Sequence record: PZ357121.2 | DNA length: 64,000 nt | Direction: 5' to 3' (one strand) | Source: a phage | Shown: positions 1-64,000 of the stretch, piece by piece | Numbering within the stretch: the first letter of the stretch is position 1 | Layout: each line of letters begins with the position of its first letter | Position numbers and translations under genes: made by a program | Notes under the pieces: generated by a model | Databases searched by the model: none | The model's input: the letters and a program-made list of their open reading frames with translations, nothing else | Told to the model about the DNA's origin: nothing

Positions 1-74
1 TGGATATCAATAGGATTCCCACCTACCGACATGATGTTTTGATAACGAACACGATTTAATTTAAATGATTTCAT
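1..74 (-). CDS. 46: recombination nuclease subunit gp46, N-terminal 24 codons only (gene continues past window start)
   Basis: ATG at 72-74 on minus strand translates MKSFKLNRVRYQNIMSVGGNPIDI and stays open to position 1; start overlaps stop of upstream ORF (ATGA); lies downstream of gene 47 as in T4-like phages. Confidence 0.55.
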   Translation of the reverse strand, partial: MKSFKLNRVRYQNIMSVGGNPIDI

Positions 75-313
75 ATGTATTCTCTTCGAATGAAGTCCTC
101 TACATATTTTAACATGTCATCCCTATCAGCAAAATATTCATCTAGTTCTGCATACATAACAACACCTGGTGCGTACTCACAGGTAACATACATTGTTCCG
201 AAGAAACGAGGAGATGATTCCTCGTAATTCTCAGTCCATTCAACGATACCAATATAACCGTCACCAATACTAAATTCATGACGATGGATTTCATAGTCAG
301 TCTTCGTAGTCAT
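71..313 (-). CDS. hypothetical small acidic protein (between 47 and 46)
   Basis: ORF track 71..322; start moved to ATG at 311-313, which has GAGGA about 9 nt upstream. Confidence 0.45.
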   Translation of the reverse strand: MTTKTDYEIHRHEFSIGDGYIGIVEWTENYEESSPRFFGTMYVTCEYAPGVVMYAELDEYFADRDDMLKYVEDFIRREYI

Positions 314-557
314 TATAAGCATCCTCGATGCAGGCTTCAGCCATTTTCAGAAGAGAACCAGGAGTATCACCGTCCATTACATTGAAACTGAATTCCACAG
401 CCCAGTCTGTACAGACACGAACTGCTTTAACTTCACCGTCTTCAACTCGTAATGGTTCAATCCAGTATTTCACTGTGTTCTCGAATCCGTCGTCGTCAAT
501 AACGTCTATTTCAACTTCAAGCCCGAGCCCAGCATTGTTAAATTCATCTAAAGTCAT
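297..557 (-). CDS. hypothetical small acidic protein (between 47 and 46)
   Basis: ORF track 86 aa; ATG overlaps gene 47 stop (ATGA coupling). Confidence 0.5.
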   Translation of the reverse strand: MTLDEFNNAGLGLEVEIDVIDDDGFENTVKYWIEPLRVEDGEVKAVRVCTDWAVEFSFNVMDGDTPGSLLKMAEACIEDAYNDYED

Positions 558-1573
558 TGTGTTGCCTCAATATAAAGTTCGTTGGAATATTTGACCAGCG
601 CTTCTCTGTCTTCGTCTGAGATATCTGGAATCGCGTCAATATATTCTTTAATGATATCTTGAAGTGATTTAATCTCGATTTCCTGGTCGTCATCAGATTC
701 AACACTGTTATCAACTTTAGAAACCATACGAAGAGAGTGAACTACTTTTTCAAGTTCAGATTCAAACTTAGTCAAATCTGAATCAATTTCTGATACTATA
801 ACACGTACGGCTAGATTAGTATAATCAGAATAATTGATTTTGCCTTTAAACGGATAAGTGATTCGTCGATGCCATGTTGTTTCATTAGGAATAAATTCCA
901 TACGTTCGACATCAGTGTCAAATACCCAGAATCCGCGCGGGTCGTTCTCATCACCTGCAGTAAGAGTCCATGGTGTCCCAATATATTTGACGTTAGCAGC
1001 TTCAGAGATTGTGTGGAAGTGGCCGGACCAGACTTGTTTATAGGTCTTTAAGAAATCAGGTTCAAGCCCATGAGACTTCATTCCTTTATAGAAATAAAAG
1101 CCGTTCAGTTCCCAGTGACCAACACAATATGCAGCAGAAGAAGTCTTGATGTGCTCTAAGATTTCACCTGTATTTTCTTCACACATCCATGGAACGATAT
1201 CAATCAGGCATCCGTCAAAATCTACAGTAGTTGGATGTTCGTAAATAGTAAAGTTTTCAAATTGAGTTAACAATTCAGAAACAGTGTTAGGTGTTATTGT
1301 ATTCTTAAACGCCATGTCATGGTTTCCTATCGTGACATGAACGTGAATGCCTGCTTTAGAAATCATATCAACGATTTCACGATTGAATTCCATTGTACGA
1401 TGTGTTATTGCTTTACGGACGTCAAACCAATCACCGTACTGAATCCAAGTTTTAATCCCGTGTTTCTTAGAGTATTCAATTGCTTGTCGAATACCATCAC
1501 GTTGAATATCTTGAACCCATGGGTCGTCTTGTTTGACTCCGATATGGAAGTCGCCTAAGTGCAAAATTTTCAT
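554..1573 (-). CDS. 47: recombination endonuclease subunit gp47 (Mre11/SbcD-like phosphoesterase)
   Basis: 339 aa; calcineurin-like phosphoesterase motifs LHLGDFH, GDWFD, GNHD, GHWE; GAGGAAA Shine-Dalgarno before ATG at 1573; same length as T4 gp47. Confidence 0.9.
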   Translation of the reverse strand: MKILHLGDFHIGVKQDDPWVQDIQRDGIRQAIEYSKKHGIKTWIQYGDWFDVRKAITHRTMEFNREIVDMISKAGIHVHVTIGNHDMAFKNTITPNTVSELLTQFENFTIYEHPTTVDFDGCLIDIVPWMCEENTGEILEHIKTSSAAYCVGHWELNGFYFYKGMKSHGLEPDFLKTYKQVWSGHFHTISEAANVKYIGTPWTLTAGDENDPRGFWVFDTDVERMEFIPNETTWHRRITYPFKGKINYSDYTNLAVRVIVSEIDSDLTKFESELEKVVHSLRMVSKVDNSVESDDDQEIEIKSLQDIIKEYIDAIPDISDEDREALVKYSNELYIEATQ

Positions 1574-1596
1574 ATTATTTCCTCATTAGTTAATTC

Positions 1597-1624
1597 ATTC
1601 TATCATCCGTTTATAAAGCAAAAA
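1597..1624 (-). promoter_or_regulatory. T4-type middle promoter (MotA box TTTTGCTTTA plus -10 TAGAAT) upstream of gene 47
   Basis: minus strand reads TTTTTTGCTTTATAAACGGATGATAGAATGAATTAACTAATGAGGAAATAATATG; MotA box consensus (a/t)3TGCTT(t/c)A with TAnnnT 11 nt downstream. Confidence 0.55.
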
Positions 1625-1643
1625 AGGAACTCCGAAGAGTTCC
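1619..1643 (-). terminator. rho-independent terminator hairpin (GGAACTC-TTCG-GAGTTCC then T-run) for minus-strand transcription
   Basis: plus strand aaaaaggaactccgaagagttcc; on minus strand a 7-bp stem with tetraloop followed by TTTTTT; overlaps stop of upstream small ORF. Confidence 0.6.
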
Positions 1644-1816
1644 TATCCACATAGTACACCGTACAGAGGCTCATTTGAACTTTTAAATCGAATGGGCTTG
1701 TACGTAATAGTTCCTTCGGCTTTAGCTTTATCATAAGACTCTTTAAAACGTCTCATTCTTTCTGCTTTGCCTTTACGGATTTTATCAAAATTTTCAGAAG
1801 TCGGGATGTTCGTCAT
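1643..1816 (-). CDS. hypothetical 57-aa basic protein (below ORF-track size cutoff)
   Basis: hand translation MTNIPTSENFDKIRKGKAERMRRF...; ATG at 1814-1816 with GAGAGGTG upstream. Confidence 0.35.
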   Translation of the reverse strand: MTNIPTSENFDKIRKGKAERMRRFKESYDKAKAEGTITYKPIRFKSSNEPLYGVLCG

Positions 1817-1855
1817 GCATAAGCACCTCTCAGAAAATGCCTAAATCGATTTCTC

Positions 1856-2062
1856 TCATCGTTTCCACCATTTCTTAACTTGAAATGAATCAACCCACAC
1901 GAGTTGTTTTGGATCTGCCTTTACAATAGGCGGACAAATTTCTGTAATAGAACCGTCGTGATATTCCTTTTCGGAAATTTTAACACAAAGAGGACCACCC
2001 AATTTAACGGTGAACCCTGCGTTCAGCTTCAGACGTTTAAACTTTGTTTGAACTAGCGCCAT
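1856..2062 (-). CDS. hypothetical protein
   Basis: ORF track 1856..2077 begins at TTG; first ATG at 2060-2062 gives 68 aa. Confidence 0.4.
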   Translation of the reverse strand: MALVQTKFKRLKLNAGFTVKLGGPLCVKISEKEYHDGSITEICPPIVKADPKQLVWVDSFQVKKWWKR

Positions 2063-2360
2063 TAATGATGTCCTCAATAGCCTGACGAGTAGTAACCCAC
2101 TGGATTTTAATTAACTTGTCATTATACGGTTGTCGTAGAATATCCCGAGATTTCTTAATAGCATATTCGTAAGCTTCGAAGTTGTTTTGAATTGCTGCTT
2201 CTTGAGCATGTGCATAAAGACGGTTTAGTTCAAAACGATTCTTTTTAAGAATCTTTTCGGATTTTTTACGTGCTTCAGCTTCATTTTTCTTTTGGATTTC
2301 TTGTAGCATTTTAGCTACTGCATCTTCTGCTTCTTTATTTTCAATAATCTCGGTAGTCAT
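2037..2360 (-). CDS. hypothetical coiled-coil protein
   Basis: ORF track 107 aa, charged helical composition. Confidence 0.5.
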   Translation of the reverse strand: MTTEIIENKEAEDAVAKMLQEIQKKNEAEARKKSEKILKKNRFELNRLYAHAQEAAIQNNFEAYEYAIKKSRDILRQPYNDKLIKIQWVTTRQAIEDIINGASSNKV

Positions 2361-2361
2361 A

Positions 2362-2571
2362 TTATCTCATTAAATTAAAATAAAAACGTCCATCCTCTTC
2401 AATACAGAACTCATACTCAACTGGAGTCCCATTTATTGAAAATGACACGTCATGTGGGTTCAAAGGGTCGATGTCAAAATTAATTTTAAATTCACGACCC
2501 AACAGTTTTACCAAATAAGGGATTGCTTCGTCAAAAGGTTCTTCTAAGTAGTTAGAGATGTCAATTGTCAT
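2362..2571 (-). CDS. hypothetical protein
   Basis: ORF track 2362..2655 overlaps gene 55 by ~95 nt; internal ATG at 2569-2571 with GAGGA upstream gives 69 aa. Confidence 0.4.
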
Positions 2572-3118
2572 CCTCATATAAAAAATCCAAACTAGGCGAA
2601 TCGCTAACAACTTCCTTCTTTTCAGCCCCAGGAGCTTTATAAGCGGATTCTTCATAATGCGTCATTTTATCGTAGATGTCTTGAATAAACGTTTCATCTA
2701 CCAACGCTACCATATCATCGTCATGACTGTCGTAGACATTATGAACGAAGTAACTATATTTCTTTGCAACTTCCTTACGTTCTTTTTTGATACGTTGGAC
2801 AAAAGCATTAAAACAAGCTCGAGTTATGTATGCATGTGGGTTATTGTACTTAGTTTCGTCGAAATTATGAAGTCCCTTAATAGAGGCTTCAATCCCATCT
2901 GCAATCATCTCCTGCTTCCAAGACTGGGTATATCCTGAAAAGTTGAAACGTTTGGACAGGCCTTCGGCGATAAGCATAATTGCTAAACCGATGGTATCAT
3001 TCTGACGAATAATTTTGTTTGGGTCTTTATTATTTAAGAGCTCCTTTTTCCACTCGATTATAGCGGCGAGAAGCTCTTTATTATTCACATAGTTATTTTT
3101 AGGTTTTTGTTCAGTCAT
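2561..3118 (-). CDS. 55: late-transcription sigma factor gp55
   Basis: 185 aa from ATG at 3116-3118 (ORF track starts at upstream TTG); strong similarity to my recollection of T4 gp55 (NYVNNKELL...[47 protein letters not shown]). Confidence 0.9.
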
Positions 3119-3139
3119 AAGTACCTCTTGGCTCAATTC

Positions 3140-3183
3140 ATAGGTCTATTATATCATAATATTTAGAGACCTATCTTAAAGCA
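3140..3183 (-). promoter_or_regulatory. promoter region upstream of gene 55: MotA-like box, TATAAT, 8-bp inverted repeat ATAGGTCT/AGACCTAT
   Basis: minus strand GCTTTAAGATAGGTCTCTAAATATTATGATATAATAGACCTATG. Confidence 0.45.
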
Positions 3184-3190
3184 CGAGATA

Positions 3191-3460
3191 CTATCGGAGC
3201 AAACAATAAGCCTGAAACACTTTTTCCATTAAACGTTTGAACTCATGGATATCGATATAAAGCTCAGTAAGACCGGCATTATAAAGAAAATCTAAAAAGT
3301 TCTCATGTGTTTCGTTATAGTCGCCTTCGTTTAATTGAGATACATGAGTTTCCCAAAAACCAACACCTTTAACAAATGGAAAATACGTAACTTTCATAAA
3401 GTTGTCGACGTAAAATTCACCCAGCTTTTCTTCAGTTATACTGATTCGAGTTAATTTCAT
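3191..3460 (-). CDS. hypothetical protein
   Basis: ORF track 89 aa. Confidence 0.5.
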   Translation of the reverse strand: MKLTRISITEEKLGEFYVDNFMKVTYFPFVKGVGFWETHVSQLNEGDYNETHENFLDFLYNAGLTELYIDIHEFKRLMEKVFQAYCLLR

Positions 3461-3684
3461 TCTAGTTCCTTTGCTGCTTCAAGAGCAACATCCAGCGAAT
3501 CAAATTGGTCTACGAAATCAATATTCAACGCATCATCAACCGTAGCATATAACCACCATTGTTTGAATTCGTATTCTAGAATAAATCCAGGACCTTCAAT
3601 CTGAGGAAGACCTAGGCTATTTGTACCAACTTCGTAACCAGCTAGACGCAGGTCATTAATCAAAGTTTCTGTTAATACGCTCAT
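3457..3684 (-). CDS. hypothetical acidic protein
   Basis: ORF track 75 aa; overlaps neighbours by 4 nt. Confidence 0.5.
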   Translation of the reverse strand: MSVLTETLINDLRLAGYEVGTNSLGLPQIEGPGFILEYEFKQWWLYATVDDALNIDFVDQFDSLDVALEAAKELE

Positions 3685-4013
3685 TTTGCCGCCTTAACAA
3701 TTTTCAGGTCAACGAATTTTTTCTTACGTTGATTTTTCATACGACGGATAGTCTTTTCAGAGATTTCATGTTTCTGATAAGCTTTAGATTCAACACCAAA
3801 TGCAGCAACGTCAAATTCAGAAAGAATATATTGTACTAGAATTTCACGAATAGAATTACGTCCAATTTTCTGGTCGTGTTTTTGCATGATTTCATAAAGA
3901 CGGAATTCCCACGCATCAAGAACTTGAGGAGTAACAATATTGCCAGATTCCAGAAGAGCAACAACTTTATCGAAAGCGAAAGAATTAACTACGTTTTTGA
4001 TTTTAGTAGACAT
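3681..4013 (-). CDS. hypothetical protein
   Basis: ORF track 3681..4061; start moved to ATG at 4013 (MSTKIKN) because upstream codons overlap the promoter hairpin; GAGGAAA upstream. Confidence 0.5.
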   Translation of the reverse strand: MSTKIKNVVNSFAFDKVVALLESGNIVTPQVLDAWEFRLYEIMQKHDQKIGRNSIREILVQYILSEFDVAAFGVESKAYQKHEISEKTIRRMKNQRKKKFVDLKIVKAAK

Positions 4014-4040
4014 ATTATTTTCCTCGGTTATTTTATTATC

Positions 4041-4080
4041 CAACGAGAGAATTATACTCATCTCTCAAGAGTTTGTATAC
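4041..4080 (-). promoter_or_regulatory. early-type promoter with -10 TATAAT between inverted arms GAGAGA/TCTCTC (copy 1 of a ~50-bp repeat)
   Basis: minus strand GTATACAAACTCTTGAGAGATGAGTATAATTCTCTCGTTGGATAATAAAA; second copy at 35440-35486. Confidence 0.55.
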
Positions 4081-4319
4081 TATTTTTTAAGCATGAAAAG
4101 TAAGTAATTTGTATCACGTGGAGTAATATCAACACCCATATCAAAGATGCCTTTATAGATTGGGTATTTGTTTTCGGTTGTATCGAAGCTGAAACTATTT
4201 CCATCACAACTAACAGTAATAGCATCTGTTAAAATGTCATACTCAATCCTAACAATTGAATCCCCAATTTTAACGTCGAGGTGTTTTTTGAATTTGATAA
4301 AATCTAATTCTTGGGCCAT
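4080..4319 (-). CDS. hypothetical protein
   Basis: ORF track 79 aa. Confidence 0.5.
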   Translation of the reverse strand: MAQELDFIKFKKHLDVKIGDSIVRIEYDILTDAITVSCDGNSFSFDTTENKYPIYKGIFDMGVDITPRDTNYLLFMLKK

Positions 4320-4340
4320 GATATTTTCCTCATTTTAAGA

Positions 4341-4380
4341 CGATAGGAAGATAATAACATGTCTTCCTATCGTTGTACAT
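4341..4380 (-). promoter_or_regulatory. early-type promoter embedded in 11-bp inverted repeat CGATAGGAAGA/TCTTCCTATCG
   Basis: minus strand ATGTACAACGATAGGAAGACATGTTATTATCTTCCTATCG. Confidence 0.5.
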
Positions 4381-4382
4381 TA

Positions 4383-4583
4383 TTAACCGAACTTTTTAGC
4401 GCCTTTCCAGCCTTCGTACATAACTGCACAAGTCAGTAGTACAGCGTGCTGGCATTCTTTGTATTTGTAAATCCAGAACCAGCGTAAGAAGTCTTCATCC
4501 TCAACGCCGTTGAGTTTCATATTGGCAAAGAATTCGGCACGTTCTTCACGAAGCTTTTGCGATAACATAGATTCAGGATTCAT
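4383..4583 (-). CDS. hypothetical protein
   Basis: ORF track 66 aa. Confidence 0.45.
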   Translation of the reverse strand: MNPESMLSQKLREERAEFFANMKLNGVEDEDFLRWFWIYKYKECQHAVLLTCAVMYEGWKGAKKFG

Positions 4584-4714
4584 TTTGTGTTCCAGGCCCC
4601 ATTTTCATCGATGAACTTAATCCAGTCATTTACAGACCATTTAGTTGTATCACCCTTTGGATTAACATTTAAAGTATATAATCCCTGCTTAAAAAGCATT
4701 CGTTTGATATTCAT
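4580..4714 (-). CDS. hypothetical small protein
   Basis: ORF track 4580..4807; start moved to ATG at 4714 (GAGGAAA upstream), 44 aa. Confidence 0.3.
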   Translation of the reverse strand: MNIKRMLFKQGLYTLNVNPKGDTTKWSVNDWIKFIDENGAWNTK

Positions 4715-4721
4715 AATTTCC

Positions 4722-5015
4722 TCAACTGTAACGATAACATTCGTTAGCTTTACGTTTGGCTTCAGTATGAGAAGTATTATAATCATACTCTTCTTTACTG
4801 TAAACATCTTTTTTCAACTTACGAACTTCTTTGCGGAGTTGTCGATTCATTTCATTCTTGACTTCAGAATCAACGCCTTTCATACGCTTCCATTTATCAG
4901 AGCGGAATATGTTTTCAACCATGTCTTTGTGGCTAACACCGTCAGGAGCTTTACGCTTACCAAAATAGTCGTAATCGCGAACTTTCAAATCTTTACGACG
5001 ATATGTTTTACCCAT
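4722..5015 (-). CDS. hypothetical basic protein
   Basis: ORF track 4722..5042 (TTG); ATG at 5013-5015 with GAGGT upstream gives 97 aa. Confidence 0.5.
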   Translation of the reverse strand: MGKTYRRKDLKVRDYDYFGKRKAPDGVSHKDMVENIFRSDKWKRMKGVDSEVKNEMNRQLRKEVRKLKKDVYSKEEYDYNTSHTEAKRKANECYRYS

Positions 5016-5022
5016 AAGTACC

Positions 5023-5271
5023 TCAGAGGTTGATTGATACAACGCGTTTGATAAAATTCACTTCACTTACTGAAAGGTCTTTAAGACCGATTGATTCTAA
5101 ACGCTGAGTAAGCGTCAACATCGGGATATAATCCCAATGAGTTTTATTTGCTTGATAAGTACGAACGCCATTAGCAATTTCAACGTTCAAATCAGAAATG
5201 GTAATGAATATCGGACGTTCGTCATTAACTTTAAGGGTTAGAACAACTTTCTTTGAATCTAAACTAATCAT
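5023..5271 (-). CDS. hypothetical protein
   Basis: ORF track 82 aa. Confidence 0.5.
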   Translation of the reverse strand: MISLDSKKVVLTLKVNDERPIFITISDLNVEIANGVRTYQANKTHWDYIPMLTLTQRLESIGLKDLSVSEVNFIKRVVSINL

Positions 5272-5450
5272 GACTTAATTTCCTTCGCAATTGAACAGAA
5301 GATACCACGGTCACAAAGCATTTCACCAATTTCTGGATATTTGATTGAACGGTACCAAACATCCAGGTTTGAAACTTTGGTTATCTGTACTGCATTACCG
5401 TTGACAGAATAGTACTGGTCAACCTTAATTTCTTTATCTTCAATTGTCAT
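5268..5450 (-). CDS. hypothetical protein
   Basis: ORF track 5268..5612; start moved to ATG at 5450 (MTIEDKEIK), GAGGAAAA upstream, 60 aa. Confidence 0.4.
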   Translation of the reverse strand: MTIEDKEIKVDQYYSVNGNAVQITKVSNLDVWYRSIKYPEIGEMLCDRGIFCSIAKEIKS

Positions 5451-5469
5451 TTTATTTTCCTCTATAGTA

Positions 5470-5507
5470 GATGGTTTAATCTTAACACATTTATTGAGGA
5501 TGTAAAC
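5470..5507 (-). promoter_or_regulatory. canonical T4-type early promoter (GTTTAC -35, TAAGAT -10), no hairpin
   Basis: minus strand GTTTACATCCTCAATAAATGTGTTAAGATTAAACC. Confidence 0.5.
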
Positions 5508-5616
5508 TGTTTTATGAAAATATTTTTTGATTTGAGAGGGGCACAAGGAGATAGTGAAGTGAAGATTCCAATGGATTATATTAGAAATGAGATAAAGAAG
5601 ACCAGGCGGCACCTGG

Positions 5617-5940
5617 TCAATCTTCTATGATATCAGAGTCATATCCTAATGAAATCAAGGACTTTTTAAACTCTGCAATATTCTTTTGTTTCTTATCATT
5701 TAAAAATATGACAGGATAACGAATATTAAGTGAAGTGAATCCTGCACGTTTAGCAAGAGATACGATTAAAGGACGGTCATATTCAATCTTACCATTATTA
5801 GTGAGGACTTTATAAAATGTATAAGGAGCATTGAGCTCCTTTAAAAGTTTTGTAACAGTATAACATCCTGGACAACGTCCAACTTCTTCAGGGATGCCAT
5901 AAATTTCAATCTTGTTCTTTAAGTTCGAGTTTTGTTCCAC
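5617..5940 (-). CDS. nrdH: glutaredoxin-like protein NrdH
   Basis: CPGC redox motif (GRCPGCYTVTKLL); ORF track 150 aa has an implausible hydrophobic N-terminal extension; GTG at 5938-5940 with AAGGA upstream gives 107 aa; start uncertain. Confidence 0.6.
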   Translation of the reverse strand: MEQNSNLKNKIEIYGIPEEVGRCPGCYTVTKLLKELNAPYTFYKVLTNNGKIEYDRPLIVSLAKRAGFTSLNIRYPVIFLNDKKQKNIAEFKKSLISLGYDSDIIED

Positions 5941-6223
5941 GAGAAATAATTCCTTGGTAAGCCCAATAAGGAGGATTAACAGAATCCTCGCCAGAGTTTT
6001 CTTCAGGAAAATAAACCTGGATAACGAAGCCGGATTCATCAAAGGTAAAATAAACCGTAGGCAGTTCACCTAACAAATCGGCACGAGCGTTGATTTCTTC
6101 GAGGTCTTGTTCACGTCCAGCCCAGAAGCTTGGGTTCAGACTACATTCATAGAAATAATAGTCATTACCGAACATATCAAAACCATTCCAACTCTCTACT
6201 ACATACCGCTCAAAACTAATCAT
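5906..6223 (-). CDS. hypothetical acidic protein
   Basis: ORF track 105 aa. Confidence 0.5.
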   Translation of the reverse strand: MISFERYVVESWNGFDMFGNDYYFYECSLNPSFWAGREQDLEEINARADLLGELPTVYFTFDESGFVIQVYFPEENSGEDSVNPPYWAYQGIISRGTKLELKEQD

Positions 6224-6225
6224 AA

Positions 6226-6441
6226 TTAAGCCTTTTTATCAAGAACAGAGTTCAGTTTATTAGTAATTTTGTCCAAACGTTCATTGAATTCGCTGGAGGA
6301 TAAACCCTTTTCTGGAGAAATTAAACTAATCACGAAAAATACACCAGTAAAAGGAATAAGAAAAATAGCTCCAACTGCCATAAACAAAAAGAACGTTACA
6401 GTTGTAAGAAAATCAGCTAAACCTTTACGAAATTTGTACAT
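6226..6441 (-). CDS. hypothetical small membrane protein
   Basis: ORF track 71 aa; hydrophobic stretch FFLFMAVGAIFLIPFTGVFFVISLI. Confidence 0.5.
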   Translation of the reverse strand: MYKFRKGLADFLTTVTFFLFMAVGAIFLIPFTGVFFVISLISPEKGLSSSEFNERLDKITNKLNSVLDKKA

Positions 6442-6551
6442 ATTTACCCTTAATTAACTAAGCATTGATAATCATTAAACTATATTGCGAATAAAATTCT
6501 GGACCAAAACGAAAAATCATATCATTTATAGTATCCATAATGTAATTCAAT

Positions 6552-7022
6552 TTAATCATGTTTCCACACCCCATCGGTATTTGACCAAAGTCGCTGATTA
6601 TCTGATCCTCGCCACAGCTTTTTAGTCGGAAGATTTTTCTCATACTTCCCATCAATAATAACATCAACATATTTAAGCATTTCTAGTTGTTTAATATCTT
6701 CAAACTTATATCCTGTCCACAACCAAATGCTTTTATTGGGATAAAGATTTTTTACTGTTTGAGCAATGCAATGAATAACATCTCGGTTATCAGGATAGAG
6801 AGGGTCACCTCCGGTTATAGTTAATCCTTCTATATAATCATTATTCAAACATTCAATTAATTGTTCTAGTGTTTCACCAGTGAATGGAACACCATTTCTA
6901 GCATTCCATGTTGATTTATTATAACACCCTTCGCATTTATGCAAACAACCTGTAACGAAAAGAACGACCCTGCATCCAGGACCATTCACAAAATCGCAAG
7001 GATAAAATCTATCATAATTCAT
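6552..7022 (-). CDS. nrdG: anaerobic ribonucleotide reductase activating protein NrdG (radical SAM)
   Basis: 156 aa; CxxxCxxC motif GCLHKCEGC; lies directly downstream of nrdD. Confidence 0.9.
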   Translation of the reverse strand: MNYDRFYPCDFVNGPGCRVVLFVTGCLHKCEGCYNKSTWNARNGVPFTGETLEQLIECLNNDYIEGLTITGGDPLYPDNRDVIHCIAQTVKNLYPNKSIWLWTGYKFEDIKQLEMLKYVDVIIDGKYEKNLPTKKLWRGSDNQRLWSNTDGVWKHD

Positions 7023-8310
7023 TGGTGTTTAACCCTATGCATGATTTCTTTATTTTTACCGAGATTAAATCCGCGTTCGTTCGGATTTCCCAAATAACCA
7101 CATGTTCTTCTTATTGTGTTCATCTTTTTAGGATCAGTTTCTCCACAAACTGAACAAACAAATCCGTTTTCAGTAGGAGTCATTTCATGGGTACTTCCGC
7201 ATGTAAAACATTTATCTACTGGCATATTAACACCAAAATAATCTAAATGTTGTGCAGCATAATCCCATACGGCCTCAAGACCTTTTAGGTTATTTTTCAT
7301 ATCAGGAAGTTCAACATAAGAAATGTGACCGCCGGTCGCTATGAAATGATATGGCGCTTCACGAGAAATCTTTTCAAACGGAGTAATATTTTCTTCTACT
7401 GAAACGTGGAAACTGTTAGTGTACCAGCCTTTATCGGTAACATCCTTTACACTTCCATATTTTTCTGTATCGAGTTTACAGAAGCGATAACAAAGGTTTT
7501 CAGCAGGAGTCGAATATAAACTAAAAGCAAAACCGGTTCTTTCAGTCCACTGCTTAAGATGAGCATTCATTTTAGTTAAAATTTCTTGTCCAATATCACG
7601 ACCGACAAGAATATTCAATTCGTGAATACCAATGTATCCTAAGGACACTGAACTTCTACCGTTTTTAAATAACTCAATTATATCGTCATCAGGTTTAAGA
7701 CGAACCCCGAATGCACCTTCTTGGTAAAGAATAGGAGCAACAGTCGCTTTAACACCCTTTAAAGAACTAATTCTACACATCAAGGCTTCAAAACACAGAT
7801 CCATTCGTTCATTAAACAACTCGATAAATTTCTGTTCATTGAACTGTGTTCCAATATAAGAATCTAATGCGATGCGAGGAAGATTCAGCGTTACAACACC
7901 GAGATTATTACGTCCATCAAGAATTTCATTACCAGTCGAATCTTTCCATACGCTCAAGAAACTACGGCAACCCATTGGAGAAACTGGAACTGAAGAACCG
8001 GTAATAGCTTTATTATTCTTAACCGAAATAATGTCAGGATACATTCTTTTGCTTGCGCATTCTAACGCAAGTTGTTTAATATCATAGTTCGGATCATCTT
8101 TATAAAGATTAACACCTTCTTCAACAAACATAACAAGTTTAGGAAAAATAGGAGTTATTCCATCACGACCAAGACCTTTAATGCGGTTTTTAAGAATTGC
8201 CTTCTGAATAATTCGTTCAGTCCAGTCAATTCCCGTACCAAATGTAATTGTCACAAAAGGCGTTTGTCCATTAGAGCTGAAAAGTGTATTTACTTCATCA
8301 TTATATTCAG
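7019..8310 (-). CDS. nrdD: anaerobic ribonucleotide reductase NrdD, exon 2
   Basis: glycyl radical motif RRTCGYLGNP and zinc ribbon CFTCGS...CSVCGE at C-terminus; exon boundary inferred at about 8310. Confidence 0.85.
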
Positions 8311-9343
8311 CATGAGTCGCAAATTCATGCCCGTTTATATGAAACAACAAAATTTGGATAGTCCATAGATATGCAACGTTCTTTTATAGTGCTAGGATGA
8401 AAATTTAGCGCTTTAGCTGCTTCTATATAAGACGTATACTTAATACCGTCAACAACCACATATTCAGGAACTTTATGAATAGTAGTCTTAATACTCAAAA
8501 CAAGAGGATGAGTTTCGACTTCACTTTCAGTGCAATTTAAATATTCCGCTGCTTTTTTAAAACTTCTAAAAGTTTTATTTTTAAGCTTTATCGATACTTG
8601 TTTTTTACTTTTTCGACTATTGATATTATTTTGCACATGTTCCTTAGATCTTCCGTTTTTAGCATAATATTCAGCTACAGAAGATTTTATATTGTTTTTA
8701 TGAGATTCGGATAACACTTTACCCTTATGAGCATCTCTTAATTTTTGAATATGTTCTTCAGTATCCGGATGCTTATAAAACTTTTTACCGCCTATGGATT
8801 TATTTAAACATTTTTTGCTATAAAAATATTTACGTATGACCTCTTCTTCATGTTTTAATGCATCTTTATAACTATCAAATGTTTTTAAAATTATCCATTT
8901 AGTAGGTGTATCAGTTTTTAAGCGTTCATTTATATACTTAGATGACGTTGTGTAAGTTTTCCAGTTTGTGGGCTTGTTTTTAATTGTTCTAAATTTTTTA
9001 TAACCGATATAAATGTCACCATTAGAAAACTTAACTAAGTATGTAAATGCGTCTTTATCTTTTATTTTAGTACAACGTCTTTTTATCCATTTCATTGTTT
9101 CACCTCGTATTCATAAGATAATCTTATTTATACAAGATGACTGCTGCATGTCGCCATGCAGATTAGACTATATCTTCATCTTTCGATGCCGGCCGTTTCG
9201 AATAGCATTAGCTTCTATTCTACACCGCTACATTCATCACGGTTAGTCGTTAGGCATTTAGTTCAAAAGAACATTTAGCACGGGATTGTCTACTAGAGAG
9301 GTTCCCCGTTTAGACCGGTTTTACATGAGCCTGAATTAAATTA
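8311..9343 (-). mobile_element. group I self-splicing intron in nrdD (sunY-type), about 1033 nt, carrying a homing endonuclease ORF
   Basis: nrdD reading frame is interrupted; exon 1 ends ...TATGAGT followed by TAATTTAATTCAGG; conserved group I core GGTCTAAACGGGGAACCTCTCTAGTAGACAATCCCGTGCTAAAT at about 9255-9300; ORF sits 3' of the core; boundaries +/- a few nt. Confidence 0.8.
8325..9095 (-). CDS. I-TevII: intron-encoded GIY-YIG homing endonuclease, I-TevII-like
   Basis: 256 aa; N-terminal FTYLVKFSNGDIYIGYKK; NUMOD3-like repeats; C-terminal helix-turn-helix-like tail; GAGGTG before ATG at 9095. Confidence 0.75.
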   Translation of the reverse strand: MKWIKRRCTKIKDKDAFTYLVKFSNGDIYIGYKKFRTIKNKPTNWKTYTTSSKYINERLKTDTPTKWIILKTFDSYKDALKHEEEVIRKYFYSKKCLNKSIGGKKFYKHPDTEEHIQKLRDAHKGKVLSESHKNNIKSSVAEYYAKNGRSKEHVQNNINSRKSKKQVSIKLKNKTFRSFKKAAEYLNCTESEVETHPLVLSIKTTIHKVPEYVVVDGIKYTSYIEAAKALNFHPSTIKERCISMDYPNFVVSYKRA

Positions 9344-9881
9344 ACTCATACGCCTGGAATGCATCGTATACGTCTTTTTCTGTTTTAGATTGGGCATAAT
9401 TCAACGCATCAGCGATTTGCCATTTTTCTGCATCCTCAATATGTTTTGCATAGGTGCGTTTAACATAAGGAGAAAGAACTTTATCGACATTCGCAAATGT
9501 AGTTCCACCATACTGATGCGAAGCAACTTGTGCAGTAATTTGTGCCATAATTGCAGTAGCAACACCAATAGATTTAGGCGTTTCAATTTGAGCATTGCCG
9601 AGCTTAAATCCGTTTTCAAGCATTCCTTTTAAATCTACTAAACAGCAATTAGTAAAAGGCAATGATATACTGTAATCTAAATCATGAAAATGAATTAATC
9701 CAACATTATGGGCATTTACAATATGACTTGGAAGAATACGACAAGCGATATGTTTAGAAACAATACCGGCCATTAAATCTCTTTTTGTTGGAAAGACGCG
9801 AGAATCTTTGTTGGCGTTTTCTGTATTTAATTCTTTATCTTTATTTGAAATAAAATTTAAAACATCTTTTTCTAAAGACAT
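9344..9881 (-). CDS. nrdD: anaerobic ribonucleotide reductase NrdD, exon 1
   Basis: N-terminal 179 codons of NrdD (…NENANKDSRVFPTKRDLMAGIVSKH…FTNCCLVDLKGMLENGFKLGNAQIETPKSIGVATAIMAQ…); frame runs into intron stop at 9336. Confidence 0.85.
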
Positions 9882-10693
9882 AATTCTAATTTATCCTTTT
9901 GAAATTCTTCGTCTAAATATGGGTTCCAACCCATTTTAAACCTTTTGATGAAATTATCAATTCTAAATTTCGGTAAGTTTAAATCCGCAAAAATAGATGA
10001 TTTACTTTTAAAATCTGGACTTAAATAATCATATAAAATTTCTGCGTATTTTAACCATAATATACAAGTACCAGATTTAATTGCTCTCGGAGTTTTCCAA
10101 GGTTTTACACCATACATCGGATTTCCACTTCCTTTATGCCTGATAGAAGATGAAATTCCAATTTTAATTTTAGCTTCCTTTGTATGCGAAAATCCACGAT
10201 GTGGATTTTCTTTCCAGTATTTTTTAGAAGCTTCTGATATTTTCTTTCTGGCTAAATTAGTATGATGCTTTCCATAAAATCCATGATTTTTGCCTTTATT
10301 ACGATTTCTTTTAATCATGGTTATTGATTGCTTTTCTCTAGTTTCTTTAGAAGGAGAAATACCATATGTCGTAAATTGGCCATCAGCATATGCTAAATTA
10401 AAATACTCTTTATTCCATACATCTTTTTCTATATTCTTTTGAAATTCAGCTTCAATGCTAGTTATTTGTTCATCTCCGACTAATTGAAAATATAATATCT
10501 CAACTTTCGGCGTTTCTTTCAATAAGGCTTTTTGAAATTCGGAAGATGACGAAGACGAATAATAAAATTTACCATTTTTATCAATAATATTCGTTCCGTC
10601 AAAAGTGCAATTGGTTTTACTTCCAATGTAATAATATGGCGGGGTTTTAGCATTAATTCTACTAATAAACGATAGTTTATATACTACATTCAT
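9872..10693 (-). CDS. free-standing GIY-YIG family homing endonuclease-like protein (Seg-like)
   Basis: 273 aa; N-terminal VVYKLSF...PPYYYIGSKT; NUMOD3-like repeats (KETREKQSITMIKRNRNKGKNHGFYGK, HTKEAKIKIGISSSIRHKGSGNPMYG). Confidence 0.6.
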   Translation of the reverse strand: MNVVYKLSFISRINAKTPPYYYIGSKTNCTFDGTNIIDKNGKFYYSSSSSSEFQKALLKETPKVEILYFQLVGDEQITSIEAEFQKNIEKDVWNKEYFNLAYADGQFTTYGISPSKETREKQSITMIKRNRNKGKNHGFYGKHHTNLARKKISEASKKYWKENPHRGFSHTKEAKIKIGISSSIRHKGSGNPMYGVKPWKTPRAIKSGTCILWLKYAEILYDYLSPDFKSKSSIFADLNLPKFRIDNFIKRFKMGWNPYLDEEFQKDKLELCL

Positions 10694-11163
10694 TTTAAAC
10701 TCTTTCTAAGCTGCTTTTTGAATGAAGCTATTAATTGTGTTTTAGTATCAGATTCATTATATTCAAATCCTCTTTGAAGCATCTCGGCCATCATTTCCTC
10801 TTTACCTAGTCTCGAGAACTCTTTAGTTTTGTCTGGAACAAAATTAGGATGGATATTATTATCAGAATAATCTTGTTTCAAATAAGCAAGAAGAGCTTCA
10901 AGCCATTCGAGGTAGTTGACATCACGGCCTTTAAGACCGGAACGGTTGAACTTATGCTTCATTTGACCTTCTGCTGCGTTGCACAGATTACAGAGTAACC
11001 CACGAACTCTACCGGCTTTTGGCCCGTTTAATTCGTGGTCGTGGTCAAGATGGTTACCTTGAACATCAGGGTCTAATTCACGGTGGCAAATAGGACACTT
11101 ACCGTTCTGTGCATCATAAAATTTTTGTTTTTCTTCTTTATATTTTGCGCCTGATAATAACAT
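10690..11163 (-). CDS. 49: recombination endonuclease VII gp49
   Basis: 157 aa; zinc-binding CPICH and CNLCNAAEG motifs; strong similarity to my recollection of T4 gp49. Confidence 0.9.
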   Translation of the reverse strand: MLLSGAKYKEEKQKFYDAQNGKCPICHRELDPDVQGNHLDHDHELNGPKAGRVRGLLCNLCNAAEGQMKHKFNRSGLKGRDVNYLEWLEALLAYLKQDYSDNNIHPNFVPDKTKEFSRLGKEEMMAEMLQRGFEYNESDTKTQLIASFKKQLRKSLK

Positions 11164-11198
11164 GATAAACCCTTACCTTAAATAGATAAGGGTATTTA

Positions 11199-11624
11199 TT
11201 AACTTAAACGTCTTTCTAAATATTCAATGTATTCTGCGGCTGCTTGCATCAGGTTACCTTCATAGCCGTCGTTATTTTCTTGTCCAGCTAATTTAGCTAA
11301 TGCATAAGAAATTCGTTCACCTTCGAATTCACCAAGTTTACTACCTAGCACATCCGCAATATCAGCCGAATCAATTTCTTCGAGTTCATCTATTGAATGT
11401 GATTCCCAGAAGCACCAAAGAGAAGTATCACGGTCATAGATGCAAAGTTTCTCACCAGTGTTCAACATCACTTCAATAATGCCATGGTCGCCATAACCAT
11501 CTTCGGTCGTAGTACCAATTACCTTGATGATTGTTCCTTTCTTTAATTCAGGAAACTTGACTTGTAGTTCTTCATCTTCTTTAACAATCTTGAACCATTT
11601 ACCACGTGTGTCAGAAATATTCAT
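11199..11624 (-). CDS. hypothetical protein at the position of T4 pin (identity to Pin not established)
   Basis: ORF track 187 aa; ATG at 11622-11624 (MNISDTRGKWF) with GAGGA 8 nt upstream gives 141 aa. Confidence 0.45.
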   Translation of the reverse strand: MNISDTRGKWFKIVKEDEELQVKFPELKKGTIIKVIGTTTEDGYGDHGIIEVMLNTGEKLCIYDRDTSLWCFWESHSIDELEEIDSADIADVLGSKLGEFEGERISYALAKLAGQENNDGYEGNLMQAAAEYIEYLERRLS

Positions 11625-11625
11625 A

Positions 11626-11796
11626 TCAATATCCTCTATAAAAGTTACGATGAGAACGTTTAGCTTTGCGAAGCTGACGTTTAGTAGGACGAACTGTAAA
11701 TGGTTGTCCAGAGAAAAAATTCGGATCTGTTTTAATAAGCAAATACCAATCATGCTTGCCATTTTTTAATAAACGGTACAATAATTTAACTTGCAT
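11626..11796 (-). CDS. hypothetical small basic protein
   Basis: ORF track 11626..11823 (TTG); ATG at 11794-11796 gives 56 aa. Confidence 0.3.
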   Translation of the reverse strand: MQVKLLYRLLKNGKHDWYLLIKTDPNFFSGQPFTVRPTKRQLRKAKRSHRNFYRGY

Positions 11797-11924
11797 AATA
11801 ATCTCTTCCCATTTCCATATCAATCATATCGTTTACTGTAGGTTCATCATAACACGTTTCTTCGTCGTTGTAAACTGTTTCGACGTCTGGCTCGACAGTT
11901 TCCCATCGAGCCGAATACCATGGC

Positions 11925-12281
11925 TTAACCCCGGAGTTTATTGAGCTCTTCATAATCAATCCAGGATTCTAGCCCTGACGGCAGGTCACATTCAATGTTC
12001 CACAGAAGCTCTTCAATGGCTTGCAGGCGATTATATTCTTCAACGGTAATGGTAACCATTGGTGTAACCGGTTCTGCCTTTTTAACCATCATGTCGTTCA
12101 TCAGGACGTAAAGGTCATCACGAACGACAGTGTCGTTCCAACCCCATGATTTGGCTTCGTAAGCTAATGATGAAGGGAGCACATTTAAAACTTCAATAAT
12201 AGTTGGAGCATCAGGACCAAGTTCATTGGCACAAACTTCGTATACATCTTGGAAATCTTTAAGATTTAATGAATATGTCAT
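11925..12281 (-). CDS. hypothetical acidic protein
   Basis: ORF track 118 aa. Confidence 0.5.
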   Translation of the reverse strand: MTYSLNLKDFQDVYEVCANELGPDAPTIIEVLNVLPSSLAYEAKSWGWNDTVVRDDLYVLMNDMMVKKAEPVTPMVTITVEEYNRLQAIEELLWNIECDLPSGLESWIDYEELNKLRG

Positions 12282-12300
12282 TTAAAATATTCTCGCAGTT
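12278..12300. repeat. 23-bp direct repeat, copy A (tcatttaaaatattctcgcagtt)
   Basis: identical to 12593-12615; spans stop of ORF 12300..12596 and start of ORF 11925..12281. Confidence 0.9.
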
Positions 12301-12596
12301 TATTGTTCTACACATGCACAGGAAACTTCGAAATCAGGACCGTCGTACTTCCAGTGATATTCACCAACAGGAATCCAGTCACCATGCTCGTTTTCTTCAT
12401 AGTCCTCAGGCTCAAGGCCAACGAATCGCCATTGGACACCGATGATTCTATTACCCATCATTACTCGAAATTCGCCCCATGGATTATCAATAGCATACTG
12501 AATATCGTTCTTAGCACGAGAACACATTTCTTGATATAACAAAGTTTCTAATTCGTCCTGGTCATAAGGGCCTGGGAAAGTTAAATCGATATTCAT
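12300..12596 (-). CDS. hypothetical protein, flanked by 23-bp direct repeats
   Basis: ORF track 98 aa. Confidence 0.5.
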   Translation of the reverse strand: MNIDLTFPGPYDQDELETLLYQEMCSRAKNDIQYAIDNPWGEFRVMMGNRIIGVQWRFVGLEPEDYEENEHGDWIPVGEYHWKYDGPDFEVSCACVEQ

Positions 12597-12615
12597 TTAA
12601 AATATTCTCGCAGTT
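12593..12615. repeat. 23-bp direct repeat, copy B (tcatttaaaatattctcgcagtt)
   Basis: encodes the last codons of nrdC (QLREYFK*) and overlaps the start of the next ORF. Confidence 0.9.
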
Positions 12616-12856
12616 GGTCAAATCCACCAATGTGACTTCCGTCAGGAGCAAACACTTGAGGCATCGTCAATCCAACATGTGTTTCACGTCCAAGCTTAGC
12701 CAGAAGCTCAGCAATTTTTTCTTCATCGAATACACCTTTTTCTGGCATAACATTAATGAATTCGAACGGCTGTTTCTTAACAGTCAGCAATCGTTTCGCA
12801 TTATCACAATAAATGCATTTATGAATAGTAGAGTCATACCCGTACACTTTAAACAT
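12593..12856 (-). CDS. nrdC: thioredoxin NrdC
   Basis: 87 aa from ATG at 12856 (MFKVYGYD); redox CIYC motif; ORF track start is 6 codons upstream. Confidence 0.85.
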   Translation of the reverse strand: MFKVYGYDSTIHKCIYCDNAKRLLTVKKQPFEFINVMPEKGVFDEEKIAELLAKLGRETHVGLTMPQVFAPDGSHIGGFDQLREYFK

Positions 12857-13262
12857 TATTTTTCCTTTCATCAATTAAATATGCAATGCCAAATACAATA
12901 CATGTAATAAAACCTGTGATACAGATAGAAACCAACAACACTGTACCAAAGAACCAAATCAAGTTATCTTTAGTAGTTTGTTTGATATCCATCTCACGAA
13001 TTTCTATAGCTATCGTATCACCTTTATTCAGAAGCGTATAAAACGATGGCGATACACGCCTGTCAAAAACTCGTCCTTGCTCATCTTTATAGACTGCAAT
13101 AAATTCTAATTTAGAATATTTTCCTGTAGATTGACCTGAGATTAGCTCTACTACCTCCACAGGAATTACTTTAGTTTCCATGTAAGTATTCTGGCTGTTC
13201 CAAATGAATGGAATGATGGCAAAAACTAAAGCTGCAATAAAGCAACGAAGGCTATATCTCAT
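12849..13262 (-). CDS. hypothetical membrane protein
   Basis: 137 aa; hydrophobic N- and C-terminal segments. Confidence 0.5.
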   Translation of the reverse strand: MRYSLRCFIAALVFAIIPFIWNSQNTYMETKVIPVEVVELISGQSTGKYSKLEFIAVYKDEQGRVFDRRVSPSFYTLLNKGDTIAIEIREMDIKQTTKDNLIWFFGTVLLVSICITGFITCIVFGIAYLIDERKNNV

Positions 13263-13567
13263 TATAATGTTCTCTCAAATTTGTGGAAGCATTTACGGCA
13301 TTTCAATTTCAAGTTATCAGTGGTCCAGTTAACCAGTTGGACTTGGATAGTTCCACATTCCGGACATGGATGTTTTGCTGCCGATTTGGCAGCATTTTCA
13401 CGTCGTTCAACCATTTTCATGATTTCGTTCCATGCCGGAGGAACGAACTCTTCTTCACTGTGGATTTTATCTCGCTGAACAAATTCAATCTTTGAACTAT
13501 CGTCAATAAACTTAACCAAGCCGTGATTAGTGCTCATATCAATATCCTCTAAAAGACGTAGTTTCAT
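13262..13567 (-). CDS. hypothetical zinc-ribbon protein
   Basis: 101 aa; CPEC...CRKC. Confidence 0.5.
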   Translation of the reverse strand: MKLRLLEDIDMSTNHGLVKFIDDSSKIEFVQRDKIHSEEEFVPPAWNEIMKMVERRENAAKSAAKHPCPECGTIQVQLVNWTTDNLKLKCRKCFHKFERTL

Positions 13568-14517
13568 TATAAAACCTCAATGGCATTTCGTAAACCGTCC
13601 GCTTTCGCATTCAGAGCTTTTAACGATTTAGTTTGTTCTGCAATCTGGGCTTCGACTTCTTTCAGACGAGATTTGAGATATTCGCGTTCTTCTCTTAAGT
13701 TATCAACTTTTTCTGCTTTAGGCTCTTTAATAGGCTTAGGCTTATACTCGTTAGGGTTCTTCAGCTTAATTTGAATACGAGAACTGAATAACATTGAACC
13801 GTTATCTTCGGTTTCATCATACATTTCTACCACGTCCATGATTCTTAACATCATGCGAAGTTTATAAGACAGCGAACGAATGGTTTTGTTGCGCTTATTA
13901 ATTTCTTCGGCTTTCATGGTACCGAGATTACGTGAGTAGTAATAAGGAACCTGGATATCAATTGTCAATGATGCGTTACCATTACCGGTTGGTTTGAATA
14001 CTGCAGTAACCCAATCTTTAACATGAACTTTATTTGTACGACCATCGCCGCCTGTGAATAATTTACGTGAATGTTTAAAAAGCATATTCACTTGGTTATT
14101 GAATTCACAAGCAAATTTATCGGCAAATTTAGTTTCAGGAATGGTAGATAACCAATCAGCCAAATGAGTCTTTTTAACATCGTTAATAATAGTAAATTCA
14201 ACTAAATCAGTTTTAGGTGTCACAGATTTAATAAAGCTCGGCTTCATAAAGTTTTTAATGTTATCACGAGCTACAGTAGAAGATAATAAACGAGAACGTT
14301 TGAACCATTGAAGCAGTGTCCCTAATGAATGAGAATACGCATTCTGAGTATCTTTACAGATATGATTTTCTTGGCCTGTGTATGTACCAAAATCGCGAAG
14401 AATACCACTTACTACAACTCGGTGTGGAACATCAAATCCTAATGAACCAGAAGCACGTTGGGCATGAACGTTAGCGATAAGACCTGCAAAATAATCAATG
14501 TAATGTGAACGTGTCAT
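13567..14517 (-). CDS. hypothetical 316-aa protein with C-terminal coiled coil
   Basis: ORF track; C-terminal heptad-like LREEREYLKSRLKEVEAQIAEQTKSLKALNAKADGLRNAIEVL; own promoter upstream. Confidence 0.55.
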   Translation of the reverse strand: MTRSHYIDYFAGLIANVHAQRASGSLGFDVPHRVVVSGILRDFGTYTGQENHICKDTQNAYSHSLGTLLQWFKRSRLLSSTVARDNIKNFMKPSFIKSVTPKTDLVEFTIINDVKKTHLADWLSTIPETKFADKFACEFNNQVNMLFKHSRKLFTGGDGRTNKVHVKDWVTAVFKPTGNGNASLTIDIQVPYYYSRNLGTMKAEEINKRNKTIRSLSYKLRMMLRIMDVVEMYDETEDNGSMLFSSRIQIKLKNPNEYKPKPIKEPKAEKVDNLREEREYLKSRLKEVEAQIAEQTKSLKALNAKADGLRNAIEVL

Positions 14518-14545
14518 AATATTTTCCTCTCGTTAAGATAGAAAG

Positions 14546-14575
14546 ATTATACTCCAACCGTCCTTGGTTGTAAAC
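14546..14575 (-). promoter_or_regulatory. early-type promoter with spacer hairpin (GTTTACAACCAAGGACGGTTGGAGTATAAT)
   Basis: near-identical core at 15539-15568 and 16599-16622. Confidence 0.55.
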
Positions 14576-14579
14576 TGAT

Positions 14580-15512
14580 TTATGATTTTAATGCATTCAT
14601 TGCGTTAAAAAGTTTAGAGTACTGCAACTGGAGCTTGGTAACTACTTGTTGAGCATCACGAAGCTTAGCTTGTGCTTTGTCAAGTTCAACAGACAGTTGG
14701 TCCACAGTGGCTTTGATTTGATTATAATAGTAATCTTCTGCAGGAAGAAGACCGTTAGAGATTTCCAGTTTAGACGACGGTGTGCCGTTAAACATAACAG
14801 GTTGTGCTGAAGCTGAATTAATCTTACCGATAGTCGGGGCGACAATAATTGACGCTTCGAACGTTGCATTTTCCTTTTTAAGATTTTTATAATATTCAGA
14901 GTCTTTGTGCCACCATGGCGCAGGAACCTTTTTACCAATAGATACACGAGCCTGGATAGCGATATGGCCCTTATTCTTGATAACGTCGATAATATTAAGC
15001 TCACGAGAATAAATTGCTTTAATCTGGTGAATATTATCACCTAACACTTCCAACGCTTGGTGGAATACACGAGCAACGTTATCATTCTTAGGTTTATACG
15101 TAAGAGTGAACTCGTTCTCACTGATAACCATGATTTCCAACTTATCGTAAGTATATTTCAAATGTTTCATGTTAATTGCTTGAGGACGAATACGAGAAGC
15201 AATGGCCATCAGATTGTTAAGGTTATTCCGGAACTGCTTAGCGAAATATTGTCCTTCACCACCAATACAAAAATTACGAAGTTTCTGTTTGGCTAATAAA
15301 CGGCTGAACTCACCATTTTTAATGAACTCTTTAACGGGGGTGTTAGTAACGCATTCAAATTGAGTAAACTTACGAGAAGTAATTCCATAATACGAACAGA
15401 TTTCCTCAATCTCTTCAGGAGTCTTTACAGGCATACGGATAGGATTAGGACCTGGGGTATATGCGTTCGAGGTAAATTCTTTGATAAGTTCTCTACGTGT
15501 AATAAAAGCCAT
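14580..15512 (-). CDS. hypothetical 310-aa protein with C-terminal coiled coil
   Basis: ORF track; C-terminal VDQLSVELDKAQAKLRDAQQVVTKLQLQYSKLFNAMNALKS. Confidence 0.55.
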   Translation of the reverse strand: MAFITRRELIKEFTSNAYTPGPNPIRMPVKTPEEIEEICSYYGITSRKFTQFECVTNTPVKEFIKNGEFSRLLAKQKLRNFCIGGEGQYFAKQFRNNLNNLMAIASRIRPQAINMKHLKYTYDKLEIMVISENEFTLTYKPKNDNVARVFHQALEVLGDNIHQIKAIYSRELNIIDVIKNKGHIAIQARVSIGKKVPAPWWHKDSEYYKNLKKENATFEASIIVAPTIGKINSASAQPVMFNGTPSSKLEISNGLLPAEDYYYNQIKATVDQLSVELDKAQAKLRDAQQVVTKLQLQYSKLFNAMNALKS

Positions 15513-15538
15513 TTTATATTCCTCATGTTGAAAAATTT

Positions 15539-15568
15539 ATTATACTCCAACCATCCTTGGTTGTACAT
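15539..15568 (-). promoter_or_regulatory. early-type promoter with spacer hairpin (TGTACAACCAAGGATGGTTGGAGTATAAT)
   Basis: paralogous to the element at 14546-14575. Confidence 0.55.
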
Positions 15569-16563
15569 CATTCCTTAAGAAGTTTTACTACCTGAATAAG
15601 ATTAGCTCGTTCTGTTTTATTTTTACCGTTTAAGCCTGCTAATCGTGAGATTTCATCGTCAGTCTGTTGAATAGTTACATTAAGTTCGTTAATCAAAGCT
15701 TCAAAGTATTTGATTTGCTCAGCATGTTTTGATTCAAATTTCTGAACTGGAATAACGTCTTGGTTTAGTTCATCAATAAGGTCTTTAAGAGCATCTTCTT
15801 GGTTGATATCATATTCAACTTCTTTTATTTCTTCAATGAGCTCGTCTTTATATCTAACGTCTTTTAGTCCTGGTGCTGGTCCTGAAATCTCTTCTTTAGG
15901 AGTACAAACATATCCAATACGGTATCCAATGCCGTCTCGCTTGATATCAACTTCGTCAATAAATCCACAATGTTTAAGACCAGAGCCGATTAGGTCAAAA
16001 TATCCTTGACGTCGTCCTTCAAACGTTACACGAACTACTAAGACAGTTTTACCTGCAACCTTTTGAAGCTCACATTTATAAAAGTCTGTTGAACCTGAAT
16101 AACGTGGATGAGTTTTAAAGTTCATCTGACGATCTAGGCCCATTTGTAAGCGTGCTGATACGGCCATAAAACGTGTTTGGTTCTCGTTAAGATGAGCAAC
16201 AATCCATTTCAAAGGCATTTTACACTGTTCACGACCGAACAAATCAGTATATCCTAGATTACGCAGAATGTTGTTAGAGTTAATCATCGACAGAACGTTA
16301 AGTTTATTCAGCGCGCTGAAGATTCCATCGGCCATTGATTTTCCGTAACCTTTACACGCTTTAATAAGCGCTCGCGGTAGATTAGTATAGATTTCAGACG
16401 GCATATGAAAATCAAATTTACTAGTCAGTAATTGATGAACTTGGATAGCAATTTGCTCATAATTAAGCGCTCTGCGATCATTATGGTCTTTAAACCACAC
16501 TTTAATCTGTGAAGCACATAAACCGTTAATTTCATGTTTTACCGCATCAGATGTAATGCTCAT
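15568..16563 (-). CDS. hypothetical 331-aa protein with C-terminal coiled coil
   Basis: ORF track; C-terminal QIKYFEALINELNVTIQQTDDEISRLAGLNGKNKTERANLIQVVKLLKE. Confidence 0.55.
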   Translation of the reverse strand: MSITSDAVKHEINGLCASQIKVWFKDHNDRRALNYEQIAIQVHQLLTSKFDFHMPSEIYTNLPRALIKACKGYGKSMADGIFSALNKLNVLSMINSNNILRNLGYTDLFGREQCKMPLKWIVAHLNENQTRFMAVSARLQMGLDRQMNFKTHPRYSGSTDFYKCELQKVAGKTVLVVRVTFEGRRQGYFDLIGSGLKHCGFIDEVDIKRDGIGYRIGYVCTPKEEISGPAPGLKDVRYKDELIEEIKEVEYDINQEDALKDLIDELNQDVIPVQKFESKHAEQIKYFEALINELNVTIQQTDDEISRLAGLNGKNKTERANLIQVVKLLKE

Positions 16564-16598
16564 AACTATTTCCTCAGATTGAATTGGAACTCAAAACC

Positions 16599-16622
16599 AT
16601 TATAACCCGTCCTTGGGTAAAG
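16599..16622 (-). promoter_or_regulatory. early-type promoter containing CCAAGGACGGGTTATAAT core
   Basis: third member of the CCAAGGA(C/T)GG promoter family. Confidence 0.45.
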
Positions 16623-16625
16623 CGT

Positions 16626-17153
16626 TTATGCGTGAACCGTCTTTAAACGTTCTTCAAATTTCCGAAGAGTACTAATACGTTCTGCTTTCTGTTTTGTATA
16701 GTTTGCAATACGTTCTGAAGTGAGAGCGTATCGTTCGTTTACTGTTTCTTTCATGAAGTCAGGGATTTCACGAGAAGCTTTAATTTCATCAAACTTATCG
16801 AGTACTGCCTGGTCTTCAGCGATTAAATTTTCGTACATCTCGATATCTTTCTTGATAAACTCGATATCTTCCTGGGTTACTTTGGATAAACGAGATGCTT
16901 TATCCTTTTTGTACTGCTCGTTAGTTTCACGAGACCAGAATAATGTACGTTTTTTGTTAGTGTTTTTGTAGACTTCCACAATTCCAACTGAATCGATGAT
17001 AGCAATCCAATTCCAGCGAGATTTGAAAATCTGACCTCCGTCCACGGTAATCTCGTTACCATAAGCAACGTCATTAAAGAACTTGCTTTGTGCTTCAGAT
17101 TTAAATTTACCGTCGTTATAATTTACCAGGTTGAAAATATCTTTAGCGTTCAT
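16626..17153 (-). CDS. hypothetical protein
   Basis: ORF track 175 aa; GGAGGT before ATG. Confidence 0.55.
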   Translation of the reverse strand: MNAKDIFNLVNYNDGKFKSEAQSKFFNDVAYGNEITVDGGQIFKSRWNWIAIIDSVGIVEVYKNTNKKRTLFWSRETNEQYKKDKASRLSKVTQEDIEFIKKDIEMYENLIAEDQAVLDKFDEIKASREIPDFMKETVNERYALTSERIANYTKQKAERISTLRKFEERLKTVHA

Positions 17154-17172
17154 GTTTTACCTCCAGTAGTTG

Positions 17173-17209
17173 ATAGGTCTATAATAACATAACCATAGAC
17201 CTTGTAAAC
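17173..17209 (-). promoter_or_regulatory. early-type promoter with -10 inside hairpin (arms AGGTCTAT/ATAGACCT)
   Basis: minus strand GTTTACAAGGTCTATGGTTATGTTATTATAGACCTATC. Confidence 0.5.
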
Positions 17210-17211
17210 AA

Positions 17212-17499
17212 CTAAAAGAAACTTTTTTCGGTATTTTTTCCACTGAACCAAACCGATTTCGGAATTTTCTGTAATTTTTCAGATTTAAGTTTCTCTTCCT
17301 GTTCTTTCTTATATGCATCCTTGTCGTACCGGAACAACTCTAGGGCATTCTTTTGTAGACGGTCTAAGGTAATTAAGGCTTTAGTTTTTCCTTTCAAGGA
17401 AGAGTCCTGGCGAACCTCCTCGCTATATTGCATCGTAGAACTAACCATACGATGAGCATAGAGTTCGACTGCGGCTTTAATTTTTTGCATAAAATCCAT
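17212..17499 (-). CDS. hypothetical protein
   Basis: ORF track 95 aa. Confidence 0.45.
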   Translation of the reverse strand: MDFMQKIKAAVELYAHRMVSSTMQYSEEVRQDSSLKGKTKALITLDRLQKNALELFRYDKDAYKKEQEEKLKSEKLQKIPKSVWFSGKNTEKSFF

Positions 17500-17637
17500 A
17501 ACATATCCTCTTTGATTTGTACATCATTATTTTTAAATATTTCTATGCCCTCAGTAGGTTCCTGGTGTCCTTATTTGAGGTAAGCCATATGATTATTCAT
17601 CTTTATGGCTTTTGTTACCTCAGAACTTCCTATAAGC

Positions 17638-18639
17638 TTATTTCAGTAAAGTTACTTCAGAGATTTCCTCCCAACCATCTTTGTCAGTTGAAATAAAATC
17701 TGCTACGTAAAGAGCCGTACGTAATGATACATTGCGAAGACGAGATACGTTAGCCTTCATCCAGGACAAGGCTTTATACGTTTCTGCATCTGTCAGACCA
17801 CGTTTCTGCATCATGTCAGTAGATAATATTACATCTTCAACTCGAACCATAATCTCTTCATTAGAGTGTACTCCAAGGTCGAGATACACTGAACGAGATA
17901 CTAAAGCTTGAAGGTGTGGGGCAAGTTTCGAACCGCGTTCTAACTCTTTATCGATATCAACGTTTGTAATGAAAACGATAGTACCTTCAAACTCAAATTC
18001 TTTATCAATACCCTTATCATCGAGATAAGATGACGCAGTGCTCCAGCAAACTTTGCGTTTATCTCCAGTATCTAATGCTGCTTTAAGAAGGTTCAAGATG
18101 TCCATATCTGAGAATACGTCAACGTCGTCGATTAAGAGAACGCTGTCTGCATCACGGTTGAGCCAAAGTTGTTCGTAAAGGCCGATACCAGAGATTTTAC
18201 CATTAATGCTTTTGTATTTGATGAAACCGTTATCATTAGCATTATTAAGTGCTTTATCCAGAGAATACGTCTTACCAATACCAGCTGCACCTGAAATAAT
18301 GAGTGAACGAATTTTACCATCGATAATGCCATTCGTCATCATGTTCATTACTTTAAAGCGTTTGTTGATACGAGTTTTCATATCTTCAGTGCTTTCAACA
18401 ACTGCAACTGGTGATGTCTCAACTCCTTCCATTACGATGTCTGATTTGAAGACCCATACTCCACGTTCAGAACCATCAATCATAACGAAAATTTTACCAT
18501 CACCTAAGTGGGAACATTCAGGATTAAGCTTTGCCGGGAACCAGGTCTTTGTGGCAACATAAGAACCAGAGATTTCGTTATTACGATAGATACCTTTTTT
18601 GATTTGAACGTTGAACATTTTATTCTCCAATTTACTCAT
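17638..18639 (-). CDS. P-loop ATPase (AAA-like)
   Basis: 333 aa; Walker A GAAGIGKT, Walker B VLLIDDVD, sensor-like FITNVD. Confidence 0.65.
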   Translation of the reverse strand: MSKLENKMFNVQIKKGIYRNNEISGSYVATKTWFPAKLNPECSHLGDGKIFVMIDGSERGVWVFKSDIVMEGVETSPVAVVESTEDMKTRINKRFKVMNMMTNGIIDGKIRSLIISGAAGIGKTYSLDKALNNANDNGFIKYKSINGKISGIGLYEQLWLNRDADSVLLIDDVDVFSDMDILNLLKAALDTGDKRKVCWSTASSYLDDKGIDKEFEFEGTIVFITNVDIDKELERGSKLAPHLQALVSRSVYLDLGVHSNEEIMVRVEDVILSTDMMQKRGLTDAETYKALSWMKANVSRLRNVSLRTALYVADFISTDKDGWEEISEVTLLK

Positions 18640-18647
18640 TTCGTTTC

Positions 18648-18684
18648 GATAGGTCTATAGTATCATATCCTAAAAGCATGTACA
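18648..18684 (-). promoter_or_regulatory. early-type promoter (TGTACA...TACTATAGACCTATC)
   Basis: shares the -10/right-arm sequence TATAGACCTATC with the element at 17173-17209. Confidence 0.4.
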
Positions 18685-18714
18685 CTACTTTTTTAAAATA
18701 TTTTAACCCCCTAA

Positions 18715-18735
18715 AGGGACCCGAAGGTCCCCACA
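18715..18735 (-). terminator. terminator-like hairpin GGGACC-TTCG-GGTCCC
   Basis: plus strand gggacccgaaggtcccc immediately 3' of ORF 18737..19018; weak T-run. Confidence 0.4.
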
Positions 18736-18736
18736 T

Positions 18737-19018
18737 TTACTTATCGCACTTAGCAACATAATTAGGCATATCACAGAATACGGAGCGAGTAACTACTCGG
18801 CCCTTTGACCATGCTTCAGTTGCTTGTCCGGCCGTGCTATTAATATAGCTTGATCTAATGTTCTCAATACCCTGAGAATGTGATGCATTTACCGAACCAT
18901 TAGAAGACCCAGAAGACTGGTTACCACCAGCTCCTGCACTACCGCCAGCAGCACCCGTGGTAGCACCAACAGAGAATGCCATCATTACTGCGAATAAACC
19001 AATTACTAATTTTTTCAT
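18737..19018 (-). CDS. hypothetical secreted protein (signal peptide, Gly/Ser-rich linker, 2 Cys)
   Basis: 93 aa; N-terminal MKKLVIGLFAVMMAFSVGA. Confidence 0.5.
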   Translation of the reverse strand: MKKLVIGLFAVMMAFSVGATTGAAGGSAGAGGNQSSGSSNGSVNASHSQGIENIRSSYINSTAGQATEAWSKGRVVTRSVFCDMPNYVAKCDK

Positions 19019-19049
19019 ATTTACCTCAAGTTAATGGTTATTTATCTAC

Positions 19050-20039
19050 TTATTTATAGTAAGAATTATGATTTTCGAGATAGACTTGTTCAAGGAAGTC
19101 ATCCCAGAAACTCATATCTACTTTTTGTTGCATGCCGTTCTTGGCAGCTTGTTCTGATGCTTGTTCAACTTGGTCAACGATATCTTCTAGGAATTCTTGT
19201 ACAGTTTTAAATGTATGTTTACCAAGCTTAACATCGAGAATAAATGGAGCATCCTGAAGTGGGTAAACCAGATCGCCTGTTTTGTAAATTTCCAATAATT
19301 GAAGTCCACCACGACATGCATGACTCAATGCTTTCCAGTCAATACCTTCGTTAGCTTCTGCCTTACGAGCACGTTCACCATAGTTCTCTTCCAGTTTAAC
19401 CAGGATGGCATTGAACTCTTTATTGGTTAATGTGTCTTGGAATTTACGGTCTAACAGATTATAGAATGTTTGCTTACCTGTTTTCTCGTTTTCAGTTTCA
19501 ACCCACGAAGCAAATTCACCTACAGGCAGAACATTCTTCATATGTGATAAACGAATTACTGCACCATTATCAAAGTATTGTCCCCATTCATTAGAACGTT
19601 TAAGGGCTTGACGAAGAACAGCCAGTCGAGAACCCTTGACACCGTATTTAGAAGCTTGCTTACGGACGTACCCTAAATAAGATTTCATGTTAGTGGTATA
19701 GAAACGAGACCTGTTGTCTTGAATATACTTCCATACATCAGGCAAATCAGATTTAACTACTAAACTTGGTGGAGTGTGAAGCATATCTAATGCGACGGTT
19801 TCACCATCTGCAGCTAGTTTAAAGAAATATTTGAGACTATACAACTCATGGTCCACGTCGTCTTTTGTGTTCTTAGAAGATGTGTTATTCGTGTTCTTGC
19901 TCACGTGTTCTTTAACGTTACCGGTCAAGATATCACGAGCATGAGGGACATAAATTTCTTTAAAATCGACGTCGGATTCAGGAGTAGACGTTCCATAAAG
20001 GTGGCTACCAAAGTAGCCTTTCATAATTGTTTTCATCAT
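19050..20039 (-). CDS. predicted nucleotidyltransferase (Pol-beta superfamily fold motif)
   Basis: 329 aa; N-terminal GSHLYGTSTPESDVDF fits the GS-x(9-13)-DxD NTase signature, with a further acidic residue in ETVALD; start overlaps stop of upstream membrane protein (ATGA). Confidence 0.55.
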   Translation of the reverse strand: MMKTIMKGYFGSHLYGTSTPESDVDFKEIYVPHARDILTGNVKEHVSKNTNNTSSKNTKDDVDHELYSLKYFFKLAADGETVALDMLHTPPSLVVKSDLPDVWKYIQDNRSRFYTTNMKSYLGYVRKQASKYGVKGSRLAVLRQALKRSNEWGQYFDNGAVIRLSHMKNVLPVGEFASWVETENEKTGKQTFYNLLDRKFQDTLTNKEFNAILVKLEENYGERARKAEANEGIDWKALSHACRGGLQLLEIYKTGDLVYPLQDAPFILDVKLGKHTFKTVQEFLEDIVDQVEQASEQAAKNGMQQKVDMSFWDDFLEQVYLENHNSYYK

Positions 20040-20509
20040 TTAGCCTTATATTCAAGAGTAGGACAAACTTTTTCTTTACGAGCTTTAAGGTATTCGCCTA
20101 TTAATGATTTCTTACGTTCAATAGGCTCAAGTCCATTTTTAATTCGTTCTTGGTTTTGCGCAATGAGCTCAATTTCTTTATAATATTTTCTGTCGTTATA
20201 TTTGTCTAACAACCAAGACGGACCAATTACCAATCCAGTAGCAATAAAAGCCATGACTGCTACCATTAAAATGCCTACGCCAATTGAGGCCGGAACTAAT
20301 GTCCATAGACTGCTAAAAACAAAGAATCTAGTTAAAATTTCCTGGCCAATGATTGTGACTGCTGCTAAAATCGCAAATCCAATAATTGAAACAGACAATA
20401 CCGGGATTAACGTTTTCCAAAAATAAGCACACAACGTTTTCGGACGATTCCATGTACTATTGAACGCGGCATAAATTTTAAAGTGCCAAGAGTTTTCATT
20501 GATAATCAT
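20036..20509 (-). CDS. hypothetical integral membrane protein (several predicted TM segments)
   Basis: 157 aa; hydrophobic segments LIPVLSVSIIGFAILAAVTIIG and LVPASIGVGILMVAVMAFIATGLVIG. Confidence 0.55.
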   Translation of the reverse strand: MIINENSWHFKIYAAFNSTWNRPKTLCAYFWKTLIPVLSVSIIGFAILAAVTIIGQEILTRFFVFSSLWTLVPASIGVGILMVAVMAFIATGLVIGPSWLLDKYNDRKYYKEIELIAQNQERIKNGLEPIERKKSLIGEYLKARKEKVCPTLEYKAK

Positions 20510-20518
20510 AATAATTCC

Positions 20519-21049
20519 TTATTTCAAAGTTGGGATAATAGAATCGAGATAAGCTTTAAGAGCAACTGCTTCATCTTTGTCTAATGTAATGATATGTTGA
20601 CGAAGGTCATCAATTTGGCGAATAACTACGACATCACCGTCTTCATAAGAAGGATTAACGCCTAGGACTGTTGTATAGTCAGGGCGGTCCTGATTTGTAA
20701 TAAAAGCATTACGGCATTTAGCCCATTGAAGCTTGGCCTTTTTGGCAGTTTCAGATTCTATGAATTCTTTCACCTTAGTGACGAATGTTTTCCAATTATT
20801 GATAGAAAGGCATTCATCTTCTGTTTCGATATTAACCCCACTATAAAGACCGTGATAAAAACGAACTTGAAGGTCTTCATCAATGTTAATTACAGATGCA
20901 TGTCCCGGTGGATTGAGTTTCAAAATCTTGTCCAGTTCCATAGGAAGAATAGTAGCAGCATCATCTTCTTGTGTCAGAACATACACATAACCACGTTTTT
21001 CGATACATAAATCACCAAACAACTCGGTTGTTTCAATTACAGTTTTCAT
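20519..21049 (-). CDS. hypothetical protein
   Basis: ORF track 20519..21061; ATG at 21049 (MKTVIETT) gives 176 aa. Confidence 0.5.
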   Translation of the reverse strand: MKTVIETTELFGDLCIEKRGYVYVLTQEDDAATILPMELDKILKLNPPGHASVINIDEDLQVRFYHGLYSGVNIETEDECLSINNWKTFVTKVKEFIESETAKKAKLQWAKCRNAFITNQDRPDYTTVLGVNPSYEDGDVVVIRQIDDLRQHIITLDKDEAVALKAYLDSIIPTLK

Positions 21050-21056
21050 ATTATTC

Positions 21057-21230
21057 ACCAATTAAAGTTTCAACAAAATTCACCAAAGCATTCTGGCAAA
21101 CATCAACCTGATTTTCATAAAAGTCTTCGTTATCATTTACTGCATGATAAGCTACATCATTTAAATCTGAATCAGCTTCACGTAAGTCATGGATAAGGTC
21201 CATCAATTTATTAGCTTGTTCACGGGTCAT
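21057..21230 (-). CDS. hypothetical 57-aa acidic protein (below ORF-track cutoff)
   Basis: hand translation MTREQANKLMDLIHDLREADSDLNDVAYHAVNDNEDFYENQVDVCQNALVNFVETLIGE. Confidence 0.35.
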
Positions 21231-21337
21231 TTTACCATACTCGTTTCAATAAGATTCACTATGCCATTTACCATGTTATAAGTAAACATCGGATAATTGT
21301 ATTGTACTACAACATAAGAGATAAGCAAAAGTTTCAT
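21227..21337 (-). CDS. hypothetical 36-aa hydrophobic peptide, first ORF after promoter
   Basis: MKLLLISYVVVQYNYPMFTYNMVNGIVNLIETSMVK; GGAG Shine-Dalgarno; stop overlaps next start (ATGA). Confidence 0.25.
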   Translation of the reverse strand: MKLLLISYVVVQYNYPMFTYNMVNGIVNLIETSMVK

Positions 21338-21356
21338 TTTGTTCTCCGTTTGTTTT

Positions 21357-21395
21357 GATAGGACTACTATAACATAGTCCTATCAAGATGTAAAC
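21357..21395 (-). promoter_or_regulatory. hairpin-embedded early promoter, family A (GTTTAC, 10-bp arms GATAGGACTA/TAGTCCTATC flanking TGTTATAG)
   Basis: minus strand GTTTACATCTTGATAGGACTATGTTATAGTAGTCCTATC; same hairpin at 31346, 32641, 39733 (arms perfect in 3 of 4 copies). Confidence 0.6.
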
Positions 21396-21604
21396 TACCG
21401 ATTGTGTTTTAAATGTTGATAAAGTTCTTCAACTTGTTTAGGGTCCAAAACAATTAAGTCATTTTCTTGACGAAGATAAATCCATCCCTTATCCCCAGGG
21501 CCATTTTTACAAAACATCACCGTCGTCATATCGTCATCTTCAGCGCTTTCAGGTAAAAGTTCAAGTACACCGTCTTCAGATTTTCCAGTATAATCGTAAA
21601 GCAT
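21395..21604 (-). CDS. hypothetical acidic protein
   Basis: ORF track 21395..21631; ATG at 21604 with GAGGA upstream gives 69 aa. Confidence 0.45.
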   Translation of the reverse strand: MLYDYTGKSEDGVLELLPESAEDDDMTTVMFCKNGPGDKGWIYLRQENDLIVLDPKQVEELYQHLKHNR

Positions 21605-21611
21605 AATATCC

Positions 21612-21791
21612 TCACATAATCTCGTTAACATACATTTGCAATTCGGTGTGGGCTTCAGCCATCTTTTTCATAGCTCTGTTAATGTCGATGTCTCCATCTT
21701 CGCAACCATGAGCATTTTCCCAATCAGATACCGCATTAGCGTACTCTTCAATCAAAAACATTAACTTTGAAATCTTTTCTTTACGCGTCAT
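21612..21791 (-). CDS. hypothetical protein
   Basis: ORF track 21612..21860; ATG at 21791 (MTRKEKISK) sits downstream of promoter and GAGGAG, 59 aa. Confidence 0.45.
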   Translation of the reverse strand: MTRKEKISKLMFLIEEYANAVSDWENAHGCEDGDIDINRAMKKMAEAHTELQMYVNEIM

Positions 21792-21797
21792 AATGTT

Positions 21798-21847
21798 CTC
21801 CTCTAGTAAGTAAGGACTACTATAACACAACCTGAGGAGAAGTAAAC
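21798..21847 (-). promoter_or_regulatory. early-type promoter inside a long hairpin whose 3' arm is the Shine-Dalgarno (CTCCTC...GAGGAG)
   Basis: minus strand GTTTACTTCTCCTCAGGTTGTGTTATAGTAGTCCTTACTTACTAGAGGAGAACATTATG. Confidence 0.5.
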
Positions 21848-21860
21848 TGATAGATGCCAA

Positions 21861-21890
21861 AAAGCCCCAACCATAAGGAAGGGGCTAGTA
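21861..21890 (-). terminator. rho-independent terminator after rI (AGCCCC...GGGGCT hairpin then T5)
   Basis: plus strand aaaaagccccaaccataaggaaggggct; same hairpin type at 36606-36634. Confidence 0.6.
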
Positions 21891-21892
21891 AA

Positions 21893-22195
21893 TTAGATAG
21901 ATGTAGGCTCTAATTTTATTTTCATGAACTCAGCAAATTGTCTGGCAGTTTTTATGCCTTGTTCATGACATTCAAATGCATCATCACAGGGGCTATTTTT
22001 GTAATGCTTTGCCATATACTTATAGAATTTTTCAGAATTCTCGACATTTTGAATTTCAAACAAAGTATATACGTTTTTAATCCCTGATTCCATAAAGTTA
22101 TCAAAATATGGGTCGATATATGCAGTACCAACGATAGGAGTTGTTGCTGCAAAAAACCCCAGCATCGCCATGACAGCTATCGCTCTTAAGGCCAT
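21893..22195 (-). CDS. rI: lysis inhibition regulator rI (antiholin-like, signal-anchor N-terminus)
   Basis: 100 aa; similarity to my recollection of T4 RI (AMLG...DPYFDNFMESGIKNVY...PCDDAFEC...FMKIKLE). Confidence 0.8.
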   Translation of the reverse strand: MALRAIAVMAMLGFFAATTPIVGTAYIDPYFDNFMESGIKNVYTLFEIQNVENSEKFYKYMAKHYKNSPCDDAFECHEQGIKTARQFAEFMKIKLEPTSI

Positions 22196-22207
22196 ATAGG
22201 CCTCCTG

Positions 22208-22420
22208 TTAATTTTGGCCAGTATTTATTTTTCGCCTTTGGACGGCCTTAACATCTGTGAGGTATTTTTCCAGCTTGCGCTTGCGTGTATAATCAGCTTT
22301 AGAACCAGTTTGACGGATATCCTCGTTTAAATGAGAAATAGAATGACCTAATTCTCTTCGGATTTCATCCAATTGGGTTACAGTAAGATTACGAAGTTGT
22401 CTTTCGTTTAATTGCTGCAT
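22208..22420 (-). CDS. hypothetical protein (rI.1 position)
   Basis: ORF track 70 aa. Confidence 0.5.
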
Positions 22421-22447
22421 ATATACCTCTTGGTTAGATATTAGTAT

Positions 22448-23029
22448 TTATAACAACCCTGTCAAATCGTTCCAATGCTTCCGGCATAATGACACATATC
22501 TATCGGTATCACCAATTTCAATTTGACTGCCATCTGTAATTGGAAGTCCGTCTTCCGTGACTCTAGCTACCATTGTGGCCTTTTTACCACAATGACAGAC
22601 ACCTTTAAGTTCAACAAGCTTATCGGCAATAGCCATTAATGCTTGAGAACCTTCAAATAGATTACCTTTAAAATCTGTTCGTAGTCCATATGCCATTACC
22701 GGCACATTGTATACGTCAACAATACGACTAAGTTGATACACCTTTTCAGTAGTTAAGAACTGAGCTTCATCAACAAATACACAGTGAATATCCTTTTGTG
22801 CTGCAGCCCATTTATAGAATTCAAAGATATCCATGTCTTTTGTAATTATATTGGCATCCTGACGAATACCAATACGAGAGACTATTTCACCTTTTGAATC
22901 ACGAGTATCAATAGCCGGTTTAAGAACTAATACACCCATGCCACGTTCTTTATAGTTATGTGCGGCAGTAAGTAATGAAGCAGACTTACCAGCGTTCATA
23001 GCGGCATATGTAAAAATTAAACTAGCCAT
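22448..23029 (-). CDS. tk: thymidine kinase
   Basis: 193 aa; P-loop AAMNAGKSASLL; zinc-binding C-terminal CHCGKKA...SLCRKH. Confidence 0.9.
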   Translation of the reverse strand: MASLIFTYAAMNAGKSASLLTAAHNYKERGMGVLVLKPAIDTRDSKGEIVSRIGIRQDANIITKDMDIFEFYKWAAAQKDIHCVFVDEAQFLTTEKVYQLSRIVDVYNVPVMAYGLRTDFKGNLFEGSQALMAIADKLVELKGVCHCGKKATMVARVTEDGLPITDGSQIEIGDTDRYVSLCRKHWNDLTGLL

Positions 23030-23037
23030 AAGAGTCC

Positions 23038-23223
23038 TTATTCGGTAATTCGTTCTAAATAATCATCCAATGCTTTTTGAGCATCTTCCAATTCTTGTGT
23101 TGCAAGTTGTTTTGCCAGTTTAGACGAGAAATACGATGAATGTTCCCATTCATAAGCTTGTTCTGCTAACCGTATTTCATTAGACAAATAAATTATTTCT
23201 TCTTTCTGTTGGCGAGTAATCAT
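23038..23223 (-). CDS. hypothetical protein
   Basis: ORF track 61 aa. Confidence 0.45.
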   Translation of the reverse strand: MITRQQKEEIIYLSNEIRLAEQAYEWEHSSYFSSKLAKQLATQELEDAQKALDDYLERITE

Positions 23224-23402
23224 AACGAATTCACATAGTTAATGAGTTCTTGCTCTTTCCTGTCAAATGATTCCATCAATGCTTGATATTCTTCGTCTGA
23301 TAACGGGGCGTATTCGTCGTATGTGGCTGTACCCGCCTGCTCATCCAAAAGGTCGTGAATGAGTTCAAATAATTTAGCTTTTTCTTCTTTAGTCAATTTC
23401 AT
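23220..23402 (-). CDS. hypothetical acidic protein
   Basis: ORF track 60 aa. Confidence 0.45.
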   Translation of the reverse strand: MKLTKEEKAKLFELIHDLLDEQAGTATYDEYAPLSDEEYQALMESFDRKEQELINYVNSL

Positions 23403-23605
23403 TTAGGTTCGCCTTCTTTAACGAAATCTGGATAAGGGCAAAATCCTGAGTAAAACCCTTCACCTTTATGATTGTTACAACCCTTGTTCGAGCAATAGCA
23501 CCAATAATCAAAATCACAAGCCATTTCGTCATTGCATAGAGCAAATACTACAGGCCATTCGCACTTTTCGCATTTAGCGCCTAGAAGAATTTTTGTTTGA
23601 CTCAT
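23399..23605 (-). CDS. hypothetical Cys-rich small protein
   Basis: ORF track 23399..23626; ATG at 23605 gives 68 aa; 12 Cys. Confidence 0.45.
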   Translation of the reverse strand: MSQTKILLGAKCEKCEWPVVFALCNDEMACDFDYWCYCSNKGCNNHKGEGFYSGFCPYPDFVKEGEPK

Positions 23606-23814
23606 AACCACGTCACCTGCATGCAATATTCTTCGACATGCTTTTTACGACCTTTCTTATCGATAAAGGTGTATTCCATAAAGCGGCCATGATAACGACG
23701 TTCAACATCATGTGGGGTATTAATAGGACACTTAGTCTGGCGAATTTCTTCCCATTCACGAATAATGACTGCTTTATTCTTCGGGTCATACGGGTGAGGA
23801 TAATGTACATTCAT
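23602..23814 (-). CDS. hypothetical protein
   Basis: ORF track 23602..23829; ATG at 23814 gives 70 aa. Confidence 0.45.
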   Translation of the reverse strand: MNVHYPHPYDPKNKAVIIREWEEIRQTKCPINTPHDVERRYHGRFMEYTFIDKKGRKKHVEEYCMQVTWL

Positions 23815-24308
23815 AACAATGGTTCCCAATCAACAATCACAATTTCTAGTTTAGTGGAATACGTATCAAGAATTTCTTCAATGATATCCCAGTTTCCACC
23901 ACCTATACCTGCACCAATTCTCGGCATATAAATCACAGGCTTTGTTATTTTATTCTTTCCGAATTCATTTAATTCTATTATACAATTCATTAAAGCATAG
24001 TACTCGAAATTAGGTCCCGGCTCAAACTGTGTATAAAGATTAAAGCAATAAGCTTTATGGGTCTTAAAATATTTTTCATAAACCGAATAAGTCCCGAGTT
24101 TAGTCTCATCACCGAATTCGGTTTGAAGTTTATCTGCTTCTAAAATTTTTGGATAAGCCTTTGCTAATTGTCCTGCTACACCGGAACCCATTGTATGAAA
24201 ACAATTACACCCATGAGCAATATTATTACCTTTAGAAAACAGGGCGACAATATCGCCCTTGATATAGTTTTTAATCACTTGCTGCAAGTCCTCTATTATA
24301 AGAGTCAA
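23811..24308 (-). CDS. macro-domain-like protein (putative ADP-ribose binding/processing)
   Basis: 165 aa; NIAHGCNCFHTMGSGVAGQL resembles the macro NAAN...GGGV motif and PVIYMPRIGAGIGGG the second glycine-rich loop; motif-level only. Confidence 0.45.
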   Translation of the reverse strand: MTLIIEDLQQVIKNYIKGDIVALFSKGNNIAHGCNCFHTMGSGVAGQLAKAYPKILEADKLQTEFGDETKLGTYSVYEKYFKTHKAYCFNLYTQFEPGPNFEYYALMNCIIELNEFGKNKITKPVIYMPRIGAGIGGGNWDIIEEILDTYSTKLEIVIVDWEPLL

Positions 24309-24618
24309 CTAGACGGTCCACCATAGAATTGCATGCTGCCTTATCTTTAGGTTCCGCCACCGAGCATTCTAATATTTGCCATTTTTTATAGTATCTTTTA
24401 ATTAAGGTAGACGCCTTGAACCTACTAGACGCCCCATCTTTTTCTCCGTCTTTATACGCATATAACAATTTTTGTGAAAAATCTACTTTACACTCTTGAC
24501 TTTTACCACAATAATCAGACGCCGTTCTGTTTGTATACTCCGTTACATCAGTATATGTAGTATTAGCAAGAGCGCTAAATGAAACCAAGCCAACTATTAA
24601 AGCCAACATTTTGGTCAT
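24271..24618 (-). CDS. hypothetical secreted protein (signal peptide, 4 Cys)
   Basis: 115 aa; N-terminal MTKMLALIVGLVSFSALA. Confidence 0.5.
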   Translation of the reverse strand: MTKMLALIVGLVSFSALANTTYTDVTEYTNRTASDYCGKSQECKVDFSQKLLYAYKDGEKDGASSRFKASTLIKRYYKKWQILECSVAEPKDKAACNSMVDRLVDSYNRGLAASD

Positions 24619-25157
24619 TCTTTTATTTCCAGTAGTTTATTTGATTTAAGGTAATTAGCCTTTTCTAGGACTTCAGAAGCATATTTACTTCCAGCACTTG
24701 TCTTCCATCCCGCATTATATGAGGATATAGCTTTTCTTATATCCCCATTATGTATATTTAACCAATAAGAAAATTCGATATAAGCCCATCTGGCTGAATT
24801 AGACCGCTTAGATAGCATTTTCTTAATTTGGGCATCAGTCATATTATAACCAAGTTGGTTAATTCTTGCCCTCATTGTTGGTAGATAATTTTGGAACATT
24901 CCATACGCATGGTGACCTTTCTTATCTTTAAGATTAATACCGGCAGATGATTCCTGCCATAGTATTGCGGCCATTATGTATCCAAGTCCTTTCTTATGCA
25001 TATTTTCATGCGTTTTAAATTTTCCGTCCTTAGAAAACTGTTCCCCAAACTGATAAGCATAATTCAAGTTATCGAGTTGGACATTACTAAAAGTATGCTC
25101 GGAGCTATGTGCTGATAATGAAAGAGCAAATAGACCAGCGAGTAGTGCTTTTCTCAT
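24615..25157 (-). CDS. secreted lytic transglycosylase-like protein (SLT domain)
   Basis: 180 aa; signal peptide MRKALLAGLFALSLSAHS; AILWQESS...AYGMFQ resembles the SLT catalytic Glu-Ser and GLMQ motifs. Confidence 0.5.
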   Translation of the reverse strand: MRKALLAGLFALSLSAHSSEHTFSNVQLDNLNYAYQFGEQFSKDGKFKTHENMHKKGLGYIMAAILWQESSAGINLKDKKGHHAYGMFQNYLPTMRARINQLGYNMTDAQIKKMLSKRSNSARWAYIEFSYWLNIHNGDIRKAISSYNAGWKTSAGSKYASEVLEKANYLKSNKLLEIKE

Positions 25158-25165
25158 GTTTACCT

Positions 25166-25624
25166 CTAGATTTTAATCACTGCTTTAGAAGCTTTTCCTG
25201 GTAGTCGTTTACTGTTAATAATAGCCATTCTGCATTGAAGAGTCTTCATTTTGAATGCTGGATTTTCGCGACAAACTGTAAGTCCTAACCAAAGATTTCC
25301 ATCAGTTATTTCTAAACGGCCTGGGCGATATTCGACACCTTCGACAAAATCTTCATCAACATCTGGACGTGCCGGCATTGATAAAAATTCTGCAACTTCT
25401 TTAACATGATTTTTTACTTTACGAAATAATTCAAAAACGTAATTCTCATCTATTTCTCTCTGGATGGCACGATCTAAGAGATGTTGAGAATACTTGATAT
25501 GAAAGCCTGGTAGTCCAAGAGACTTTGCAGCATCTTTTATACTGGCATTTATTTTGCGGAACTCCGTTTCAAAGATTCGACGGAGTTTATTGCGGCGGAT
25601 AAAAACGTCTGAATTGATAGCCAT
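25166..25624 (-). CDS. regB: endoribonuclease RegB
   Basis: 152 aa; similarity to my recollection of T4 RegB (FIRRNKLRR...YSQHLLDRAIQREID...CRMAIINS.RLPGKASKAVIK). Confidence 0.8.
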   Translation of the reverse strand: MAINSDVFIRRNKLRRIFETEFRKINASIKDAAKSLGLPGFHIKYSQHLLDRAIQREIDENYVFELFRKVKNHVKEVAEFLSMPARPDVDEDFVEGVEYRPGRLEITDGNLWLGLTVCRENPAFKMKTLQCRMAIINSKRLPGKASKAVIKI

Positions 25625-25632
25625 TTTGATTT

Positions 25633-25681
25633 CTCCTCTAGTTGACAGGTCTATAGTAACACAACTAGAGGAGAAGTAAAC
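25633..25681 (-). promoter_or_regulatory. early-type promoter inside 12-bp inverted repeat CTCCTCTAGTTG/CAACTAGAGGAG; 3' arm is the regB Shine-Dalgarno
   Basis: minus strand GTTTACTTCTCCTCTAGTTGTGTTACTATAGACCTGTCAACTAGAGGAGAAATCAAAATG. Confidence 0.55.
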
Positions 25682-25980
25682 TACTCTTTGAAAGGAATTA
25701 ACTTTTTAACTGCTTTAGATACTTCGTCACGAACCTGGTGGAAGTTCTTGAGCTGTTCAAGGCGTTGTTCGTAATACGCAATCTCATCTTCTTCAAGACA
25801 ATCGTCAGCGTCTTCTTTCAGATATGCCTTGTACTCATTAAAGAGGGCCCATAGGCGGTTCTCAAAGTCATCAAGGCTTTGAATTTTCTTGTGCTTCGGA
25901 ACAAGGCCAAAAGGATTGCTTTCAGTTATGCGTCTAGATGCTTCATAATGAGTTCCAAAGCCTGATAGGATTTGAGCCAT
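25681..25980 (-). CDS. hypothetical acidic protein
   Basis: ORF track 99 aa. Confidence 0.5.
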
Positions 25981-26246
25981 TAGTATTTTTCCTCAGGTCG
26001 AAATACTGCACGACAGGCCCACATGCTGGCTTCTTTTAGATGTTGCTTAGCATACTTAAGAGCCTGTACTGCATCCATATCTTCTTTGGTTTGTTGCTCT
26101 GTTTCATTTTCTTTCAAGATATATGCTTCTTCAATCAGAGCATCAAACAACAATCCAAGACGGACTTCTGCATCTTTAATAGCGTTCACTTTACCGATTT
26201 TATCATCGGTATGCGGCTTGTAGCCTTTGATGTCTTCAATCGACAT
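25980..26246 (-). CDS. hypothetical protein
   Basis: ORF track 25980..26414; ATG at 26246 (MSIEDIKG) with GAGGAAA upstream gives 88 aa. Confidence 0.45.
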
Positions 26247-26460
26247 AAGGAATTTCCTCATCGGTGGCAAGGTCATATTCGACCAATTGGATAGGCTCAT
26301 TAATACCATATCCACGTACAGTGATATCAGTTGTCGGATAGTTTCCAGTAATATCACCCATTCTAAATGATTCAATGAATGATTGCTCGCCTGAGCAACT
26401 AAACCAGGCGGCAAAACATTTTAAAACATCTTCAGACCCTTCTATAATCAATTTAGCCAT
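26236..26460 (-). CDS. hypothetical acidic protein
   Basis: ORF track 74 aa. Confidence 0.45.
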   Translation of the reverse strand: MAKLIIEGSEDVLKCFAAWFSCSGEQSFIESFRMGDITGNYPTTDITVRGYGINEPIQLVEYDLATDEEIPYVD

Positions 26461-26822
26461 TATAGACTCTCAGTAAAGGTGCGAGCGATAACGTCACGCT
26501 GCTGTTCCGGAGTCAGAGAGTTAAAGCGAACTGCATAACCGGATACACGGATGGTCAGCTGCGGATATTTTTCCGGATGCTTAACTGCATCTTCCAGAGT
26601 TTCACGACGCAGAACGTTAACGTTCAGATGTTGACCACCTTCAATTTTAACTTTAGGTTGATGTTCAATTTCAATTTCACGGGCATTCAAACCGTAGAAA
26701 ATTTCTGGGTCTACAATAGCGTCTTCTTTAAAAGTCTTAGAGACAATAATCCGGGCTTGAGTACCGTCTTCAAAATAAATAGTGCCTTTGTGTGTGCCTT
26801 CAAGAATTTGATATGCTTTCAT
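26460..26822 (-). CDS. autonomous glycyl radical cofactor (GrcA/YfiD-like)
   Basis: 120 aa; C-terminal half [61 protein letters not shown] matches the glycyl-radical domain (RVSGY) of E. coli GrcA as I recall it. Confidence 0.85.
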
Positions 26823-26828
26823 ATAACC

Positions 26829-27137
26829 TCAATTAGAAAATAAATTTATCCAAGTTTTTTCTTTAATCAAAAATGGGTTGGAATTAAACACCATTAAACT
26901 TTGAGTGATTAATCCCTTAAATGGCCCATCAATAAATTCCATTTTGAAATGTGGAATACTAGTCATCAACCGTGCATTAGGAGCAGTACAAAGAACCTGC
27001 TGACCTGCGAACGGACCTTTAGTCAAACGATATCGTTTAGGTTTAAAATGGTAAATCTCATAATTTTCTACAAGAGCCCTTTTATTGCATACCGGGCTAT
27101 TATAACAATATTCAAAAACTTCAATAGTGGTCATCAT
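26829..27137 (-). CDS. hypothetical protein
   Basis: ORF track 26829..27200; likely start at internal Met about 27137. Confidence 0.4.
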   Translation of the reverse strand: MMTTIEVFEYCYNSPVCNKRALVENYEIYHFKPKRYRLTKGPFAGQQVLCTAPNARLMTSIPHFKMEFIDGPFKGLITQSLMVFNSNPFLIKEKTWINLFSN

Positions 27138-27673
27138 TGCATTCCAATCACAAAAAATTGAGGACGAGCAATACCGCCGTTGCAATATTTGCTTTTGCAA
27201 CAGTGTTGGACTGTTTTAATATGTACATTGTAAATCTTATCCATATCAGGAGCTTTAATAGGCTCGTCAATTATATACAGAATACGAGAAAGCGTTAATC
27301 CACGGAATTTAGAACCTTCATTGCCAATAAAACTACGAACAGAATCAGTAAATAAACGGAATCGAATATCGTCGCTAGAATAACGAGAAAATTCTTTTTC
27401 AATGTTGCCAGCAGAAATTTTAGCATAAGCTGAAGTATTAGAAAGAACAATAACCGTTCCACCATCATACAGCCAATTAGCAGCAAAGTTAGTCACAGCA
27501 ATTGATTTACCTGATTGTCGGCCACCGTCTAAACGAAGTGTACAGTACTGCTTGAGTACGTCTTCAAACGGTGGGACATAACCGTTCTTACAAATTTCTT
27601 CTACTCTAGCATCAGAATGGTGTGTAAAAGCATTCATCAGGGATAGATAAGGTCCAGTTAAAAATGTTCTCAT
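27134..27673 (-). CDS. hypothetical P-loop NTPase
   Basis: ORF track 27134..27709; ATG at 27673 gives 179 aa; Walker A DGGRQSGKS, Walker B ILYIIDEP. Confidence 0.5.
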   Translation of the reverse strand: MRTFLTGPYLSLMNAFTHHSDARVEEICKNGYVPPFEDVLKQYCTLRLDGGRQSGKSIAVTNFAANWLYDGGTVIVLSNTSAYAKISAGNIEKEFSRYSSDDIRFRLFTDSVRSFIGNEGSKFRGLTLSRILYIIDEPIKAPDMDKIYNVHIKTVQHCCKSKYCNGGIARPQFFVIGMQ

Positions 27674-27849
27674 ATTATTTCTCTTAAGGTTTGGGCCATT
27701 CCGTGGCACATGTTAGGTCCTTCGACTCGCTATGTAAACCCATTACCGCATTGCGCTCGACCTTATTACAGGTTGGAAAAGGTACATCACTCAGAGGACT
27801 CGACGTTCATGAGGAGAGGTTGCGTTCCCCTTTATTAGACAGGAATTAT

Positions 27850-28110
27850 TTAAGCTTTACCACCAGAAACAATTCCAAAGTTATCAAAATCGTATTCAAT
27901 ATCATCAGCATCCACTTTAGGTCCCGCTACGATGTATGCGATTTCGCGGCGCTTTGCATAGGTATTGATTTCTTTACCGTCACCACCTAAGAAAGAATAT
28001 CCATTACGTTTTAATGAGCCAAAGTCTTCAGCATCACCTGCGAATGCTTTAACTTTAAATTTAGGGCCTTTAACGACTGCTTCTGTGATAAATTCTTGAT
28101 ACGTTTTCAT
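27850..28110 (-). CDS. internal head protein (IP) paralog with N-terminal capsid-targeting sequence MKTYQEFITEA
   Basis: 86 aa from ATG at 28110; N-terminus matches the conserved T4 IPI/IPII/IPIII leader. Confidence 0.6.
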   Translation of the reverse strand: MKTYQEFITEAVVKGPKFKVKAFAGDAEDFGSLKRNGYSFLGGDGKEINTYAKRREIAYIVAGPKVDADDIEYDFDNFGIVSGGKA

Positions 28111-28125
28111 TTTTATGTCCATTAG

Positions 28126-28539
28126 TTAGTAAATTGATTTGCCATAATATTTGTACCAAGACGGCCGTTGAGCAATTTTTTCATCTAAGCGTGCTTGACT
28201 TATCGCAATGGACGCTTCGGACGGGTCATAATTATTACGAAATTCGGCAGGGATGTCGGAAATATCCTGGACTGTCGTGTCCTTGATTTTGAAACCACGT
28301 TTCAAGCATTCAGCGATTAGCTCGATTTGACGTAAACGTAAAAATTCGAGTTTGTCGTAAAAGAATGTTACGTGACCTGTGCCTAAGATAAATGTTGGAG
28401 AGATTTTAAAATCCTTTACACGTTTACCGTTTTGAACATGTTTACGGACTGCACCAAATACGCGTGGTAATTCACGATACTCAGCCATAAGATGTTGGTC
28501 GGCCAGTTCAGAAACAAGTGTTAAATTGATACGGGTCAT
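28126..28539 (-). CDS. denV: endonuclease V (pyrimidine dimer DNA glycosylase) DenV
   Basis: 137 aa from ATG at 28539; very high similarity to T4 endonuclease V ([35 protein letters not shown]...). Confidence 0.9.
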
Positions 28540-28542
28540 AAT

Positions 28543-28596
28543 TTCCTCCAAGTAGTTGATGAATGTATAGTATCAAAGTCCTTGGAGGAAGTAAAC
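28543..28596 (-). promoter_or_regulatory. early-type promoter inside 10-bp inverted repeat TTCCTCCAAG/CTTGGAGGAA; 3' arm is the denV Shine-Dalgarno
   Basis: minus strand GTTTACTTCCTCCAAGGACTTTGATACTATACATTCATCAACTACTTGGAGGAAATTATG. Confidence 0.55.
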
Positions 28597-28597
28597 A

Positions 28598-28879
28598 CTA
28601 TTTTTCTGAAGCGCCTGAAATATATTTTTCAAGACGTTGTTTCATTAGCGAGCCGTTCTTAGCGATTTCTTCCGGTTTATCGCACATACGTAACAAGGCT
28701 TCAAGCTTAGCGATATCGCTGGTACGTTCAAATTTGCGAGTATCTATCTTACTAGCAAGTTCAGAAATACGTGCTAATAGACTTTCAGCTTCAACCAAAG
28801 CTGCACCTAGCTTAGTTGCAAATGTGTCAGTAGCTTCGTTAAGAATAGATTCTGATAAAAATTCACTATATGTTTTCAT
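28598..28879 (-). CDS. internal head protein (IP) paralog with leader [11 protein letters not shown]
   Basis: 93 aa from ATG at 28879. Confidence 0.55.
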
Positions 28880-29364
28880 ATATACGCTTTCCAAGTTCCT
28901 GTTTTAAATGTTGAGATTACGCGTTTCGCGCGATTAGGTGTCTGACGATACCATTTAGATTGGGCTAGATTTACTGCCGCTTCATCCCAACGTTTCTGTT
29001 GAAGCATACGAAGAGAATTAGTAAAACCGGCGACTCCTGCTACACCCATTTGGAAGACCATATTGACCAATGCACACCGACGAACTGCATCTAAAGAATC
29101 ATATACCGGTTTAAGTTTAGCATTACCCAAGATTCCGCGGACGGCTTTATCAACGTCTTCATTAAATAGCTTTTCAGCCTCATCAAGGGTAATTGTACCG
29201 TTGCATTTACGTCCGATCATTCTGTCAAGTTCAGCTTTAGCTACGGCTAAAGACGGATTCTTTGTTACTAAATGACCTATGCCAATCGTCCAAAAGCCTT
29301 CAGTGTCTTTGTATAAAGTCAGTCTAAGACCTTCGTCATTACGAAGCATTTCAAATATATTCAT
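28876..29364 (-). CDS. e: lysozyme (endolysin) e
   Basis: 162 aa from ATG at 29364 (MNIFEMLR); catalytic E11, D20, T26 conserved; roughly 80% identical to T4 lysozyme from memory. Confidence 0.9.
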
Positions 29365-29365
29365 A

Positions 29366-29400
29366 ATACCTCCCACGTTTATAGGAGGTATTTATTACTT
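29366..29400 (-). promoter_or_regulatory. lysozyme regulatory hairpin TACCTCC/GGAGGTA with late-promoter-like AATAAATA and TATAAACG; 3' arm is the Shine-Dalgarno
   Basis: minus strand AAGTAATAAATACCTCCTATAAACGTGGGAGGTATTATG; same architecture as the T4 gene e translational control. Confidence 0.55.
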
Positions 29401-29854
29401 ATAGGAGGGTAGTGAGCACCTTATATAATGATTTGCCCATTACATATTCCCATTGAGAAGGTTTAATTAAAGCGAATGCATCAAATTCAGGAATCTGTCG
29501 TCCGTCTGGGAACGTATGATAGGAATTACAAACACTGTTTCTGAATTGCTCGTGCTCTACAGGGATGGTATATAAGAACAGATGAATATTCTTATTGTCT
29601 GAGTAACGATGTTCACCTAGGTCTTTCAGGAAGGCAGGGTCATATTGTGTAAACCCAGTTTCTTCTTCGCATTCACGAATAGCGGCTTCGATAGGAGATT
29701 CACCGGGCTCGACACGGCCTTTAGGAATATCCCACCGATGAGCTAAAGAACCTTTAGGACGAGAACCAGTTACACGGCCCATGAATAACTCTTTATCTTT
29801 TGTCATGAAGATAATACCAGCTGATAGCTCTTTCACTTTATTTTTCTTACTCAT
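29399..29854 (-). CDS. nudE: Nudix hydrolase NudE
   Basis: 151 aa from ATG at 29854; Nudix box GRVEPGESPIEAAIRECEEETG. Confidence 0.8.
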   Translation of the reverse strand: MSKKNKVKELSAGIIFMTKDKELFMGRVTGSRPKGSLAHRWDIPKGRVEPGESPIEAAIRECEEETGFTQYDPAFLKDLGEHRYSDNKNIHLFLYTIPVEHEQFRNSVCNSYHTFPDGRQIPEFDAFALIKPSQWEYVMGKSLYKVLTTLL

Positions 29855-30333
29855 CATCTCAAATTCCTGCATTCGGTAATAAAATGTTCAACTTCATTAT
29901 TCTTGGCCTTTATCTTGTCTTTATGATCTTGTAAACTACTTTTAATAAGATTAATAATGATGGCGGCGGTACCGCCGCCAATGATGCCACCAACAACACT
30001 TATGATACTAGATGCTAATAAGATAGCAATAATATCAACAAAACCGAAAGAACTCACCTTAGTACTGAAAAACCATATAGACGGTACAAATATAATCCAT
30101 CCTGTTATCCATTGGCACTTATTGAAAAACCTTTCAAGCTCAGCTTGAGTTGTTCGTATTACTTCATCGATAGGTTGATATCCATTAATGTATCTGTTCA
30201 CGATAATACCTGCTGGCTGGTCGATTTTAAATTCTTGACAAATATGTTTCACTAAGTAGGATGGACAGGATGTCCAATCTACTGAATAGTATGAAATACC
30301 TTCATTGCCATCGTCTATATTATTGTTAATCAT
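29854..30333 (-). CDS. hypothetical membrane protein with C-terminal HFITECR motif
   Basis: 159 aa; TM segments; C-terminal motif shared with 31021, 33475, 34177 ORFs. Confidence 0.5.
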   Translation of the reverse strand: MINNNIDDGNEGISYYSVDWTSCPSYLVKHICQEFKIDQPAGIIVNRYINGYQPIDEVIRTTQAELERFFNKCQWITGWIIFVPSIWFFSTKVSSFGFVDIIAILLASSIISVVGGIIGGGTAAIIINLIKSSLQDHKDKIKAKNNEVEHFITECRNLR

Positions 30334-31019
30334 TACCAGCCTTCCATAGGGAATTCCAGATAAACTTGAGCATTGACACGAATTTCATTGGTAATCTTTT
30401 TAACTCGGTCTGTATTACGAGATACACGTCCGAACCAACGCCATCCATTACTAATTGCACGAGAACCAGTGTGCCATGTTTGCCAATCAAACTGAAGAAG
30501 AGTACGATCTGGAGCTTCCCATTTCTCTAGTTCACCTTTTTCGATTTTTTCGAGGACTTCTTTGTGCCACTGGCGATAGATAAGTTCGCCATCAGGAATC
30601 TGACCGAACTCTGCAGTTCCTGTTGCAAAATGAGTAGGACACACATCAGCGTTAACAAGACCAAGAATATGTTCAGAATGGTAACGAGGGTTGTCATAAT
30701 CAGGTTGTCCTGCAGTAATAAAGTGTTGACCGGCTGGAATATCAGGGCGTGGTACGTCATCATGGTGATATCCAGGAATAGCAGGATACCAACCAGGCAT
30801 CAACATGTGAACTCGTGAATCAAATACTACATCCGAGTCTTTCCAATCGCCAGGAAGATTTTGGATAAAGCTACGAGTAATTGGACCGCCATTATCAAAA
30901 GCAAAATTCAAATCGCAGTTAAAGAACATAGGCTCGTTTTTAATCTGGTCGTTTTTAATCGCGTGAGCAAAACCACCTACTGCACGAGCTTGGCTATTAA
31001 ACACTTTAGAACTATTCAT
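30333..31019 (-). CDS. hypothetical protein with His-rich HxD...H motifs (possible metal-dependent enzyme)
   Basis: 228 aa; GYHHDDVPR...AGQHF. Confidence 0.45.
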   Translation of the reverse strand: MNSSKVFNSQARAVGGFAHAIKNDQIKNEPMFFNCDLNFAFDNGGPITRSFIQNLPGDWKDSDVVFDSRVHMLMPGWYPAIPGYHHDDVPRPDIPAGQHFITAGQPDYDNPRYHSEHILGLVNADVCPTHFATGTAEFGQIPDGELIYRQWHKEVLEKIEKGELEKWEAPDRTLLQFDWQTWHTGSRAISNGWRWFGRVSRNTDRVKKITNEIRVNAQVYLEFPMEGW

Positions 31020-31020
31020 A

Positions 31021-31326
31021 TTATTTTCCTCGACATTCTTTAATGAAATTTTCTAGATTGGTAGATTCAATAGCTTTTTTACGAGCTTCTGCGTGTTCTT
31101 CTTCAGACAATTTACATTTATAATTGACCCAGACATTATGGTCGAAACTAGTCGTGGCATATAATAACAATGCTCCAACGAATAGCAAAAACGGCGATAA
31201 GAATACAAAACCAGGAACACCATCCATATCGTAAGCCTTTTGTAATACTGCAACAGAAAGAGCTGCGTAAAAAGGTGATGCAAATATTGTTAAAAGACCA
31301 ATTCGGTTGGTTTCGCCTAATTTCAT
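31021..31326 (-). CDS. hypothetical membrane protein with C-terminal NFIKECR motif
   Basis: 101 aa; GAGGAG before ATG. Confidence 0.5.
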   Translation of the reverse strand: MKLGETNRIGLLTIFASPFYAALSVAVLQKAYDMDGVPGFVFLSPFLLFVGALLLYATTSFDHNVWVNYKCKLSEEEHAEARKKAIESTNLENFIKECRGK

Positions 31327-31345
31327 AATATTCTCCTCATGTTTT

Positions 31346-31384
31346 AATAGGACTACTATAACATAGTCCTATCATGTTGTAAAC
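31346..31384 (-). promoter_or_regulatory. hairpin-embedded early promoter, family A copy
   Basis: plus strand aataggactactataacatagtcctatcatgttgtaaac. Confidence 0.6.
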
Positions 31385-31396
31385 AGTTTTGCGAAA

Positions 31397-32353
31397 CTAT
31401 TTGAAAGGTTTTACCATATGGAAATTTTGTTTGAAACGTTTGACGTAATCATCATGTCCTAAGCTTTGATACATACTTACTACTTTGCTGTAGTTTTCCC
31501 AGGCATACTCACGGAACCAGCCGGAGGTTATGCTTGTGCAGACTTTTTCTAATGCTATCATAAAACTGGCTTCAGGGTTAATTTTAAAGTCATTAGGAAT
31601 CTGAGAACGTTCTAATGCTAGTACACATGATTCTTCGTATACGCCGGCCAATTTGACCATTTCTGGCAATGATTCAAACTTCTCGCGTGAGGTCATGACT
31701 TCAGAACCGTCTTTCATATAAAATGTATACGCTGGACGGTCTGTTAGTGCAATGGCTTCATGAATAGTATCATGGTCGTATGTATAGATGTCATCTTTAA
31801 AGAACGCACTTTTAGAAGTGTCAAGAACTGGGTGAGCATAGTTCAAGGTTTCTTTCTGGCGTTTCAGCATAATTTCAGTAAGTTCATCGTTCAGTGTAAC
31901 ACCTTTACCACGAAGATACTGAATATGGTTCATAGTCTTTAAAAAGAACGGATTATTTTTCTTGAAACGATGAGACATCTTAATTGCAAGACATATCTCA
32001 GGAGTTGCCCAGTAAAACCCATTCAAACGGTCTTTAGACAAATGTTTCTTGGCGTATTTTAAAAGGTCATAAGAAGACGTGAAATCTTCAGGAGTGAGTT
32101 CACCGACTAATTCACGGACATTAGTGATTGCCGGAACAATATACGCTTCAAAATGAGTTTCGCGTCCGTTATGGAAGCATTTGAAAACTTGGACATCAGG
32201 GTTATCTTGATGAACATATACACCCATCATTTGATTTTTGAATGTATTCCAAGAACCTTGGTCTGCAATAAAGTCCCAGTCACTATTTTTGATAGCGTTA
32301 GAATCAATAAGACCATGATAGTGAAGTGCACGAGAACCAATAACTAACATCAT
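31397..32353 (-). CDS. hypothetical 318-aa protein (N-terminal IGSRALHYHGL...SDWDF, weak NTase-like signature)
   Basis: ORF track. Confidence 0.45.
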   Translation of the reverse strand: MMLVIGSRALHYHGLIDSNAIKNSDWDFIADQGSWNTFKNQMMGVYVHQDNPDVQVFKCFHNGRETHFEAYIVPAITNVRELVGELTPEDFTSSYDLLKYAKKHLSKDRLNGFYWATPEICLAIKMSHRFKKNNPFFLKTMNHIQYLRGKGVTLNDELTEIMLKRQKETLNYAHPVLDTSKSAFFKDDIYTYDHDTIHEAIALTDRPAYTFYMKDGSEVMTSREKFESLPEMVKLAGVYEESCVLALERSQIPNDFKINPEASFMIALEKVCTSITSGWFREYAWENYSKVVSMYQSLGHDDYVKRFKQNFHMVKPFK

Positions 32354-32381
32354 AATATTTTCCTCGGATTAATTCATTAAC

Positions 32382-32621
32382 TTAAATTTCACGACATGCG
32401 ATATCATATTCATCCCAGAGGTCATCGTGTGAAGCCTCTACCAATGGAACGATTGTACCATTTATGTCTTCATTATAAGGGCAAATTGTACAGTGCGCAT
32501 CTTCGAATCGAATGCCTTTGTGTTCAGATTTTTTATAACGCATATCGAATATCTTTGCAAACTTTTCACGAGTAATGGTTTTAGCAACCACTTCGGTTCC
32601 AACACTTTCGTAATAAATCAT
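32382..32621 (-). CDS. hypothetical protein
   Basis: ORF track 79 aa; GGAG before ATG. Confidence 0.5.
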   Translation of the reverse strand: MIYYESVGTEVVAKTITREKFAKIFDMRYKKSEHKGIRFEDAHCTICPYNEDINGTIVPLVEASHDDLWDEYDIACREI

Positions 32622-32640
32622 TGTGGACTCCGTTTAATTT

Positions 32641-32679
32641 GATAGGACTACTATAACATAGCCCTATCTTGTTGTAAAC
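32641..32679 (-). promoter_or_regulatory. hairpin-embedded early promoter, family A copy (one arm mismatch)
   Basis: plus strand gataggactactataacatagccctatcttgttgtaaac. Confidence 0.55.
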
Positions 32680-32683
32680 TGTT

Positions 32684-32881
32684 TTAGCAAGAATAACTAG
32701 ATGATACCCAGCCTTGAACAGTAATACTATTATTTGATACCGAGATCGCGTTCTGGAGATTCAGGCCTGCGTTATCTTCAATCCACAATGTAACTTCTTC
32801 GCGTTCTTCTGTTGCAATTTGGAACAGGTTTTCTAGGGCAGCTACTGCCGTACGTACAGCACAATCTAATTCACGAGACAT
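32684..32881 (-). CDS. hypothetical small protein ending GWVSSSYSC (paralog family)
   Basis: ORF track 65 aa. Confidence 0.45.
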   Translation of the reverse strand: MSRELDCAVRTAVAALENLFQIATEEREEVTLWIEDNAGLNLQNAISVSNNSITVQGWVSSSYSC

Positions 32882-32890
32882 ATGGTTTCC

Positions 32891-33163
32891 TTAACAAGTG
32901 TGAGAAGATGCGATCCAACCACCAGTTTCGAGGCTCAGGTTGTAGTCGTATTGGTAAACATCAGCCCATTCAGCATAGCCGTTTTTTGTACAACGTTCAA
33001 GATCGGCTTTAAGTTGTCCGGGTGAATGATAGGTTCCACCCATACCATAAGCTGGACACAAGTCGAATGTTGTGTTTTGTTTATCAGCAATTTCTTTGGC
33101 AGCCTCAATAGCTGCATAGATTTTTGCTACGGCTTCAGCCAGTTCGGTTTGTTCTTTAGACAT
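32891..33163 (-). CDS. hypothetical small protein ending GGWIASSHTC (paralog family)
   Basis: ORF track 90 aa. Confidence 0.5.
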   Translation of the reverse strand: MSKEQTELAEAVAKIYAAIEAAKEIADKQNTTFDLCPAYGMGGTYHSPGQLKADLERCTKNGYAEWADVYQYDYNLSLETGGWIASSHTC

Positions 33164-33172
33164 AATGATTCC

Positions 33173-33478
33173 TTAGCACAACGCAGAAGACGAAACCCAA
33201 GCACCTTCAGTAATAACGTAACCATTACCTTCACGCTTAACATCGCCACCATTATTTTCAATTTCATCTTTCATCCACTGGGATACGATTTCACCCTTAG
33301 GATAATAAGTACGACCGCTACCATAATCACCTACAGAAAATGATACGGCGTATTGGTCTGCGATCTTTGTTGCTTCTTCTTCGATACGTTCAGCTTGATT
33401 CAGAAGTTTATAAATTGCATCTGAAGCGGATTTGGCATCATTAAACTCTGGTACTTTAATTTCAATAATCTTACTCAT
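33173..33478 (-). CDS. hypothetical small protein ending GAWVSSSALC (paralog family)
   Basis: ORF track 101 aa. Confidence 0.5.
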   Translation of the reverse strand: MSKIIEIKVPEFNDAKSASDAIYKLLNQAERIEEEATKIADQYAVSFSVGDYGSGRTYYPKGEIVSQWMKDEIENNGGDVKREGNGYVITEGAWVSSSALC

Positions 33479-33834
33479 TTTCTACATTCCTTAATAAAGT
33501 TTTCTATTGTTTCATTTTCACGTCTAGCTAGGAGTTCATTATAACTAATCATTTGAGAAGCGTAAACCTTTTTATTTTTCTTGTTATGGTTTATAAAATC
33601 GTAGTAAAAATAGACTACAGTACAAAATGATGCGATGGATGCAAAGGCTTGGGTATACCGTAAGTCCTGCCATTGGTCTGTGAATCCACCAGTGTTCCCT
33701 ATAAATCCTAACACAACGCCGTCAATAAGAAATCCAACTAATCCAAAGGCAAATCCCATGCCAATACTCATAATAAAAATTAGAATGTTCTCACCAAGAG
33801 AAGGCCATACGGTTAAGAGTTGAGGCTTTTGCAT
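33475..33834 (-). CDS. hypothetical membrane protein with C-terminal NFIKECRK motif
   Basis: ORF track 119 aa. Confidence 0.5.
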   Translation of the reverse strand: MQKPQLLTVWPSLGENILIFIMSIGMGFAFGLVGFLIDGVVLGFIGNTGGFTDQWQDLRYTQAFASIASFCTVVYFYYDFINHNKKNKKVYASQMISYNELLARRENETIENFIKECRK

Positions 33835-34238
33835 CTTATTTCCTTAACGAATTCCATAGCTTCTTCATATTCATACTTTTTAACAGCTTCGTCATACTGA
33901 GCTTGGGCTTTTGCGCACTGAACTTTCCATTCTCTTAATCGGGCTCTGTGATGACGTCCTTGGTGCCAATATCCTGCCCAATTAATAGGCATTAATAAAA
34001 ATGGTACAATAAACGACCCGGCTATAATAAGTAAAAACACTGCATCAGACGATATAACTTCACTAGAATCTAAAATAGCTCCTATAATCATAAAGATTAA
34101 AAATGCTAAAGCTAAAATAGGGCCAAATAGTACTTCATTTGGGATTAATTTACGCTTGTATTCATACGCCCAGGGCTTACTTGGCATGTATAGGGTTGGC
34201 TTTGACATATTCTCTACATTCCATAATAAATTGCTCAA
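33813..34238 (-). CDS. hypothetical membrane protein (start uncertain)
   Basis: ORF track 141 aa; two TM segments; possible start at internal Met near 34190. Confidence 0.45.
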   Translation of the reverse strand: MSNLLWNVENMSKPTLYMPSKPWAYEYKRKLIPNEVLFGPILALAFLIFMIIGAILDSSEVISSDAVFLLIIAGSFIVPFLLMPINWAGYWHQGRHHRARLREWKVQCAKAQAQYDEAVKKYEYEEAMEFVKEIRCKSLNS

Positions 34239-34794
34239 GGATTAAATTGTTAGTGAAATTAGGACTAACAACCATGGTTTCATAAAGCGCATCAATAGCA
34301 CTTAAAGCATCAACTCTTTTAAGCAAAGGCTTGCCTTCATACATAGTTTCAGAATCGACGATTAACGTAAAGTAATATTTTTTATTATCGACTAGAACTT
34401 CAGTATCGATATAAAACATGTTAGACCTTAAGAGCTTATCTCTAAAACCATAATAATCTTCAGAGCGTTCGCTGATATAGTCCCGTTCAGTGTTTAAACA
34501 ACAAACAGACCATGTAGGAGCAACAAAATCAGTGAATCTAATATCATGGTCTGCAACTAGTTTAGCAATAGCTCCGATATCATGAATCATAATACCTGGG
34601 GCTAATAAAGATTTTCGGCGATTTGCATATTCAGTTGTCTCATAAGAAGACGACCAGTACCATTTACGTCCAGTTGCAACATATCGTAATGAATCAACTA
34701 AAGAAGTAGGTGGATTTACCTTATTTCGGAACTCTTCGAACATTGAGTCAATATCATTATTTTGGTTTCGCATGTTAACTCCTTTATTATCCAA
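34177..34794 (-). CDS. hypothetical protein with near-C-terminal QFIMECR motif
   Basis: ORF track 205 aa. Confidence 0.5.
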   Translation of the reverse strand: MDNKGVNMRNQNNDIDSMFEEFRNKVNPPTSLVDSLRYVATGRKWYWSSSYETTEYANRRKSLLAPGIMIHDIGAIAKLVADHDIRFTDFVAPTWSVCCLNTERDYISERSEDYYGFRDKLLRSNMFYIDTEVLVDNKKYYFTLIVDSETMYEGKPLLKRVDALSAIDALYETMVVSPNFTNNLILEQFIMECREYVKANPIHAK

Positions 34795-34821
34795 AGGAGG
34801 ACCGGAGTCCTCCGTATTATT

Positions 34822-35415
34822 TTATTTCAAAGAGTTAATATATTCTTGTACATCAGCAGAAGTGGTTTCGACACCAGCTGGAGCGCCATTGAACGTTTCA
34901 ACACGAGTCAGAGTGTCTTCGATATCAACCTTAGTCAGTGCAGCGATTTCAATTACATCGTCAGCCGTAGAGATACCAAGGGCATTAGCTGCTCGAGTTT
35001 CACGAATGTATTCGAGTTTGATTGCCAGATTCTGACGAGCATCGTCAAGTTCAACAACCTTACGAGCAATTTCAATTCGCATAGCGGCATACCCGTCAGC
35101 TTTTGTATTAAGTTGTTCAGCCGTTCGACGATACAGAAGACCAAGCTTAGCATGCATGGTAACATCTTGACCTTCAGCCAGGAGCTTACGAATTTCACGT
35201 TCCTTAGAAGCGGCTTGCTTATTCTTTTCATTAACAAGTTCGCGAATACGTTTTTCTTCATTAATAGATTTAACAGAAGCCGTTTTTAGTTCTTTGATTT
35301 GGGTAATCAACTTATCTGCAGCTGCGTTATACTGTTCTTCGACAGTCAGATTTTTAGCCATAGCAGTACCCAGTTTAGTGCGGATGAATTCAACAAGTTT
35401 CTTCAGTGTGTTCAT
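34822..35415 (-). CDS. hypothetical coiled-coil protein
   Basis: ORF track 34822..35430; ATG at 35415 gives 197 aa. Confidence 0.5.
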
Positions 35416-35439
35416 ATTATTACCTTTCAATTGGTGGTT

Positions 35440-35486
35440 TATTATCCAATGAGAGCATTATACTCTGCTCTCAAGAGTTTGTAAAT
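35440..35486 (-). promoter_or_regulatory. early-type promoter with -10 between inverted arms GAGAGC/GCTCTC (copy 2 of ~50-bp repeat; compensatory change versus copy at 4041-4080)
   Basis: minus strand ATTTACAAACTCTTGAGAGCAGAGTATAATGCTCTCATTGGATAATAAA. Confidence 0.55.
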
Positions 35487-35713
35487 TATTTTTTAATCAA
35501 ATTGACATAAAACTCGGCGTCTTCCGGGTGCATGCCTTCGCAGTATTCTTCAACCATGAACTTCTTAACAGCTTCATAAGGACCACTCAGATTAAGCTCA
35601 GTTGTCCAGAACTTGGAATCTTGGACTGAATCGATACGAACTTCAGGGTGGCGGTTGCGAATAACTTCTTCGGTGTATTCATAATCAACGACATCAATAC
35701 TAACTGTAGCCAT
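35486..35713 (-). CDS. hypothetical acidic protein
   Basis: ORF track 75 aa. Confidence 0.5.
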   Translation of the reverse strand: MATVSIDVVDYEYTEEVIRNRHPEVRIDSVQDSKFWTTELNLSGPYEAVKKFMVEEYCEGMHPEDAEFYVNLIKK

Positions 35714-35742
35714 TTTGTTTCTCCTCTGTAGTTGATAAGTCT

Positions 35743-35772
35743 ATAGTATCACCATCTTTGGTGCTTGTACAT
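35743..35772 (-). promoter_or_regulatory. early-type promoter with small spacer hairpin (CACC...GGTG)
   Basis: minus strand ATGTACAAGCACCAAAGATGGTGATACTATAG. Confidence 0.4.
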
Positions 35773-35780
35773 CATTATTT

Positions 35781-36086
35781 TTAATTTTTCCAACTTAACA
35801 ACTTGTAGTGTCCTTCATTCATACGTGGTTTATCCCAAGAAATACTAATATATGATTCGCTGTCAATAGAAGTCGCCGGGTTTTTCTCTACCGTAAGACC
35901 TTCACTTTCCAGCCATTCAATAGTATTTGCGCATAAATCGGAAGAACACCTCATTGGAAACCGGCAAGATTTTTCACCTTTAGCTGCAGTGTTATACATC
36001 TTTTCTAAAATACGCTTTTGCACGTTTTTAAAAATAGTTTCAGCAGATTCTTCAGATTTTTTATTCAGTTCAGTATAAAGATTCAT
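35781..36086 (-). CDS. hypothetical protein
   Basis: ORF track 35781..36113; ATG at 36086 with GAGGAG upstream gives 101 aa. Confidence 0.45.
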   Translation of the reverse strand: MNLYTELNKKSEESAETIFKNVQKRILEKMYNTAAKGEKSCRFPMRCSSDLCANTIEWLESEGLTVEKNPATSIDSESYISISWDKPRMNEGHYKLLSWKN

Positions 36087-36103
36087 AATATTCTCCTCAT
36101 TAA

Positions 36104-36141
36104 TAGGGCTCATAATATCTCAATCATAAGCCCGTGTAAAC
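36104..36141 (-). promoter_or_regulatory. early-type promoter with -10 inside imperfect hairpin (GGGCTTATGA...TATGAGCCC)
   Basis: minus strand GTTTACACGGGCTTATGATTGAGATATTATGAGCCCTATTAATGAGGAG. Confidence 0.45.
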
Positions 36142-36143
36142 AA

Positions 36144-36419
36144 TTATTTCATATTATTGAAATAATCTTCCGCATCAAAATCGTTATCATGGTAAACTTT
36201 GGTAGACGATTTGGCGTAACCTTCAGCTGAGAACATATTAATCACAACTTTAATTGTATACCACTGTCCGTCTTCATTACCCATTACTGCATAGGTTTCA
36301 TACACTGGGTGTTCAGGTCCAATAACTTTAATATCATTCACCGTACGTCCGAAATCTTCTGGAACGCATTTCATAAAGAAGTTGAACAGTTCACCGTAAT
36401 TATCCATTTCATTCTCCAA
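36144..36419 (-). CDS. hypothetical acidic protein
   Basis: ORF track 91 aa. Confidence 0.5.
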   Translation of the reverse strand: MENEMDNYGELFNFFMKCVPEDFGRTVNDIKVIGPEHPVYETYAVMGNEDGQWYTIKVVINMFSAEGYAKSSTKVYHDNDFDAEDYFNNMK

Positions 36420-36605
36420 GTTTTTTCTGTATTGGTAGTTGATAGTTGTATAGTACCACGGAAGAACAGGGATGTAAACAGTTTTGTGAAAAAAAGTTTT
36501 TGTGGAATTCTAGGGCAGGGAGAGGAAATTAAAAAGTAGGATAATATATTATAAAGGGTATAAACTAAATGATGTGCCTAGAGAGGTCCAGAAAGGCCTA
36601 GATAC

Positions 36606-36634
36606 CAAAAAGCCCCAACCTTTCGGAAGGGGCT
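36606..36634 (-). terminator. rho-independent terminator (AGCCCC...GGGGCT hairpin then T5)
   Basis: plus strand aaaaagccccaacctttcggaaggggct; downstream of the tRNA/stable-RNA region. Confidence 0.6.
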
Positions 36635-36673
36635 ATACCTTGTCGGGGTTCCACCTGCAAGGCAAGTGTTTGT

Positions 36674-36765
36674 ACGAAACGCCGGGATTCGAACCCGGTT
36701 ATTAAGCAGTTGACGCTACTCAATATTTTTAAAAGGCCATATCTCGACCATATCCGAACGTTCCG
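36674..36765 (-). ncRNA. tRNA-like small RNA candidate (canonical T-arm and acceptor-like stem, no full cloverleaf)
   Basis: minus strand has CCGGG-TTCGAAT-CCCGG T-arm followed by CGTTTCG that can pair with CGGAACG 92 nt upstream; D and anticodon arms could not be folded by hand; in an ORF-free 290-nt gap. Confidence 0.3.
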
Positions 36766-36933
36766 TCAAAAACGCTACTCGGCTTACGGCAAAGATATTT
36801 CCTCGAATCGATAATTCTGTGCGCTGTTTCTGCTGTGATGTAAGGGGATATTAACGAATCATAAAGATTTATTAAGACCAGTCCTTACGCAGGGAACATC
36901 AGTCCGACGACTTACCGGTAGCGACCCGGCTTC

Positions 36934-37278
36934 TTATTTTGGCATATCATCAATTTGCTCTCGACGCCGACGCCATAGATTAATCGCTTCATAAACACAT
37001 TCTGCGTTTGGTATATGACGGCAATAATATAATGATTCGCGTTTCTGGAACCGATGTTGCAACGGGATTTCGTTTAAAAGGTCTTTACGGTCAAAGTATT
37101 CAAAACTAGTTAACCCAGAACGATTTTTAATGAACTTCCAATGCCCAAATTCATTTTGAACATAGATGTAATCGGCATGCTGATACAGCGAATTAATCAA
37201 TCGATGAGAAATAACTGTATCATATTCGTTAAAATAAAACGTTAAATCATGAACTACCAGATAAATATTGCCTTTCAT
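36934..37278 (-). CDS. hypothetical protein
   Basis: ORF track 36934..37329; ATG at 37278 with GAGGAAA upstream gives 114 aa, immediately 3' of tRNA-Arg. Confidence 0.45.
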   Translation of the reverse strand: MKGNIYLVVHDLTFYFNEYDTVISHRLINSLYQHADYIYVQNEFGHWKFIKNRSGLTSFEYFDRKDLLNEIPLQHRFQKRESLYYCRHIPNAECVYEAINLWRRRREQIDDMPK

Positions 37279-37296
37279 ATTTTCCTCACTTAAAGT

Positions 37297-37372
37297 TGGT
37301 GCCTCTAGAAAGATTTGAACTCTCACCATTAACCTTAGAACGATTATATGCTATCCATTACACTATAGAGGC
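37297..37372 (-). tRNA. tRNA-Arg (anticodon UCU), CCA encoded
   Basis: hand-folded cloverleaf: acceptor GCCTCTA/TAGAGGC, D-arm GTGT-AATGGATA-GCAT, anticodon stem TAATC/GGTTA with loop GTTCTAA, T-arm GAGAG-TTCAAAT-CTTTC, then ACCA. Confidence 0.8.
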
Positions 37373-38023
37373 AATTAAATTATTTACAATATCTTCTTTA
37401 TAAACTTCAGCATAATGAAGTTCATATATTTCCCATCCTAATGATTTTATAATATCATGGCGTTCTTTATAATAAGGGGCCAAAATCTTTTTCTTAGGAT
37501 TGGAGTAATGTTGGTTTCCATTAACTTCAATAATAATCTTTTTATCTATTAAAGCAATATCCGTGCAATACGCTCGGTTTTTAACCGGTTGGTATTCTTC
37601 AATAAATGAAATTCCGTTTTCTATTAATTTAGATTTCAAAAATTCACAAGGCACAGATTTAAATTTTGTATTTTTCTTCCAAGGATGTTTATCAGGGTTT
37701 TCATTCAACCATTTTTTCCGAGCATTAGATATTTTTATTCTAGATTCCTCAGAGTGTTCTCTACCTAATGAAGCGGCTGACAATTTTTGTCTAGTCTCTT
37801 CCGAAATTACTACAGGGACACCAGTCTTTTTAGATACAACATACTGGTTTAAATTACCTGAAGCTATACGTGCTTTATTCATTGCTGCAATGGCTGATTT
37901 AGAACTTTCTTTATACAATTCCAATTTAGGGTTGGATTTACACCATCTAGTGTGGTTAGCCATCCATCCTTTAGGTTTATTAGAAATATCAAATTCCATA
38001 TTACAATGTTTACAAATGCTCAT
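37358..38023 (-). CDS. putative free-standing endonuclease: N-terminal zinc finger, NUMOD3-like linker, C-terminal Vsr/DUF559-like (PD-(D/E)xK) domain
   Basis: 221 aa from ATG at 38023 (AGGAGA upstream); CKHCN...HTRWC; SEETRQKLSAASLGREHSEESRIKISNARKKW; IEVNGNQHY...ERHDIIKSLGWEIYELHY; last 5 codons overlap the 5' end of tRNA-Arg. Confidence 0.5.
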   Translation of the reverse strand: MSICKHCNMEFDISNKPKGWMANHTRWCKSNPKLELYKESSKSAIAAMNKARIASGNLNQYVVSKKTGVPVVISEETRQKLSAASLGREHSEESRIKISNARKKWLNENPDKHPWKKNTKFKSVPCEFLKSKLIENGISFIEEYQPVKNRAYCTDIALIDKKIIIEVNGNQHYSNPKKKILAPYYKERHDIIKSLGWEIYELHYAEVYKEDIVNNLIASIV

Positions 38024-38097
38024 TACCAATTATCTCCTATAAAATATAGGAGTATTTATTATTTGGATAGAGCACTTAATTTACTTCGTTTAAATTA

Positions 38098-38169
38098 CTG
38101 GCGCACTTGGACTCGAACCAAGATAAAGGAGTTAACAGCTCCCCGTAATAACCTTTATACGATGCACCA
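38098..38169 (-). tRNA. tRNA-Asn (anticodon GUU), CCA not encoded
   Basis: hand-folded: acceptor TGGTGCA/TGCGCCA (one G-U), D-loop with GG, anticodon stem GGGAG/CTCCT with loop CTGTTAA, T-arm CTTGG-TTCGAGT-CCAAG; D-stem has one mismatch. Confidence 0.6.
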
Positions 38170-38175
38170 TTTGTT

Positions 38176-38250
38176 TGGTGACCCTGGCTGGTTTCGATCC
38201 AGCTACCTATCAGTTATGAGCTGACAGCTCTCCCATTGAGCTACAGGGCC
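38176..38250 (-). tRNA. tRNA with CAU anticodon (Met, or Ile if lysidine-modified), CCA encoded
   Basis: hand-folded: acceptor GGCCCTG/CAGGGTC, D-arm GCTC-AATGGGA-GAGC, anticodon stem GTCAG/CTGAT with loop CTCATAA, T-stem GCTGG/CCAGC with atypical loop ATCGAAA, then ACCA. Confidence 0.7.
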
Positions 38251-38329
38251 TAAATAACTTTCTATTATGAAAGGCACTTTAGAGCACCTTTGGTAATAGA
38301 GGGTATGAATTAATAATAACACATAATTC

Positions 38330-38845
38330 TTAAAGCAAATCAATCATTTTAACAGTCGGCAAAACAATTTCTTCTTCAATATAAGCGAATTCAACACGTT
38401 CAACTACACGCAAGAAATCATAGTCGTAGTATTCAGAAGCATAGCCAAGAATATCAATAAGGCCTTGGGATATCTCATCGCCTTTCACAAAGAACAGGTC
38501 GAATACACGCGATTCGTCTTCTTCAGATTTATTACCAAGGTCGACTTCAATATCAAAGACCTTTTTAATGAATTCTGGATAAAGCTGGTCTGAGAACAGT
38601 CCTTCAACCAAGTATTCATAGATTAAAAGCGAGCAATCACTGAATGGTGTATTACCACAGTAACGTTCAACTTTAGTGCTAGAATGACGACTCTTAAATT
38701 TCTTCAAGAGATATTTAAACTGTTGGAGCTCATGCTCTTCTACACCAAATAATGTTTTGGTTTTATAGTTGTCGCCGTCATTTTCCCAAGTAGTGACATC
38801 AATTACGTAACCTTTAGGAATTGTACTGCCTAAACAAATATTCAT
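38330..38845 (-). CDS. hypothetical acidic protein
   Basis: ORF track 171 aa. Confidence 0.5.
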   Translation of the reverse strand: MNICLGSTIPKGYVIDVTTWENDGDNYKTKTLFGVEEHELQQFKYLLKKFKSRHSSTKVERYCGNTPFSDCSLLIYEYLVEGLFSDQLYPEFIKKVFDIEVDLGNKSEEDESRVFDLFFVKGDEISQGLIDILGYASEYYDYDFLRVVERVEFAYIEEEIVLPTVKMIDLL

Positions 38846-38849
38846 TTAC

Positions 38850-39140
38850 TCACCGTACCATATTAATGTAATTATATTCAATGCAACATAATTTCAAAGG
38901 ATTCTTGAAAATATCATATTCAAGAGGACCTTTTTCTGTTTCAATAAAGAAATCAAAGTTCACACTATTAAATTTGCGGTCTTCCCAAAGTAATTTAACC
39001 TGTGAAGATGAACGGTCGACGTAAACCTTTTCAACTTCAAAACATGTTAAAATGCCATAATCATCAATCAAGGCTTTAGCTGCTTCTTGATCATATTTAT
39101 ATCCATTTTCAATGGATGATACTTTCGCATAAAGAATCAT
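38850..39140 (-). CDS. hypothetical protein
   Basis: ORF track 96 aa. Confidence 0.5.
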   Translation of the reverse strand: MILYAKVSSIENGYKYDQEAAKALIDDYGILTCFEVEKVYVDRSSSQVKLLWEDRKFNSVNFDFFIETEKGPLEYDIFKNPLKLCCIEYNYINMVR

Positions 39141-39142
39141 TA

Positions 39143-39526
39143 TTAACCTTTATCAACAATAGTATGTGTATGGGCATTTACGATTTGCCACCAGTCAAAA
39201 CTATCGCCAAATCGTTTTGATTTATTGTCTTCAATAATTTGGCGTAATTCATCTTCAGTAGCGGCTTTCGCGATTAAATCAGCATATCCACCACGAGGAT
39301 AATAATTATCACCTGCAAAAAGTAAAAAGTTTGGTTTAATATTATTAAACTCTTCAAGAGTAATAACTTTTCCTGTCGGTTGAACAATCTCTACATATTT
39401 ATATCCTAATTTTTGAGCAGCATCTACTGCTTCAAGCAAAGTATCATGAGCCCATCCAATTTGACAACCTGGCTTTTCAGATGGATTAGCCTGATAATCC
39501 GCGTACACTTTATACATTCTATTCAC
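39143..39526 (-). CDS. hypothetical protein
   Basis: ORF track 127 aa. Confidence 0.5.
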   Translation of the reverse strand: MNRMYKVYADYQANPSEKPGCQIGWAHDTLLEAVDAAQKLGYKYVEIVQPTGKVITLEEFNNIKPNFLLFAGDNYYPRGGYADLIAKAATEDELRQIIEDNKSKRFGDSFDWWQIVNAHTHTIVDKG

Positions 39527-39725
39527 CTTTAGAAATTTTATCCATAACGATAGCGATTAAGCCGATTAGAAATGCTACTACCAATGAGATAGAATTTTCG
39601 GTTGTTGTCAGTAGTCCGCAAATGAATCCTACAAACATCGAAAAACTAAAAGCCATTGAAGCAATTACTACAGCAACATTACGAATCAGTTCAGCGCGTT
39701 TCATTTTATTTCTCCATTTACTCAT
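39519..39725 (-). CDS. hypothetical small membrane protein
   Basis: ORF track 68 aa; two hydrophobic segments. Confidence 0.5.
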   Translation of the reverse strand: MSKWRNKMKRAELIRNVAVVIASMAFSFSMFVGFICGLLTTTENSISLVVAFLIGLIAIVMDKISKGE

Positions 39726-39732
39726 TTGTTTT

Positions 39733-39771
39733 GATAGGACTACTATAACATAGTCCTATCATCATGTAAAC
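39733..39771 (-). promoter_or_regulatory. hairpin-embedded early promoter, family A copy
   Basis: plus strand gataggactactataacatagtcctatcatcatgtaaac. Confidence 0.6.
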
Positions 39772-39773
39772 TA

Positions 39774-40037
39774 TTAAATACCAGCTTCGCGTTTAACATA
39801 ATCGACGTAAGCTTGGATAGCTTTCTTGCTGGTAATTTTTACCTGACCACGACCATTGCCTTCTTTAGAGTTTTTCTTAACAACTACATTACCATCTTTA
39901 ACACCCCATACATGGACGTAAGTACCGATGTTTCGGTCGTAGAACATTGCATGGTCGTTGTTGTAAGAGAATGATTCGTAGTTCTCTGTCAGAGTAGAAG
40001 ATTGAGATTCGGCGATAAATTCTTTATAGGTTTTCAT
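39774..40037 (-). CDS. internal head protein (IPI-like) with leader MKTYKEFIAES
   Basis: 87 aa; capsid-targeting leader; located next to 57B as ipI is in T4. Confidence 0.6.
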   Translation of the reverse strand: MKTYKEFIAESQSSTLTENYESFSYNNDHAMFYDRNIGTYVHVWGVKDGNVVVKKNSKEGNGRGQVKITSKKAIQAYVDYVKREAGI

Positions 40038-40062
40038 TTTATTTCCTTGAGGCTGTTTATTT

Positions 40063-40101
40063 GATAGGATGATAGTAACACACCATCATCCTTATGTAAA
40101 C
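40063..40101 (-). promoter_or_regulatory. hairpin-embedded early promoter, family A architecture with different arms (GGATGAT/ATCATCC)
   Basis: plus strand gataggatgatagtaacacaccatcatccttatgtaaac. Confidence 0.5.
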
Positions 40102-40114
40102 TGTTTTGTGAAAA

Positions 40115-40800
<686 letters not shown>

Positions 40801-40804
40801 TTTA

Positions 40805-41539
40805 TTACCTTAAGATTGTTTCAATTTTAGAATAAAGCTCTTCTAAAGAGCCGTCGTTTGTAATAACTAAATCGCCTTCTTCAATAGGCAACCCAGCTTC
40901 TGTAATATGTTTATCAGTGGATTCCGTACCAGAGCGAACCACATGAATAACTGTAGCACCCATCGCTCTAGCGGTTTCCATTTCATGGACTTGGCGTGTA
41001 TCGGTTACAACATAGTAATCGAAATCACTTCCAATATAATCCATATAGTTTAATGCAAAAAGTTTAACCCAATACATACGGTCAAATAAATTAACGACAA
41101 CATCCGTACCGAGGGCTTGCATAAGACGGCGGATTGACCATGTGTCGTTGATATTATTTATAGCTTCACGCAGGGCTTCATATGGTTTAATATCTAGATA
41201 TGAATACCCACCTTCTAATGATGATAATACTTTAACATTATTAATTGGTAAATATTGACTTTGTAAATAAATTAGCGCTTCTTCCAATAATTCAATAACA
41301 TCCAACTTATTGAGATTTAATGGTGTTTCACGGTCGTATCCAACACCTTCGAAGTATTCATATTTCAACTCAGTGAATACATCAGGATTTTCAGCATGCC
41401 TACGTCCCCAGGCTATTGCTAGAGCGTCTTTAATCGGATATGCCAATTGGTATTTTACGGATTTAAAGTTTGAATTGATGTAATCGGCAGTAGTGTCTTT
41501 ACCACTACGTTTGATGCCGCTTAAAAAGATTAGCTCCAT
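40805..41539 (-). CDS. 1: deoxynucleoside monophosphate kinase gp1
   Basis: 244 aa; P-loop GIKRSGKDT; T4-like gene order 57A-1-3-2-4. Confidence 0.85.
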   Translation of the reverse strand: MELIFLSGIKRSGKDTTADYINSNFKSVKYQLAYPIKDALAIAWGRRHAENPDVFTELKYEYFEGVGYDRETPLNLNKLDVIELLEEALIYLQSQYLPINNVKVLSSLEGGYSYLDIKPYEALREAINNINDTWSIRRLMQALGTDVVVNLFDRMYWVKLFALNYMDYIGSDFDYYVVTDTRQVHEMETARAMGATVIHVVRSGTESTDKHITEAGLPIEEGDLVITNDGSLEELYSKIETILR

Positions 41540-41592
41540 AGGTTTTCCTCATATAATTTATGAATGATTATAACATACGGAGCTAGAAGCGA

Positions 41593-42177
41593 TTAACGCA
41601 AGGAAGGGTGTCTAGAAATGGATTTAGATTCGACCGCTTGACGTGGCTGTTGAGATACAATGACTTCGCCATCCTTTTCTATCGTCATATACGCGTAGTG
41701 AATAGTTGCTACGCACGTAACGGCAGGGTCAGAGTCTTCGGTGTAACTAAATTCAATTTCACTCAAATCAGAAATCCATGGTTTATAGAAATTTGCCGTC
41801 AAAACTACTTCGGTCTTATTGTTGTTTAAAATGTGCAAAGTAACAAACTCAGGACCATCTGAGTGGGCCGTATTATGTCCGGTTATATAGTTATTAGTGC
41901 TGAGCATCCATTTATACATGTTCATCCAGGACGTCATGTCTTCATCAACTATAAATCGTACAACAAAAGGGTCATATTCAAATGTGGTGCCTGCACGCAT
42001 TGCACGTCCTAACCCCATTGTGCCTGTCACAGTTTCAACAACAGGAATTCTCACACCTGGTAATGGAGCCGTTTGGGCATTGAGCACAAAACCTGAAGTT
42101 CGTGTACTATCTGGGATATCCACAACAAAGTTTGTTATATTTGTTTGGTTAAAAATCTGTCTCGCTGGACGAGTCAT
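41593..42177 (-). CDS. 3: tail completion and sheath stabilizer protein gp3
   Basis: ORF track 41593..42183 (GTG); ATG at 42177 with GAGGTG upstream gives 194 aa; called by position between 1 and 2. Confidence 0.65.
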   Translation of the reverse strand: MTRPARQIFNQTNITNFVVDIPDSTRTSGFVLNAQTAPLPGVRIPVVETVTGTMGLGRAMRAGTTFEYDPFVVRFIVDEDMTSWMNMYKWMLSTNNYITGHNTAHSDGPEFVTLHILNNNKTEVVLTANFYKPWISDLSEIEFSYTEDSDPAVTCVATIHYAYMTIEKDGEVIVSQQPRQAVESKSISRHPSLR

Positions 42178-42279
42178 AAGCACCTCAAAAACGCTTTAAT
42201 AAAAATGCAGTATAATGGTTTTAGGTCTCTTCCATTAATCCGGTTCAACAGAATATCAGAAGAACGGAAGAGAATAGAA

Positions 42280-43101
42280 TTAAGATTTCCAAACAGTATT
42301 CGCAGAGAAACGTTTTCCTTTTGACATAAACTGCTGAGTAGGTAACATGATTATGTTAGCCCAGTCTTTAGGAGCTATTTCTGTTATTGTTCCTCTAATG
42401 TGGCCTGGCAGGTATGCTTTAATCATTTTGTCAGCACCTTGAAATCCTTTCACCTTGCTCCAGTCTATCTTAAACTTTGTGTTATTAGTAATAGTAGTTG
42501 TGCTAGCATATTGCTTCAGCAATTCTTCAAGAAACTGTTGTCGTGCTTTAGGTGGGATATAGTGCAAGTTTAACCCATACATCAAATTATGTTTACCTAA
42601 TCCTAAATAAATAATCAAAGGATATCGGTCCCAGTATGGCAAAGTATCTTTATGTTTAGCATCATACACGTAAGTATAAATTTTGCCTGGCGTAGGCTTG
42701 ACTACTTTATGACCTTTTACACTTTTCTTAATTGTTTCAACAAACCACTTAGATGATTTGTTGTTTACTGCTGCGCCTTCATTTCTAATCTTTTCTCGTA
42801 TTGAACTGCGAAACGAGTTTATCATCAGAAGTTGACGTTCTTGCTTATTGAGTTTATTTTTAGGTTTAGATTCAAGCGTTTCAATTTTCTGTGCAGTCTT
42901 AATAGATGATGCATATCTAGACATTGCAGATGTAAACGACGAGTATTTTATTCCTTTTGATTCTGCAAATGCTTTTGCAGTGATTCCTTTCTCTTTAGCT
43001 TTCTTGTATTCTAATCCTATCTCAATCCATTTTCTTTCATTCATAGACTGAGCAATCTTAGTGGCTTGTACGCCTTCAGATATAATTTGGAATATGCTCA
43101 T
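42280..43101 (-). CDS. 2: DNA end protector protein gp2
   Basis: 273 aa; position and length match T4 gp2; start overlaps stop of upstream endonuclease gene (ATGA). Confidence 0.75.
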
Positions 43102-43748
43102 TCAACTTTCCTCATTTTACAATTATCACCATGCCAACGTTTATAAGGCGCAGGTTTACATTCTATACCGCAGTATTGGCATATCTTATTATGAGTATTT
43201 AAGTATCCTAATCTCATGTTTTCCTTTTCTTCAGGAGTTCTATTTCGTCCTGTAAGAGTATTTTTTATTTTGTCTCTAATCTCTTTGGGCATTATCCTGC
43301 CTCGGCCTGCTTTACCTATTTTAGCTTTATGCTCTTCGGATAATTTCTTACCCTTCTTAGCTAAACTCATTTTCTTTTTAGATTCTTCGGAAATAGGACC
43401 TAATTTTCTACCTCTGGATGAATCGCCTATTCTTTTTCGCACATCAATAGAACGGCCTCGTCCTCCCTTTCCTCCTAGGTCTATATTATATGTATCTTCT
43501 CTATCCACAAAAGATTGATCAACTAATTCTGCTTCCTTTTGGAAAGCCATTTCTTCATTTAGTAATTCGTCACCGGTATCATACACATATAATACTTCTT
43601 TTACAAAATTATCTAATCCGTATTTAGCATGGGCTTTTAAGATAATTTTACCTGTTCCTTTATAAGAATCATCCGGATTATTAGTTTTATGAACACCTAT
43701 ATAAATTTTATTATTTACGATGTTAGTTATTTTATATACAGTATACAT
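43098..43748 (-). CDS. free-standing GIY-YIG homing endonuclease (Seg-like) between genes 4 and 2
   Basis: 216 aa; canonical GIY-YIG N-terminus [21 protein letters not shown]; NUMOD3 repeats; C-terminal zinc finger CQYCGIECK...HGDNCK. Confidence 0.75.
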
Positions 43749-43749
43749 A

Positions 43750-44199
43750 TCATCCCTTATATCCTAAACGACGTAAACCGTCTTCTGTGAGAATTCTGAA
43801 TTTTATATTTCTCTTTTCTGCGACAGCAGAAGCAGCTTTCCATTTATCACAGTTCACAGACCACACGTAGATCTCGTTCATATAACGTTTCTTTGCTGCG
43901 GTCGTAAGATTTGCAGGCTTAATAGGTGGCTGAGTTTCTTTCTTTGGTTTTATTTCTACAAAGAACTCTTGACCTGATGCATCTTTCATCCATATGTCCA
44001 TATAGTATCGACGTTTCTTACCTTCGGCATTACAAAAATATGGAATTACTGCTGTTTCACTACCCCATGCAATAATTTCTGGATTTTTATCTAACCATTC
44101 GAAAAAGAATTTTTCCCAGTTTGAACGATACGTTATTTTGGTATGGTCTCCACGGTATTTTTTTAAATTTTTTGGGACCCATTTACCAGAGTAGGCCAT
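43750..44199 (-). CDS. 4: head completion protein gp4
   Basis: ORF track 43750..44343; ATG at 44197-44199 (MAYSGKWVPKNLKKYRGD) with GGAGGA upstream gives 149 aa, matching T4 gp4 length and N-terminus. Confidence 0.8.
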   Translation of the reverse strand: MAYSGKWVPKNLKKYRGDHTKITYRSNWEKFFFEWLDKNPEIIAWGSETAVIPYFCNAEGKKRRYYMDIWMKDASGQEFFVEIKPKKETQPPIKPANLTTAAKKRYMNEIYVWSVNCDKWKAASAVAEKRNIKFRILTEDGLRRLGYKG

Positions 44200-44210
44200 G
44201 TTGTCCTCCT

Positions 44211-44218
44211 TATAAATA
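44211..44218 (+). promoter_or_regulatory. T4 late promoter TATAAATA upstream of gene 53
   Basis: exact TATAAATA about 43 nt before the gene 53 start, in the divergent 4/53 intergenic region. Confidence 0.6.
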
Positions 44219-44260
44219 GTATTATTATTTATACCAATTTCATATTGGAAGGAGACTATC

Positions 44261-44836
44261 TTGTTATTTACATTCTTCGACCCAATAGGATACAGTGCTA
44301 AAACAGTTAATAAGAATGCACCTACTATTCCTATGACAGACATATTTCGTAACTATAAAGAGTACTTTAAGCGTGTTGCTGCCAATTATAGATTACGTTC
44401 TTATTATATTAAAGGCTCTCCGCGTCCTGAAGAACTAGCAAACATAATTTATGGCAACCCTCAATTATACTGGGTCCTTTTGATGTGTAATGACAACTAT
44501 GATCCGTATTATGGTTGGATTACATCTCAGGAAGCAGCGTATCAAGCTTCTATTCAGAAATATGCTAATGCCGGCGGCGACCAAGTTCTTTATCATATTA
44601 ATGAAAATCATGAGAAATTTTACAATTTGGTTTCATATCCAGACGAGCCTTTAGTGTGGTACGATAAAGGTGATGAAGCTCGTAAGTATCCGCAATATAA
44701 AGGACCTTTAGCTGCAGTAGATACTTATGAAGCTGCAGTATTAGATAATGAAAAACTTCGTAAAATAAAAATTGTTGCAAAAGAAGATATAAACTCGTTT
44801 ATCACAGATTTGATTCGTGAGATGGAGATTGCATAA
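44261..44836 (+). CDS. 53: baseplate wedge protein gp53
   Basis: 191 aa; TTG start with GGAG upstream; position between 4 and 5. Confidence 0.75.
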   Translation: MLFTFFDPIGYSAKTVNKNAPTIPMTDIFRNYKEYFKRVAANYRLRSYYIKGSPRPEELANIIYGNPQLYWVLLMCNDNYDPYYGWITSQEAAYQASIQKYANAGGDQVLYHINENHEKFYNLVSYPDEPLVWYDKGDEARKYPQYKGPLAAVDTYEAAVLDNEKLRKIKIVAKEDINSFITDLIREMEIA

Positions 44837-46572
44837 TGGAAATGATTAGCAGTAGCCTTAATTGGTTCGTGGGTGTTGTCGAGGACAGAATGGACCCGTT
44901 AAAACAAGGGCGAGTTCGAGTTCGAGTCGTTGGTCTTCATCCGGCGCAGAGAACACAAGGTGATGTACAAGGTATTCCTACAGAAAAACTTCCATGGATG
45001 ACTGTTATTCAACCTATTACGTCTGCATCAATGTCAGGTATTGGTGGTTCTGTTACAGGTCCTGTTGAAGGAACTCGAGTATATGGTCATTTCTTAGACA
45101 AATGGAAAACAAACGGGATTGTACTTGGTACATATGGCGGAATAGTACGTGAAAAGCCTAATAGACTTGAAGGTTTTTCAGACCCGACAGGTCAGTATCC
45201 GCGACGTTTAGGTAATGATACGAACGTATTAAACCAAGGTGGTGAAGCTGGTTATTATTCGAACTCTAACGTAATTCAAGATAACAACTTGGATTACGGT
45301 ATAAACCCAGATGATACAGATTTAGCAAATATTCCAGAAGATGACGACCCTAATTTTACAATAACAGAAATGTTACGTCGTGATGAAGGTCTTCGTGATA
45401 AAGTGTATTGGGACCATCTCGGGTATCCTACAGTAGGTATTGGACACCTTATCGTAATGGAAAAGACCCGAGATATGTCTCGAATTAATAAATTGTTATC
45501 TGATCAAGTAGGGCGTGAAGTAACAGGAAATCCGGGAACTATTACATTAGAAGAAGCAACAGCGTTATTTGAGAAGGACCTTTCTAAGATGCAGAAAGAC
45601 ATTCGTTCTAATTCTAAAGTAGGTCCTGTTTATGCTAAAATGAACAGATCTCGCCAAATGGCATTAGAAAACATGTGCTTCCAAATGGGCGTTGGTGGTG
45701 TAGCAAAATTCAATACTATGCTTAAAGCAATGGCCACAGGTGATTGGAAAACCGCATACAAATCTGGACGCGATTCGTTATGGTTCCAACAGACTAAAGG
45801 GCGTGCTTCACGTGTAACAACAATTATTTTAACTGGTAACATGGAATCATATGGCGTTCCTGTTAAAACACCACCTTCACCAGGAGTTGGTGCTGATTTA
45901 GTTACTAGAAATACCGATCCAGAAGACCCAGCTGGTCCTCCTGTTCCGTTAGATTCGCGTATCCTTTTTAAAGAACCGGAATCAAGTTATCGTGGTGAGT
46001 ATCCATACGTTCATGCTATGGAAACAGAAAGTGGTCATATCCAAGAATTTGACGATACTCCAGGTAATGAACGTTATCGCTTAGTTCATCCAACAGGGTC
46101 ATATGAGGAAGTTTCTCCGTCTGGGCGTCGTACTCGTAAAACTGTAGAAGACCTTTTTGACATCACTAATGGCGATGGGAACTTCTTGATTTCTGGTGAT
46201 AAACTTGTTAACGTTGGTGCTAACGAAATATATTATAACATGGCAGACCGCCTCCATCAAATAGATGGCAATGACACAATCTTTATTCGTGGTAACCAAT
46301 CTAAAACTGTTGAAGGCGATGGAACTCTTTACGTTAAGGGTAATATCAAAATAGTTGTTGACGGAAATGCAGATATTCTTGTTAAAGGTGATGCTAAAAC
46401 TCAGGTCGAAGGGAATCATGATTACACCGTCAATGGAAACGTTAAATGGACTGTTAACGGTAATGTTGATATGACTGTTGCCGGGGATTGGGCAGAAACA
46501 ATGTCTACAATGAGCTCAGTAGCTTCAGGACAATACACAATTGATGGTAGCCGTGTGGATGTCGGGTTATAA
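44836..46572 (+). CDS. 5: baseplate central spike / cell-puncturing lysozyme gp5
   Basis: 578 aa; N-terminal OB-fold region, internal lysozyme domain (…LRRDEGLRDKVYWDHLGYPTVGIGHL…), C-terminal beta-helix VxGxxxxxx repeats. Confidence 0.9.
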   Translation: MEMISSSLNWFVGVVEDRMDPLKQGRVRVRVVGLHPAQRTQGDVQGIPTEKLPWMTVIQPITSASMSGIGGSVTGPVEGTRVYGHFLDKWKTNGIVLGTYGGIVREKPNRLEGFSDPTGQYPRRLGNDTNVLNQGGEAGYYSNSNVIQDNNLDYGINPDDTDLANIPEDDDPNFTITEMLRRDEGLRDKVYWDHLGYPTVGIGHLIVMEKTRDMSRINKLLSDQVGREVTGNPGTITLEEATALFEKDLSKMQKDIRSNSKVGPVYAKMNRSRQMALENMCFQMGVGGVAKFNTMLKAMATGDWKTAYKSGRDSLWFQQTKGRASRVTTIILTGNMESYGVPVKTPPSPGVGADLVTRNTDPEDPAGPPVPLDSRILFKEPESSYRGEYPYVHAMETESGHIQEFDDTPGNERYRLVHPTGSYEEVSPSGRRTRKTVEDLFDITNGDGNFLISGDKLVNVGANEIYYNMADRLHQIDGNDTIFIRGNQSKTVEGDGTLYVKGNIKIVVDGNADILVKGDAKTQVEGNHDYTVNGNVKWTVNGNVDMTVAGDWAETMSTMSSVASGQYTIDGSRVDVGL

Positions 46573-46575
46573 ATA
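46568..46575 (+). promoter_or_regulatory. T4 late promoter TATAAATA overlapping gene 5 stop, upstream of the segC-like gene
   Basis: exact TATAAATA 17 nt before the start at 46592. Confidence 0.5.
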
Positions 46576-46591
46576 ATTCCAGAGGTAAATT

Positions 46592-47455
46592 ATGAAGAAA
46601 TCCAAAACCATACAATTCCGTTACATTTATAAATCAACAGTAACCAACCCAAAGGGGTTGGTTCGAATATATATAGGAAAGCATGAATCCAGATATTTTA
46701 ATCTAGAGGATGATAATTACGTAGGAAGCGGGGATTATATACAAAAGATTAAAAACAAACCAGGCTATGCTATAGATTTCGAAATTATCGAATTCGTTTC
46801 AACACTCGATGTTTTAAATGAAAGAGAAAAATTTTGGATATCTGAATATAGAAAAACAGGCCAGTGTGTTAATATAAAAGACGGTGGAGATGGATTTTCT
46901 TCAAACGATTTAAAACGAATGTGGTCTAATCCTGAGTATCGAGAAACTCAACTTAAAGCTTTGGCAAAAGGAAAATCTACAAAAGAATTTTCAGAAAAAA
47001 TTTCAAAAATTAATAAACTTAGATGTTCGGAATCGGAATATCGAAAGAAAATGAGTAATGCGATGAAAACTGCTTTTGAAAATGATCCCACATTAAAAAT
47101 TCGTATTTCTAATACTGTCAAATCTTTATGGAAATCCGATGAATATAGAAACAAATTAATTAATCATCCAGGAAAAATAGAAGGAACGAAAAAATCCTGG
47201 AATAATCCTTTAATAAGAAAATCAAGATTAGATACTAGAAATAAAAAACTAAGATCAGTTGAACCTTGGATTAGTATTGAAAAAGTCAAAAAACTTTGGG
47301 AGGATTTGGGAAAACCTCATCCGCAGAAATATAAATGGTTTAGAGAAAAAGCAATTGAACATAATCTACCGGATGTAAGTTATAACGCAATTTTAAAAGC
47401 ATTGAAAAAATGTGATTATAAATTTACACCATTGGAGAATTCAGTAATTGGCTAA
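46592..47455 (+). CDS. free-standing GIY-YIG homing endonuclease, SegC-like (between 5 and 5.1)
   Basis: 287 aa; FRYIYKSTVTNPKGLVRIYIGKHE, YVGSGDY, KFWISEY; repeated W-x-N/S-x-EYR motifs. Confidence 0.7.
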   Translation: MKKSKTIQFRYIYKSTVTNPKGLVRIYIGKHESRYFNLEDDNYVGSGDYIQKIKNKPGYAIDFEIIEFVSTLDVLNEREKFWISEYRKTGQCVNIKDGGDGFSSNDLKRMWSNPEYRETQLKALAKGKSTKEFSEKISKINKLRCSESEYRKKMSNAMKTAFENDPTLKIRISNTVKSLWKSDEYRNKLINHPGKIEGTKKSWNNPLIRKSRLDTRNKKLRSVEPWISIEKVKKLWEDLGKPHPQKYKWFREKAIEHNLPDVSYNAILKALKKCDYKFTPLENSVIG

Positions 47456-47963
47456 TATACTTCCTTTAAATACCGACTTAGGAGAAGACATGGAAGGGGC
47501 GTCTATTGACGTCCTTTTTACTCCACAGTTAGAAACAACCGAAACTTTAGTGTCAATAAATATAACAGATTATGAACCGACACAAGGCATTACGGTAGAT
47601 GGTAATCGTTTATATGGAACATATGAAAGTGTGTTTAGTTTTTCTTCGGATGCATTGAAATACCGATTAAATGATGATTTTGAAACTGCATCTTCATGGG
47701 ATGATTTACCAAAAGATGAATCCACACAGTTATATTTGTGGAGAGCTCCTCAGAATCTTCGTAAAGTGTTTAGTTATACGGTTGAAATGATTTATAACTA
47801 CCAAGAAGAAAGTTCATCAGGCGATTCTAGAAGTGCCTCTGGTACAGAACCTCCACCGGCTCCAGTACAAAAAACTCTTACTAAGGTTTATACAAAAACT
47901 ATAGTAGGAAATTGGAGCAAATGGGCTCAACAATTACGAAACTATGTTTATGTGAGGCCGTGA
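47448..47963 (+). CDS. 5.1: gp5.1-like protein
   Basis: 171 aa; position between gene 5 and the PAAR protein. Confidence 0.55.
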
Positions 47964-47965
47964 AA

Positions 47966-48259
47966 ATGTCTGGTTTAAGTTACGACAAGTGCGTTACAAC
48001 AGGTCATGAAGCATGGCCTCCTACTGTAATAAATGCTTCCCAATCTAAAGTATTCACCGGCGGTATTCCTGTTCTTGTGGCAGGAGACCAAATAACACCT
48101 CATACAGAAATTAAAAAACCATACGAGACTCATGGAGGTGTTACTGAACCTCGTACATCTAAAGTATACGTCACCGGTAAAAAGGCCGTTCAAATGGCTG
48201 ACCCAATTTCATGCGGGGATACTGTTTCTCAGGCCTCGTCAAAAGTCTTTATAAAATAG
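47966..48259 (+). CDS. 5.4: PAAR-repeat spike tip protein gp5.4
   Basis: 97 aa from ATG at 47966 ([33 protein letters not shown]...); GAGG Shine-Dalgarno; ORF track start is 18 codons upstream. Confidence 0.85.
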
Positions 48260-48267
48260 GAATTAAA

Positions 48268-50241
48268 ATGGCAAACACTCCTGTAAATTATCAATTAGCC
48301 CGAACAGCGAATGCTATTCCCGAGATTTTTATCGGGGGCACATTTGCCGAAATCAAACAGAATATTATCGAATGGCTTAATGGGCAGAATGAATTTCTTG
48401 ATTATGATTTTGAAGGTTCGCGTTTAAACGTATTGTGTGACCTTTTAGCATATAACACTCTTTACATCCAACAGTTCAGTAATAGTGCAGTGTATGAAAG
48501 TTTTATGCGTACTGCAAACTTGCGTAGTTCTGTTGTACAAGCGGCTCAAGATAACGGATATCTGCCTTCATCTAAATCAGCAGCACAAACAGAAATTATG
48601 CTCACATGTACGGATGCATTAAATAGAAACTATATCACCATTCCACGCGGCACTCGTTTCTTAGCATACGCTAAAGATACTTCTGTTAACCCGTATAACT
48701 TTGTTTCTACTGAAGATGTCATTGTAGTTAAAGACAAAAATAACCAATATTTTCCACGTCTTCGATTAGCTCAAGGACGTATTGTTCGCACTGAATTAAC
48801 ATTTGATAAATTAAAACCTATCATTATTCGTGATAAGAATATTGACCGTAATTTGGTTAAGTTGTATGTTGACGGAGCAGAATGGATTAACTGGACTCGT
48901 AAGTCGATGGTTCACGCTGGTTCTACGTCAACAATCTATTATATGCGTGAAACAGTTGATGGGAACACCGAATTTTATTTTGGTGAAGGCGAAATCTCTA
49001 TTAACACATCAGAAGGTGCGTTAACATCTAACTATATTGGTGGCCTTAAACCTGTTCAGGGTTCTAAAATCGTAATTGAGTATATTTCTACTAATGGTGC
49101 AGATGCTAACGGAGCTGTAGGATTTTCTTATGCTGATACATTAGCTAATATCACGGTAATCGATATTAACGAGAACCCTAGCAATAACCCAGACTTTGTT
49201 GGGGCAGACGGTGGTGGTGACCCTGAAGATATTGAACGTATCCGCGAATTAGGCACAATTAAACGCGAAACTCAACAACGTTGTGTAACCGCTTCCGACT
49301 ATGACACATTCGTCTCTGAGCGGTTTGGTTCTATTATTCAAGCGGTTCAAACATTCACAGATTCATCTAAACCAGGGTACGCATATATTGCTGCTAAGCC
49401 TAAATCTGGATTGTATTTGACTTCTGTCCAACGTGATGATATCAAAAACTATTTGAATGATTATAACTTAGGGACTATTACACCTGTTGTTATTTCGCCT
49501 GATTATTTGTTTATCAAAATGAATATCAAAGTTACATACGCGTTGAATAAACTCCAAGAATCAGAACAATATCTTGAAGGGCAAATTATTAATAAAATTG
49601 ACCGATATTATATTGAAGATGTAGAAATTTTTAACTCATCGTTTGCAAAATCTAAAATGCTAACTTATGTCGATGATGCAGATATTTCTATTATTGGTTC
49701 TTCTGCTACTATTCAAATGGTTCGCGAAGTACAAAACTTCTATAAAACGCCTGAGGCCGGTATTAAATACAATAATCAGATTAAAGATAGATCGATGGAA
49801 TCTAATATATTCTCGTTTGATTCGCACAGACCTAATCCAGAAAATGCAAACGAAACTATTAAATACGGTGTTCGCATAGTATCTTCTGACCGTAATGACC
49901 GTGGCATAGGTCAAGTTATTATTGGTCCATTTGCAGAAGGTGATGTTGTTGAAAACGAAAATATACAACCTTATACAGGTAATGATTTTAATAAACTTAC
50001 TGTTACTGACGGACGAAACAAATACTATTCAATTGGTGAAGTGAATTATCCTGCCGATTCGATTTATTGGAACATTGCTAAAATTGACCTCACTTCAGAC
50101 CGTTTTGAAGTTCAAACAATTGAACTTTATTCCGACCCTGCAGATGATATTATTTTTACAAAGGATGGTTCTTTAATCGTATTCGAAAATGACTTACGTC
50201 CTCAGTACTTAACTATAGATTTGGAGCCTATTTCACAATGA
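48268..50241 (+). CDS. 6: baseplate wedge protein gp6
   Basis: 657 aa from ATG at 48268 (MANTPVNYQLARTANAIPEIFIGGTF). Confidence 0.9.
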   Translation: MANTPVNYQLARTANAIPEIFIGGTFAEIKQNIIEWLNGQNEFLDYDFEGSRLNVLCDLLAYNTLYIQQFSNSAVYESFMRTANLRSSVVQAAQDNGYLPSSKSAAQTEIMLTCTDALNRNYITIPRGTRFLAYAKDTSVNPYNFVSTEDVIVVKDKNNQYFPRLRLAQGRIVRTELTFDKLKPIIIRDKNIDRNLVKLYVDGAEWINWTRKSMVHAGSTSTIYYMRETVDGNTEFYFGEGEISINTSEGALTSNYIGGLKPVQGSKIVIEYISTNGADANGAVGFSYADTLANITVIDINENPSNNPDFVGADGGGDPEDIERIRELGTIKRETQQRCVTASDYDTFVSERFGSIIQAVQTFTDSSKPGYAYIAAKPKSGLYLTSVQRDDIKNYLNDYNLGTITPVVISPDYLFIKMNIKVTYALNKLQESEQYLEGQIINKIDRYYIEDVEIFNSSFAKSKMLTYVDDADISIIGSSATIQMVREVQNFYKTPEAGIKYNNQIKDRSMESNIFSFDSHRPNPENANETIKYGVRIVSSDRNDRGIGQVIIGPFAEGDVVENENIQPYTGNDFNKLTVTDGRNKYYSIGEVNYPADSIYWNIAKIDLTSDRFEVQTIELYSDPADDIIFTKDGSLIVFENDLRPQYLTIDLEPISQ

Positions 50242-53200
50242 CAGTAAAAGCGCCAGCAGTCACAAGTCTCAGAATATCCAAGTTGTCCGCTAACCAAGTT
50301 CAAATACGCTGGGATGACGTTGGTGCTAATTTCTACTATTTCGTAGAAATCGCTGAGACTAAAACAGCGGACGGTGGAATAATTCCCCCTGCCAGCTACA
50401 GATGGATAAATTTAGGATATACTCCTAATAGCAACTGGTTCGAAAATAGCTTAGACCCATTAACTTCTTATATTATTCGTGTATCAACTGCCGCTGAAGG
50501 CTTTGAGAGATCTGATTGGGTATATACCGAAATATTTGAATCATTTCAGACTAACGCGTATACATTTCAACATATGATTGAAATGCAATTGGCTAACACT
50601 TTTATTAGAGAAAAATTTACAAATAACAACATGGCTTATGTCGATTTTAATAACGACACTATAATGGCAGCTCTAATGAATGAATCGTTCCAATTTAGCC
50701 CTGCTTATGCGGATATTTCATCTATTAAAAATTTCATTATTGGCGAAAATGAGTATCATGAAATTCAAGGTTCGATTCAACAGGTGTGTCATGATATAAA
50801 CCGTGTTTATTTGATGGAATCCGAAGGAATTCTTTATTTGTTTGAACGGTATCAGCCTGTGGTTAAAGTCTCTAATGATAAGGGACAAACCTGGAAATCG
50901 GTTAAATTGTTTAATGACCGTGTAGGGTACCCTGTATCAAGAACAGTGTATTACCAGACAGATTACACCACGTATGTTCTTGGGTATGATAAATTATTTT
51001 ACGGCCGTAAATCAACTGACGTTCGTTGGTCTGCTGATGATGTGAGATTTAGTTCTCAAGATATAACATTTGCTAAAATTGGTGACCAGTTAAATTTAGG
51101 ATATGATGTAGAAATATTTGGTAACTATGCATCATTACCTGCTAACGTATCACGTATTGCAGAAGCTATCGTTTGCAATGACGATTATGTATACGTTGCT
51201 GCTCGAGATAAAGTTCGTTTTATTAAAACTAGTAATGCCCCTATTGATTCAGACCCGTTATCTCCGACGTATTCCGAACGTTTGTTTGAACAAGAAACAT
51301 TTAACATCACAGGTAACCCTAAGGCAGTTTGCTATAAAATGGATTCTGTCGGTGGTAAAATATTTGCACTGATTATCGGTGAAGTTGTTAATCTTAATGA
51401 CGACCCGAGGACCACTCCTATTGTCGATTCTGCTGATAAGGGTGTTTATGTTCTAGACCATGATGCTGGCACATTTAAACGTGTGTTTGGTAATACTGAA
51501 GAAGAACGCCGTCGTATTGAACCAGGGTACACCAGTATGTCTACTGATGGTGTTGAGTTATCTATTTCATCTAGTAATTTTAAATTTTTAGAATCGGATA
51601 TTGTTGATGACCCAAAAACACAAATCAAGTACGGTTTAATCGGTGCTGTTAAATATGAGTATCCTCGCGAATGGTTGGCTGATAAACATTATCATATGAT
51701 GGCATTTACTTCAACTGAAGACTCTCAATGGGAATCGTTCACTCCACAACCGATGGAATACTATGCCGAGCCATTCTTTAGTTATTCTAGAAAGTCTGGT
51801 ACTCGTTGTTGGATTAATAACTCAGACAAGGCTGTTGTAATTTATTCTGATTTACTTTACACTAAGGTTATTGAGAATCATCCACTTAGTTCTTCAGACC
51901 GTGAAGTTCATGAATATTGGAAGGACGGTGACTGTACAATAGTGATGCCTAACGTAGATTTCACCGGATTTAAAAAATATGCATCTGGCATGATTTTCTA
52001 TAAAGCATCAGGTGAGATTATTTCTTATTATGACTTTAGTTACCGTGTTAGAGATAATGTTTCTATAATTTGGAAGCCTACTAATATATTCTTAACAGCA
52101 TCGTTACAAAACCAAGAAAAAGATACCACATGGACTCCTGTAGAAGAGACTGGTATCGCGGACCCAGATTTACGACCATTGCTCACTACAATGATGCCAG
52201 AGTCTTATCTTTTAGATAATACAAACTTCGAAGCATTCTGCGAGGCTTATATTCAGTATCTTTCTGACGGTTATGGGACACATTATAACAACCTTTTAAA
52301 TCTTATTAAAAATCAATATCCACGCGAAGAACATGCGTGGGAATATTTATGGTCTGAGATTTATAAACGAAACATTTACTTAAACGCTGAAAAACGCGAT
52401 TTAGTGTCTCGTTTCTTTGAATCAAGAAGTTATGACTTCTATTCAACTAAAGGAACTGAAGCATCATATAAATTCTTGTTTAAAGTGCTTTATAACGAAG
52501 ATGTTGAAATTGAAATTGAATCTAGTTCCGGGACCGAATATGATATCATCATTGAATCTGATTCGTTGACAGAAGATTTGGTCGGACAAACCATATACAC
52601 CGCTACAGGACGTTGTAATGTGACGTATATCGAGAGAAGTTACTCTAAAGGTAAATTACAATGGACCGTAACAATTCACAACCTCTTAGGTCGTTTAATC
52701 CAAGGACAGGAAGTTAAAGCTGAAAGACTCCCTGGTTTTGAAGGTGAAATTGTTCGCGGTATTAAAGGTAAAGAGCTTTCTCAGAACAACATCGATTACA
52801 TAAATCGTGGTAGAGCATACTACGTAATGAAGATTAAATCTAAACTTCCGTCATCTCGTTGGAAATCAGACGTATTACGTTTTGTTCATCCGGTTGGATT
52901 TGGATTTATCGCAATTACCCTTCTCACAATGTTTATTAACACCGGATTAACACTTAAACATGTTGAAACCATTATTAATAAATATAAAAACTATAAGTGG
53001 GATTCTGGATTACCGACTAAATATGCAGACCGAGTGGCTAAATTAGACCCACAAGGAAATGTTGAGTTTGACCCTATTACAGGTAAAGCGATATATGAAA
53101 TAGGCCCTATGGCTGGTCAAGATTATCCATTGCCTGAAGATTATAACGCTGAAAACAATAACTCTGTATTTCAAGGTCAACTTCCATCGGAACGTCGTAA

Positions 53201-53336
53201 ACTGATGAGCCCATTATTTGATGCGTCCGGAACAACATTCTCTAGATTTAGAGATTTGGTTGAACAACGGTTAATCGATAATGTAGGAAATCCAAGAGAC
53301 CCCGTGAATCCACCACAGGTTAAATTAGATGAATGA
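50238..53336 (+). CDS. 7: baseplate wedge protein gp7
   Basis: 1032 aa, identical length to T4 gp7; 4-nt overlap with gene 6. Confidence 0.9.
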   Translation: MTVKAPAVTSLRISKLSANQVQIRWDDVGANFYYFVEIAETKTADGGIIPPASYRWINLGYTPNSNWFENSLDPLTSYIIRVSTAAEGFERSDWVYTEIFESFQTNAYTFQHMIEMQLANTFIREKFTNNNMAYVDFNNDTIMAALMNESFQFSPAYADISSIKNFIIGENEYHEIQGSIQQVCHDINRVYLMESEGILYLFERYQPVVKVSNDKGQTWKSVKLFNDRVGYPVSRTVYYQTDYTTYVLGYDKLFYGRKSTDVRWSADDVRFSSQDITFAKIGDQLNLGYDVEIFGNYASLPANVSRIAEAIVCNDDYVYVAARDKVRFIKTSNAPIDSDPLSPTYSERLFEQETFNITGNPKAVCYKMDSVGGKIFALIIGEVVNLNDDPRTTPIVDSADKGVYVLDHDAGTFKRVFGNTEEERRRIEPGYTSMSTDGVELSISSSNFKFLESDIVDDPKTQIKYGLIGAVKYEYPREWLADKHYHMMAFTSTEDSQWESFTPQPMEYYAEPFFSYSRKSGTRCWINNSDKAVVIYSDLLYTKVIENHPLSSSDREVHEYWKDGDCTIVMPNVDFTGFKKYASGMIFYKASGEIISYYDFSYRVRDNVSIIWKPTNIFLTASLQNQEKDTTWTPVEETGIADPDLRPLLTTMMPESYLLDNTNFEAFCEAYIQYLSDGYGTHYNNLLNLIKNQYPREEHAWEYLWSEIYKRNIYLNAEKRDLVSRFFESRSYDFYSTKGTEASYKFLFKVLYNEDVEIEIESSSGTEYDIIIESDSLTEDLVGQTIYTATGRCNVTYIERSYSKGKLQWTVTIHNLLGRLIQGQEVKAERLPGFEGEIVRGIKGKELSQNNIDYINRGRAYYVMKIKSKLPSSRWKSDVLRFVHPVGFGFIAITLLTMFINTGLTLKHVETIINKYKNYKWDSGLPTKYADRVAKLDPQGNVEFDPITGKAIYEIGPMAGQDYPLPEDYNAENNNSVFQGQLPSERRKLMSPLFDASGTTFSRFRDLVEQRLIDNVGNPRDPVNPPQVKLDE

Positions 53337-54333
53337 TTCAAGTGTTATCTATCGTGCAATAGTTACATCAAAATTTAGAACAGAGAAAATGCTGAATTTT
53401 TATAATTCAGTTGGGGATGGAGATGATAAGAACTCCATTTATATTACGTTTGGACGTTCAGAGCCTTGGGCGTCAAATGAAAATGAGGTGGGCTTCGCCC
53501 CACCTTATCCTACAGATTCTGTTCTTGGTGTTACTGATATGTGGACCCACATGATGGGTACCGTTAAAGTTTTACCTTCAATGTTAGATTCTGTTATTCC
53601 TAGACGTGATTGGGGAGATGTGCGATATCCAGACCCTTACACGTTTAGAATTAACGATATAGTCGCATGTAATACTGCTCCGTACAACGCGACAGAAGTT
53701 GGAGCTGGTTGGTTAATTTACCGTTGTTTAGATGTCCCTGACGTAGGGCTCTGTTCAATAGAATCTTTAGATAATAAAGATGAATGTCTTAAATTAGGTG
53801 GTAAATGGACCCCGTCTGTTCGTTCTATGTCTCCTCCTGAAGGCAGAGGCGATGCTAATGGGGTTATAGAAACCGGTGATGGATATATTTGGGAATATCT
53901 TTATGAGATTCCTGCCGATGTGTCAATTAACCGTTGCACTAACGAATATCTTGTAGTTCCATGGCCGGAAGAAATTAAAGAAGACCCCACCCGTTGGGGA
54001 TATGAAAATAACTTAACTTGGCAACAAGATGACTACGGCTTGATTTATCGTGTTAAAGCTAATACAATGCGGTTTAAAGCATATTTTGATTCTGTTTATT
54101 TCCCTGAGGCAGCTTTGCCTGGTAATAAGGGTTTTAGACAGATATCAATTATCGCAAACCCGTTAGAAGCTAAGAAAAATCCAAACGACCCTAATGTTAA
54201 AGCAGAAAAGGATTATTACGACCCTAGAGACCTGCAACGTCATTCTGGTGAAATGATTTATATGGAAAACCGCCCACCTGTTATTATGGCAATGGACCAA
54301 ACAGAAGAAATTAACATTTTGTTTATGTTTTAA
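53329..54333 (+). CDS. 8: baseplate wedge protein gp8
   Basis: 334 aa, same length as T4 gp8. Confidence 0.9.
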   Translation: MNDSSVIYRAIVTSKFRTEKMLNFYNSVGDGDDKNSIYITFGRSEPWASNENEVGFAPPYPTDSVLGVTDMWTHMMGTVKVLPSMLDSVIPRRDWGDVRYPDPYTFRINDIVACNTAPYNATEVGAGWLIYRCLDVPDVGLCSIESLDNKDECLKLGGKWTPSVRSMSPPEGRGDANGVIETGDGYIWEYLYEIPADVSINRCTNEYLVVPWPEEIKEDPTRWGYENNLTWQQDDYGLIYRVKANTMRFKAYFDSVYFPEAALPGNKGFRQISIIANPLEAKKNPNDPNVKAEKDYYDPRDLQRHSGEMIYMENRPPVIMAMDQTEEINILFMF

Positions 54334-54340
54334 TTAGGGA

Positions 54341-54362
54341 GCCTTCGGGCTCCCATTTTTGT
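54341..54362 (+). terminator. rho-independent terminator after gene 8 (GGGAGCC-TTCG-GGCTCCC then ATTTTTG)
   Basis: 7-bp GC-rich stem with tetraloop followed by T-run. Confidence 0.65.
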
Positions 54363-54365
54363 ATC

Positions 54366-54373
54366 TATAAATA
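54366..54373 (+). promoter_or_regulatory. T4 late promoter TATAAATA upstream of gene 9
   Basis: exact TATAAATA 33 nt before the gene 9 ATG. Confidence 0.6.
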
Positions 54374-54405
54374 GAATATAATATCGGACAACAAAAGGCA
54401 GAATT

Positions 54406-55278
54406 ATGGCATTTTTTAAGCAAACTCCTAAACAATTAATTGATACCGGCGAAATTGGTAATGCCTCAACAGGTGATATCTTATTCGATGGTGGTAATAA
54501 AATAAATGACGATATCAACGCTATTTACAATGCATTTGGCGATCAACGTAAAATGGCCGTAGCAGATGGAACCGGGCCTACAGGTCAAACTATTCATGCC
54601 ACAGGTTATTATCAAAAAGGAAAGGCTGTCGATTATCAAACTCCTATTAAACCAGGCACTATGCATGATATTGATGCTTCTGATGGTGGTGTGATTGTTA
54701 TTATTGACCGTCCTGAATTAGGTGACTCTGTAGAATTCATAAACTCTAATGGGTCTATTTCTGTTAACAATCCTTTAAGTATCCAAGTAACTGATGGTTC
54801 AATTAAAGGTGTTCTTAATAATCTTGTTATTTCCACCCCTTATACCCATGTTGTTCTTCGTTGTGTTGAAATTAATGGGCCTACTTCAGTATGGAATTAT
54901 TCTACTGATAGCATGTTTGGGCAGAAAGAATCTCCTGTCGATGGGACTTGGAGTCTTACAGGAAACACAGTTTCTATTCCTCTGTTTTATCGCACAGATT
55001 ATAACATGGCTAAATTGCTTGTTACATGCCAATCCGCAGACGGTAGAAAAATAAAAACATGCGAAATAAATATTCTAATAGATACAATTAACTCAGAAGT
55101 TCTTTCTACTGAATTTGCAGTAATGCGAGTTGGTAATGTAGATGAAACCGACGAGATTGCTAATATTAGCTTTAGTATTATTAACAACTTTGCTACTATG
55201 ACGATTACATCCGATATTATTGGATTACGTTCAGCAGTTAAAATTATCTCAACACAGAAAATTGGGGTCGCTCAATAA
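54406..55278 (+). CDS. 9: baseplate wedge / long tail fiber socket protein gp9
   Basis: 290 aa; similarity to my recollection of T4 gp9 (LIDTGEIGNASTGDILFDGGNKIN...KIGVAQ). Confidence 0.85.
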   Translation: MAFFKQTPKQLIDTGEIGNASTGDILFDGGNKINDDINAIYNAFGDQRKMAVADGTGPTGQTIHATGYYQKGKAVDYQTPIKPGTMHDIDASDGGVIVIIDRPELGDSVEFINSNGSISVNNPLSIQVTDGSIKGVLNNLVISTPYTHVVLRCVEINGPTSVWNYSTDSMFGQKESPVDGTWSLTGNTVSIPLFYRTDYNMAKLLVTCQSADGRKIKTCEINILIDTINSEVLSTEFAVMRVGNVDETDEIANISFSIINNFATMTITSDIIGLRSAVKIISTQKIGVAQ

Positions 55279-57083
55279 TGAAACAAAATATTAAAATTGG
55301 TAACGTCGTTGATGACGGACAAGGCGATTACCTTCGTCGAGGTGGTGAAAAAATAAATGAGAACTTTGACGAAATCTATTATGAATTAGGTGATGGTGAA
55401 GTTCCTTATGCCGCTGGCGCATGGAAGACTTATGATGCGGCTGATGGTCTTAATCTTAAGGCCGCTTGGGGTAAATCTTATGCAATTAATACTACTTCTG
55501 GGCGAGTTTCGGTAAATCTTCCTAAAGGGACAATTGCAGACTATAATAAAGTTATTCGTGCTCGTGACGTATTTGCAACTTGGAACATTAACCCTGTTAC
55601 TTTAATTCCGGCAAATGGAGACACGATTAAAGGTTCTTCATCTCCGGTAGAAATTAACGTTCAGTTCTCTGATTTAGAATTAGTTTATTGTGCTCCTGGA
55701 CGTTGGGAATACATCAAGAACAAACAAATTGATAAAATAGTTAGCTCTGACATTAGTAACGTTGCTCGTAGAGAATATCTGGTTGAAACCCAAGGTCAGA
55801 CCGATTTCATGGATGTTTTTAACGGGACCTCTTATAACGTTAACAACATTCGCGTAAAACATCGTGGCAACGAATTGTACTATGGTGATGTATTCAGTGA
55901 TAACAGTGATTTTGGTTCTCCAGGCGCTAATCCTGGTGAACTGGTTGCACTTGATGGATTTAATATTAGATTACGCCAACCATGTAATGTTGGCGACACT
56001 GTACAAATTGAGACATTCTTAGATGGTGTTTCTCAGTGGCGTAGTTCATATACTCGTCGCCAAGTTCGCATTTTAGATAGTAAATTGACTGCTAAAAAAT
56101 CTATTGACGGAAGTATTTACGTCACTGATTTGAGTACGTTCCGGTCTATTCCATTTACAGCATTTGGTATTAATCCTACGGAACCACCTAACCCTAATTC
56201 GTTAGAAGTTCGCTTCAATGGTATTCTCCAAGAATTAGCTGGTACTGTTGGAACTCCTATTTTCCGTTGTGAAGGTGTGGATGCTGATTCTGAAGAGTCA
56301 TGCGCTAATCTCGGTGGGACGTGGACTCAATCGTATACAGATTATGCGATTGAATATACTGATAATATCCCTAGCGCAATTCTGTTTGACCGTCAATTTG
56401 AAGACCAAGACATTATTACCATCACATGGTTTAATAACGATTTAGGAACTCTTCTTGAAATGGAAGAAATCCTTGATGCCACTGACGAGAAATATGTTTC
56501 TCAAGGGTCTAACATTGAAATTACTGGTGACGTTGCATTAACCGATTTCGATAAAATTGGATGGCCTAATGTAGAACCTGTTCCTAAGTATGAACGTGAA
56601 TTCTCGACTATCTCAGCAATATTTGATACAATTTATCCTGTCGGGACTATTTACGAAAATGCGGTTAACCCTAATAATCCGGCAACTTATTTAGGTTTTG
56701 GTTTGTGGAAAATTTGGGGACAAGGCAAAGTATTAGCAGGTTGGAATGACGACGCATCCGATCCTAATTTTGCATTAAATAATAATGACCTTGACGTCAA
56801 TGGTAACCCTACTCATACCGCAGGTGGTACCGTTGGTGTAACAACCATCACATTAGAAAATGCTGATTTACCAGCTACACAAACCGATGAAAAGGTTCTT
56901 ATTTCTGATGATAATGGTACAGTAATTATAGGCGGTTGCCAATATGACCCGGATGAAGAAGGTCCTATTTACACTAAATATCGTGAAGACCATGCAAAGA
57001 CTAATGGATCTCATGTTCCAGCGCGTTCTATAACTAATATTCAGCCATCTATAACTGTATACCGTTGGGTAAGGATTGCATAA
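55278..57083 (+). CDS. 10: baseplate wedge protein gp10
   Basis: 601 aa; stop overlaps gene 11 start (TAATG). Confidence 0.85.
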
Positions 57084-57742
57084 TGACTGTACTTAATACA
57101 AAGGCGGGAGTTATTTCCCGTCATGCTGATTTTTTGAATTACAGAAAAAATCCAGCTCAAATTGATGTTTTAAACAACCAAGCTGTAGGTTCCGTGACTA
57201 TTTCTCAGTTAGCTCGCGGTTTTTATGATGCTAACGTAGAATCTGCAATAAATGATGTCCATAATATGGCACGAGCTGATATTGGTACTGTTGTCACAAA
57301 CACTTCAGGCGTATCGCCTGAAGGTACAGCACAAGTTGATTATTGGACTTTTTCTGGTGATGTTCTCGACGATACTTTGACCACTGGAACGCCAGTCGTT
57401 ATTAACGTATTTGGACTTGCTGTTAAAGCAACAATCGGTATGACTGATAACGAATTAACGGCACAAGTTCGTATAGCTTTACAAGAAGCCATTGCTAATC
57501 AAATCGCTATTTCTTCTTATAAAGACCATCCGTCTGAAGGTAATAAACTTCAGGTGACATATTTAGATAACCAACGTCATGTGTTGCCAACATATGCTTC
57601 GTTTGGTGTAACAATTTCGCAAGAAATTTTGTCTGAAGCAAAATCCGGATACGGAACATGGAATTTATTGGGTGCCCAAACGGTTACTCTTGATAACCAT
57701 GATACTCCTACCGTTTTCTACCACTTTGTGAGAGCCTCATGA
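57083..57742 (+). CDS. 11: baseplate wedge protein gp11 (short tail fiber attachment)
   Basis: 219 aa from ATG at 57083 ([17 protein letters not shown]); ORF track start is 6 codons upstream. Confidence 0.85.
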
Positions 57743-59322
57743 GTAATAACAATACATACCAACACGTTTCAAACGAATCCATTTACGTTGAATTCGACCC
57801 AGTAGGGTCGAATTTTCCAGATACAGTCACTAATGTCCAAGCCGCATTAGCTGCTATTTCTCCTTCAGGTGTTAATGGCGTACCGGAAGCAACAACTACT
57901 ACACCTGGAATTATTCAAATAGCCACTCCACAAGAAGTTATTGATGGATTAGATAATAATAAAGCTGTTACTCCGGCATCACTGAATGCTCGTCTACAAT
58001 ATCCTAATGCAACCGAAACTCAATATGGTTTAACTCGTTATGCTACTGAAGATGAAGCAGTAGCCGGAGCTATTGACGATGCATCAATTACTCCGCTTAA
58101 ATTGAATCAAAAAATAGACAATGTATTCCAGACAAAAGTATCAACAGAAGCAACAAATGGTGTAATTAAAATTTCAACTTCTGCTGCGGCATTAGCTGGT
58201 TCTGACGATACAACGGCAATGACTCCGTTAAAAACGCAACAATTAGCAATTAAACTTATTTCGCAAATTGCTCCAAATAATAGTGACGCCACCGAATCTA
58301 TTACAGGTGTTGTTCGTTTAGCTACAGTTGCACAAGCACAACAAGGCACCCTGCGTGAAGGCTATGCAATTTCACCTTATACCTTTATGAATTCAGTAGC
58401 ATCAGAAACTAATAAAGGTGTCGTTAAACTAGGGACACAGACTGAAGTAAATAGTAACAACTCTTCAGTTGTAGTGACCGGCGCAACATTAAACGGGCGT
58501 GGGGCTACAACTTCTTTACGTGGAGTTGTTCGTTTAACTACACAAGCGGGTAGCCAATCAGGTGGTGATGGTTCTTCTGCCCTTGCTTGGAATGCTGATG
58601 TTATCCACCAACGAGGCGGTCAAACTATTAATGGCACTCTTCGCATTAATAATACGTTGACGGTTGGTTCTGGTGGTGCTAATATAACGGGTAATGTCAA
58701 TATGACCGGTGGTTATATTCAAGGCAATCGTATTGTGACTCAAAATGAATTAGACCGAATTCTTCCAGTTGGCGCTATTACAATGTGGGCTGCAGATAGT
58801 TTGCCGAGTTCGGACTGGCGTTTCTGTCACGGTGGGACCGTTTCTGCTTCAGAATGTCCGGTATATGCTTCCAGAATTGGGACACGATATGGTGGTAGTT
58901 CTTCTAACCCAGGCTTGCCCGATATGCGTGGATTATTTGTTCGCGGCTCAGGTCGTGGTAACCATTTAACTAACCCTAATGTTAATGGTAATGACCAATT
59001 CGGTAAGCCTCGTCTGGCGGTAGGTTGTACCGGTGGATATGTTGGTGAGGTGCAAAAACAACAGATGTCATATCATAAGCATGCTGGCGGTTTTGGTGAA
59101 CATGACGATGCAGGAGCATTCGGTAATACTCGTCGTTCAAACTTTGTTGGTACTCGTAAAGGACTTGACTGGGATAACCGTTCGTATTTTACTAACGATG
59201 GATATGAAATTGATCCAGCGTCTCAGCGTAACTCTAAATATACCCTGAATCGTCCAGAATTAATTGGAAATGAAACTCGCCCATGGAATATTTCTTTAAA
59301 CTATATCATTAAGGTAAAATAA
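57739..59322 (+). CDS. 12: short tail fiber protein gp12
   Basis: 527 aa, identical length to T4 gp12; conserved C-terminal receptor-binding region. Confidence 0.9.
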
Positions 59323-60770
59323 TGACTGATATAACTCTGGTAGATTTACCATATGTTGACGGCCCACCAGACGCGGGTCAGAGTCGTATTGAATGGATTA
59401 AAAACGATGAAGAAATAACAGGTGCTGACACAAAATACGGTTCTGAAGGTGTAATGAACCGTCCTATTGTTGAAGTTCAACGTAACGTAGAAGCGTTAGA
59501 TGTTAATATTAAAACTATAGCATCTTCTTTGAATACGGCCAATGAAGATATCAAAGCTATTCAAGGTATTTTAGATGTTTCTGGGGATGTTGATGCTCTT
59601 GCACAGATAGGCCAGAACACCCAAGATATTGATGTCATTAAAGTCACAATTCAAACCCATGCTAGTGAATTGAATGATTTGAATGAACATATTGATGCGA
59701 ATACTGATGATATTGGTGTTTATAATCAGGAAACAGATTCAGTTTATAGAACTGTTCGTAACGACCTGCTTTGGATTAAAAATGAATTAGGACAATACAC
59801 TGGTCAAGATATTAATGGGGTTCCTACTCCAGGAAATGATAGCACTGGTATGAAACGCCGTATTATGACTAATAGCTCCGTAATTGTTGACCACGGTGTT
59901 CGTTTATCCGATTTAGAAACTAAATTTGCTGATTCTGACGTCGGCTCTTTAACTATTGAAGTCGAACACTTGCGCGAAGAAATGGGACCTCGCACTTCTT
60001 TCACTACTCCAGTGTTTAGTCGTCTTTCCAGTATTGATTTAACTTTGTCACGTCAAAATGCTGACTTGGATGGCATTAAACAGTCTATTGGGTATCCTAA
60101 TACGACTTCTATTATTACTACAACTAATGCGAATAGTTCAGCAATAAACGACATTAATCTTGAGCTCAATCAATCTGGTGGTATTAAACCTCGTTTGACT
60201 ACAGTAGAAACTGCCATTGGCGCCGATGATTTGCCTACTACAATCCAAGGACGTATTAAACTCAATACTGATGCTATCGGAGCATTGAATACTGTTGTCG
60301 GCTCTGATTCTTCGTCAGGATTGCGTTTTAATGTGTCATGGTTAAATAACGTAGTTGGTGTTGACGCTTCAGGTGGGAAACCGGAACCAGACGGCTCTTT
60401 GCTTTATCGTACTCGAGAGCTTGAAGGAACTATCGGTGGGCTGAGTAATGACATTCAGAACATTCAAACTGATGTTGGGACTAATTCCACAGGAATTAAG
60501 GGTTCTGTAAACACATTAAATACTCTTATAAATGGCACCAACCCAAATGGTTCGACTGTTGAAGAACGCGGTATATTGCCTACAGTTAAAAGTCATGATA
60601 CGACAATTAATGGTTTAACTTCTAGAATTGCTACTCTTGAAACTGATTTGGCCGCTGCAGAAGCTGAAATCCAAACTCTTAAGGACGCTGGATATATTGA
60701 AGATGCTCCTTCAGACGGTAAATTCTATGTTCGCAAAGATGGCGCATGGGTTGAACTTCCTACAGCTTAA
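59322..60770 (+). CDS. wac: fibritin (whisker antigen control) wac
   Basis: 482 aa; coiled-coil segments and C-terminal foldon-like GYIEDAPSDGKFYVRKDGAWVELPTA. Confidence 0.85.
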   Translation: MTDITLVDLPYVDGPPDAGQSRIEWIKNDEEITGADTKYGSEGVMNRPIVEVQRNVEALDVNIKTIASSLNTANEDIKAIQGILDVSGDVDALAQIGQNTQDIDVIKVTIQTHASELNDLNEHIDANTDDIGVYNQETDSVYRTVRNDLLWIKNELGQYTGQDINGVPTPGNDSTGMKRRIMTNSSVIVDHGVRLSDLETKFADSDVGSLTIEVEHLREEMGPRTSFTTPVFSRLSSIDLTLSRQNADLDGIKQSIGYPNTTSIITTTNANSSAINDINLELNQSGGIKPRLTTVETAIGADDLPTTIQGRIKLNTDAIGALNTVVGSDSSSGLRFNVSWLNNVVGVDASGGKPEPDGSLLYRTRELEGTIGGLSNDIQNIQTDVGTNSTGIKGSVNTLNTLINGTNPNGSTVEERGILPTVKSHDTTINGLTSRIATLETDLAAAEAEIQTLKDAGYIEDAPSDGKFYVRKDGAWVELPTA

Positions 60771-60775
60771 TGAAA

Positions 60776-60793
60776 AGGGCCTTCGGGCCCTAA
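60776..60793 (+). terminator. terminator-like hairpin after wac (GGGCC-TTCG-GGCCC)
   Basis: plus strand aaagggccttcgggcccta; weak T-run. Confidence 0.45.
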
Positions 60794-60802
60794 AGGATTT
60801 AT

Positions 60803-61729
60803 ATGTCAGGTTATAATGCACAAAACCCTAAAGAATTAAAGGACGTAATATTACGTCGTTTAGGCGCTCCTATTGTAAATGTTGAATTAACTACAGACCA
60901 AATTTATGATTGTATTTCACGAGCGTTAGAACTTTATGGCGAATACCATTTTGACGGGTTGAATAAAGGTTTCCACGTATTTTTTGTTGATGACGAAGAA
61001 AAATACCGTCATGGTGTATTTGATATGCGTGGTTCTAATGTATTTGCTGTAACAAGAATTATAAGAACAAATGTTGGCTCTATTACTTCAATGGATGGTA
61101 ATGCAACTTATCCATGGTTCACTGATTTCCTTTTAGGAATGGCAGGTGTTTCAGGTGGTATGGGTAGTAATTGTGGTAAATTCTACGGCCCGAACGCTTT
61201 TGGCGCTGACCTCGGGTATTATTCTCAATTAGTATCTTATATGGGTATGCTTCAAGATATGATTGCTCCTCTTCCAGATTTTTGGTTTAACTCTGCAAAC
61301 GAGCAATTAAAAGTAATGGGTAACTTTAGACAGAAAGATGTCATTATCGTTGAATCGTATGTTCGCTCTTATATCGAGACCCATAAGATGGTAGGAAATA
61401 CAGTAGGGTACGGTCAGGTCGGTCCTCGTGATTCATGGTCTATTTCTGAACGTTATGATAATCCAGACCATAATTTGGTCGGACGTCGAGTTGGTGAAGA
61501 TCCTGCAACTAAACAAGGCGCATATAACAACCGCTGGGTTAAAGATTATGCAACTGCATTAGCTAAAGAGCTTAATGGACAAATTCTTGCTAAACATCAA
61601 GGTATGATGTTACCTGGTGGCGTCACTGTTGATGGTGTTCGATTAATTGAAGAAGCTCGTTTAGAGAAAGAAGCTTTACGAGAAGAGTTATATTTACTGG
61701 ACCCTCCTGCAGGTATTTTGGTAGGTTAA
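60803..61729 (+). CDS. 13: neck protein gp13
   Basis: 308 aa; position after wac. Confidence 0.85.
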
Positions 61730-61730
61730 T

Positions 61731-62366
61731 ATGGCAACATACTACAGATTGTATATTACAACATTTGAAACATCCACCGGTATAAAGATTTATGGTGGTA
61801 AACACAAATCAGTTTACGAAGACCCTTCAAAAGACCCTTATACTGGGTCTGGCACCTTTATACGAAGGGCCAAAAGAAAATACGGTCCGTCTTGTATAAA
61901 AGAAATTATATGGTCTAAGCCATTTGAATCTAAAGCTCTAATGGATGAAGCTGAAGAGTTACTGGTAGATGAATTATCCATTTTAGAAAATTGCGCAAAT
62001 CTTGTTAAAGGTGGTGCAGGCGGAAGGTCGTATATTAACCCAGAAGATAATCCATCTATAGGACAAAAACGTTCAGCCCAATCTAAAAAGAAAATGTCTG
62101 ACGCCGCAAAATCAAGAAAATGGACTGAAGAAGGGTTAAGAAAACGTAAAGAATCTACAGCAAGAATGTGGAAAGATTTCAAACATAGACATCCTGATTT
62201 TTCTGGTTCAAAAAATCCAGCAGCTCGAAAAGTTAGTGTAAATGGTAAAATATTTAACACCTGCAAAGAATGTGGTGAAGAATTTAATATCACATCAAGC
62301 GCGGTTATAGGCCGATGCAAAAACAACAAACCTAAATGGGCAGGATGGAATTATGTCGACGTATAA
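61731..62366 (+). CDS. free-standing GIY-YIG-like homing endonuclease between neck genes 13 and 14
   Basis: 211 aa; [24 protein letters not shown]; NUMOD3-like repeats; C-terminal CKECGEE...GRCKNN; starts 1 nt after gene 13 stop and overlaps gene 14 start by 14 nt. Confidence 0.6.
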
Positions 62367-63117
62367 TTCAAATTTATTTGCAAAGTTAGAAAACCGAGAA
62401 GGCTATTCTAAAACTAATGAAACAGAGATTTTAAACAAATACGTGAACTTCAACAAATACGAAAATAGCCAGACATTAGCCGATGTTCTAGTGGCAGAAA
62501 GCATACAGATGCGCGGTATTGAATGTTTTTATGTTCCACGTGAATATGTTGCCGTGGACCTTATCTTTGGTGAGGACCTTAAAAATAAATTTACTAAAGC
62601 ATGGAAATTTGCTGCATATCTGAACTCTTTTGAAGGTTATGAAGGAGCGAAATCGTTCTTCAGCAACTTCGGAATGCAAGTTCAAGACGAAGTTACATTA
62701 TCTATTAACCCGGGTCTTTTCAAACACCAGGTCAACAATCAGGAGCCCAAGGAAGGTGATTTAATATACTTCCCAATGGACAACAGTTTGTTTGAGATTA
62801 ACTGGGTTGAACCATATGACCCATTCTATCAAGTAGGTAAAAATGCGATTCGTAAAATTACTGCAGGCAAGTTTATTTACTCTGGCGAAGAAATCAATCC
62901 GGTGCTTCAGAAAAATGAAGGTATCAATATACCTGAATTTAGTGACTTGGAACTTAACCCTGTTAGAAATCTTGACGGTATCCATGACATTAATATCGAT
63001 GAGTATTCTGAAGTTGAGCAAATCAATTCAGAGGCAAGTGAATACGTTGAGCCGTATGTAGTAGTTAACAACCGTGGTAGACAAAATTCACCATTTGACG
63101 ATGGGTTTATGAATTAA
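62353..63117 (+). CDS. 14: neck protein gp14
   Basis: 254 aa. Confidence 0.85.
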
Positions 63118-63166
63118 TAAATAGATAAGATAAAGCAAACACCGGTCGAAAGGCCGGTTAGGAGAA

Positions 63167-63991
63167 ATGATGTTTGGTTATTTTTACAACTCGTCGTTCA
63201 GGCGATATATCACAATGATGGGCGATTTGTTTTCAAATATCCAAGTTAACCGTCAATTGTCTACAGGCAATAAATTAATTAGAGTTCCTATTACGTATGC
63301 ATCTAAAGAGCACTTTATGATGAAACTTAATAAATGGACCTCTATAAACTCACAAGAAGATGTGGCTAAAGTCGAAACTATTCTACCACGTATAAATCTC
63401 CAAATGGTAGATTTCGTTTATAACCCGACGTTTAAAACGAATATATTGAATAACTCTCTTTTGAGTAAATCGACTAAGGATATTGTAGACCAATACAACC
63501 CATCACCAATTAAAATGATTTTTGAACTGAGCATCTTTACTCGTTATGAAGATGATATGTTCCAAATCGTTGAGCAAATTATTCCATATTTTCAGCCGCA
63601 TTTTAATACGACTATGATTGAGCAATATGGGCAGGATATTCCATTTGAAAGGGATATTAAAGTCGTATGGATGGCAGCAGCAATGGATGAACAAATAGAC
63701 GGTGATAATTTATCCCGTCGACGTTTAGAGTGGTCATTAACATTTGAAGTAAATGGATGGATGTATCCTCCGGTAGGCGCAGCTGAAGGCCTTATTAAAA
63801 CGACTTATCTTGATTTTCATGCTAATGAGCGAGACCTTCAAACAGCCGCCAGTGTTTTTGAATCAGTTGATACAGAAATTAAACCGAGAGACGTTGAAGC
63901 ACAAGATTGGAATGGTGAAGTTGAACAAACTTATACTCATGATATTCCAATCCCGACTCCACCAACCCCTCCTGGTCCTAGAAAACAATAA
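63167..63991 (+). CDS. 15: tail sheath stabilizer / tail terminator gp15
   Basis: 274 aa (second ATG at 63170 has better AGGAGA spacing); hairpin ACCGG-TCGAAAGG-CCGGT just upstream. Confidence 0.85.
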   Translation: MMFGYFYNSSFRRYITMMGDLFSNIQVNRQLSTGNKLIRVPITYASKEHFMMKLNKWTSINSQEDVAKVETILPRINLQMVDFVYNPTFKTNILNNSLLSKSTKDIVDQYNPSPIKMIFELSIFTRYEDDMFQIVEQIIPYFQPHFNTTMIEQYGQDIPFERDIKVVWMAAAMDEQIDGDNLSRRRLEWSLTFEVNGWMYPPVGAAEGLIKTTYLDFHANERDLQTAASVFESVDTEIKPRDVEAQDWNGEVEQTYTHDIPIPTPPTPPGPRKQ

Positions 63992-64000
63992 GAGGTAAAT

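Follow-up and report, generated by a model that had tools for sequence, protein, structure and literature searches.

A 221-codon ORF in the tRNA cluster of an RB69-like Mosigvirus (analyzed here as a 64-kb stretch of phage DNA, the window) is best explained as a free-standing homing endonuclease gene that takes tRNA genes along when it moves. We put the probability of this reading at about 80%, with cleavage, target, homing, and regulation being inferred. The gene and neighboring tRNA genes seem to have passed jointly from phage to phage. It resembles SegB, the GIY-YIG free-standing homing endonuclease of T4 (Brok-Volchanskaya 2008, PMC2330249), in its behavior, and the EDxHD or Vsr-like homing endonucleases of the I-Bth0305I type (Dassa 2009, PMC2677866; Taylor 2011, PMC3239194) as an enzyme. 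The features of the locus are collected in Table 1.

Table 1 Features of the endonuclease locus, in positions of the window
Feature	Position	Strand	Basis
tRNA-Arg(UCU), "T4 type" (short D-arm GTGTAATGGATAGCA, perfect acceptor stem, encoded CCA)	37297..37372	minus	ARAGORN; Rfam 56.3 bits
Replacement cassette, 874 bp (tRNA-Asn, leader, endonuclease gene, tRNA-Arg body)	37301..38174	minus	alignment; BLAST breaks at 37300 and 38175
Overlap of ORF and tRNA-Arg, 15 nt (codons A-S-I-V and TAA stop = tRNA 5′ acceptor strand and D-arm)	37358..37372	minus	sequence
CDS of putative free-standing homing endonuclease, 221 aa	37361..38023	minus	ORF list, homologues, dN/dS
C-terminal Vsr-like (DUF559/RAP-like) nuclease domain, residues ~104–221	37361..37714	minus	
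Two NUMOD3-like helical repeats (SEETRQKLSAASLG / SEESRIKISNARKKW), residues ~72–103	37715..37810	minus	Pfam, homologues, model
N-terminal C2HC (CxxC...HxxxC) beta-beta-alpha zinc finger, residues ~1–30	37934..38023	minus	conservation and model
Nested-hairpin 5′ leader	38013..38078	minus	RNAfold
AATAAATA, one-mismatch copy of T4 late promoter TATAAATA, directly 5′ of inner hairpin arm	38053..38060	minus	sequence
tRNA-Asn(GUU), within transferred cassette	38098..38169	minus	ARAGORN; Rfam 53.6 bits
tRNA(CAU), upstream anchor of cassette, common to endonuclease-less relatives	38176..38250	minus	ARAGORN; Rfam 59.4 bits

The ORF and its tRNA neighbors

An earlier note on this DNA had reported a 221-aa ORF and left its strand unsaid. 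The ORF is present, on the minus strand (ATG at 38023, final sense codon ending at 37361, TAA stop at 37358–37360), and both peptides IEVNGNQHY and ERHDIIKSLGWEIYELHY occur in its translation. A TTG start at 38029, giving a 223-aa version, was rejected because every orthologue begins with MSICKHC at the ATG. This is not a chance ORF: an indexed search returned 131 homologues, an exhaustive search returned 725 homologue clusters at 50% identity, and dN/dS against orthologues is 0.06–0.24, which is strong purifying selection. The copies in phages F2, HY126, Mizar, and ZQ3 are 100% identical.

The ARAGORN count for the window is exactly three tRNAs, in agreement with the count given earlier, and each of them lies on the minus strand. 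All three pass the gathering score of the Rfam tRNA model (29), and Rfam at E ≤ 0.1 over 35.5–39.5 kb returned these three tRNAs and nothing else. The acceptor and D-arm of tRNA(CAU) are identical to those of T4 tRNA-Ile, and a motif scan of the three tRNAs found GGTTCRANTCC, the T-psi-C motif that forms the SegB recognition core, only in tRNA-Asn. The last codons of the ORF had been claimed to overlap the 5′ end of tRNA-Arg(UCU), and 15 nt are indeed common to both. The claimed nearness of tRNA-Asn and tRNA(CAU) also holds (at most 227 nt from the start codon), but they "follow" the ORF only in plus-strand coordinates and lie upstream of it by transcription. The same tRNA overlap and C-terminus (LIASIV or LIALIV before the stop) recur in PSD2001, DCP548, and Klebsiella phage 17-11, and homologues in five IMG/VR loci overlap a downstream tRNA by 10–23 nt.

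A replacement cassette among related phages

Alignment showed that the cassette stands in place of 75 bp (spacer plus the body of an RB69-type tRNA-Arg) of JS09 and RB69, and that both of its junctions lie at tRNA 3′ CCA ends. Its tRNA-Arg is 91% identical to that of PSD2001, 73% to that of a Klebsiella phage, and 64% to that of T4, but just 49% identical to the RB69/JS09 allele that it replaces; tRNA-Asn is not present in RB69/JS09. The endonuclease-less allele of most relatives has tRNA(CAU) and then a different tRNA-Arg allele. Relatives without the gene differ in tRNA complement, a point raised for checking earlier: RB69 and JS09, which lack the endonuclease gene, carry two tRNAs against the window's three, and their tRNA-Arg is another allele. 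ELT1 has nine tRNAs in a T4-like array together with the same cassette.

The endonuclease gene is polymorphic for presence or absence at an otherwise syntenic intergenic site in three genera: Mosigvirus (cassette in about nine distinct genomes vs. 109 records with the endonuclease-less allele), Jiaodavirus (gene in five records, the other 175 matching records mostly aligning over its flanks only), and Lazarusvirus (gene in 3 of about 66). Genomes with diverged flanks have cassettes that agree at 99.3% identity or more: 0–6 positions differ in the 874 bp, as against 46 to about 150 in the 700 bp alongside. Between the window and HY126 there are 0 differences over the cassette and 46 over the adjacent 700 bp; between the window and ELT1 the corresponding numbers are 5 over 874 bp and about 150. 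The edge of this identity island is sharp at the tRNA-Arg 3′ end. As far as sequence comparison goes, the island proves recent recombination; it does not prove that the nuclease caused it.

Another genus shows the same swap. Klebsiella phages that lack the gene have the order RB69-type Arg, Leu; in those that carry it, the order is Leu′, endonuclease gene, T4-type Arg. Acinetobacter phages simply have the gene inserted after tRNA-Asn, and in Providencia phages it took the place of two CDSs and tRNA-Trp.

Scars and decayed copies are those expected from the life cycle of a homing endonuclease gene. DCP548 has one tRNA and a chimeric, dead tRNA-Arg, the 5′ part of which is of the cassette type and the 3′ part of the RB69 type; its acceptor stem is unpaired, ARAGORN does not find it, and its Rfam match is only local (37.6 bits). 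A deletion in G2285 runs from the Shine-Dalgarno sequence into ORF150c, with loss of tRNA-Arg, and PTE-Eco05 has a +1 frameshift in the endonuclease gene. The sharply bounded tract and the chimeric tRNA-Arg junction in DCP548 fit co-conversion with flanking markers.

VIPECOMC06 carries in the same slot an orthologue of SegB (76% identical to T4 SegB) and has no tRNA-Arg, so that a SegB orthologue and our ORF alternate at one site in Mosigvirus. The likeness to T4 SegB extends to position (between tRNA(CAU) and tRNA-Arg, T4 segB being 5 nt upstream of tRNA-Arg), to size (221 aa), to a leader with late promoter and hairpin of the same type (PMC2988022), and to the inheritance of flanking tRNA genes with the endonuclease gene, recipient tRNA markers being lost. 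It is positional and behavioral only, since the two nucleases belong to unrelated families and have reversed domain orders. The suggestion in the earlier note that endonucleases drive tRNA gene turnover here is supported by the differing tRNA sets of RB69/JS09, ELT1, DCP548, G2285, and VIPECOMC06, and is not a new idea, such turnover having been shown experimentally for T4 SegB (PMC2330249).

The nuclease might instead be domesticated, kept because it benefits the phage by excluding co-infecting relatives or by recombining or amplifying the tRNA array as an anti-defense locus, with its own spread secondary. SegB, which occupies the equivalent slot, is responsible for the marker exclusion of T2L tRNA genes (PMC2330249), and the strong purifying selection on the ORF also favors such a role. 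The low prevalence in every genus examined and the frameshifted and deleted copies speak against a strong general benefit, however, and ARAGORN shows no amplification of the locus in the window. We regard this explanation as improbable in its own right, although it is compatible with homing because both need the same cutting activity.

Domains and affinities of the protein

A nuclease fold, expected from the earlier note, was detected: the whole protein matches DUF559 (PF04480) at 21.4 bits, barely above the cut-off of 20.6 (E = 2.4e-4), and the C-terminal catalytic domain shows a Vsr-like alpha/beta fold. The former label of "PD-(D/E)xK-like" needs correcting, as the protein is nearer the Vsr-like EDxHD homing endonucleases than the canonical PD-(D/E)xK enzymes. 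The whole protein misses the gathering threshold of RAP (PF08373; 23.9 bits vs. 24.2). At E ≤ 0.01, RAP is matched by 31 of 35 homologues and DUF559 by 13 of 35. The Pfam matches at E ≤ 1 include no GIY-YIG family, none of the NCBIfam models covers the endonuclease family, and the one weak PADLOC match to the protein is meaningless.

Against PDB sequences, a single-sequence search returned nothing relevant and a full-length profile had no match at E ≤ 10. A profile of the nuclease domain alone had just two, 3r3p and 3hrl, of which 3r3p is the better (E = 0.02, 18.3 bits) and has the block AIEVNG in common with the domain. In both structural searches I-Bth0305I outscores Vsr. Within the nuclease domain N109, K112, H113, W115, D155, E166, N168, G169, H172, Y173, Y184, and Y185 are invariant, and D155, E166, N168, G169, H172, and Tyr185 are so in two sets of diverse homologues (n = 35 and n = 30). 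We assume that the enzyme is catalytically competent because the catalytic positions are conserved.

In weak profile alignments the ORF matches I-Bth0305I at the IEVNG block and at the Asp, Glu, Asn, and His catalytic positions, N168 corresponding to N208 of I-Bth0305I. The composite EDxHD motif (E, D, x, H, D) corresponds to Vsr positions F62 (replaced by E), D51, H69, and D97. In these alignments the invariant Tyr185 stands where the EDxHD/DUF559 catalytic set has its last Asp, and the His stands four residues past the Asn in the ORF, one nearer the ExNG block than the five of I-Bth0305I and Vsr. Sequence similarity to I-Bth0305I is marginal (E = 0.02 with the domain profile, none with the full-length profile).

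The ORF also has the "reversed" architecture of the EDxHD family, in which DNA-binding modules are N-terminal and the nuclease C-terminal (PMC3239194). Its NUMOD-type DNA-binding region consists of a zinc finger and two NUMOD3-like repeats. The N-terminal zinc finger claimed earlier is borne out: C5, C8, H25, and C29 of the CxxC...HxxxC motif are kept across full-length homologues, the finger is modeled as strand-strand-helix (pLDDT ~95), one homologue matches Pfam zf-C2H2, and a BFVD neighbor of the protein is named "C2H2-type zinc finger". For the NUMOD3-like linker, two repeats are seen, with model helices at residues 75–85 and 92–108, and 7 of 35 homologues match NUMOD3 at E ≤ 0.01, but the ORF's own score (18.9 bits) is under the cut-off of 20.4. 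The repeats are presumed to be a DNA-binding linker. N-terminal modules of homologues also include HTH/MerR.

Hef of the T4-related phage U5 has been reported as a member of the EDxHD or Vsr-like family (PMC2677866, PMC3239194), and free-standing members combine a 5′ hairpin and T4 late promoter with a 3′ end that overlaps the next gene downstream (PMC2677866). The ORF family differs from EDxHD proteins in that its nuclease core is extended N-terminally by an additional conserved stretch (NPDKHPWK...KFKSxPCE), in having a C2HC zinc finger with NUMOD3 where they have NUMOD2/HTH, and in its niche, tRNA arrays as against introns, split inteins, and nrd genes. With the DUF559 protein NGO0050 it shares the ExDG/ExNG-x-Q-H spacing and an aligned R...GW block, and with DUF559, RAP, and MTES_1575 (PF18741) a Vsr-like domain; those families are generic, with no defined mobility, whereas ours is a tight separate cluster (538 representatives at E ≤ 1e-10), set apart by invariant motifs not shared with them and by the DNA-binding modules fused to it. 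HNH nicking endonucleases (F-TflI, II, and IV) lie among the tRNA genes of phage T5 and are said to act on tRNA genes of related phages; the ORF belongs to a different nuclease family.

The Vsr mismatch-repair endonuclease has an FxHGCFWH block (zinc ligand, intercalating Phe/Trp). The ORF has IEVNGNQHY in its place, as well as extra DNA-binding domains and tRNA neighbors, unlike Vsr, which stands alone (~155 aa) and works with the Dcm methylase. An immobile enzyme, either a restriction-like nuclease or a mismatch-repair nickase of the usual Vsr type, is a hardly credible identity for the ORF product: a partner methyltransferase gene is absent, the gene lies between tRNAs, its additional DNA-binding modules are of a sequence-specific kind, its distribution is sporadic, its leader is of the homing endonuclease type, and I-Bth0305I ranks above Vsr.

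The protein could also be a relic without catalytic activity, or could simply bind DNA, for example as a repressor, and be passively carried in a recombination-prone tRNA region. The replacement by Tyr of the last catalytic Asp of related families, the marginal Pfam scores, and the fact that tRNA arrays are recombination hot spots anyway all agree with this. Nevertheless, we consider it very unlikely, given the invariance of the five catalytic-block residues and Tyr185, a nuclease core that is the most conserved part of the protein (45–60% identity over 538 clusters at E ≤ 1e-10), and the low dN/dS. We give equally little credence to an RNA-directed RAP-like factor that binds or cuts the polycistronic tRNA precursor and aids tRNA-Arg maturation, and is not a mobile DNA endonuclease. 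The best structure and sequence matches are DNA endonucleases (I-Bth0305I, DUF559, Vsr), and the zinc finger, NUMOD3, and, in homologues, HTH/MerR are typical of DNA-binding homing endonucleases. A tRNA-processing factor would be expected wherever its tRNA is, but the gene occurs in <10% of close relatives, the rest doing without it, and the identity island and decay products suit a selfish element.

Predicted expression signals, tRNA association, and proposed mechanism

The homing endonuclease reading is also consistent with the 5′ leader. The inner stem CUCCUAUA/UAUAGGAG (38034–38052) covers the Shine-Dalgarno AGGAG (38034–38038), and the outer stem pairs 38070–38078 with 38013–38021, taking in the G of AUG (RNAfold: dG = −19.9 kcal/mol, z = −3.87; 0 of 200 shuffles equally stable). 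An equivalent structure and sequence block is kept in homologues from E. coli, Klebsiella, Providencia, and Acinetobacter phages. The late-promoter octamer of the window is mismatched at its first position; exact TATAAATA stands at the same place in PSD2001, DCP548, Klebsiella 17-11, Providencia 121, and AB-Navy97. The minus strand of the window has seven copies of TATAAATA and four of AATAAATA. A predicted late promoter with an RBS-hiding hairpin is the regulatory module typical of T-even free-standing homing endonuclease genes (cf. PMC2988022, PMC2677866), an arrangement known for I-TevI–III, segB, and mobE (PMC2988022). By its sequence pattern this leader is a trait of the T4-like subset and not of the whole family, because exact TATAAATA lies upstream of only 9 of 60 metagenomic homologues (background 1.5% per 100 nt).

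Expression would probably be low and late: in read-through transcripts the RBS and start codon would be hidden in the hairpin, and the late-promoter-like octamer within the leader structure may give transcripts without the 5′ arms. The ORF ends inside tRNA-Arg, so RNase P maturation of this tRNA would, speculatively, cut the stop codon off the endonuclease mRNA.

In metagenomes the endonuclease family is almost exclusively found in tRNA arrays. tRNAs lie within 5 kb of the homologue in 62 of 64 IMG/VR loci and within 300 nt in 47, and tRNA-Arg(UCU) directly adjoins it in 25 of the 64. Of the 47 loci with a tRNA within 300 nt, 19 have Arg(tct) as the closest one, although the share of Arg(tct) among all tRNAs of the IMG/VR loci is only 5.8%; the binomial p-value for this enrichment takes no account of how the loci are related. 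With clustering at 55% identity, Arg(tct) adjacency occurs in 21 of 31 clusters. No common sequence type (e.g., a T4-like short D-arm) was found among the endonuclease-linked tRNA-Arg(UCU) genes across IMG/VR, and the idea of a resistant allele therefore draws on Mosigvirus and Jiaodavirus only.

We propose that the C2HC zinc finger and the two NUMOD3-like repeats would bind DNA and that the Vsr-like nuclease (D155, E166, N168, H172) would cut it. In a mixed infection the enzyme may cut the tRNA region of a relative without the gene, the likeliest target being in or beside the resident RB69-type tRNA-Arg(UCU) gene, a target that fits just two of the four lineages compared. The break would be resected and then repaired from the endonuclease-bearing genome, and repair would copy the endonuclease gene with the flanking tRNA-Asn and the divergent, presumably uncut T4-type tRNA-Arg.

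A stronger version, which we offer tentatively and think more doubtful than probable, treats the cassette as a gene drive that targets a tRNA gene by "cut-and-replace". Cleavage by the nuclease would fall in the resident RB69-type tRNA-Arg(UCU) of related phages, and repair would install the endonuclease gene fused, through the 15-nt overlap, to a divergent, cleavage-resistant tRNA-Arg(UCU), so that AGA decoding is never lost; the Vsr-like family of ~700 clusters would be specialized in driving the turnover of tRNA-Arg(UCU) and of tRNA arrays throughout tailed phages, its expression throttled by tRNA maturation as RNase P removes the stop codon.

Phage tRNA genes are now viewed as counter-defense cargo, and SegB has recently been shown to amplify them (PMC13096335). 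The ORF adds a second, unrelated nuclease family in the SegB slot, which carries tRNA genes between differing arrays and leaves broken tRNAs behind, and the apparent movement of the cassette helps explain the differing tRNA sets of close relatives. If the enzymes are active, they would offer a concrete mechanism for the differing tRNA repertoires of nearly identical phages, a collection of naturally occurring nucleases specific for tRNA genes, and a testable case of homing endonucleases competing for one locus. Several GenBank records leave the endonuclease ORF unannotated because of its tRNA overlap, an annotation gap.

The putative endonuclease gene and its tRNA neighbors

Judged from its sequence, the window phage is an RB69-like T-even phage (Mosigvirus). 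With a 2.5-kb query around the ORF, F2, HY126, AV111, and others aligned over the full length at 96-98% identity, and RB69, JS09, and HX01 aligned in two flanking pieces only. Across the full 64 kb, ARAGORN returned three tRNA genes; all are minus-strand, and all pass the Rfam tRNA model. The first 15 nt of tRNA-Arg provide the ORF's final four codons and stop. The ORF, this overlap, and the three tRNAs had been described in an earlier note and were all recovered; the note had left the strand (minus) unstated.

Coordinates of features at the window locus
Feature	Coordinates	Strand	Size or support
Endonuclease ORF	ATG at 38023, TAA 37358-37360	minus	221 aa
tRNA(cat)	38176-38250	minus	ARAGORN + Rfam tRNA model
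tRNA-Asn	38098-38169	minus	ARAGORN + Rfam tRNA model
tRNA-Arg(tct)	37297-37372	minus	ARAGORN + Rfam tRNA model
Cassette	37301-38174	minus	874 bp
ORF150c	36934-37278		
rnaC/rnaD-like stretch	36665-36939	minus	91.7% identity to T4 region

The ORF is missing from the GenBank annotation of HY126, F2, AV111, and Klebsiella phage 17-11 (L001, L005, L078, and the F2 record), presumably owing to its overlap with a tRNA gene, and a 725-nt 'empty' gap is left between tRNAs in those records. The tRNA(cat), called 'Met', shares its acceptor stem and D-arm with T4 tRNA-Ile and is probably a lysidine-modified tRNA-Ile2, not a methionine tRNA. Immediately downstream of ORF150c is a stretch resembling the T4 rnaC/rnaD region (species 1 and 2 stable RNA), which matched no Rfam family; the T4 rnaC/rnaD RNAs directly follow tRNA-Arg, whereas ORF150c intervenes in the window.

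Protein family and predicted regulation

Pfam matches of the 221-aa protein were marginal (DUF559: 21.4 bits, cut-off 20.6; RAP: 23.9 bits, cut-off 24.2; NUMOD3: 18.9 bits, cut-off 20.4), and no NCBIfam model matched it. PHROGs matches were to 'homing endonuclease' families and families of unknown function. A RAP-like RNA factor is less well supported than a homing endonuclease. An indexed search returned 131 homologues, and an exhaustive phmmer search with residues 100-221 gave 725 clusters at 50% identity (538 at E <= 1e-10). The conserved core (ENPDKHPWK..KFKSxPCE...D155...E166-V-N-G-N-Q-H172-Y...Y184-Y185..R188...GW) has fusion partners that vary among homologues: a CxxC...HxxxC zinc finger, HTH or MerR modules, or C-terminal extensions. 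The AlphaFold model, built on 35 sequences, has a pLDDT of 88.

A domain-only profile matched exactly two PDB sequences, 3r3p (E = 0.02, common block AIEVNG) and 3hrl (E = 0.36), and in these alignments D155, E166, N168, and H172 fall on the catalytic positions of EDxHD/Vsr-like homing endonucleases (PMC2677866, PMC3239194). As in the EDxHD family, the DNA-binding modules are N-terminal and the nuclease C-terminal (PMC3239194), but the histidine lies nearer by one residue, and an invariant tyrosine of the ORF family takes the place of the final aspartate. A repair nickase is a reading with less support than a homing endonuclease. The same is true of a dead relic; dN/dS of the ORF against its orthologues is 0.06-0.24.

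In its predicted fold (dG = -19.9, z = -3.87), the 74-nt leader is a nested hairpin in which AGGAG and the G of AUG are sequestered, and just 5' of the inner stem lies AATAAATA, with one mismatch to the T4 late promoter. The block GTGCTCTATCCAA-TATAAATA-CTCCTATA...TAGGAG...ATGAGCA, with an exact TATAAATA, is kept in PSD2001, DCP548, and Klebsiella phages, and Providencia and Acinetobacter phages have equivalent leader arrangements. A late promoter with a hairpin has been described for segB, mobE, and I-TevI-III (PMC2988022). Metagenomic free-standing genes of the Vsr-like and GIY-YIG types also have it, and they often run 6-69 bp into the next gene (PMC2677866). We speculate that RNase P processing of tRNA-Arg would strip the ORF's stop codon.

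Cassette exchange, scars, and the candidate target

In JS09 and RB69, tRNA(cat) is directly followed by a tRNA-Arg(tct) that is just 49% identical to that of the window. The window, HY126, F2, ZQ3, Mizar, WFK, WFL6982, AV111, PTE-Eco05, and ELT1 carry instead the cassette of tRNA-Asn, leader, ORF, and T4-type tRNA-Arg. Homology with JS09 breaks at 37300/37301 and 38174/38175, where tRNA-Arg and tRNA(cat) have their CCA ends. The empty allele was found in 109 records (>=80% coverage) and the cassette in 10, representing about nine distinct genomes (>=99.3% identity). The cassette is an island of near-identity: the window and HY126 have no differences from 37302 to about 39000 and 46 in the 700 bp beyond tRNA-Arg, and the window and ELT1 have 5 in the 874 bp and about 150 in the neighboring 700 bp. 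ELT1 has nine tRNAs in the order Gln, Leu, Gly, Pro, Ser, Thr, CAU, Asn, [ORF], Arg, which is the T4 array except that the ORF sits where T4 carries segB.

Other occupants and remnants were found at this slot. In VIPECOMC06 (L004 2282-2950), a SegB orthologue with 76% identity to the T4 protein lies directly after tRNA(CAU); no tRNA-Arg is left, and the stop codon of the gene overlaps the conserved flank. Sequence comparison points to rivalry for the site from a second family of endonucleases. In DCP548, an ORF orthologue (79% identical) is followed by a chimeric tRNA-Arg (L009 2652-2727), cassette-type in its 5' two-thirds and RB69-type in its T-arm and 3' acceptor strand. Its acceptor stem is unable to pair, its Rfam match covers model positions 6-65 only, and ARAGORN made no tRNA call for it; it is a pseudogene, and DCP548 lacks a functional tRNA-Arg at this locus. 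G2285 (L076 about 1273-1572) keeps, as a footprint, tRNA-Asn and the promoter-like leader through ...TATAGGA; its deletion, equivalent to window 36961-38026, starts inside the Shine-Dalgarno sequence of the leader and takes out tRNA-Arg and the ORF together with the greater part of ORF150c. In PTE-Eco05, the ORF is split by one additional A at nt 193 of the gene, within a poly-A run (L077 about 1393); the gene is a pseudogene there, or the A is a homopolymer sequencing error.

We consider it likely (probability about 0.8) that the ORF is a free-standing Vsr-like homing endonuclease gene spreading with flanking tRNA genes, a functional analogue of SegB and its rival for the slot; a nuclease domesticated for exclusion or amplification is less well supported. 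Endonuclease-driven turnover of tRNA genes, which the earlier note had thought plausible, is supported. The kind of element is already known, SegB in behavior and EDxHD in enzyme. Three points are moderately interesting: the close, apparently undescribed tie of a sizeable nuclease family to phage tRNA arrays and tRNA-Arg(UCU); a cassette that brings its own tRNA-Arg; and the chimeric tRNA scar.

As the best candidate for the target in the window lineage, we tentatively propose the resident tRNA-Arg gene of the RB69 type, or the 5' junction of that gene, because this gene is the sole feature present in empty and absent from occupied alleles in two genera, and because a crossover falls inside it in the DCP548 chimera. 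Among the window tRNAs, only tRNA-Asn contains the SegB recognition core GGTTCRANTCC. The T-arms of tRNA(CAU) (GGATCGAAACC), the cassette tRNA-Arg (AGTTCAAATCT), and the RB69-type tRNA-Arg (GGTTAGAATCC, L002 2200-2276) deviate from it, which might reflect selection to escape SegB.

Association with tRNA genes in other phages and metagenomes

By tblastn, Gaprivervirus PSD2001 (83%), Klebsiella/Enterobacter Jiaodavirus (64%), Providencia Gualtarvirus (61%), Acinetobacter Lazarusvirus (51%), and Rhizobium phages (29%) have orthologues, in every case within a tRNA cluster. In Jiaodavirus, 5 records have the gene, and most of the 175 other matching records align over the flanks only. The order is [RB69-type Arg][Leu][Thr] in Roth01, which lacks the gene, and [Leu'][ORF][T4-type Arg][Thr] in phage 17-11, which has it; by sequence this is the same tRNA-Arg allele exchange as in Mosigvirus. 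The Lazarusvirus copy is cleanly inserted (718 bp) immediately past the tRNA-Asn 3' end, with resident sequence again providing the final codons and stop; relatives have a Seg-like endonuclease or other tRNAs at this site. In Providencia phage 121 the gene stands in place of two CDSs and the tRNA-Trp present in phage 127, and the junction falls at the 3' end of tRNA-Trp. Given these Acinetobacter and Providencia cases, the RB69-type tRNA-Arg target is not generalizable.

Among 64 IMG/VR loci encoding homologues, 62 have tRNA genes within 5 kb and 47 have a tRNA at most 300 nt from the ORF. Arg(tct) is the nearest tRNA in 19 of these 47, compared with 5.8% of the 502 tRNAs in the IMG/VR loci (binomial P = 4e-12, uncorrected for relatedness among loci). 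It is an immediate neighbor in 25 loci, and also in 27 of 56 clusters (90% identity) and 21 of 31 clusters (55% identity), on either side of the ORF and on either strand. In five further IMG/VR loci, the ORF 3' end extends 10-23 nt into a downstream tRNA. We found no description of the association of this family with tRNA arrays and tRNA-Arg(UCU) in the literature searched.

Upstream of many metagenomic homologues, ...TTCGAAC... pairs with ...(A/G)GTTCGAA right at the ATG (e.g., L046 4900-4960, L019, L029, L048, L053, L058, and L070). The arms resemble the tRNA T-arm motif, and the hairpin may be a ribosome-binding-site trap only or may be related to the enzyme's target. ARAGORN also called a tmRNA-like gene within one phage tRNA array and, near homologous endonuclease genes in several metagenomic phages, suppressor-type tRNAs with anticodons CTA and TCA (these calls being at L017 4509-4839, L051 3232-3307, L068 1563-1638, L074, and L055 3741-3825).

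Follow-up and report, generated by a model that had tools for sequence, protein, structure and literature searches.

A Seg-type GIY-YIG homing endonuclease gene, very probably inserted, between genes 4 and 2 of an RB69-like phage

Between genes 4 and 2 of a T4-type phage lies a Seg-like GIY-YIG open reading frame (ORF), and we consider it very probable that this is a free-standing, promoter-less homing endonuclease gene of the Seg type that was inserted precisely at that junction. The ORF belongs to a stretch of 64,000 nucleotides (sequence record PZ357121.2; hereafter the window) from an RB69-like Mosigvirus, whose best match over 42000–44900 is phage HX01 (98.6%). The features on which the argument rests are as follows:

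44226..44233, minus strand: T4 late-promoter consensus TATAAATA, upstream of gene 4 (used for its position only)
43750..44199, minus strand: gene 4, head completion protein of 149 aa, the upstream neighbour in the same late operon
43749..43797, minus strand: diverged tract at the 3′ end of gene 4, inherited together with the endonuclease gene, from aligned genomes with and without that gene
43753..43758, minus strand: Shine–Dalgarno sequence AAGGGA for the endonuclease, inside the last gene 4 codons
43098..43748, minus strand: Seg-like GIY-YIG homing endonuclease ORF, free-standing, 216 aa
43461..43748, minus strand: N-terminal GIY-YIG nuclease domain, aa 1–96, with Y5, Y16, G18, E72 and N88 conserved
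43194..43460, minus strand: five tandem 17-aa NUMOD3-like units, aa 97–185, a predicted extended DNA-binding linker
43119..43181, minus strand: CCHC finger-like sequence motif, C190-x2-C193-x12-H206-x3-C210
43107..43113, minus strand: Shine–Dalgarno sequence GAGGAAA for gene 2, in the last endonuclease codons, 5 nt before the ATG
42280..43101, minus strand: gene 2, DNA end protector of 273 aa, the downstream neighbour, coupled via an ATGA overlap

The ORF is far beyond chance, since phmmer E-values run from 1e-138 to 1e-17 among the 120 best-listed of 283 homologues with E ≤ 1e-5, and PHROG 314 ('homing endonuclease') matches at E = 2e-50. Many of these 283 homologues, recovered from a large protein collection, carry PF01541, PF19835 or PF07460. 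Both signature motifs are present with their tyrosines (V-Y5-K and I-Y16-I-G18), and in a 52-sequence alignment Y5, Y16, G18, Y29, G31, Y87, N88 and G93 are invariant, H20 is nearly so, and E72 is kept in 51 of the 52 sequences (N88 in all 52). A profile built from this alignment matches the I-TevI catalytic domain, with Y5/Y16/E72/N88 corresponding to I-TevI Y6/Y17/E75/N90; the profile was needed before I-TevI was reached, as a single-sequence search of PDB sequences with the endonuclease alone returned nothing at E ≤ 1. The AlphaFold model (pLDDT 92) comprises an N-terminal beta-beta-alpha-beta-alpha unit, then five short helices, and at the C-terminus a small beta-hairpin with a helix, the first of these being the fold of the GIY-YIG superfamily, a three-stranded sheet with flanking helices. 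Profile match, homologues and fold together bear out the original prediction, made from the sequence alone, that the ORF is a GIY-YIG homing endonuclease gene.

That prediction had further called the gene a canonical, textbook member of the family, a description that has to be withdrawn. The canonical GIY-YIG model PF01541 reaches 16.1 bits against a threshold of 22.6, and TIGR01453, the NCBIfam 'group I intron endonuclease' model, 45 bits against a cut-off of 56, and for this reason we do not class the endonuclease as canonical or I-TevI-type; PF19835 (SegE_GIY-YIG) stays narrowly under its cut-off of 25, at 21–24.4 bits. No arginine of the endonuclease aligns with the catalytic R27 of I-TevI, and the helix that bears R27 is an insertion relative to the endonuclease family. 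A loop replaces it, in which the invariant or nearly invariant H20, Y29, G31 and G33 sit. The same arrangement is found in T4 SegC, SegD and SegE, the closest named proteins, and the endonuclease is therefore a variant of the Seg type. The comparison with the Seg proteins that had been proposed gave significant BLASTP matches to T4 SegD (3e-28), SegC (3e-24) and SegE (4e-19), and segA and segB were reached by tblastn through genes so annotated in other phages (43–48% over the nuclease domain). Judged from its sequence, the protein is a Seg-type GIY-YIG endonuclease.

Beyond the nuclease domain, the linker passes the Pfam threshold for NUMOD3 (20.7–26.1 bits against a cut-off of 20.4; scanned alone, it scores 26.1 with two stretches), and five units are visible, in agreement with the NUMOD3 repeats first proposed. 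The AlphaFold model places linker helices at residues 101–111, 121–131, 138–148, 155–165 and 172–184, most of them at pLDDT >90. The proposed C-terminal zinc finger corresponds to the CCHC motif, which is kept in all eight homologues compared at the 4/2 junction, and in about 33 of the 52 aligned homologues, but the tail matches no Pfam family and is best described as a putative finger.

The fit of the ORF between its neighbours is tight on both sides. Its coding strand begins as ...TAT AAG GGA TGA T ATG TAT ACT..., with a single nucleotide separating the gene 4 stop from the endonuclease start (TGA 43752..43750, T 43749, ATG 43748..43746), and ends as ...AGG AAA GTT GAA TGA GCA..., where the TGA stop and the start codon of gene 2 overlap in an ATGA on minus-strand bases 43101..43098. 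This overlap had been predicted correctly; the accompanying statement that the ORF ends 2 nt from the gene 4 stop is in error, as it is the start of the ORF that abuts gene 4, at a distance of 1 nt. In genomes without the endonuclease, an AAGGGG equivalent to its Shine–Dalgarno sequence serves gene 2. At the other end, the last 33 nt, which include the gene 2 Shine–Dalgarno sequence, are identical in the endonuclease gene of phage ECO111 5-P, which is otherwise 45% identical.

Gene 4 encodes a protein 88% identical in amino acids to T4 gp4; the program-called ORF at 43750..44343 overextends it, and the annotated start corresponds to 44199. Farther downstream of gene 2 follow gp3 and gp1 (dNMP kinase), and gp53 and gp5 are encoded divergently on the plus strand. 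The late-promoter box at 44226..44233 is probably the promoter of the gene 4–endonuclease–gene 2 transcript, and a second box, for gene 53, lies back to back with it in the 4/53 intergenic region (44211–44218, plus strand). Within the window TATAAATA occurs at chance frequency (10 copies against 8.9 expected), and only the positions of these two boxes are used here. The original prediction had placed the ORF at a divergent early/late boundary; instead, co-directional structural genes flank it, and the point of divergence lies about 450 bp away in the 4/53 region, which is a late/late boundary because the two late-promoter boxes stand there back to back. Neither the endonuclease ORF nor the sequence immediately ahead of it contains an exact late-promoter box, and scans for sigma-70 promoters and terminators gave chance-level results. 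Hairpins that hide the ribosome-binding site have been described for some T4 endonucleases; here, folding of an RNA hairpin that would mask the endonuclease ribosome-binding site was not significant (z-score −1.45, with 20 of 200 shuffles as good), and the gene 2 start likewise showed no significant RNA structure. The arrangement points to a promoter-less cassette in a late operon. Such cassettes occur in T4 as segC, segF, segG and several mob genes (PMC2988022).

Comparison with related genomes marks the gene as an addition. In T4, gene 4 (76885–77337) abuts gene 2 (76061–76885) with nothing between, so that the expected absence of an endonuclease from the T4 junction was confirmed by synteny. 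Among about 153 closely matching Mosigvirus records, the gene is present in six, representing four phages (HX01, GADS24, ChristianSchoenbein and p000v), where it is annotated as 'homing endonuclease' and is 99.5% identical at the amino acid level. An insert of 646 bp (43102–43747) is missing from the five endonuclease-less Mosigviruses that we aligned and from about 147 further records, and the gene is therefore an insertion relative to most relatives, as had been surmised. RB69 itself has been reported to have no such endonuclease genes (PMC2993671); with at least five endonuclease-like ORFs in the window, the notion that phages of the RB69 type are without them needs correcting.

An alignment of 5.9 kb, comprising the window, four other carriers and five endonuclease-less Mosigviruses, carries evidence for mobility. 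All 17 fixed differences between carriers and endonuclease-less genomes fall within 43748–43797, the first of these positions being the first base of the endonuclease ATG, and there are none on the gene 2 side. The diverged tract is 67% identical to the endonuclease-less allele, against 97% for the rest of gene 4, and its divergence alters only two amino acids (V to I and K to R). Among the carriers, the cassette formed by gene and tract is 0.4–0.7% diverged versus 1.8–3.3% for the flanks (Fisher p = 5e-3 to 6e-6), that is, 3–6 times less. Tract lengths range from 50 to 84 bp, with end points that differ between genomes: in the other four carriers the diverged tract extends to about 43831, with 26 fixed differences, versus an end at 43797 in the window, whose positions 43798–43840 are of the type found in the endonuclease-less phage ST0 (1 difference, versus 10–11 to the other carriers). 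A young cassette in older, varied backgrounds, together with co-converted tracts of unequal length, is what homing by double-strand break repair predicts (PMC2988022). On the strength of this alignment, the co-inherited diverged flank, the young cassette and the variable tract length are footprints of homing in Mosigvirus, although ordinary homologous recombination could also have produced the difference in tract length.

The origin of the tract itself is a separate matter. When the gene 4 ends from every homologous locus retrieved were searched for its donor, none matched the diverged 50-bp tract. We also considered recoding of the gene 4 end as a general patch conferring self-immunity and rejected it: the endonuclease-less Lazarusvirus phage Abraxas shares the carrier-type gene 4 end, the diverged tract is therefore not general, and we do not place the cleavage site from it. 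The tract may be the footprint of a donor, or perhaps a patch of local immunity.

The junction is occupied well beyond Mosigvirus, and the suggestion that the insertion is lineage-specific does not hold. The arrangement of gene 4, endonuclease and gene 2 occurs in eight genera, that is, in at least seven besides Mosigvirus, across two subfamilies, as well as in four metagenomic T4-like contigs whose homologues are 73%, 63%, 62% and 49% identical. Full-length homologues at this position were recovered from Gaprivervirus (P479, PSD2001 and Yersinia phage P8; 65%), Karamvirus (RZH; 59%), Lazarusvirus (KARL-1, Konradin and Lazarus; 50%), Lasallevirus (Acj61; 47%), Gelderlandvirus (STP4-a; 44%) and Pseudotevenvirus (RB16 and GAP161; 41% by tblastn, with RB16 at 46% by global alignment). 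These homologues share the overlapping junctions of the window gene, the RB16 and Acj61 records already annotate a 'Seg-like homing endonuclease' between genes 4 and 2, and one homologue of 37% identity was found in an unrelated genomic context. The divergence of the endonuclease parallels that of its neighbours, with identities for gp4, endonuclease and gp2 of 69/65/70% in P479, 51/46/51% in RB16 and 64/52/62% in KARL-1.

Within Gaprivervirus, Lazarusvirus and Mosigvirus the site exists in three states, occupied by the endonuclease gene, occupied by a different endonuclease gene, or empty, and a longer sub-lineage of 240–250 aa sits at it in ECO111 5-P, STP4-a and Kimel. We regard the chances as evenly balanced that the 4/2 junction is a long-lived, dedicated homing site, at which one Seg-like lineage has kept step with its host genes through two subfamilies of the Straboviridae and two sub-lineages (about 215 and about 240–250 aa) interchange, each with a genus-specific 3′ tail that contains the ribosome-binding site of gene 2. 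Were this so, the junction would offer a natural system for the cycle of invasion, loss and reinvasion and for competition of endonuclease against endonuclease.

For the way in which the inserted gene would act, we infer cleavage activity, target site and expression timing by analogy. The late promoter between genes 4 and 53 would drive late transcription of the gene together with gene 4, and translation of the endonuclease would be coupled to that of gene 4 through the Shine–Dalgarno sequence that serves gene 2 in empty genomes. On either side of the junction lies the conserved coding end of an essential gene (...ACNGAAGAYGG... for gene 4, ATGAGYATWTTYCAA for gene 2). The organisation of I-TevI is modular, and from the analogy with it and with SegB we propose that, in a mixed infection, the arm of NUMOD3 units and CCHC motif would bind at the empty 4/2 junction of a related phage, on a long and partly degenerate site, and that the tethered GIY-YIG domain would cut close by, the likeliest places being the final ~50 bp of gene 4 and the junction itself. 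Repair of the double-strand break off the endonuclease-carrying genome would then copy the gene, with a variable length of gene 4 flank, into the recipient. For SegB, which has a 27-bp site, cleavage is site-specific and leaves 2-nt 3′ overhangs, and inheritance in crosses is close to 100% (PMC2330249). The searchable literature yielded no paper on an endonuclease at the 4/2 junction, nor on cleavage by, or preferential inheritance of, the window gene or its homologues found there.

Homing of this kind might also serve more than selfish spread. It is possible, though we doubt it, that the main effect is competition between phages, in which the endonuclease would cut co-infecting relatives at an essential late operon and exclude their local markers, much as SegB does against T2L. 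[quoted passage not shown] Such exclusion would, however, be a consequence of the same homing mechanism rather than a separate one.

Less probable, and in our view unlikely, is a decaying or inactive endonuclease whose ORF is intact but which no longer homes and persists as precise loss is rare, the last of these because the 3′ end of the gene carries the gene 2 ribosome-binding site. The window copy does bear a unique substitution, P186H, just before the finger and in a column where proline is commonest among the homologues; the endonuclease is rare in Mosigvirus; endonuclease-less Lazarusvirus genomes with carrier-type flanks are compatible with precise loss; and the embedded Shine–Dalgarno sequence would penalise imprecise deletion. 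Yet the residues of the catalytic motifs and the CCHC motif are all intact, and five phages from different continents differ by only 3–5 nt over 646 bp, against 3–6 times more in the flanks, which argues for recent spread.

We regard it as highly improbable that the gene is not mobile at all and that a single mosaic insertion by illegitimate recombination, spread by ordinary recombination, left a protein acting as a DNA-binding regulator. I-TevI is also a transcriptional autorepressor (PMC2988022), and variable tract lengths alone do not prove break-induced repair, but eight genera have the same family at exactly this junction, at least three of them with presence/absence polymorphism, the residues of the nuclease are conserved, and no operator-like site was identified. 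An endonuclease encoded within a group I intron can be dismissed: the sub-threshold TIGR01453 match and the database records that name some homologues 'intron endonuclease' are countered by an ORF that takes up all the space between two complete genes, each conserved in its own right, with one 1-nt and one overlapping junction, and by the absence of any Rfam match, to an intron or another RNA family, at E ≤ 1 in 41500–45000.

Free-standing endonuclease genes of the GIY-YIG family belong to the textbook picture of T4-type phages, and set beside the known systems this gene is an ordinary and already catalogued one, near-identical genes being annotated at the 4/2 junction in RefSeq (HX01, p000v and others) and in GenBank. 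Among the T4 proteins, the nuclease domain is 41% identical to that of SegD, 44% to that of SegC and 36% to that of SegE; all three share with the window endonuclease the 'YIGxHxT...DxYxGSG' variant without the R27 helix, and are likewise free-standing in a T4-type genome. Their loci differ, however, with segC after 5.1, segD between 23 and 24, and segE between inh and uvsW, and the similarity is confined to aa 2–143, so that the five NUMOD3-like units and the CCHC tail are not shared. Because the locus differs and the similarity is not full-length, the endonuclease is not an orthologue of any named T4 seg gene. The segC gene does resemble it in being a promoter-less cassette on a host transcript (PMC2988022).

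I-TevI differs in several respects: it is intron-encoded, has its own promoters, and carries R27 and H31 on the helix that is absent from the window endonuclease; its finger lies in the linker and its end is a helix-turn-helix, whereas in the window endonuclease the finger-like motif is C-terminal and no helix-turn-helix was found. SegH, annotated in vB_EcoM_SYGD1, is a free-standing GIY-YIG endonuclease with 41% identity over 74% of the window protein; this tblastn match covers query residues 2–161 only, and the similarity therefore stops before the C-terminal tail. In a 2005 study by Sandegren and colleagues, SegH is said to replace mobC at another locus.

Close counterparts are the annotated genes between genes 4 and 2 of RB16, GAP161, Acj61, KARL-1/Lazarus, STP4-a, P479 and RZH, which share flanks, orientation, overlapping junctions, architecture and CCHC tail with the window gene at 41–65% amino acid identity and differ from it in belonging to phages of other genera and hosts. 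The mild interest of the gene lies in this 4/2 junction, a recurrent polymorphic site for two related endonuclease sub-lineages in many genera; the Mosigvirus copies with and without the gene have the modest further value of ready-made pairs of donor and recipient with which to map the site of a Seg enzyme.

The junction between genes 4 (head completion) and 2 (DNA end protector) harbors more than one kind of endonuclease. In the Escherichia phage ECO111 5-P, a Mosigvirus whose gp2 and gp4 are 99% and 96% identical to those of the window, we recovered at this site a distinct, longer endonuclease of 240 aa (locus L006, 2501..3223), which shares 45% identity with the Seg-type GIY-YIG endonuclease of the window and 63% with that of Salmonella phage STP4-a. 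The final 33 nt of the ECO111 5-P and window endonuclease genes are identical. Gene 4 of ECO111 5-P shows another recoding at its end, with GWRG in place of the GYKG of the window. Lazarusvirus repeats this Mosigvirus pattern: the Acinetobacter phage Kimel encodes a long-type endonuclease of 247 aa (locus L021, 1093..1836) at the same site as that of KARL-1 (locus L007, 2492..3142), and the two proteins are 46% identical, with the last ~41 nt of their genes, including the gene 2 Shine-Dalgarno, nearly identical. The 3' tail of these genes is genus-specific rather than endonuclease-type-specific, which suggests that one endonuclease replaced another via crossover in the finger-coding segment.

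Codon 186 of the window copy (43191..43193, minus strand), located four residues ahead of the first Cys of the finger, encodes His, whereas all four other Mosigvirus copies encode Pro (CCT to CAT). Pro is also the most frequent residue in this alignment column (18 of 52 homologs), and a sequencing error in the window copy is possible.

On the other side of gene 2, the Gaprivervirus Escherichia phage P479 carries a second 'putative mobile endonuclease' directly downstream, between genes 2 and 3 (locus L004, 3969..4628), which places an endonuclease gene on either side of gene 2 in this phage. VR7 and VR25 possess the endonuclease gene in the 2/3 interval and lack the one between genes 4 and 2. 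In the window, the head completion protein gp4 (43750..44199, minus strand) matches the TnsA-like endonuclease N-terminal domain (Pfam PF08722, E=5e-20). Its mechanical ORF reaches 44343, but the ATG at 44199 is the start that is both annotated and conserved.

In the 64 kb, endonuclease-like ORFs number at least five; RB69 itself was reported to lack them (PMC2993671):

8325..9095, minus strand, SegE-type GIY-YIG ORF, 256 aa
37358..38029, minus strand, ORF with finger, NUMOD3 and nuclease domain, 223 aa
43098..43748, minus strand, the endonuclease between genes 4 and 2
46592..47455, plus strand, ORF immediately 3' of gene 5, 287 aa
61731..62366, plus strand, Seg-like GIY-YIG ORF, 211 aa

The 256-aa ORF scores 26.6 bits with PF19835, above the cut-off, additionally contains NUMOD3-like and NUMOD1 motifs, and overlaps the start of ORF 7019..8350, which from its sequence looks like a candidate anaerobic ribonucleotide reductase gene (nrdD). 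The 223-aa ORF, probably a homing endonuclease of another type, has an N-terminal CxxC...HxxWC finger, resembling the C-terminal tail of the protein between genes 4 and 2; it also contains a NUMOD3 unit, and its C-terminus holds a nuclease domain of DUF559/RAP-like type.

The 211-aa ORF is 35% identical to the endonuclease between genes 4 and 2 over 147 aa (E=5e-8) and shows a weak match to the I-TevI DNA-binding domain. Two ORFs, 60803..61729 and 62353..63117, both on the plus strand, enclose it tightly: a single nucleotide separates it from one of them, and it overlaps the other. The endonuclease gene between genes 4 and 2 is inserted in this manner too. The 287-aa ORF retrieved no Pfam match at E <= 0.01; its N-terminus is Seg-type (RIYIGKHES...DDNYVGSGDY), a tblastn alignment of 157 aa (E=7e-4) gives 29% identity to the endonuclease between genes 4 and 2, and its position is analogous to that of T4 5.1/segC.

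Follow-up and report, generated by a model that had tools for sequence, protein, structure and literature searches.

A Seg-type endonuclease gene at the junction of neck genes 13 and 14 in a Mosigvirus phage, with predicted homing and an apparent exchange of translation starts

In the 64,000-nt stretch of phage DNA analysed here (the window), an ORF encoding a 211-aa protein lies between the neck genes 13 and 14. We consider it very probable that this ORF represents a Seg-type homing endonuclease gene of Mosigvirus, which homes into the 13/14 junction, exchanges the translation start of gene 14 for a new one and is protected by a recoded gene 14 5' end. The features of the region are listed in Table 1.

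Table 1. Features of the gene 13/14 region (positions in the window)
Feature	Position	Strand	Remarks
Gene 13, neck protein, head-tail adaptor	60803..61729	+	PHROG 211, E 2.2e-43
Free-standing Seg-type GIY-YIG homing endonuclease ORF (predicted)	61731..62366	+	211 aa, ATG start; from the ORF list
Left junction, ATGGCAAC	61731..61738	+	start codon and next bases, M-A-T-Y; common to gene 14 in genomes without the element
N-terminal GIY-YIG catalytic domain (predicted)	61731..62027	+	residues 1-99 (approximately)
NUMOD3-like linker helix (predicted)	62043..62099	+	residues 105-123; Pfam NUMOD3 E 0.0063
C-terminal I-TevI-type helix-turn-helix DNA-binding domain (predicted)	62199..62354	+	residues 157-208; ends K-W-x-x-W-N-Y
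Putative replacement ribosome-binding region for gene 14, GGCAGGATGGAATT	62339..62352	+	encoded by conserved W-x-x-W-N codons
Overlap of endonuclease ORF and gene 14	62353..62366	+	14 nt
Gene 14, neck protein, head closure	62353..63117	+	Pfam T4_neck-protein E 2e-127; PHROG 679
Recoded gene 14 patch	62353..62400	+	16 substitutions in 48 nt vs KAW3E185

Gene 13 ends with a TAA codon (61727-61729), and a single T (61730) separates it from the ATG of the endonuclease ORF. The TAA stop of the latter occupies positions 62364-62366, and gene 14 starts 14 nt upstream, counted from the end of this stop codon. An earlier note on this DNA had given the coordinates of the ORF, the 1-nt spacing to the gene 13 stop and the 14-nt overlap with gene 14, all of which proved exact when compared with the ORF list and the sequence. 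The ORF matches PHROG 314 (“homing endonuclease”) at an E value of 2.6e-37. A protein search with the 211-aa query returned 12 sequences, namely one identical protein and 11 full-length homologues with 53-64% identity. The identical protein is deposited at NCBI as “hypothetical protein ABH225_001158” of Shigella flexneri on a 90-kb contig, which is probably phage DNA inside a bacterial assembly. BLASTP against SegC of T4, which itself passes the cut-off of the Pfam model SegE_GIY-YIG, yielded 33% identity over the full length (E 5e-15). The Pfam GIY-YIG models gave no match at E <= 1, either for the 211-aa protein or for the homologues closest to it, and the Pfam I-TevI_DNA-bd model matched below threshold (E 9.9e-5). 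The GenBank labels for the ORF vary and include “putative endonuclease,” “GIY-YIG endonuclease,” “homing endonuclease,” and “intron-associated endonuclease.” The possibility of a group I intron-encoded endonuclease, as suggested by some of these labels, was rejected because no intron RNA family was found and the ORF separates two complete genes. An Rfam search of 60500..63300 gave zero matches at E <= 1, neither to group I introns nor to any other RNA family, and genes 13 and 14 are separate and adjacent in relatives; thus, an intron location does not apply to this ORF. In the literature searched, no description of an endonuclease at the 13/14 junction was found.

In order to deduce the domain organization of the protein, we used an AlphaFold model built on the homologue alignment, which reached a mean pLDDT of 82.7. 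The top structural match of the predicted fold was the catalytic domain of I-TevI. According to the predicted structure, a GIY-YIG catalytic fold is present at the N-terminus, and the C-terminal module comprises the NUMOD3 helix as well as the I-TevI-type helix-turn-helix. In the Pfam analysis, NUMOD3 scored 16.9 bits in the 211-aa protein, which is under the cut-off of 20.4, and 20.8 bits in the homologue of phage MX01, which is just over it. The family profile matched the I-TevI DNA-binding domain at E 2.7e-5, and hhalign aligned residues 68-209 to I-TevI with 94% probability. In this alignment, E75 and N90 of the 211-aa protein fall on the catalytic E75 and N90 of I-TevI. The family alignment of 12 sequences shows no variation at residues Y8, Y21, G22, G23, K24, E75, and N90. 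For the catalytic Arg27 of I-TevI, no equivalent was identified in the 211-aa protein. Positions 25-26 read H-K in the 211-aa protein and in T4 SegC, and R-H in the 11 homologues. An inactivating change at these positions was considered and set aside, since T4 SegC has H-K when aligned. A PDB search with the single sequence was discarded, as its top matches were spurious (interferon gamma, E 0.035) and I-TevI appeared only at E 0.12. Because there is no Pfam GIY-YIG match, the fold assignment is based on the model, the hhalign result and the link to T4 SegC. The earlier note had read the ORF as homing-endonuclease-like, a reading for which a nuclease fold is decisive. It is supported by the PHROG 314 match, by the model, whose predicted fold best matches the I-TevI catalytic domain, and by the I-TevI-type DNA-binding domain. 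On the basis of sequence and model, the ORF is best described as a predicted free-standing Seg-type GIY-YIG endonuclease gene with an I-TevI-like DNA-binding tail.

A megablast search with 61000..63100 against GenBank phages revealed 99% identity to phages of Mosigvirus (e.g., S143_2 and moskry), which are T4-like Escherichia coli phages of the Straboviridae, Tevenvirinae. In total, 203 records match this query, of which 13 cover it in full and hence carry the endonuclease gene. About 140 records with at least 90% identity align in two pieces, with a junction that is 622 bp shorter and lacks the element, so that overall carriage amounts to 13 of approximately 155 close records. In these element-free relatives, as in T4, the gene 13 TAA is followed by one base and then by the gene 14 ATG. 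The adjacency of the two genes in T4, which the earlier note had stated, is therefore correct, with a 1-nt spacer, and holds likewise for the approximately 140 close relatives. The comparison of the junction across T4-like genomes, as proposed there, further revealed that the gene is sporadic and absent from T4 and thus not conserved at this site everywhere. The gene is located between complete genes 13 and 14, and its distribution is patchy among close relatives that are otherwise collinear. One of the matching records, Escherichia phage F2 (MN864145.1), is classified as Tequatrovirus, yet at this locus it shares 99% identity with the Mosigvirus window; this mismatch reflects either a wrong taxonomy label or a mosaic genome.

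The alignment of genomes with and without the element is identical through ATGGCAAC, including the last 80 nt of gene 13. From this identity it follows that the endonuclease ORF begins at what was formerly the start codon of gene 14. The first four residues of the ORF, M-A-T-Y, are those of gene 14, and the first three codons match almost base for base. Most other family members open with M-x-Y-R-L-Y and do not have the extra A-T residues. The 3' end of gene 13 contains the Shine-Dalgarno-like sequence GGTAGG, which serves gene 14 in element-free genomes and the endonuclease ORF here. In Yersinia phage P8 (Gaprivervirus), the endonuclease ORF starts with ATGACTACTTAC, and gene 14 of element-free relatives starts with ATGGCTACTTAT. 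In the Dhakavirus MX01, the endonuclease ATG occupies the exact place of the gene 14 ATG in WG01. We infer that the element has captured the translation start of gene 14, as a coincidence over five bases is unlikely.

At the right junction, the codons W-A-G-W-N of the endonuclease supply the putative new ribosome-binding region just upstream of the gene 14 ATG, and GGAG or GGA-rich bases occupy the same codons in all homologues compared. The gene 14 ATG itself takes its A and T from the end of the endonuclease Tyr codon (TAT) and its G from the base that follows. Past this Tyr, the endonuclease reads V-D-V, and codons 4-5 of gene 14 provide TAA in its frame. The tail that follows W-x-Y is unconserved across the family. 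Since I-TevI also ends with a related motif, K-W-N-W-F-Y, the K-W-x-x-W-N-Y motif is part of the DNA-binding domain and was co-opted for gene 14, not invented for it.

The first 48 nt of gene 14 form a recoded patch, in which 12 codons are changed in comparison to KAW3E185, eight of them synonymously and four not. Neither this recoded 5' end nor the shared first four codons had been mentioned in the earlier note. All six element-carrying genomes examined have the patch, and the six element-free ones do not. When five genomes with the element were aligned to five without it, all fixed differences between the groups were confined to the left junction and to 62374..62400, which is within the first 48 nt of gene 14. 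The first 17 residues of gp14 exist in one version in six carriers and in another in six element-free genomes, and the gp14 start of T4 departs from the element-free version only at residue 16 (T). Beyond approximately +50 of gene 14, the carriers merge with local haplotypes and split over two of these within 120 nt downstream. A similar pattern was found in the Dhakavirus pair MX01 and WG01, which differ at 21 positions in the first 90 nt of gene 14, at none in the next 330 nt, and at one in 420 nt upstream; 12 of the first 20 codons are changed, 11 of them synonymously. In Gaprivervirus, the patch flanks the element on both sides: the last 30 nt of gene 13 contain 10 differences, and differences are also dense over the initial 90 nt of gene 14. 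A patch of this kind would be expected if the target spans the 13/14 junction and has been recoded, probably to a cleavage-resistant form, and it is predicted to correspond to the endonuclease target in element-free genomes. It could also be that the patch is just donor DNA from another genus, which was brought in by recombination together with the element. Both readings are compatible with each other.

The endonuclease ORF of the carriers differs from the window copy at 1-4 of 636 nt, and the element together with the patch at 1-4 of 670 nt. The ORF is intact in all six carriers, whereby three encode exactly the protein of the window and the other two show few substitutions. The backgrounds are more diverged, with differences from the window at up to 27 of 927 nt in gene 13 and up to 18 of 717 nt in the rest of gene 14 (up to approximately 3%). 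For the comparison of the window with SQ17, 18.3 differences were expected in the 670 nt of element and patch and two were seen (Poisson P = 2e-6). The diversity was also low in comparison to F2 (P = 0.002) and phiEC1 (P = 0.003); for 308Ecol101PP, P was 0.04 with a Fisher value of 0.13, which is not significant. The low element diversity was thus significant in three of four pairwise comparisons. In the region from the end of gp12 through wac (58000-60770), SQ17 differs at approximately 870 of 2770 nt (approximately 31%) and groups with Shf125875, which does not carry the element. Taken together, the spread of the element within Mosigvirus appears to be recent. As an additional observation, 58000..60770 (the end of gene 12 and wac) is very polymorphic in Mosigvirus in general, with 20-60 variable sites per 100 nt. 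It falls into two deeply diverged allele classes, with SQ17 and Shf125875 approximately 31% from the others, and these classes do not track the presence of the endonuclease gene.

Homologues at the 13/14 junction were also found in four other groups, where they overlap gene 14 by 8 or 14 nt. These include MX01 (Dhakavirus, 60% identity), Yersinia phage P8 with its relatives SP18, VR26, TH40, and RZ (Gaprivervirus-like, 59%), G37-3 (Krischvirus, 56%), and Klebsiella phage Earwig (56%). A more distant homologue with 29% identity occupies the same junction in Phi1 (Krischvirus). The homologue is carried by approximately 9 of 33 Gaprivervirus-like and 4 of approximately 50 Dhakavirus-like records. 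Since relatives at the same site occur in several genera, with many members that lack the element, the overlap design seems to be old and its presence in each lineage patchy. The earlier note had argued that an insertion at this place must be either recent or tightly adapted. Both appear to apply, as the overlap design is common to the homologues with 53-64% identity in four other groups, and the element is nearly invariant on diverged Mosigvirus backgrounds. Acinetobacter homologues located beside a “head closure protein” were excluded from this set, because they lie between genes 4 and 2 and not between genes 13 and 14. The Dhakavirus record NC_055783.1 (vB_EcoM_005) contains an intact endonuclease ORF, around which the annotation fragments genes 13 and 14. 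It was left out as a possible decayed copy, since the fragmented neck genes look like a sequence-quality problem, real decay being possible as well. GenBank calls the 13/14 homologues of Phi1 and SP18 “segC,” even though they are away from the segC locus of T4.

With respect to expression, the exact T4 late promoter motif TATAAATA was not found on the + strand from 54366 to the end of the window, where only sites with one mismatch occur. Sigma-70-like and terminator-like sites were no commoner than in shuffled sequence. RNA hairpins that could hide the endonuclease start or the gene 14 start were likewise not indicated, as the folds were no stabler than those of shuffles (z +0.4 to +1.3). Between wac and gene 13, there is a GC-rich hairpin, AGGGCCTTCGGGCCCT (60776..60791), which is given as a putative terminator in the KAW3E185 record; with this hairpin in place, genes 13, endonuclease, and 14 would need read-through or an unrecognised promoter. 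Most simply, the endonuclease would be expressed on the late 13-14 transcript from the former translation start of gene 14. Base composition was dismissed as a sign of foreign origin, as the GC content of 0.34-0.37 is not distinctive compared to 0.36-0.41 in the flanks. The only compositional oddity at the element is a raised A-over-T skew (AT skew 0.23-0.27). A 163-aa antisense ORF (61838..62329, - strand) lies wholly within the endonuclease ORF and is most likely an artefact, since this skew leaves few stops on the opposite strand.

Cleavage, the target site and homing are what we infer from the identity, the predicted fold, and the anatomy of the gene, its sporadic distribution, the patch, and the low element diversity on diverged backgrounds. 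During co-infection, the protein would bind the 13/14 junction of an element-free relative via its C-terminal I-TevI-type helix-turn-helix, and the N-terminal GIY-YIG domain would cut near the bound junction. The break would then be repaired from the carrier genome, whereby the 622-bp element would be copied in together with the neighbouring part of gene 14. The carrier would be protected twice, by the insertion, which interrupts the site, and by the recoding of the first 48 nt of its gene 14. The endonuclease ORF would use the former gene 14 start codon together with the ribosome-binding site in the gene 13 3' end, and gene 14 would obtain a new Shine-Dalgarno-like sequence and ATG from the W-x-x-W-N-Y codons of the endonuclease. 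In this way, the element would fit into the 13-14 operon and leave it undisturbed.

It might be that the endonuclease is inactive or decaying and that the gene has been passed on by vertical inheritance and ordinary homologous recombination, with no cutting involved. This is unlikely in our view. The lack of a match to the Pfam GIY-YIG models and of an Arg27 equivalent in the alignments, and the departure of positions 25-26 from the family consensus, would fit such an explanation, as would the heavy recombination of T-even phages that is apparent from the mosaic flanks. However, the ORF is intact in all six carriers with a nearly unchanged protein, Y8, Y21, E75, and N90, the putative catalytic residues, do not vary among the homologues with 53-64% identity, and H25-K26 is the same as in T4 SegC. 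Moreover, passive inheritance would not lead one to expect an element so clearly less diverged than the sequences on either side of it. Considerably less probable still is a domesticated endonuclease whose main role would be to bind DNA and regulate the 13-14 operon, or which would exclude competing phages by its nuclease activity but would not copy itself. Translation of the ORF would begin in the start region of gene 14, and the left half of its presumed site (the gene 13 3' end and ATGGCAAC) is intact beside its own start, which resembles the operator arrangement of I-TevI (PMC2988022); in addition, the design is conserved in five phage groups. A needed function is nevertheless hard to reconcile with carriage in 13 of approximately 155 records, which is similarly sporadic in Dhakavirus and Gaprivervirus, and element-free phages, T4 included, keep the same operon. 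A chance ORF or a non-nuclease accessory gene, for which one could cite the spurious or weak matches of the single-sequence PDB search, is practically refuted already by the strong family matches, the confident model of GIY-YIG and I-TevI DNA-binding domains, and the many full-length homologues.

As a predicted Seg-type homing endonuclease, the window protein can be compared to several known systems. T4 SegC belongs to the same PHROG 314, has the same order of GIY-YIG, NUMOD3, and I-TevI-type helix-turn-helix, and shares the 33% identity reported above. It is likewise free-standing, lies between late structural genes and overlaps a neighbouring ORF, the overlap being 20 bp for segC (PMC2988022). 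In contrast, the T4 segC site is gene 5/5.1 and not the 13/14 junction, and the N-terminal domain of the window protein is more divergent, matching neither Pfam GIY-YIG nor SegE_GIY-YIG. I-TevI is encoded in the td group I intron of T4, whereas the window ORF is outside any intron. The zinc-finger segment of I-TevI has no counterpart in the window protein, where hhalign places gaps, and in the region of the Arg27 helix the window protein has a K-H-K-S...D-P-Y-x-G-S-G segment that is typical of Seg proteins. The intron-less homing of T4 SegF/SegG and the cases of SegB, SegH, and Hef are similar in that a free-standing gene lies between conserved genes and occurs sporadically in close relatives. 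In these systems, too, the target is presumed to be in the adjacent conserved gene and the carrier allele differs. The concept of intron-less homing, with the co-conversion of flanks that is expected from it, has been reviewed (PMC2988022; PMC2993671). Unlike these systems, the window element abuts both genes exactly and swaps the start of the downstream gene. Nucleases in allelic exchange, described for T5orf172 and HNH families in ICP1-like phages (PMC10448857), are alike in that a nuclease gene neighbours an essential structural gene and lies at a sharp boundary, where diverged sequence gives way to near-identical sequence. The exchanged segment differs from those cases, as it comprises only approximately 50-90 nt here.

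Two further Seg-like ORFs are present in the window. The second one (43098..43748, - strand, 215 aa; PHROG 314, E 1.6e-49) is located between a gene 4-like gene (head closure, 43750..44343) and a gene 2-like gene (DNA end protector, 42280..43101). It is equally tight, as a single base separates it from the upstream gene and it overlaps the downstream gene by 4 nt. A homologue occupies the corresponding gene 4/gene 2 junction in Acinetobacter phage phi1_092060. The third one (46592..47455, + strand, 287 aa; PHROG 314, E 7.2e-20) directly follows a gene 5-like baseplate hub/lysozyme gene (44836..46572), which is the position of segC in T4. It overlaps the next ORF (47448) by 8 nt, and an exact copy of the late-promoter motif is present just upstream, at 46568.

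Overall, the element is ordinary in kind. It is a predicted Seg-type homing endonuclease gene in a phage group known for such genes, and GenBank records already give it this label. For T4-like phages, sporadic free-standing endonuclease genes, overlaps with their neighbours, and divergence of the flanking alleles have been well documented (PMC2988022; PMC2993671; PMC10448857), and current understanding is unchanged by this element. What it adds is an uncharacterised Seg-type endonuclease with a predicted target, namely the 13/14 junction and the first approximately 50 nt of gene 14 in element-free phages. We tentatively hold it possible that the gene belongs to an old, site-dedicated lineage, which has co-evolved with the neck-gene junction in at least five T4-like groups as a self-contained module of start swap and immunity patch. 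If this were true, a nuclease would be made late in infection from the translation signal of a structural gene, the patch alone would define the recognition sequence by comparison, and the element would represent a natural test of a selfish gene entering a tightly coupled operon at no cost. As the same element is found at the same junction in several genera, it could mark recombination between T4-like phages. The case offers a clear example of how a homing endonuclease gene may enter a translationally tight late operon and leave it unbroken, by taking one start and donating another. Worth keeping are the exact start-site swap, the patch that predicts a target, and the recurrence of this design across genera.
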